DNA of 8,070 bases from an uncultured delta proteobacterium (GTDB lineage Bacteria > Myxococcota > Myxococcia > Myxococcales > Anaeromyxobacteraceae), in assembly GCA_963845515.1 (NCBI GenBank), contig CAWJSR010000004.1, forward strand, positions 1 to 8,070. Reading direction: 5' to 3'. Below the pieces are notes generated by a model. It saw only the letters and a program-made list of their open reading frames with translations, searched no databases and was not told where the DNA came from. Positions 1 to 8,070 of this stretch are shown one piece after another (position 1 is the stretch's first letter; each line of letters opens with the position of its first letter). A program made the position numbers and the translations under genes.

Positions 1-2
1 GA

Positions 3-490
3 CTACTGCTTCGTGAAGAACTGGCTGTCGTCCAGGGAGACCGGACGAGGTCCGGGGTCGAGCCGTCATTGGCCCCGCCTGGTGTCCGATGTACATCCGG
101 TCCGGGGTCGCCGCGGTGTCGATGTACGCGAGGTTGTACTCGTCGGCCCCTCGATCGTGATGTCGAGCCTGGTCGCGGTCACGGAGGCGCTACCGAGGGT
201 GGCGGTCACCGAAGCGCCGATGACGATCGCGCCGCTCCTCGGCGTCTGCGGCGTCCCGGTCCCCGTGCACGTCTCCTTCGGGCAGGCGTTCGACGTGACG
301 GTGACGTTCAAGCCGCTGAAGGTGAGGATGTCGAAGTGGGACGTCCCGTGCTGGCCTTGCACATGGACCAGGCGCCCTGTAGCTGCTCTTGGAAGGTCGG
401 AGCGGGCGTGGGTTCATCCGACGAGTCTCCGCAGCTCCAAGCCATCGCCAGCGCCGCGGATGCCAACAGTGCTCTTGCGATCGATCGCAT
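3..490 (-). CDS. Putative lipoprotein, interrupted by about four single-base frameshifts (probably sequencing errors)
   Basis: ATG at 490 (minus) follows AGGGGG. The N-terminus MRSIARALLASAALAMAWSC is a basic/hydrophobic signal peptide ending in a lipobox-like Cys. Coding-like sequence continues across frames: ...QLQGAWSMCK / GTSHFDILTFSGLNVTVTSNACPKETCTG...LDITIEG / DEYNLAYIDTAATPDRMYIG / NDGSTPDL / RPVSLDDSQFFTKQ, ending in TAG at 5-3. Shifts near 345, 147, 73 and 48, mostly in short G/C runs. Confidence 0.7.
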
Positions 491-788
491 CGCGTTCCCC
501 CTCGGTTCGAGAGTCCCTTTCAGTCTGCGCGAGGCACACGGGCTCGATAAGCCGATTCCGGGTGAATCCGTCCGAGCCCCTCGACGCCGCCAGATACGTC
601 CGCGACGCCGCGCGCATCCTGCGCAGGGAGCATGCGCTGTCGAGCGGTGAGCCGCCGGCCCATGGCGCGGGCACGCCACCTCGGGCCGCACCGTTCGGAG
701 CCGCGACCTGAGAGGGGGCAGACCCGGGGCTTTCCCGCGCTTAAGGAGACGGGGTCGGCGCTCCTCGCGCCTCAAGGAGTCACGAGTC

Positions 789-1455
789 ATGTCGAGGCTT
801 CGAGTGGCCGCGTTCGGCATCTCCATCGACGGCTATGGCGCAGGTATCGACCAGAGCCTGGACAATCCGATGGGCGTCGGGGGCATGGCGCTGCACAAGT
901 GGGTTCTCGGCACGAAGACGTTCCAGAAGATGAGCGCCGACTTCGCCGGCTCGCTGATCGGAGACGTGGTTGGCCGAGAAGGGATCGACGACTCCTTCGC
1001 CTCGCGCGGCTTCGAGAACCTCGGCGCCTGGATCCTCGGCCGCAACATGTTCGCGCCGAGCCGGGGCCCCTGGACCGACGACGGCTGGAAGGGATGGTGG
1101 GGCAAGAACCCGCCTTACCACGTGCCGGTCTTCGTGCTCACGCACCATGCCCGCGCGCCCATCACGATGGAGGGCGGCACGACGTTCCACTTCGTGACCG
1201 ATGGCATCCACGCCGCCCTGGAGCGGGCGAAGGAGGCGGCCCGGGGCAAGGACATCCGCCTCGGCGGTGGAGTTGCCACCGTTCGCCAGTACCTCACCGC
1301 GGGGCTGATCGACGAGATCGCACCTGGCGATCTCCTCCGTGCTCCTCGGCAGGGGCGAAAGCCTCCTGGCCGGGATCGATGCGGTGAGCGTCGGCTACAG
1401 GTGCACGGAGCACGCCTCCACGGACGACGCGACGCATGTGGTGCTGACGAGGTGA
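789..1455 (+). CDS. Dihydrofolate reductase family (RibD C-terminal/deaminase-reductase domain) protein, one +1 frameshift near 1319
   Basis: AAGGAG precedes ATG 789. Motifs ISIDGYGAG, GAWILGRNMF, WWGKNPPYHVPVFVLTH and GKDIRLGGGVATVRQYL. The family C-terminus HLAISSVLLGRGESLL...ATHVVLTR* lies in the frame starting 1321 and ends at TGA 1453-1455; removing one C from GAG AT(C)G CAC restores ...IDEMHLA. Confidence 0.88.
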
Positions 1456-1471
1456 CTCGGGCCACACGTCC

Positions 1472-1794
1472 GTGAAGTATCCGCGCCTCCTGCCCAGGTT
1501 CGCCGAGCGCCATCCCCGGGTGCAGGTCGAGGTCCAGGTCGAGAATCGGTTCGTCAACATCGTCGCGGAGGGCGCGGACGCCGGGATCCGCCTCTCCGAG
1601 GCCATCGAACGGGACATGGTGCAGGTCCGCCTCACGCCGCCAGCCCGGTTCGTGGTTGCCGCCGCTCCCTCCTACCTGGCGTGCCGGGGTTCTTCCTGTA
1701 CTTCCCGAGCCGCGCCCAGGTCTCGCCGGCGCTCAGGGCGTTCGTGGACATGGCCCGCGAGCTGGCCGGAAGCTCGAAGGTGCGCGCGCGCTGA
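1472..1794 (+). pseudogene. Remnant of a LysR-type regulator (CrgA/DmlR-like substrate-binding domain), lacking the HTH and with an internal deletion
   Basis: LLPRFAERHPRVQVEV...NIVAEGADAGIRLSEAIERDMVQVRL...FVVAAAPSYLA (1472-1680) abuts, in another frame, the LysR C-terminal motif PGFFLYFPSRAQVSPALRAFVD...* (1681-1794). No N-terminal HTH is present. Confidence 0.85.
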
Positions 1795-1811
1795 GCGGGG
1801 TTCGACCCCGC
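1795..1811. other. Perfect GC hairpin GCGGGG-TTCGA-CCCCGC directly after the LysR remnant stop
   Basis: 6-bp perfect inverted repeat. No T-tract follows, so a terminator role is uncertain. Confidence 0.4.
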
Positions 1812-1895
1812 CGTCGAGGCCCCCCTGCCGGGCCGTCCGTCTTGGGCTGCGAAGCGCGGGACCAAACGACAGATAACACCAGCAGGGAGGATTCC

Positions 1896-1949
1896 GCCTT
1901 CGAGCGGAAGCTCGACGAGTTCTTCGCGAAGGAGGAGGGCGAACCATGA
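1896..1949 (+). pseudogene. prpB: C-terminal remnant of 2-methylisocitrate lyase
   Basis: [17 protein letters not shown] resembles the PrpB C-terminus (E. coli ...YEEKLDNLFA...). Its TGA overlaps the prpC ATG (ATGA 1946-1949), as expected for the prpB-prpC order. Confidence 0.65.
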
Positions 1950-3100
1950 GCGACCCCCTCACCTCGATCCAGCCTGAGCGGAAGAAGTCGGTGGCCCTGT
2001 CGGGCACCGTCGCGGGCGACACCGCGATCTGCACGGTCGGGCGCAGCGGCAACGACCTCCACTACCGCGGCTACGACATCCACGAGCTCGCGCAGGAGGC
2101 CACGTACGAGGAGGTGGCCCACCTCCTCGTCCACGGCGCCCTCCCCACTGCCCCGCAGCTCGCTGCCTACCGCACGCGGCTGCAGCGGCTCCGCGGCTTG
2201 CCCGGCGCCGTCCGGAGCGCCCTAGAGCACATCCCGGCCGCAGCGCACCCGATGGACGTGCTCAGGACCGGCTGCTCGGTGCTCGGCACCGTCCTGCCGG
2301 AGAAGGAGGGGCACCCGGAGGCCGGCGCGCGCGACATCGCCGACCGGCTCCTCGCCAGCCTCGGGGCGATGCTCCTCTACTGGCACCGCTTCGCCCAGAC
2401 GGGACGGCGGATCGAGGTGGAGACGGAGAACGTTCGATCGCCGCCCACTTCCTCCACTTGCTCCACGGCCGCGCCCCCCTCCGCCGCGCACGCCCGCGCC
2501 CTCGACCGGTCGCTGATCCTCTACGCGGAGCACGAGTTCAACGCCTCGACCTTCGCGAGCCGCGTCGTCGCCGGCACTGGCTCGGACCTCTACTCCGCCG
2601 TCACCGCCGGGATCGGTGCGCTCCGGGGGCCGAAGCACGGGGGCGCGAACGAGGTGGCGATGGAGATCCTCGAGCGCTACGCCAGCCCCGACGAGGCGGA
2701 GGCCGACGTCCGGGCGAGGCTGGCGCGCAAGGAGATCGTCATCGGCTTCGGCCACCCGGTCTACACCGTCTCGGATCCGCGCAGCGCGATCATCAAGGAG
2801 ATCGCGCGCCAGCTCTGCGCCGACGCGGGCGCCCCCACCCTCTTCGCGGTCGCCGAGCGGATCAACGTCGTCATGCGTGAGGTGAAGCGGATGTTCCCGA
2901 ACCTCGACTGGTTCAGCGCGGCGGCCTACCACGCGCTGGGCGTGCCGACGCCGATGTTCACGCCGCTCTTCGTCATCGCGCGGACGGCCGGCTGGTCCGC
3001 TCACGTGCTGGAGCAGCGCCAGGCCGGGAAGATCATCCGGCCGAGCGCCAACTACGTGGGACCGGACGACCGCCCCTACGTCGCCCTCGGGGATCGCTGA
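1946..3100 (+). CDS. prpC: 2-methylcitrate synthase (citrate synthase family)
   Basis: N-terminus [33 protein letters not shown] is characteristic of PrpC. Catalytic motifs [27 protein letters not shown] and [10 protein letters not shown]-terminal [21 protein letters not shown] short compensated frameshift lies at about 2428-2479. Confidence 0.95.
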
Positions 3101-3114
3101 GCCGAGGCCCCGAC

Positions 3115-3251
3115 GTGAGCGCCCAGGCCGCCAACGCTCGCCCCGCCCCCGACCCGGGAGCTGGCGGCGGCCCTCCTCGCCCTCTTCGGCGACCCGGCCC
3201 GGCTCGAGGCGACGCCGGTCAATGCAGCTCGTGGACCTGACGGTCATCTGA
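3115..3251 (+). pseudogene. prpD: 2-methylcitrate dehydratase remnant: N-terminus joined to C-terminus
   Basis: GAGG then GTG 3115. Reads VSAQAANARPAPDP-EL (cf. E. coli PrpD MSAQINNIRPEFDREI), then ALLALFGDPARLEATPVN(E)LVDLTVI* (cf. PrpD end ...LDRARLEQMPVNEYLDLYVI*), allowing single-base indels near 3157 and 3225. It sits right after prpC. Confidence 0.8.
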
Positions 3252-3447
3252 GCCTCACGACCTCTCAAGGCGCCCGGCTCCCGGAGGCCGTGCTCGCGAT
3301 GACGGACGAGTGAGGGGGTGGGCGCCGGCTCACGCGGCGAAAACCTCAGCGGCCGTGCCTACTTCCATGTCGGGGTGAGTCGAGCCCCCGCTCCCCGTGC
3401 GCCAGGGCCAACCCCCGGTTAGAAACCGTTGGTCGCCCCTCGAGCGC

Positions 3448-3453
3448 GGAGGA
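3448..3453 (+). promoter_or_regulatory. Shine-Dalgarno GGAGGA for the TTG start at 3458
   Basis: GGAGGA lies 4 nt upstream of TTG. Confidence 0.65.
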
Positions 3454-3457
3454 CCAC

Positions 3458-3841
3458 TTGCTCGAATACCTCGCCAAGCTCGGCGAACGCATGGAGCGCG
3501 AGAACCGCGACCGCTTCATGGTCGAGGGAAGCCTGCCTGCCGGCACTCGCCGGGTCTCCGTGGCGGGGACGACCGGCTGGCTCTACCCGGTCGTCAACGA
3601 GCAGGGCGACGCGTTCCGCATGTTCCTCTGGTTCGACGGCGCCGCCTACCAGGTGAAGGTCGTCGAGCCGACGCTCGCCTACGCCGACCCCCACTGCTGT
3701 CACCTCTTCCCCGACGCGCGGCTCTGCCTCGGCGGCGACGAGGGTGGCGGCATGCCGACGCTCGACGGCGCGTTCGCGCGGAGCGTGCTCTGGGCGAACG
3801 GCTACGGCGCCTTCGCGCGCACCGGTCGATTCCCGTTCTGA
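3458..3841 (+). CDS. Stand-alone prokaryotic E2/UBC-like protein (127 aa) with candidate catalytic Cys90
   Basis: Strong RBS and GC3-biased codons. A beta-strand-like series (GWLYPV, FRMFLWF, YQVKVVEP) is followed by DPHCCHLFPDARLCL, which has the His/Asn-to-Cys spacing of the UBC motif HPNxxxxGxICL (H82...C90), and then a helix ARSVLWANGY...TGRFP. It is operonic with JAB/E1. Confidence 0.62.
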   Translation: MLEYLAKLGERMERENRDRFMVEGSLPAGTRRVSVAGTTGWLYPVVNEQGDAFRMFLWFDGAAYQVKVVEPTLAYADPHCCHLFPDARLCLGGDEGGGMPTLDGAFARSVLWANGYGAFARTGRFPF

Positions 3842-3853
3842 AGGAGGCACACC

Positions 3854-4051
3854 ATGTCAGACGCCGTCCTCGATCGCGTTCAGTTGCTGCTCCGGGAGAG
3901 CCGCGAAAAGGGTGAGGAGCTTCCGCGCGAGCGCGCGCGGAAGGTCTTCGTCGATCCGAGCGGGCGAATCCGCCTCGGAGACGACGTCCCCGACGCGGAG
4001 GGGCCCGGCCTCTCCGAGATCCACCACGCGGTCTTCGCCGCGCGTGGCTGA
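3854..4051 (+). CDS. Small hypothetical protein (65 aa), candidate conjugated modifier or E1 substrate; C-terminus ...SEIHHAVFAARG
   Basis: AGGAGG at 3842-3847, ATG 3854, GC3-biased codons. The stop overlaps the next gene's GTG. Function is inferred only from context. Confidence 0.75.
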   Translation: MSDAVLDRVQLLLRESREKGEELPRERARKVFVDPSGRIRLGDDVPDAEGPGLSEIHHAVFAARG

Positions 4052-5867
4052 TCCGTCATTCGTCCTCGGCGACTGGGTGCTCGCCGAGCTCGAGCGCGAG
4101 CTCGCGGCGCAGCCGCCGGAGCGCGGCGGCGCCCTCCTCGGTCCCAGGCTCCGGCCGGCCGTCACCCGCTTCGTCCCCGATCCGGACGCCGTGCGCAGCG
4201 GTGTGAGCTGGGCCCCGTCCCGCGCCCTCGACGCCGCGGTGAAGGCGCTGGAGGGATCCGAAGGACTCGAGCTCAAGGGGGTCGTCCACTCGCACCCCCG
4301 GGGCTTCGGCGAGCCCTCGAACCAGGACGTTCGCGAGCTGGCGCGCGGCCTCGCGATCAACGGCCACATGCCCTGCTACCTTGCCCCCATCGTGACGCCG
4401 GGGGTGGCTGGGTCGCTCGCTGCGCACGAGCTCCCTCTCGCGTCGGGCAGGCTCTCGTGCTTCGCCGCGTGGCGGGGACCGGCGGAGGGCGCCGTCGTCC
4501 GACCTCTCCGGCCGCGCCTCCTGCCGCTCTCTCGCGACCTGTCGCGGCTTGCGCGCGACCTCGGCGCGCCGACGCCGGCGCTGCTCGACGTGGACGCGGG
4601 CGCCGGGATCGCGCCGGGGGGCCGGCTCTCCCTGCCGGGAGGGGTGGAGCTGCTCGTGATCGCCGGCGACGGCTATCCGGCCCTTCCGCCGCTCCTGTTC
4701 CTCACGCTCGACGGAGAGACGGAGCAGCTCCAGACTTCCTGGCGCGTGGACGTGCCGGAGGAGGAACGGCTCGTTCGCGCGGCCCGCGAGGCGTTGGTGC
4801 CGCCGGGGCCGTACCGCCGGAGCTACGGGCCGCGCGCAGGCCCCGCGCTCACGCGCGACCCGGCGCGCGCCGCCCTCGCCGGCTGGGAGCCGCGCCTCTC
4901 GGGGGAGGACCCGGACGCGACGGCCGCGGCGCTCCGGGACGCGCTGCTCGAGCGCGGCGCGGGGTTGCTGGCGCCCTCGCTCCGCGAGCGGACGGTGCTG
5001 GTCGCCGGCCTCGGGTCGGTCGGGTCGTACGTCGCGGAGCAGCTCGCGCGCAGCGGCGTGGGCGGCCTCACGCTCCTCGACCCGGAGCCGGTCGAGGCGG
5101 CGAACCTCTCGCGGACGGTCTACGGTGCCGCCGACGTGGACCGCCCGAAGACCGAGGCGCTCGCGCGGCGCCTCCTCTCCGCGGTGCCGTCGCTCCGGCT
5201 AGGTCTCCACCCCTCCCGCATCGAGGACCTCGCCCCCGCCGAGCTCGACGCCCTCGTGCGCGGCGTCGACCTGGTGGTGGGCGCCACCGACGATCCCGCC
5301 GGACAGCGCGCGCTCGACCGGTTCGCCTACGCGCGAGGTCGGCCCGCGGTCTTCGTCGGGCTCTACGCCGGGGCGCAGGGCGGCGAGGTGATCCTCACCG
5401 TCCCCGAGCGCACGCCCTGCTTCCTCTGCGCCACTCGCGCGCGCCACGCGGCGGAGCGGACCGCGGGGCGCGTGGAGCGCGAGACCGACTACGGCTCCGG
5501 GAGGCTCGCCGGCGAGCCGGCGCTGGGCGCCGACATCCAGCACGTGGCGAGCGCGGCCGTGAAGCTCGCCCTCTCGCTCCTCCTGCCAGGCGGCAAGGTG
5601 GGCGCGCTCGCCGAGGGAGCCGTGGCGGAGGGCACGCCCTACCTCACGCTCTCCACCGTGGCACGCTACTGGTTCTACCCGGGGATCTTCGGGGACGTGC
5701 CTGGGCAGGGCGCCTACCAGGCGGTCTGGCTCTCACCGGTGCGCAGCGCCGACTGCCCGGTGTGCGGCGACCCGGCCGGGCGGATTGAGCCCCTGACCGT
5801 CCCGCTGCGCGCGCCGACCCGCGAGGAGCTGGCGGCCTCGGTCCGGGGGGAGGAGGGAGGCGGCTGA
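4044..5867 (+). CDS. JAB/Mov34 metalloprotease + E2/RWD-like + ThiF/E1 adenylation fusion protein (~607 aa)
   Basis: Likely start GTG 4044. JAMM motif E(4119)...H-S-H(4287-4295)-x7-S(4317)-x2-D(4326). Central ELLVIAGDGYPALPPLLFL carries YPxxPP (4674). ThiF motifs GLGSVGS (5007), DPEPVEAANLSR (5079), PKTEAL and GATDD, plus Zn pairs CFLC (5418-5429) and CPVC (5754-5765). Confidence 0.9.
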   Translation: MADPSFVLGDWVLAELERELAAQPPERGGALLGPRLRPAVTRFVPDPDAVRSGVSWAPSRALDAAVKALEGSEGLELKGVVHSHPRGFGEPSNQDVRELARGLAINGHMPCYLAPIVTPGVAGSLAAHELPLASGRLSCFAAWRGPAEGAVVRPLRPRLLPLSRDLSRLARDLGAPTPALLDVDAGAGIAPGGRLSLPGGVELLVIAGDGYPALPPLLFLTLDGETEQLQTSWRVDVPEEERLVRAAREALVPPGPYRRSYGPRAGPALTRDPARAALAGWEPRLSGEDPDATAAALRDALLERGAGLLAPSLRERTVLVAGLGSVGSYVAEQLARSGVGGLTLLDPEPVEAANLSRTVYGAADVDRPKTEALARRLLSAVPSLRLGLHPSRIEDLAPAELDALVRGVDLVVGATDDPAGQRALDRFAYARGRPAVFVGLYAGAQGGEVILTVPERTPCFLCATRARHAAERTAGRVERETDYGSGRLAGEPALGADIQHVASAAVKLALSLLLPGGKVGALAEGAVAEGTPYLTLSTVARYWFYPGIFGDVPGQGAYQAVWLSPVRSADCPVCGDPAGRIEPLTVPLRAPTREELAASVRGEEGGG

Positions 5868-5892
5868 GGCGGGCCGGGCGTCCAGGACCGGA

Positions 5893-5901
5893 TGCTATAG
5901 T
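5893..5901 (+). promoter_or_regulatory. Candidate extended -10 promoter TG-c-TATAGT
   Basis: AT-rich near-consensus TGnTATAAT element in a very GC-rich background, 6 nt before GTG 5908. No -35 is visible. Confidence 0.5.
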
Positions 5902-5907
5902 CGCGAG

Positions 5908-6370
5908 GTGGCCGCCTTGAAGGTATCCGCGCCCGACGCTCGCCGCCTTCGGTGCTCCCCTGCCGGTGACCCCGCGCATGGAGATGGCGCTCGAGGAGGC
6001 CGTCGCCCGCGCCCTCGTCGCTGCCAGAAGCGACCCCACGTTGGCCCTGGTCGTCCCCGTCGTCCTGCTCGACAACGCCTTCGACGTTGAGCTGCTCCTG
6101 AAGGCGGCCCGCGCCCGAAAGGTTCTTCCCGAGCTCGGCATGTTCCTCGCGCTCAGCGCCCGGGTTGGGCGGCGCCCGGCGCTTGCGAAGCTGGCACTGC
6201 GGCTGCCGCGGCACACGGGAAGGCCGAAGTACTATCCGAAGCCTTTCGGCGGCCGGTTCGGCCGGGCGCTCGCCGACGCGAACACGCCGCCGGTCGTGGC
6301 GGCCTGGGGCTTCCGGATGAACGAGACGGAGGCCGACCTCAAGGGTTTCGTGGAGAAGCACCTTGGCTGA
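5908..6370 (+). CDS. Hypothetical protein, probable partner/antitoxin of the downstream nucleotidyltransferase; probable frameshift near 5933
   Basis: ORF 5966-6370 extends upstream in frame as TLAAFGAPLPV. Removing one C at about 5932-5934 joins it to GTG 5908/TTG 5917. Its stop overlaps the TTG start of the next gene by 8 nt. Confidence 0.6.
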
Positions 6371-6946
6371 GCTCAAGCCCGCGAGCTTCTGGGCCCGGCT
6401 CCTGAAGCTCGTGGACGACGAGCTCACCGAGCCGCACGACCTCATCATCGTCGGCGGTGCCGCCATCGGCCTCCGGTACGCTGCGACGCACCTGACCTCG
6501 GATTTCGACAGCGTCACGTCCTCGACGGACCGAACGCTCTGGGCCGCCTTCGAGCGTGCCGGCGTCGTGCTGCAGCAGGAACAGGGGCTGCGGCGGCCTC
6601 CAAAGGTCAGCGCCATCGGCGTCTCCTTCGAGCCGCCCGAGGACTGGGAGCGCCGGCTCCGAAAGGTCCCGCTGCTGCTCCGCCGCCTCCGAGTCTACGT
6701 TCCCGAGCGCCACGACCTCGCGCTCTCCAAGGTCGCCCGCGGCCTCTCGCGCGACTTTGCTGCGCTGAAAGCGATGCACCAGGCGAGCCCTTTCGACTGC
6801 GCACGCTCGTCGAGCGCTACGAGGAAGCCCGCCGCGTCCGCGTCGGCGACAACCGGCGCTTCAAGGCGAACTTCCTGGCGCTGGTCGCGGAGCTCTTCGG
6901 CGAGGAGGAGGCCGAGCGAGTCGAGCCGGCGCTTCGGGCGGACTGA
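6363..6946 (+). CDS. DUF6036/AbiEii-like nucleotidyltransferase, one frameshift near 6797
   Basis: Motifs LIIVGGAAIGL...HLTSDFD (GG...TxDxD), PEDWERR and DLALSKVARG..RD. The C-terminus continues in the shifted frame as LRTLVERYEE...NFLALVAELFGEEEAERVEPALRAD* (TGA 6944-6946). Confidence 0.75.
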
Positions 6947-6958
6947 CGGCGAGTGCAC

Positions 6959-7363
6959 ATGCGGACTGCGGCAACCCTCCTCGGACTCCTGCTCGCCATC
7001 ACTCCGGCCCTGGCTGGCGACACGCCCCGGCGCGACAAGGGCATCTCGATGCACATGCTGCCCAAGCAAGTCGCCGACATGGGCGGCAGGCGCTGGGGCC
7101 TGGTCGTGACGTACGCCGACTACCTGATGCCCGAGCCAGCGGAGCCGGTGCTCCAGTCGGCCACCGAAGTCGTCGCATTTGCCAGAAAGCAGGACCCCAA
7201 GGTCCAGGCGAACGGCATCTGGATCGTCACAACCCATCCCGACGCATACTCCGACATGGAGAAGAGGGTTCTCGATGACGTCAAGGCGTTCTGCCGCAGG
7301 GAGCGCATCGCCCTCTTCATCGCCCGAGGATCCGAGCTGCCCAGTGGCTGGCAACGTTACTAG
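6959..7363 (+). CDS. Secreted hypothetical protein
   Basis: Signal peptide MRTAATLLGLLLAITPALA|GD with an AxA cleavage site; GC3-biased ORF ending at TAG 7361-7363. Confidence 0.75.
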   Translation: MRTAATLLGLLLAITPALAGDTPRRDKGISMHMLPKQVADMGGRRWGLVVTYADYLMPEPAEPVLQSATEVVAFARKQDPKVQANGIWIVTTHPDAYSDMEKRVLDDVKAFCRRERIALFIARGSELPSGWQRY

Positions 7364-7382
7364 CCTGCAGGCCGAGTTCGCC

Positions 7383-8070
7383 ATGGCCCTGCCTCTCTGC
7401 GTGCTCCTTCCAGGCTTCGACGGCAGCGGCGGCCTCTTCGCGCCCCTCCTCGCCCAGTGGGACCTTCCGTTCAAGCCCCGCGTCGTGGCCCTTCCCGCCG
7501 ATGTCCCGCGAGGCTACGACGAGCTGGTGGCTTGGCTGGAGCCCCAGCTCCCCACCGAGCCTTTCGGGCTCCTGGCCGAGTCCTTCTCGGGCCCGCTGGC
7601 GATCCGCGTGGCGGCGCGGCACCCGGAGCTGGTTACCCACCTCGTCCTCGCCGCGACATTTCTGCGCGCGCCGCTGCATCCGTGGCTCGCGCCCGTCGCG
7701 TTTCTGGCTCGACCCTCGCTCTTCGCACGGCCGCCACCGGCCATCGGGATCCGAACGCTTCTCGCAGGGTGGGACGCGCCGGCGGACGTCGTCGAGACGA
7801 TCCGCGGCGCCATGGCGGTACTGCCAGCGGAAGTTGCGTCGGCGCGAGCACGAGCAGCGCTCGCCGCAGACGAGGCGGCCACCTTCGCGCGCATTACCTT
7901 GCCCACACTCTGGATCACGGCGATGGCGGACCGCCTGCTGAGGCCGGGGCACCTGGAAGACCTACGCGCAGCACGCCCCGACGCGAAGGTCGCGCTGATC
8001 GAGGGGCCGCACACAATCCTCCAACGGCGGCCGCGAGAGTGCCTGAGAGAGATCGCACGGTTCATCACCT
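7383..8070 (+). CDS. Alpha/beta fold hydrolase, 3' end outside the window
   Basis: Open frame from ATG 7383 to the window end (absent from the ORF track). Motifs: LLPGFDGSGGLF, nucleophile elbow LLAESFSGPLA (Ser 7581), ADRLL (Asp 7929) and IEGPH (His 8010). Confidence 0.88.
   Translation, partial: MALPLCVLLPGFDGSGGLFAPLLAQWDLPFKPRVVALPADVPRGYDELVAWLEPQLPTEPFGLLAESFSGPLAIRVAARHPELVTHLVLAATFLRAPLHPWLAPVAFLARPSLFARPPPAIGIRTLLAGWDAPADVVETIRGAMAVLPAEVASARARAALAADEAATFARITLPTLWITAMADRLLRPGHLEDLRAARPDAKVALIEGPHTILQRRPRECLREIARFIT

Follow-up and report, generated by a model that had tools for sequence, protein, structure and literature searches.

Introduction

The described systems closest to the locus reported here are the Type I Bub operons (BubAB, BubCD and BubE), formerly known as 6E.1 or DUF6527 operons and found in row 6e of Iyer et al. 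(2006). According to the available part of the Bub report (10.1101/2024.11.21.623953), BubAB is a Ubl–E2 fusion and BubCD a JAB–E1 fusion whose JAB domain cleaves the Ubl–E2 fusion, while the Bub E1 lacks a cysteine, and the Ubl is carried by an invariant tyrosine of its crossover loop. JAB–E1 fusions were already listed in the accessible portion of Iyer et al. 2006 (PMC1779556).

The locus lies in a window of 8,070 nucleotides, the whole stretch of DNA analyzed here. It encodes an E2-like protein of 127 aa, a protein of 65 aa and a protein in which a JAB domain, a YPALPP-containing domain and a ThiF-type E1 are fused. With Type I Bub it has in common the JAB–E1 fusion (Pfam JAB and ThiF on one chain), an E1 with no catalytic cysteine and an invariant crossover-loop tyrosine, a modifier fused to the E2 (here in relatives of the window) and present in tandem copies, an expected cut of the precursor by the JAB domain, the lack of an E3, and modifiers that may bear extra N-terminal domains. 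It differs in several respects. In the window, tag, E2 and JAB–RWD–E1 are separate genes, and the tag–E2 fusion is found in relatives only; the E2 keeps its cysteine and histidine, whereas the Bub E2 uses serine; the predicted modifier core ends in alanine instead of glycine and is not recognizably a β-grasp; there is no DUF6527/BubE gene and no CapW or CapH/CapP regulator; and in sequence the fusion protein resembles BubCD only marginally (64 residues, E 5e-4). The fusion protein also has an extra Cys-less RWD/UEV-like domain, and none is described for BubCD in the part of the Bub report at hand (10.1101/2024.11.21.623953).

Type II CBASS has a Cap2 E2–E1 fusion and a separate Cap3 JAB. The best structural matches of our E2-like protein were CBASS components (8hsb_B at Z 8.4, the Cap2 E2 domain at Z 8.1), the E1 core was matched best in PADLOC by Cap2 models, and both systems have a UBC-like domain directly N-terminal of the E1. 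As with the tag described here, the C-terminus of the substrate need not be glycine in the CD-NTase tails of CBASS. Unlike in CBASS, however, the JAB domain is fused to the E1, the UBC-like domain in that fusion is Cys-less and the presumptive active E2 is a separate protein, the conserved E1 cysteines are four zinc ligands only with no catalytic cysteine among them, and a dedicated 65-aa protein is the predicted substrate; neither a CD-NTase nor an effector was found in the window or its relatives (Pfam, PADLOC).

In the Bil systems (BilABCD, formerly 6C/CEHH), too, the modifier, the E2, the JAB and the E1 are distinct activities, and the E2 is of the thioester type and has a cysteine. Their E1 is given as IAD–AAD–CYS in the available part of its description, whereas ours consists of one ThiF domain (~300 residues) into which no Cys domain is inserted; BilA is a β-grasp Ubl, whereas our modifier has no Ubl family match; BilC is a separate JAB; and neither the E2 nor the modifier of the window matched any Bil protein in PADLOC. 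The 6A-MBL systems (a Cap2_3 triple fusion and a metallo-β-lactamase) also combine an E2 fold, E1 and JAB in one protein, but in the order E2–E1–JAB in the accessible text of Iyer 2006 (row 6a), as opposed to JAB–RWD–E1 here. The Cap2_3 equivalog NF058523, which has a cut-off of 320 bits, scored 69.8, on the E1 core only; Pfam found no MBL gene in the window, and 6A lacks a separate modifier.

A JAB-trimmed tail on a small carrier is also found with the ThiS/MoaD-type carriers (QbsE/QbsD and CysO/Mec; Iyer 2006, rows 4a–4d, as far as the available text goes), where adenylation is by a ThiF/MoeB-like E1 with no catalytic-cysteine domain. Those systems, however, have rhodanese-bearing E1s, GG-ended β-grasp carriers and sulfur or cofactor operons without an E2, while the present module has no rhodanese, an alanine end and metabolic neighbors unrelated to sulfur. 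Pupylation (Pup/PafA/Dop) offers a tag of ~64 aa that is not a β-grasp, and AAA+ ATPase genes adjoin the module in some of our relatives; this likeness is functional only, since pupylation uses a glutamine synthetase-like ligase and side-chain carboxylate chemistry and the proteins are unrelated.

Results

Organization of the three-gene module

The module occupies positions 3458–5867 (+) of the window, with the E2-like gene followed by the 65-aa gene and the fusion gene (Table 1). The small gene begins 12 nt past the stop of the E2-like gene. The fusion gene, listed as an ORF at 3744–5867, most likely starts at the GTG at 4044, the place where its homologues also begin; this start overlaps the small-gene stop by 8 nt and gives a predicted protein of 607 aa. 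GC3 is 0.90–0.93 across the three frames, with 0.93 in the E2-like gene. An initial annotation of this DNA had reported three packed, co-directional genes with H-x7-C, JAMM, YPxxPP, ThiF/E1 and zinc motifs, and all of these were present near the positions it had given; its start, 3448, is the first base of the GGAGG of the E2-like gene. Motifs, Pfam matches and structure models agree with its description of an E2, a small protein and a JAB/RWD-like/E1 fusion.

Table 1. Features of the module, in window coordinates.
Feature	Position	Strand	Basis
GGAGG ribosome-binding site of E2-like gene	3448–3452	+	Read from sequence; 5 nt before TTG 3458
E2-like (UBC-fold) protein, 127 aa	3458–3841	+	ORF, TTG start
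E2-like protein, predicted catalytic Cys90; His82	3725–3727; 3701–3703	+	Translation
AAGGAGG (strong) ribosome-binding site of small gene	3841–3847	+	Read from sequence; 6 nt before ATG 3854
Predicted modifier (tag) protein, 65 aa	3854–4051	+	ORF, ATG start
JAB/JAMM metallopeptidase domain, fusion protein residues 1–158	4044–4517	+	Pfam Prok-JAB
Fusion protein JAMM residues E26; H82-S-H84; S92; D95	4119–4121; 4287–4295; 4317–4319; 4326–4328	+	
Cys-less UBC/RWD/UEV-like domain, fusion protein residues about 159–255; YPALPP	4518–4808; 4674–4691	+	Model
ThiF/MoeB-type E1 adenylation domain, fusion protein residues 300–607 plus stop	4941–5867	+	Pfam ThiF
E1 domain GxGxxG; Zn CxxC (two); crossover-loop D482-Y483 (Y483)	5007–5024; 5418–5429, 5754–5765; 5490–5492	+	

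A relative of the E2-like protein is modeled with a UBC fold

The H-x7-C motif of the E2-like protein reads H82-LFPDARL-C90. Homologues numbered 110, and a profile search (E ≤ 1e-3) yielded 226 cluster representatives; across 124 diverse sequences, H82 was kept in 121 and C90 in 118. No match was found in Pfam, NCBIfam, PADLOC or a PDB sequence search. We relied on the predicted model of P0314, a relative with 49% identity that carries the tag and the E2 domain in one chain (pLDDT 90.1). In this model, helix H79–94 is followed by four strands, a loop with H152 and C160 and helix H172–192, which is the UBC-type order. When the model was compared with the PDB by Foldseek, most of the matches listed, including the best ones, were E2/UBC proteins (best E 9.6e-3), and VIA gave Z scores in the middling range of that tool's own scale (7–8.4) for the CBASS E2 8hsb_B (Z 8.4, rmsd 5.2, 120 aligned), Cap2 7to3_A (8.1), UFC1 (8.0) and BubB (7.0). 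The best BFVD match of the family was a phage protein named "Type II CBASS E2" (E 2.4e-3). The E2-fold call draws its weight from most rows, the best included, being E2/UEV/RWD folds. The 127-aa family, as modeled on P0314, thus has the UBC/E2 fold that the initial annotation had proposed for it.

The E1 of the fusion protein has no conserved crossover-loop cysteine

Pfam identified a Prok-JAB domain (E 6.8e-9, above the curated cut-off) and a ThiF domain (E 2.9e-31) in the fusion protein. All five JAMM residues (E26, H82, H84, S92 and D95) were kept in 43/43 distinct JAB–E1 homologues. The C-terminal limit of the JAB domain, at residue 158, was inferred from the alignment and from a model of residues 150–300.

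The middle domain carries YPALPP at residues 211–216, with P212 and P216 kept in 42/43 homologues and Y211 in 38/43, and it has no conserved cysteine or histidine across the 43. A model of this region (window 4491–4943) had a pLDDT of 92.5. VIA matched it to the Tsg101 UEV (Z 7.5, rmsd 3.5, 97 aligned), the Knl1 RWD (6.4), the Cap2 E2 domain (6.0), Ubc9 (5.8) and BubB (5.4), and unrelated α+β folds appeared at similar Z (actin-capping protein, 7.7); Foldseek matches were weak, with a probability of 0.84 for the Tsg101 UEV. Because unrelated folds reach similar Z, we treat a UBC/RWD/UEV-like fold as a candidate for this Cys-less domain, with moderate confidence.

In the E1 domain we found GLGSVG (322–327), D346, R357, K369, D416, C459-x-x-C462 and C571-x-x-C574. 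The three glycines (G322, G324 and G327), the four other named residues and the four cysteines were each kept in 42/43 homologues, and the four cysteines form a zinc site. The crossover loop has an invariant tyrosine: Y483 was kept in 42/43 sequences, the remaining one having a gap, and a cysteine occurred in the loop in 1/43. By sequence, then, this is an E1 with no conserved crossover-loop cysteine. Y483 sits 21 residues past the CxxC, which we take to be the same spacing as that between C229, presumably the CxxC position, and C250 of UBA5. An E1 profile matched MoeB (7.3e-21), UBA5 (3.7e-20) and Cap2 (7.3e-17) in the PDB, the alignment to MoeB and UBA5 taking in the ATP-binding residues and reaching the first CxxC. 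In sequence the domain most resembles MoeB/ThiF (1.5e-15), with MccB and PaaA also matching, and the NCBIfam ThiF/MoeB equivalogs scored far below their cut-offs on it. The best PADLOC matches of the fusion protein were Cap2-type "E1–E2" models, on the E1 core only. MoeB and ThiF do not themselves conjugate proteins, an observation that counts against a conjugation cascade.

The 65-aa protein is a predicted modifier

For the 65-aa protein, 80 homologues were found; it had no match in Pfam, NCBIfam, PADLOC or PDB sequence searches and none to a Ubl family. It is homologous to the N-terminal domain or domains of relatives in which a modifier is fused to the E2 (hhalign probability 98.8%, E 4.7e-17, 60 columns). 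These fused relatives have one to three tag copies ahead of the E2 domain when the sequences are inspected by eye, and an HMM counts one or two in each protein. A wide tag profile (A5) also matched the separate small gene beside the E2 gene in the genomes of the family, with E down to 3.9e-13. Because relatives carry it fused before the E2 domain, we predict that the 65-aa protein is the modifier (tag) of the cascade. The initial annotation had seen only a 65-aa protein and no recognizable Ubl; that statement overlooks the predicted part of the small protein as the modifier.

The core of the protein ends in V60-F61-A62 (A62 codon 4037–4039), and residues 63–65 (ARG) form a variable tail. Among 19 intact small-gene copies from the Anaeromyxobacteraceae, 8 end exactly at VFA and 11 have 2–12 extra residues; 19/19 distinct standalone metagenome copies have the FA end, followed by 0–15 further residues. 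Together, the core ends in FA in 38/38 standalone copies, 10 of which stop there, and the 0–15 residues that follow are unconserved. In the fused forms the core end abuts either a further repeat or the E2 domain, and the last core residue at 29 informative junctions was Ala in 20, Tyr in 5, His in 3 and Phe in 1. A last residue other than glycine is unusual for an E1 substrate, and with Tyr, His or Phe at 9/29 junctions, the exact cleavage or activation site is uncertain. The tag part of the P0314 model, a domain modeled only within the fusion, consists of one helix and three short strands, unlike the β-β-α-β-β order of the β-grasp. To our knowledge, conjugation by E1 enzymes has so far been shown only for β-grasp proteins or for the tails of larger enzymes.

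Linkage, distribution and gene neighborhood

The three genes are kept in the same order in 20/20 Anaeromyxobacteraceae loci examined, one of which is truncated by the contig end and one of which has a frameshifted small gene. Among 85 distant loci (Actinomycetota genomes and metagenome contigs, 35–78% GC), the JAB–RWD–E1 gene adjoins the E2 gene in 79; in the other six the sequence stops no more than 317 bp downstream. The linkage is thus obligate, and within it the order is permuted: the tag may come before the E2, after it or fused to it, and JAB–RWD may be split from the E1. No other gene among the recurrent neighbors of the relatives is conserved with the module.

Within the Anaeromyxobacteraceae the module is patchy (31/92 genomes, 17/54 high-quality ones, 5/11 genera), with 50–75% identity across genera. 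A Myxococcota sample had it in 23/67 Anaeromyxobacteraceae genomes and in 0/333 others, and it also occurs in Actinomycetota and many metagenome lineages, at genomic locations that vary between relatives. No match was found in 50,697 phage records, 72,556 plasmid records or viral contigs.

In the Anaeromyxobacteraceae the module is flanked by central-metabolism and sensor genes. We scanned 128 neighboring proteins from 18 related loci (L015 was excluded from both scans). Pfam found no mobile-element genes among them, and the five PADLOC matches were all generic domains (sigma-54 activators, a radical SAM protein, a cold-shock protein and a DEAD-box helicase). As the initial annotation had noted for CD-NTase and effector genes, none was present in the window or among the scanned neighbors of relatives, and the same held for MBL and DUF6527 genes (Pfam, PADLOC). 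PF20137 (DUF6527/BubE) was absent from the window ORFs, the 128 family neighbors, 43 ORFs of actinobacterial loci and 22 representatives of recurrent metagenome neighbors; no CapW or CapH/CapP-type regulator lay near the module in the window or the 18 related loci; and no rhodanese domain, sulfur, cofactor, siderophore or transporter gene was found in the window or the relatives scanned, so that the neighbors are not those of a sulfur-transfer or cofactor cluster.

Elsewhere, a CHAT-iSTAND gene lies beside the module in five metagenome loci, a J-domain is fused ahead of the tag–E2 protein in relatives, a Clp-type AAA_2 ATPase gene is directly upstream in two loci (L083 and L097), and a double-AAA ATPase gene is directly downstream in 17 related lake loci.

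Discussion

We consider it fairly probable that the three genes make up a self-contained ubiquitination-like conjugation cascade with the 65-aa protein as its tag. Its chemical steps, processing site, use of Y483 and targets we infer as follows. The JAB domain would trim whatever comes after the conserved V-F-A end of the tag, namely the three-residue tail ARG in the window and, in relatives, a further tag copy or the E2 domain joined to it. The ThiF-type E1 would adenylate the exposed C-terminal alanine carboxylate using ATP, and the activated tag would be passed, either via an oxyester on Y483 (as for the Bub E1) or straight from the adenylate, to the separate E2 (127 aa), where it would form a thioester with Cys90. 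The E2 would then move the tag onto amino groups of target proteins. The Cys-less RWD/UEV-like domain probably docks the E2 or the tag, like the E2 module of Cap2 or the UFD of canonical E1s. The module encodes no E3, target or effector.

The locus had been proposed to match no described system. This holds for the E2 and the small protein, which are recognized by none of the libraries searched (Pfam, NCBIfam as of June 2026, PADLOC), and the module belongs to a widespread gene family that has no description in the libraries or literature searched. The architecture as such is less novel, since JAB and E1 on one chain are known from BubCD and, in the accessible text, from Iyer et al. 2006 (PMC1779556); the JAB–E1 fusion is thus what Type I Bub had already provided, and the module is a variant within the known E1–E2–JAB kind of conjugation. 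The main new result is the 65-aa protein as a predicted modifier that matches no known family. A more far-reaching reading, which we find rather doubtful, is that the locus is the founding example of a group of cascades spread over Myxococcota, Actinomycetota and many uncultured lineages. These would use a mini-domain of ~55 residues, not a β-grasp, activated at a C-terminal alanine or aromatic residue, and a hybrid relay from a Tyr oxyester on a Cys-less E1 to a Cys thioester on the E2, and would act in lineages like Anaeromyxobacter as a resident tag for proteostasis or regulation and not as an immune system. If this were true, E1–E2 machinery would not be tied to the ubiquitin fold.

Several features would also suit a pathway with no protein tag, in which the E1 activates the small protein either for sulfur transfer, the JAB-trimmed end becoming a thiocarboxylate of the ThiS/MoaD/QbsE kind, or for peptide chemistry resembling that of RiPPs (MccB/PaaA type), with the E2-like protein as an accessory: the E1 is most like MoeB and ThiF, matches MccB and PaaA and lacks a catalytic cysteine, the small protein ends in a residue other than glycine, and JAB trimming of a carrier tail is known in sulfur-carrier operons (Iyer 2006, rows 4a–4d, in the part available). 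We regard this as improbable. An E2-fold protein whose histidine and cysteine are conserved would have no role there, the neighborhoods scanned hold none of the genes expected, tandem tag repeats fused to an E2 resemble polyubiquitin and BubAB and not sulfur carriers, and the four conserved E1 cysteines are accounted for by the zinc site. Less likely still, in our estimate, is that the small protein acts as an adaptor or a regulator while the cascade conjugates something else, for instance an unlinked protein or the E2 itself, in the manner of Cap2 and its CD-NTase. The tag has no recognizable β-grasp fold, and support for its binding to the E1 was not obtained, both of which would fit such a role; but the strict C-terminal motif, the variable tails and the repeat and E2 fusions at that motif have the look of a processed substrate activated at its C-terminus, and no other gene among the recurrent neighbors is conserved with the module.

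What the conjugation cascade would serve is a separate matter. Stress or proteostasis tagging is our leading candidate, at somewhat less than an even chance; antiphage defense, in the manner of Type II CBASS, Bil and (as suspected) Bub and named as a candidate by the initial annotation, is a possibility that we rank after it, and some other role comes lower again. For defense, in which the tag would be put on phage or host proteins upon infection, speak the patchy distribution, the restriction to Anaeromyxobacteraceae in the sampled Myxococcota and yet presence in Actinomycetota and many metagenome lineages, the variable genomic location, the CBASS components among the best structural and HMM matches of E2 and E1, and the adjoining CHAT-iSTAND genes. 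The characterized bacterial E1–E2–JAB systems are moreover all defense-linked in the available part of the Bub report, although that same part shows no phage protection even for Bub (10.1101/2024.11.21.623953). The 128 neighbors, in contrast, include no recognizable defense or mobile-element gene, no Cap-type regulators lie nearby, and the phage, plasmid and viral sequences searched gave no match; given the metabolic flanks, a defense role has no contextual support in the Anaeromyxobacteraceae.

Proteostasis tagging would resemble pupylation, with tagged proteins handed to chaperones or AAA+ unfoldases. Neither the window nor the 19 related loci of the family contain such a partner, and two thirds of the family genomes, including ones that are 98–100% complete, lack the module, which shows that it is not essential. 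In favor of this reading, the module is set among central-metabolism and sensor genes in the family, its degree of identity across genera fits a long residence in the lineage, and relatives show three separate chaperone or unfoldase associations, namely the J-domain fusion, the AAA_2 gene and the double-AAA gene, the last of which amounts to roughly one observation because the 17 lake loci are close relatives.

Organization of the three-gene module

The window is the entire 8,070-bp contig G000:C4 of an Anaeromyxobacteraceae genome (88% complete, ≈70% GC). As the initial annotation had reported, it carries genes for an E2-like protein, a small protein and a JAB-RWD-E1 fusion, and every motif listed there was found in the translations. 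The 127-aa protein carries H82-x7-C90. The 607-aa protein has the JAMM residues E26, H82-S-H84, S92 and D95, the sequence YPALPP at residues 211–216, and a ThiF-type domain that holds GLGSVG, D346, R357, K369, D416 and two CxxC pairs. GC3 was 0.90–0.93 in the three frames. A start for the long ORF at GTG 3744, which would give a 707-aa protein, was rejected: that frame would run across both of the upstream genes, and GTG 4044 marks the position at which homologues begin. A scan of positions 3050–6100 for promoter and terminator consensus sequences gave no match, as is to be expected at 72% GC.

Features of the window and of related loci (positions refer to the window unless preceded by a locus handle, L)
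Feature	Position	Strand	Remarks
E2-like gene, 127 aa	3458–3841	+	TTG start; GGAGG at 3448–3452
65-aa gene	3854–4051	+	ATG start; AAGGAGG at 3841–3847
JAB-RWD-E1 gene, 607 aa	4044–5867	+	GTG start; 8-nt overlap with stop of 65-aa gene
Middle domain of JAB-RWD-E1, as modelled	4491–4943
134-aa ORF	5966–6370		no family match; overlaps DUF6036 ORF by 8 nt
DUF6036 nucleotidyltransferase ORF	6363–7109		Pfam E 5.7e-14, residues 22–137 of 248
ORF after DUF6036 ORF	6953–7363		overlapped by DUF6036 frame
Second copy of the trio (contig G000:C5)	L013:4707–7234		≈97.9% identity to window 3320–5847
Regions lacking most of two genes present in G000:C5	1477–1895, 3163–3251		≈90-bp remnants align
Clp-type AAA_2 ATPase	L083:121–1470, L097:138–1427		module neighbour; also matches E2 HMM
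Double-AAA (AAA + AAA_lid_6) ATPase	L112:2953–5565		module neighbour; 16 more related loci
CHAT-iSTAND protein	L038:9741–11588		module neighbour; 4 more related loci
ORF upstream of actinobacterial tag-E2 gene	L033:5959–6921, L035:5979–6746, L036:5873–6643		no Pfam match
Two tandem E2-like paralogues after tag gene	L100:4921–5747, L116:4869–5651, L117:245–1071

Pfam matched Prok-JAB and ThiF in the large protein, and gave no match for the 127-aa protein, the 65-aa protein or residues ≈110–300 of the 607-aa protein. PADLOC and NCBIfam matches were confined to the E1 core, the best PADLOC models being of the Cap2 type; NCBIfam matched ThiF/MoeB, and the score of the 6A-MBL Cap2_3 model, 69.8 bits, lay below its cut-off of 320.

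Downstream lies a 134-aa ORF followed by a DUF6036 nucleotidyltransferase ORF, a pair that may constitute a small two-gene accessory module. A role of these genes as a fourth part or effector was rejected: the second copy of the trio, 97% identical, lacks them, and so does every other locus.

The E2-like protein

The fold was modelled on P0314, a metagenomic relative in which one chain combines the small and E2-like domains and whose E2 part is 49% identical to that of the window; the 95-row alignment took in the two window proteins together with their homologues. The pLDDT of the model was 90.1. In its E2 part, a helix precedes a four-stranded sheet, after which come a loop bearing the His and Cys residues and a long helix. 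When this part was compared with the PDB by Foldseek, most of the matches listed, including the best ones, were E2 enzymes (Rad6, Ube2W, Ubc9, UFC1 and a CBASS E2), with probabilities of 0.96–1.0 and weak E-values (best 9.6e-3). VIA, which is independent of Foldseek, placed the bacterial CBASS E2 8hsb_B (Z 8.4) and the Cap2 E2 domain (Z 8.1) at the top, followed by UFC1, the Tsg101 UEV domain and BubB (Z 7.0), and the best BFVD match was a phage protein labelled "Type II CBASS E2". From these comparisons, the 127-aa family is predicted to have a UBC fold. Among 124 diverse members, His82 is conserved in 121 and Cys90 in 118. Sequence-profile searches of the PDB with the E2-like and small-protein alignments yielded chance-level rows or none. 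The absence of BubB- or Cap2-like sequence similarity is no argument for a separate origin of this E2, which by its modelled structure groups with BubB and Cap2.

The 65-aa protein as a predicted modifier

A search with the E2-like family profile over 1.84 billion representatives gave 226 clusters at E ≤ 1e-3. Many of the matches were 180–360 aa long and had a C-terminal E2 domain preceded by one to three tandem domains homologous to the 65-aa protein (hhalign 98.8%, E 4.7e-17). Each fused copy terminates in ...F-A, directly followed by the E2 helix or the next copy; the last residue in the 29 informative junctions was Ala (20), Tyr (5), His (3) or Phe (1). Standalone copies have the same end. 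Eight of the 19 intact Anaeromyxobacteraceae copies terminate exactly at VFA and 11 have 2–12 unconserved extra residues, the window's own protein having an ARG tail after VFA, while all 19 distinct standalone metagenome copies have the FA end followed by 0–15 variable residues. A C-terminus that is conserved while whatever comes after it varies, be it a dispensable tail, another repeat or a fused enzyme, is the pattern characteristic of precursors that a dedicated peptidase processes, and is also seen in polyubiquitin. The Bub preprint describes cleavage of the BubAB Ubl-E2 fusion by the JAB domain of BubCD (10.1101/2024.11.21.623953). The initial annotation had found no recognizable Ubl, "only a 65-aa protein"; on the strength of the fusions and the FA end in the aligned sequences, this protein should instead be read as the tag.

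In the P0314 model, the tag domain has one helix and three short strands, followed by an extended tail, a predicted order of secondary structure that differs from that of the beta-grasp. A protein atlas search with the window's small protein and one homologue produced neither a usable match nor a structure model. Complex prediction for the E1 domain (residues 296–607, alignment A4) with the small protein (alignment A1) gave an ipSAE of 0.01 in two runs made without controls, a result that carries no weight for or against an interaction.

Some tag-E2 proteins carry a further N-terminal domain: a DnaJ J-domain in loci L050, L051 and L054 and in protein P0331, and a phage Mu-F/SPP1 gp7-like head-morphogenesis domain in P0415. 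Either domain would remain on the tag after cleavage.

The JAB-RWD-E1 protein

Conservation was assessed in 43 distinct full-length proteins, which fall into 18 groups at <60% identity. All 43 retain the JAMM residues, and 42 retain the ATP/Mg residues and the four zinc cysteines. The middle of the protein, modelled alone, had a pLDDT of 92.5 and matched UEV, RWD and E2 domains at Z 5.4–7.5; because unrelated alpha+beta proteins reach similar Z values, its assignment as a UBC/RWD/UEV-like domain is made with moderate confidence. Its YPxxPP motif is conserved, and none of its Cys or His positions is.

The profile alignment with MoeB/UBA5 stops at the first CxxC of the E1, which places the crossover loop after that CxxC. 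The loop has a conserved [D/N]-Y-G motif, with Tyr483 present in 42 of the 43 proteins (one gap), and only one protein has any Cys in it. As described in the Bub preprint, BubCD likewise has a crossover loop lacking Cys with one invariant Tyr, on which a Ubl~Tyr oxyester is formed (10.1101/2024.11.21.623953). Based on this precedent and the Cys-less loop with its conserved tyrosine, we propose that the activated tag would either form an oxyester with Tyr483 of the E1 or be attacked directly as the adenylate, and would then be passed to Cys90 of the separate E2 as a thioester.

Linkage, distribution and genomic context

The order E2, small gene, JAB-E1 was found in 20 of 20 Anaeromyxobacteraceae loci, one of them truncated by a contig end. 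The distant set comprised 85 loci, from five genomes of Actinomycetota and from 80 contigs of metagenomes (35–78% GC). In 79 of them a whole JAB-RWD-E1 homologue adjoins the E2 gene, and the six exceptions each have ≤317 bp of downstream sequence. The arrangement is permuted: tag and E2 may be fused, the tag gene may stand before or after the E2 gene, E2 paralogues may occur in tandem, and in eight loci JAB-RWD lies upstream and E1 downstream. No third gene was conserved across these loci. Three of the five actinobacterial loci have a 256–321-aa ORF directly upstream of the tag-E2 gene.

The E2 family is present in 31 of 92 Anaeromyxobacteraceae genomes (17 of 54 high-quality ones) and in five of 11 genera, and the module is found in cultured Anaeromyxobacter strains. 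In a sample of 401 Myxococcota genomes with a completeness of 80% or more, only Anaeromyxobacteraceae were positive (23/67 versus 0/333). The flanks vary between family loci and include genes for the methylcitrate cycle, acetate kinase/Pta, succinate dehydrogenase, FMN reductase, a hemerythrin-PAS protein and sensor kinases; PADLOC matched five of 128 neighbouring proteins at E ≤ 1e-10, all via generic domains. On this evidence the module is autonomous and has a patchy distribution, and in Anaeromyxobacteraceae it lies outside defence islands. Distant relatives have, each in a subset of loci, the J-domain and Mu-F-like fusions, two kinds of adjacent AAA+ ATPase gene, or CHAT-iSTAND genes. When viral contigs were scanned with alignment A8, none of 70 pattern matches was confirmed, and tblastn of P0317 found nothing in the collections of phages or plasmids; each search used a single query, which distant members could escape. 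Of the earlier proposal of a conjugation or defence system, the conjugation part is retained, and defence becomes one of several possible roles.

Relation to known systems

Type I Bub is nearest to the module in architecture. It shares the JAB-E1 fusion and a Tyr-type E1 with the module, and its Ubl-E2 fusion is paralleled by the tag-E2 fusion of relatives, so that protease and E1 on one chain, initially taken to be unprecedented, are not. Its Ser-E2, Gly-ended Ubl and obligatory BubE were each looked for in the module and not found; its Ubl is a beta-grasp, an order of secondary structure that the model of the tag does not show. By E2 structure and E1 HMM matches, the nearest is type II CBASS, which, unlike the module, uses a CD-NTase as substrate, carries cysteines in both modules and encodes Cap3 separately. 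Bil differs in its multidomain E1 with a cysteine domain, and 6A-MBL in its E2-E1-JAB order and MBL partner. The rows of Iyer et al. 2006 considered here (PMC1779556) place Anaeromyxobacter only in row 4b, a ThiS/MoaD + JAB + E1-rhodanese operon, and not in rows 6a–6e. No description of a JAB-RWD-E1 + E2 + tag architecture was found in the literature searched, although a prior listing in supplementary operon tables is possible, and the reading as an uncharacterized conjugation system stands.

The bacterial E1-E2-JAB systems (type II CBASS, Bil and Bub) are the nearest known kin of eukaryotic ubiquitination, and every newly characterized one has shifted views of how the cascade evolved. The present module would add a modifier that has no sequence-library match and is, by predicted secondary structure, not a beta-grasp, in which case E1/E2 chemistry would no longer be tied to the ubiquitin fold. 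A Tyr-type E1 combined with a Cys-type E2 would stand as a natural intermediate between Bub, which uses oxyesters throughout, and the thioester pathways. The presence of a conjugation module amid housekeeping genes in one lineage would raise the question whether bacteria also tag proteins outside immunity. With three genes in 2.4 kb and cultured Anaeromyxobacter hosts, the system is directly testable.

Second copy and upstream sequences

The second copy of the trio, on contig G000:C5 of the same genome bin, has a frameshift in the small gene, which falls after ...KVFV, and past the end of the JAB-E1 gene its flanks are wholly different from those of the window. The copy may represent a variant strain binned together with this one, a genuine duplication or an error of assembly. 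Relative to G000:C5, a PEP-mutase/methylisocitrate-lyase-like gene is largely missing from the window and a PrpD gene almost wholly so; the two stand on either side of the citrate synthase gene, and only short remnants of them align in the window.

Upstream of the E2-like gene, GGGGCGCTGCGCC is shared by loci L019, L021, L022, L025 and L030, with similar sequences in L024, L026 and L027. It is followed after ≈20–30 nt by a GAACTCAT-like sequence, and the element lies 40–90 nt ahead of the E2 start codon. In the window and its closest relatives, a GGTTAGAAACC- or GGTAGAA-like sequence takes the place of GGGGCGCTGCGCC/GAACTCAT. Both kinds of element could act as promoters or operator sites specific to their lineages.
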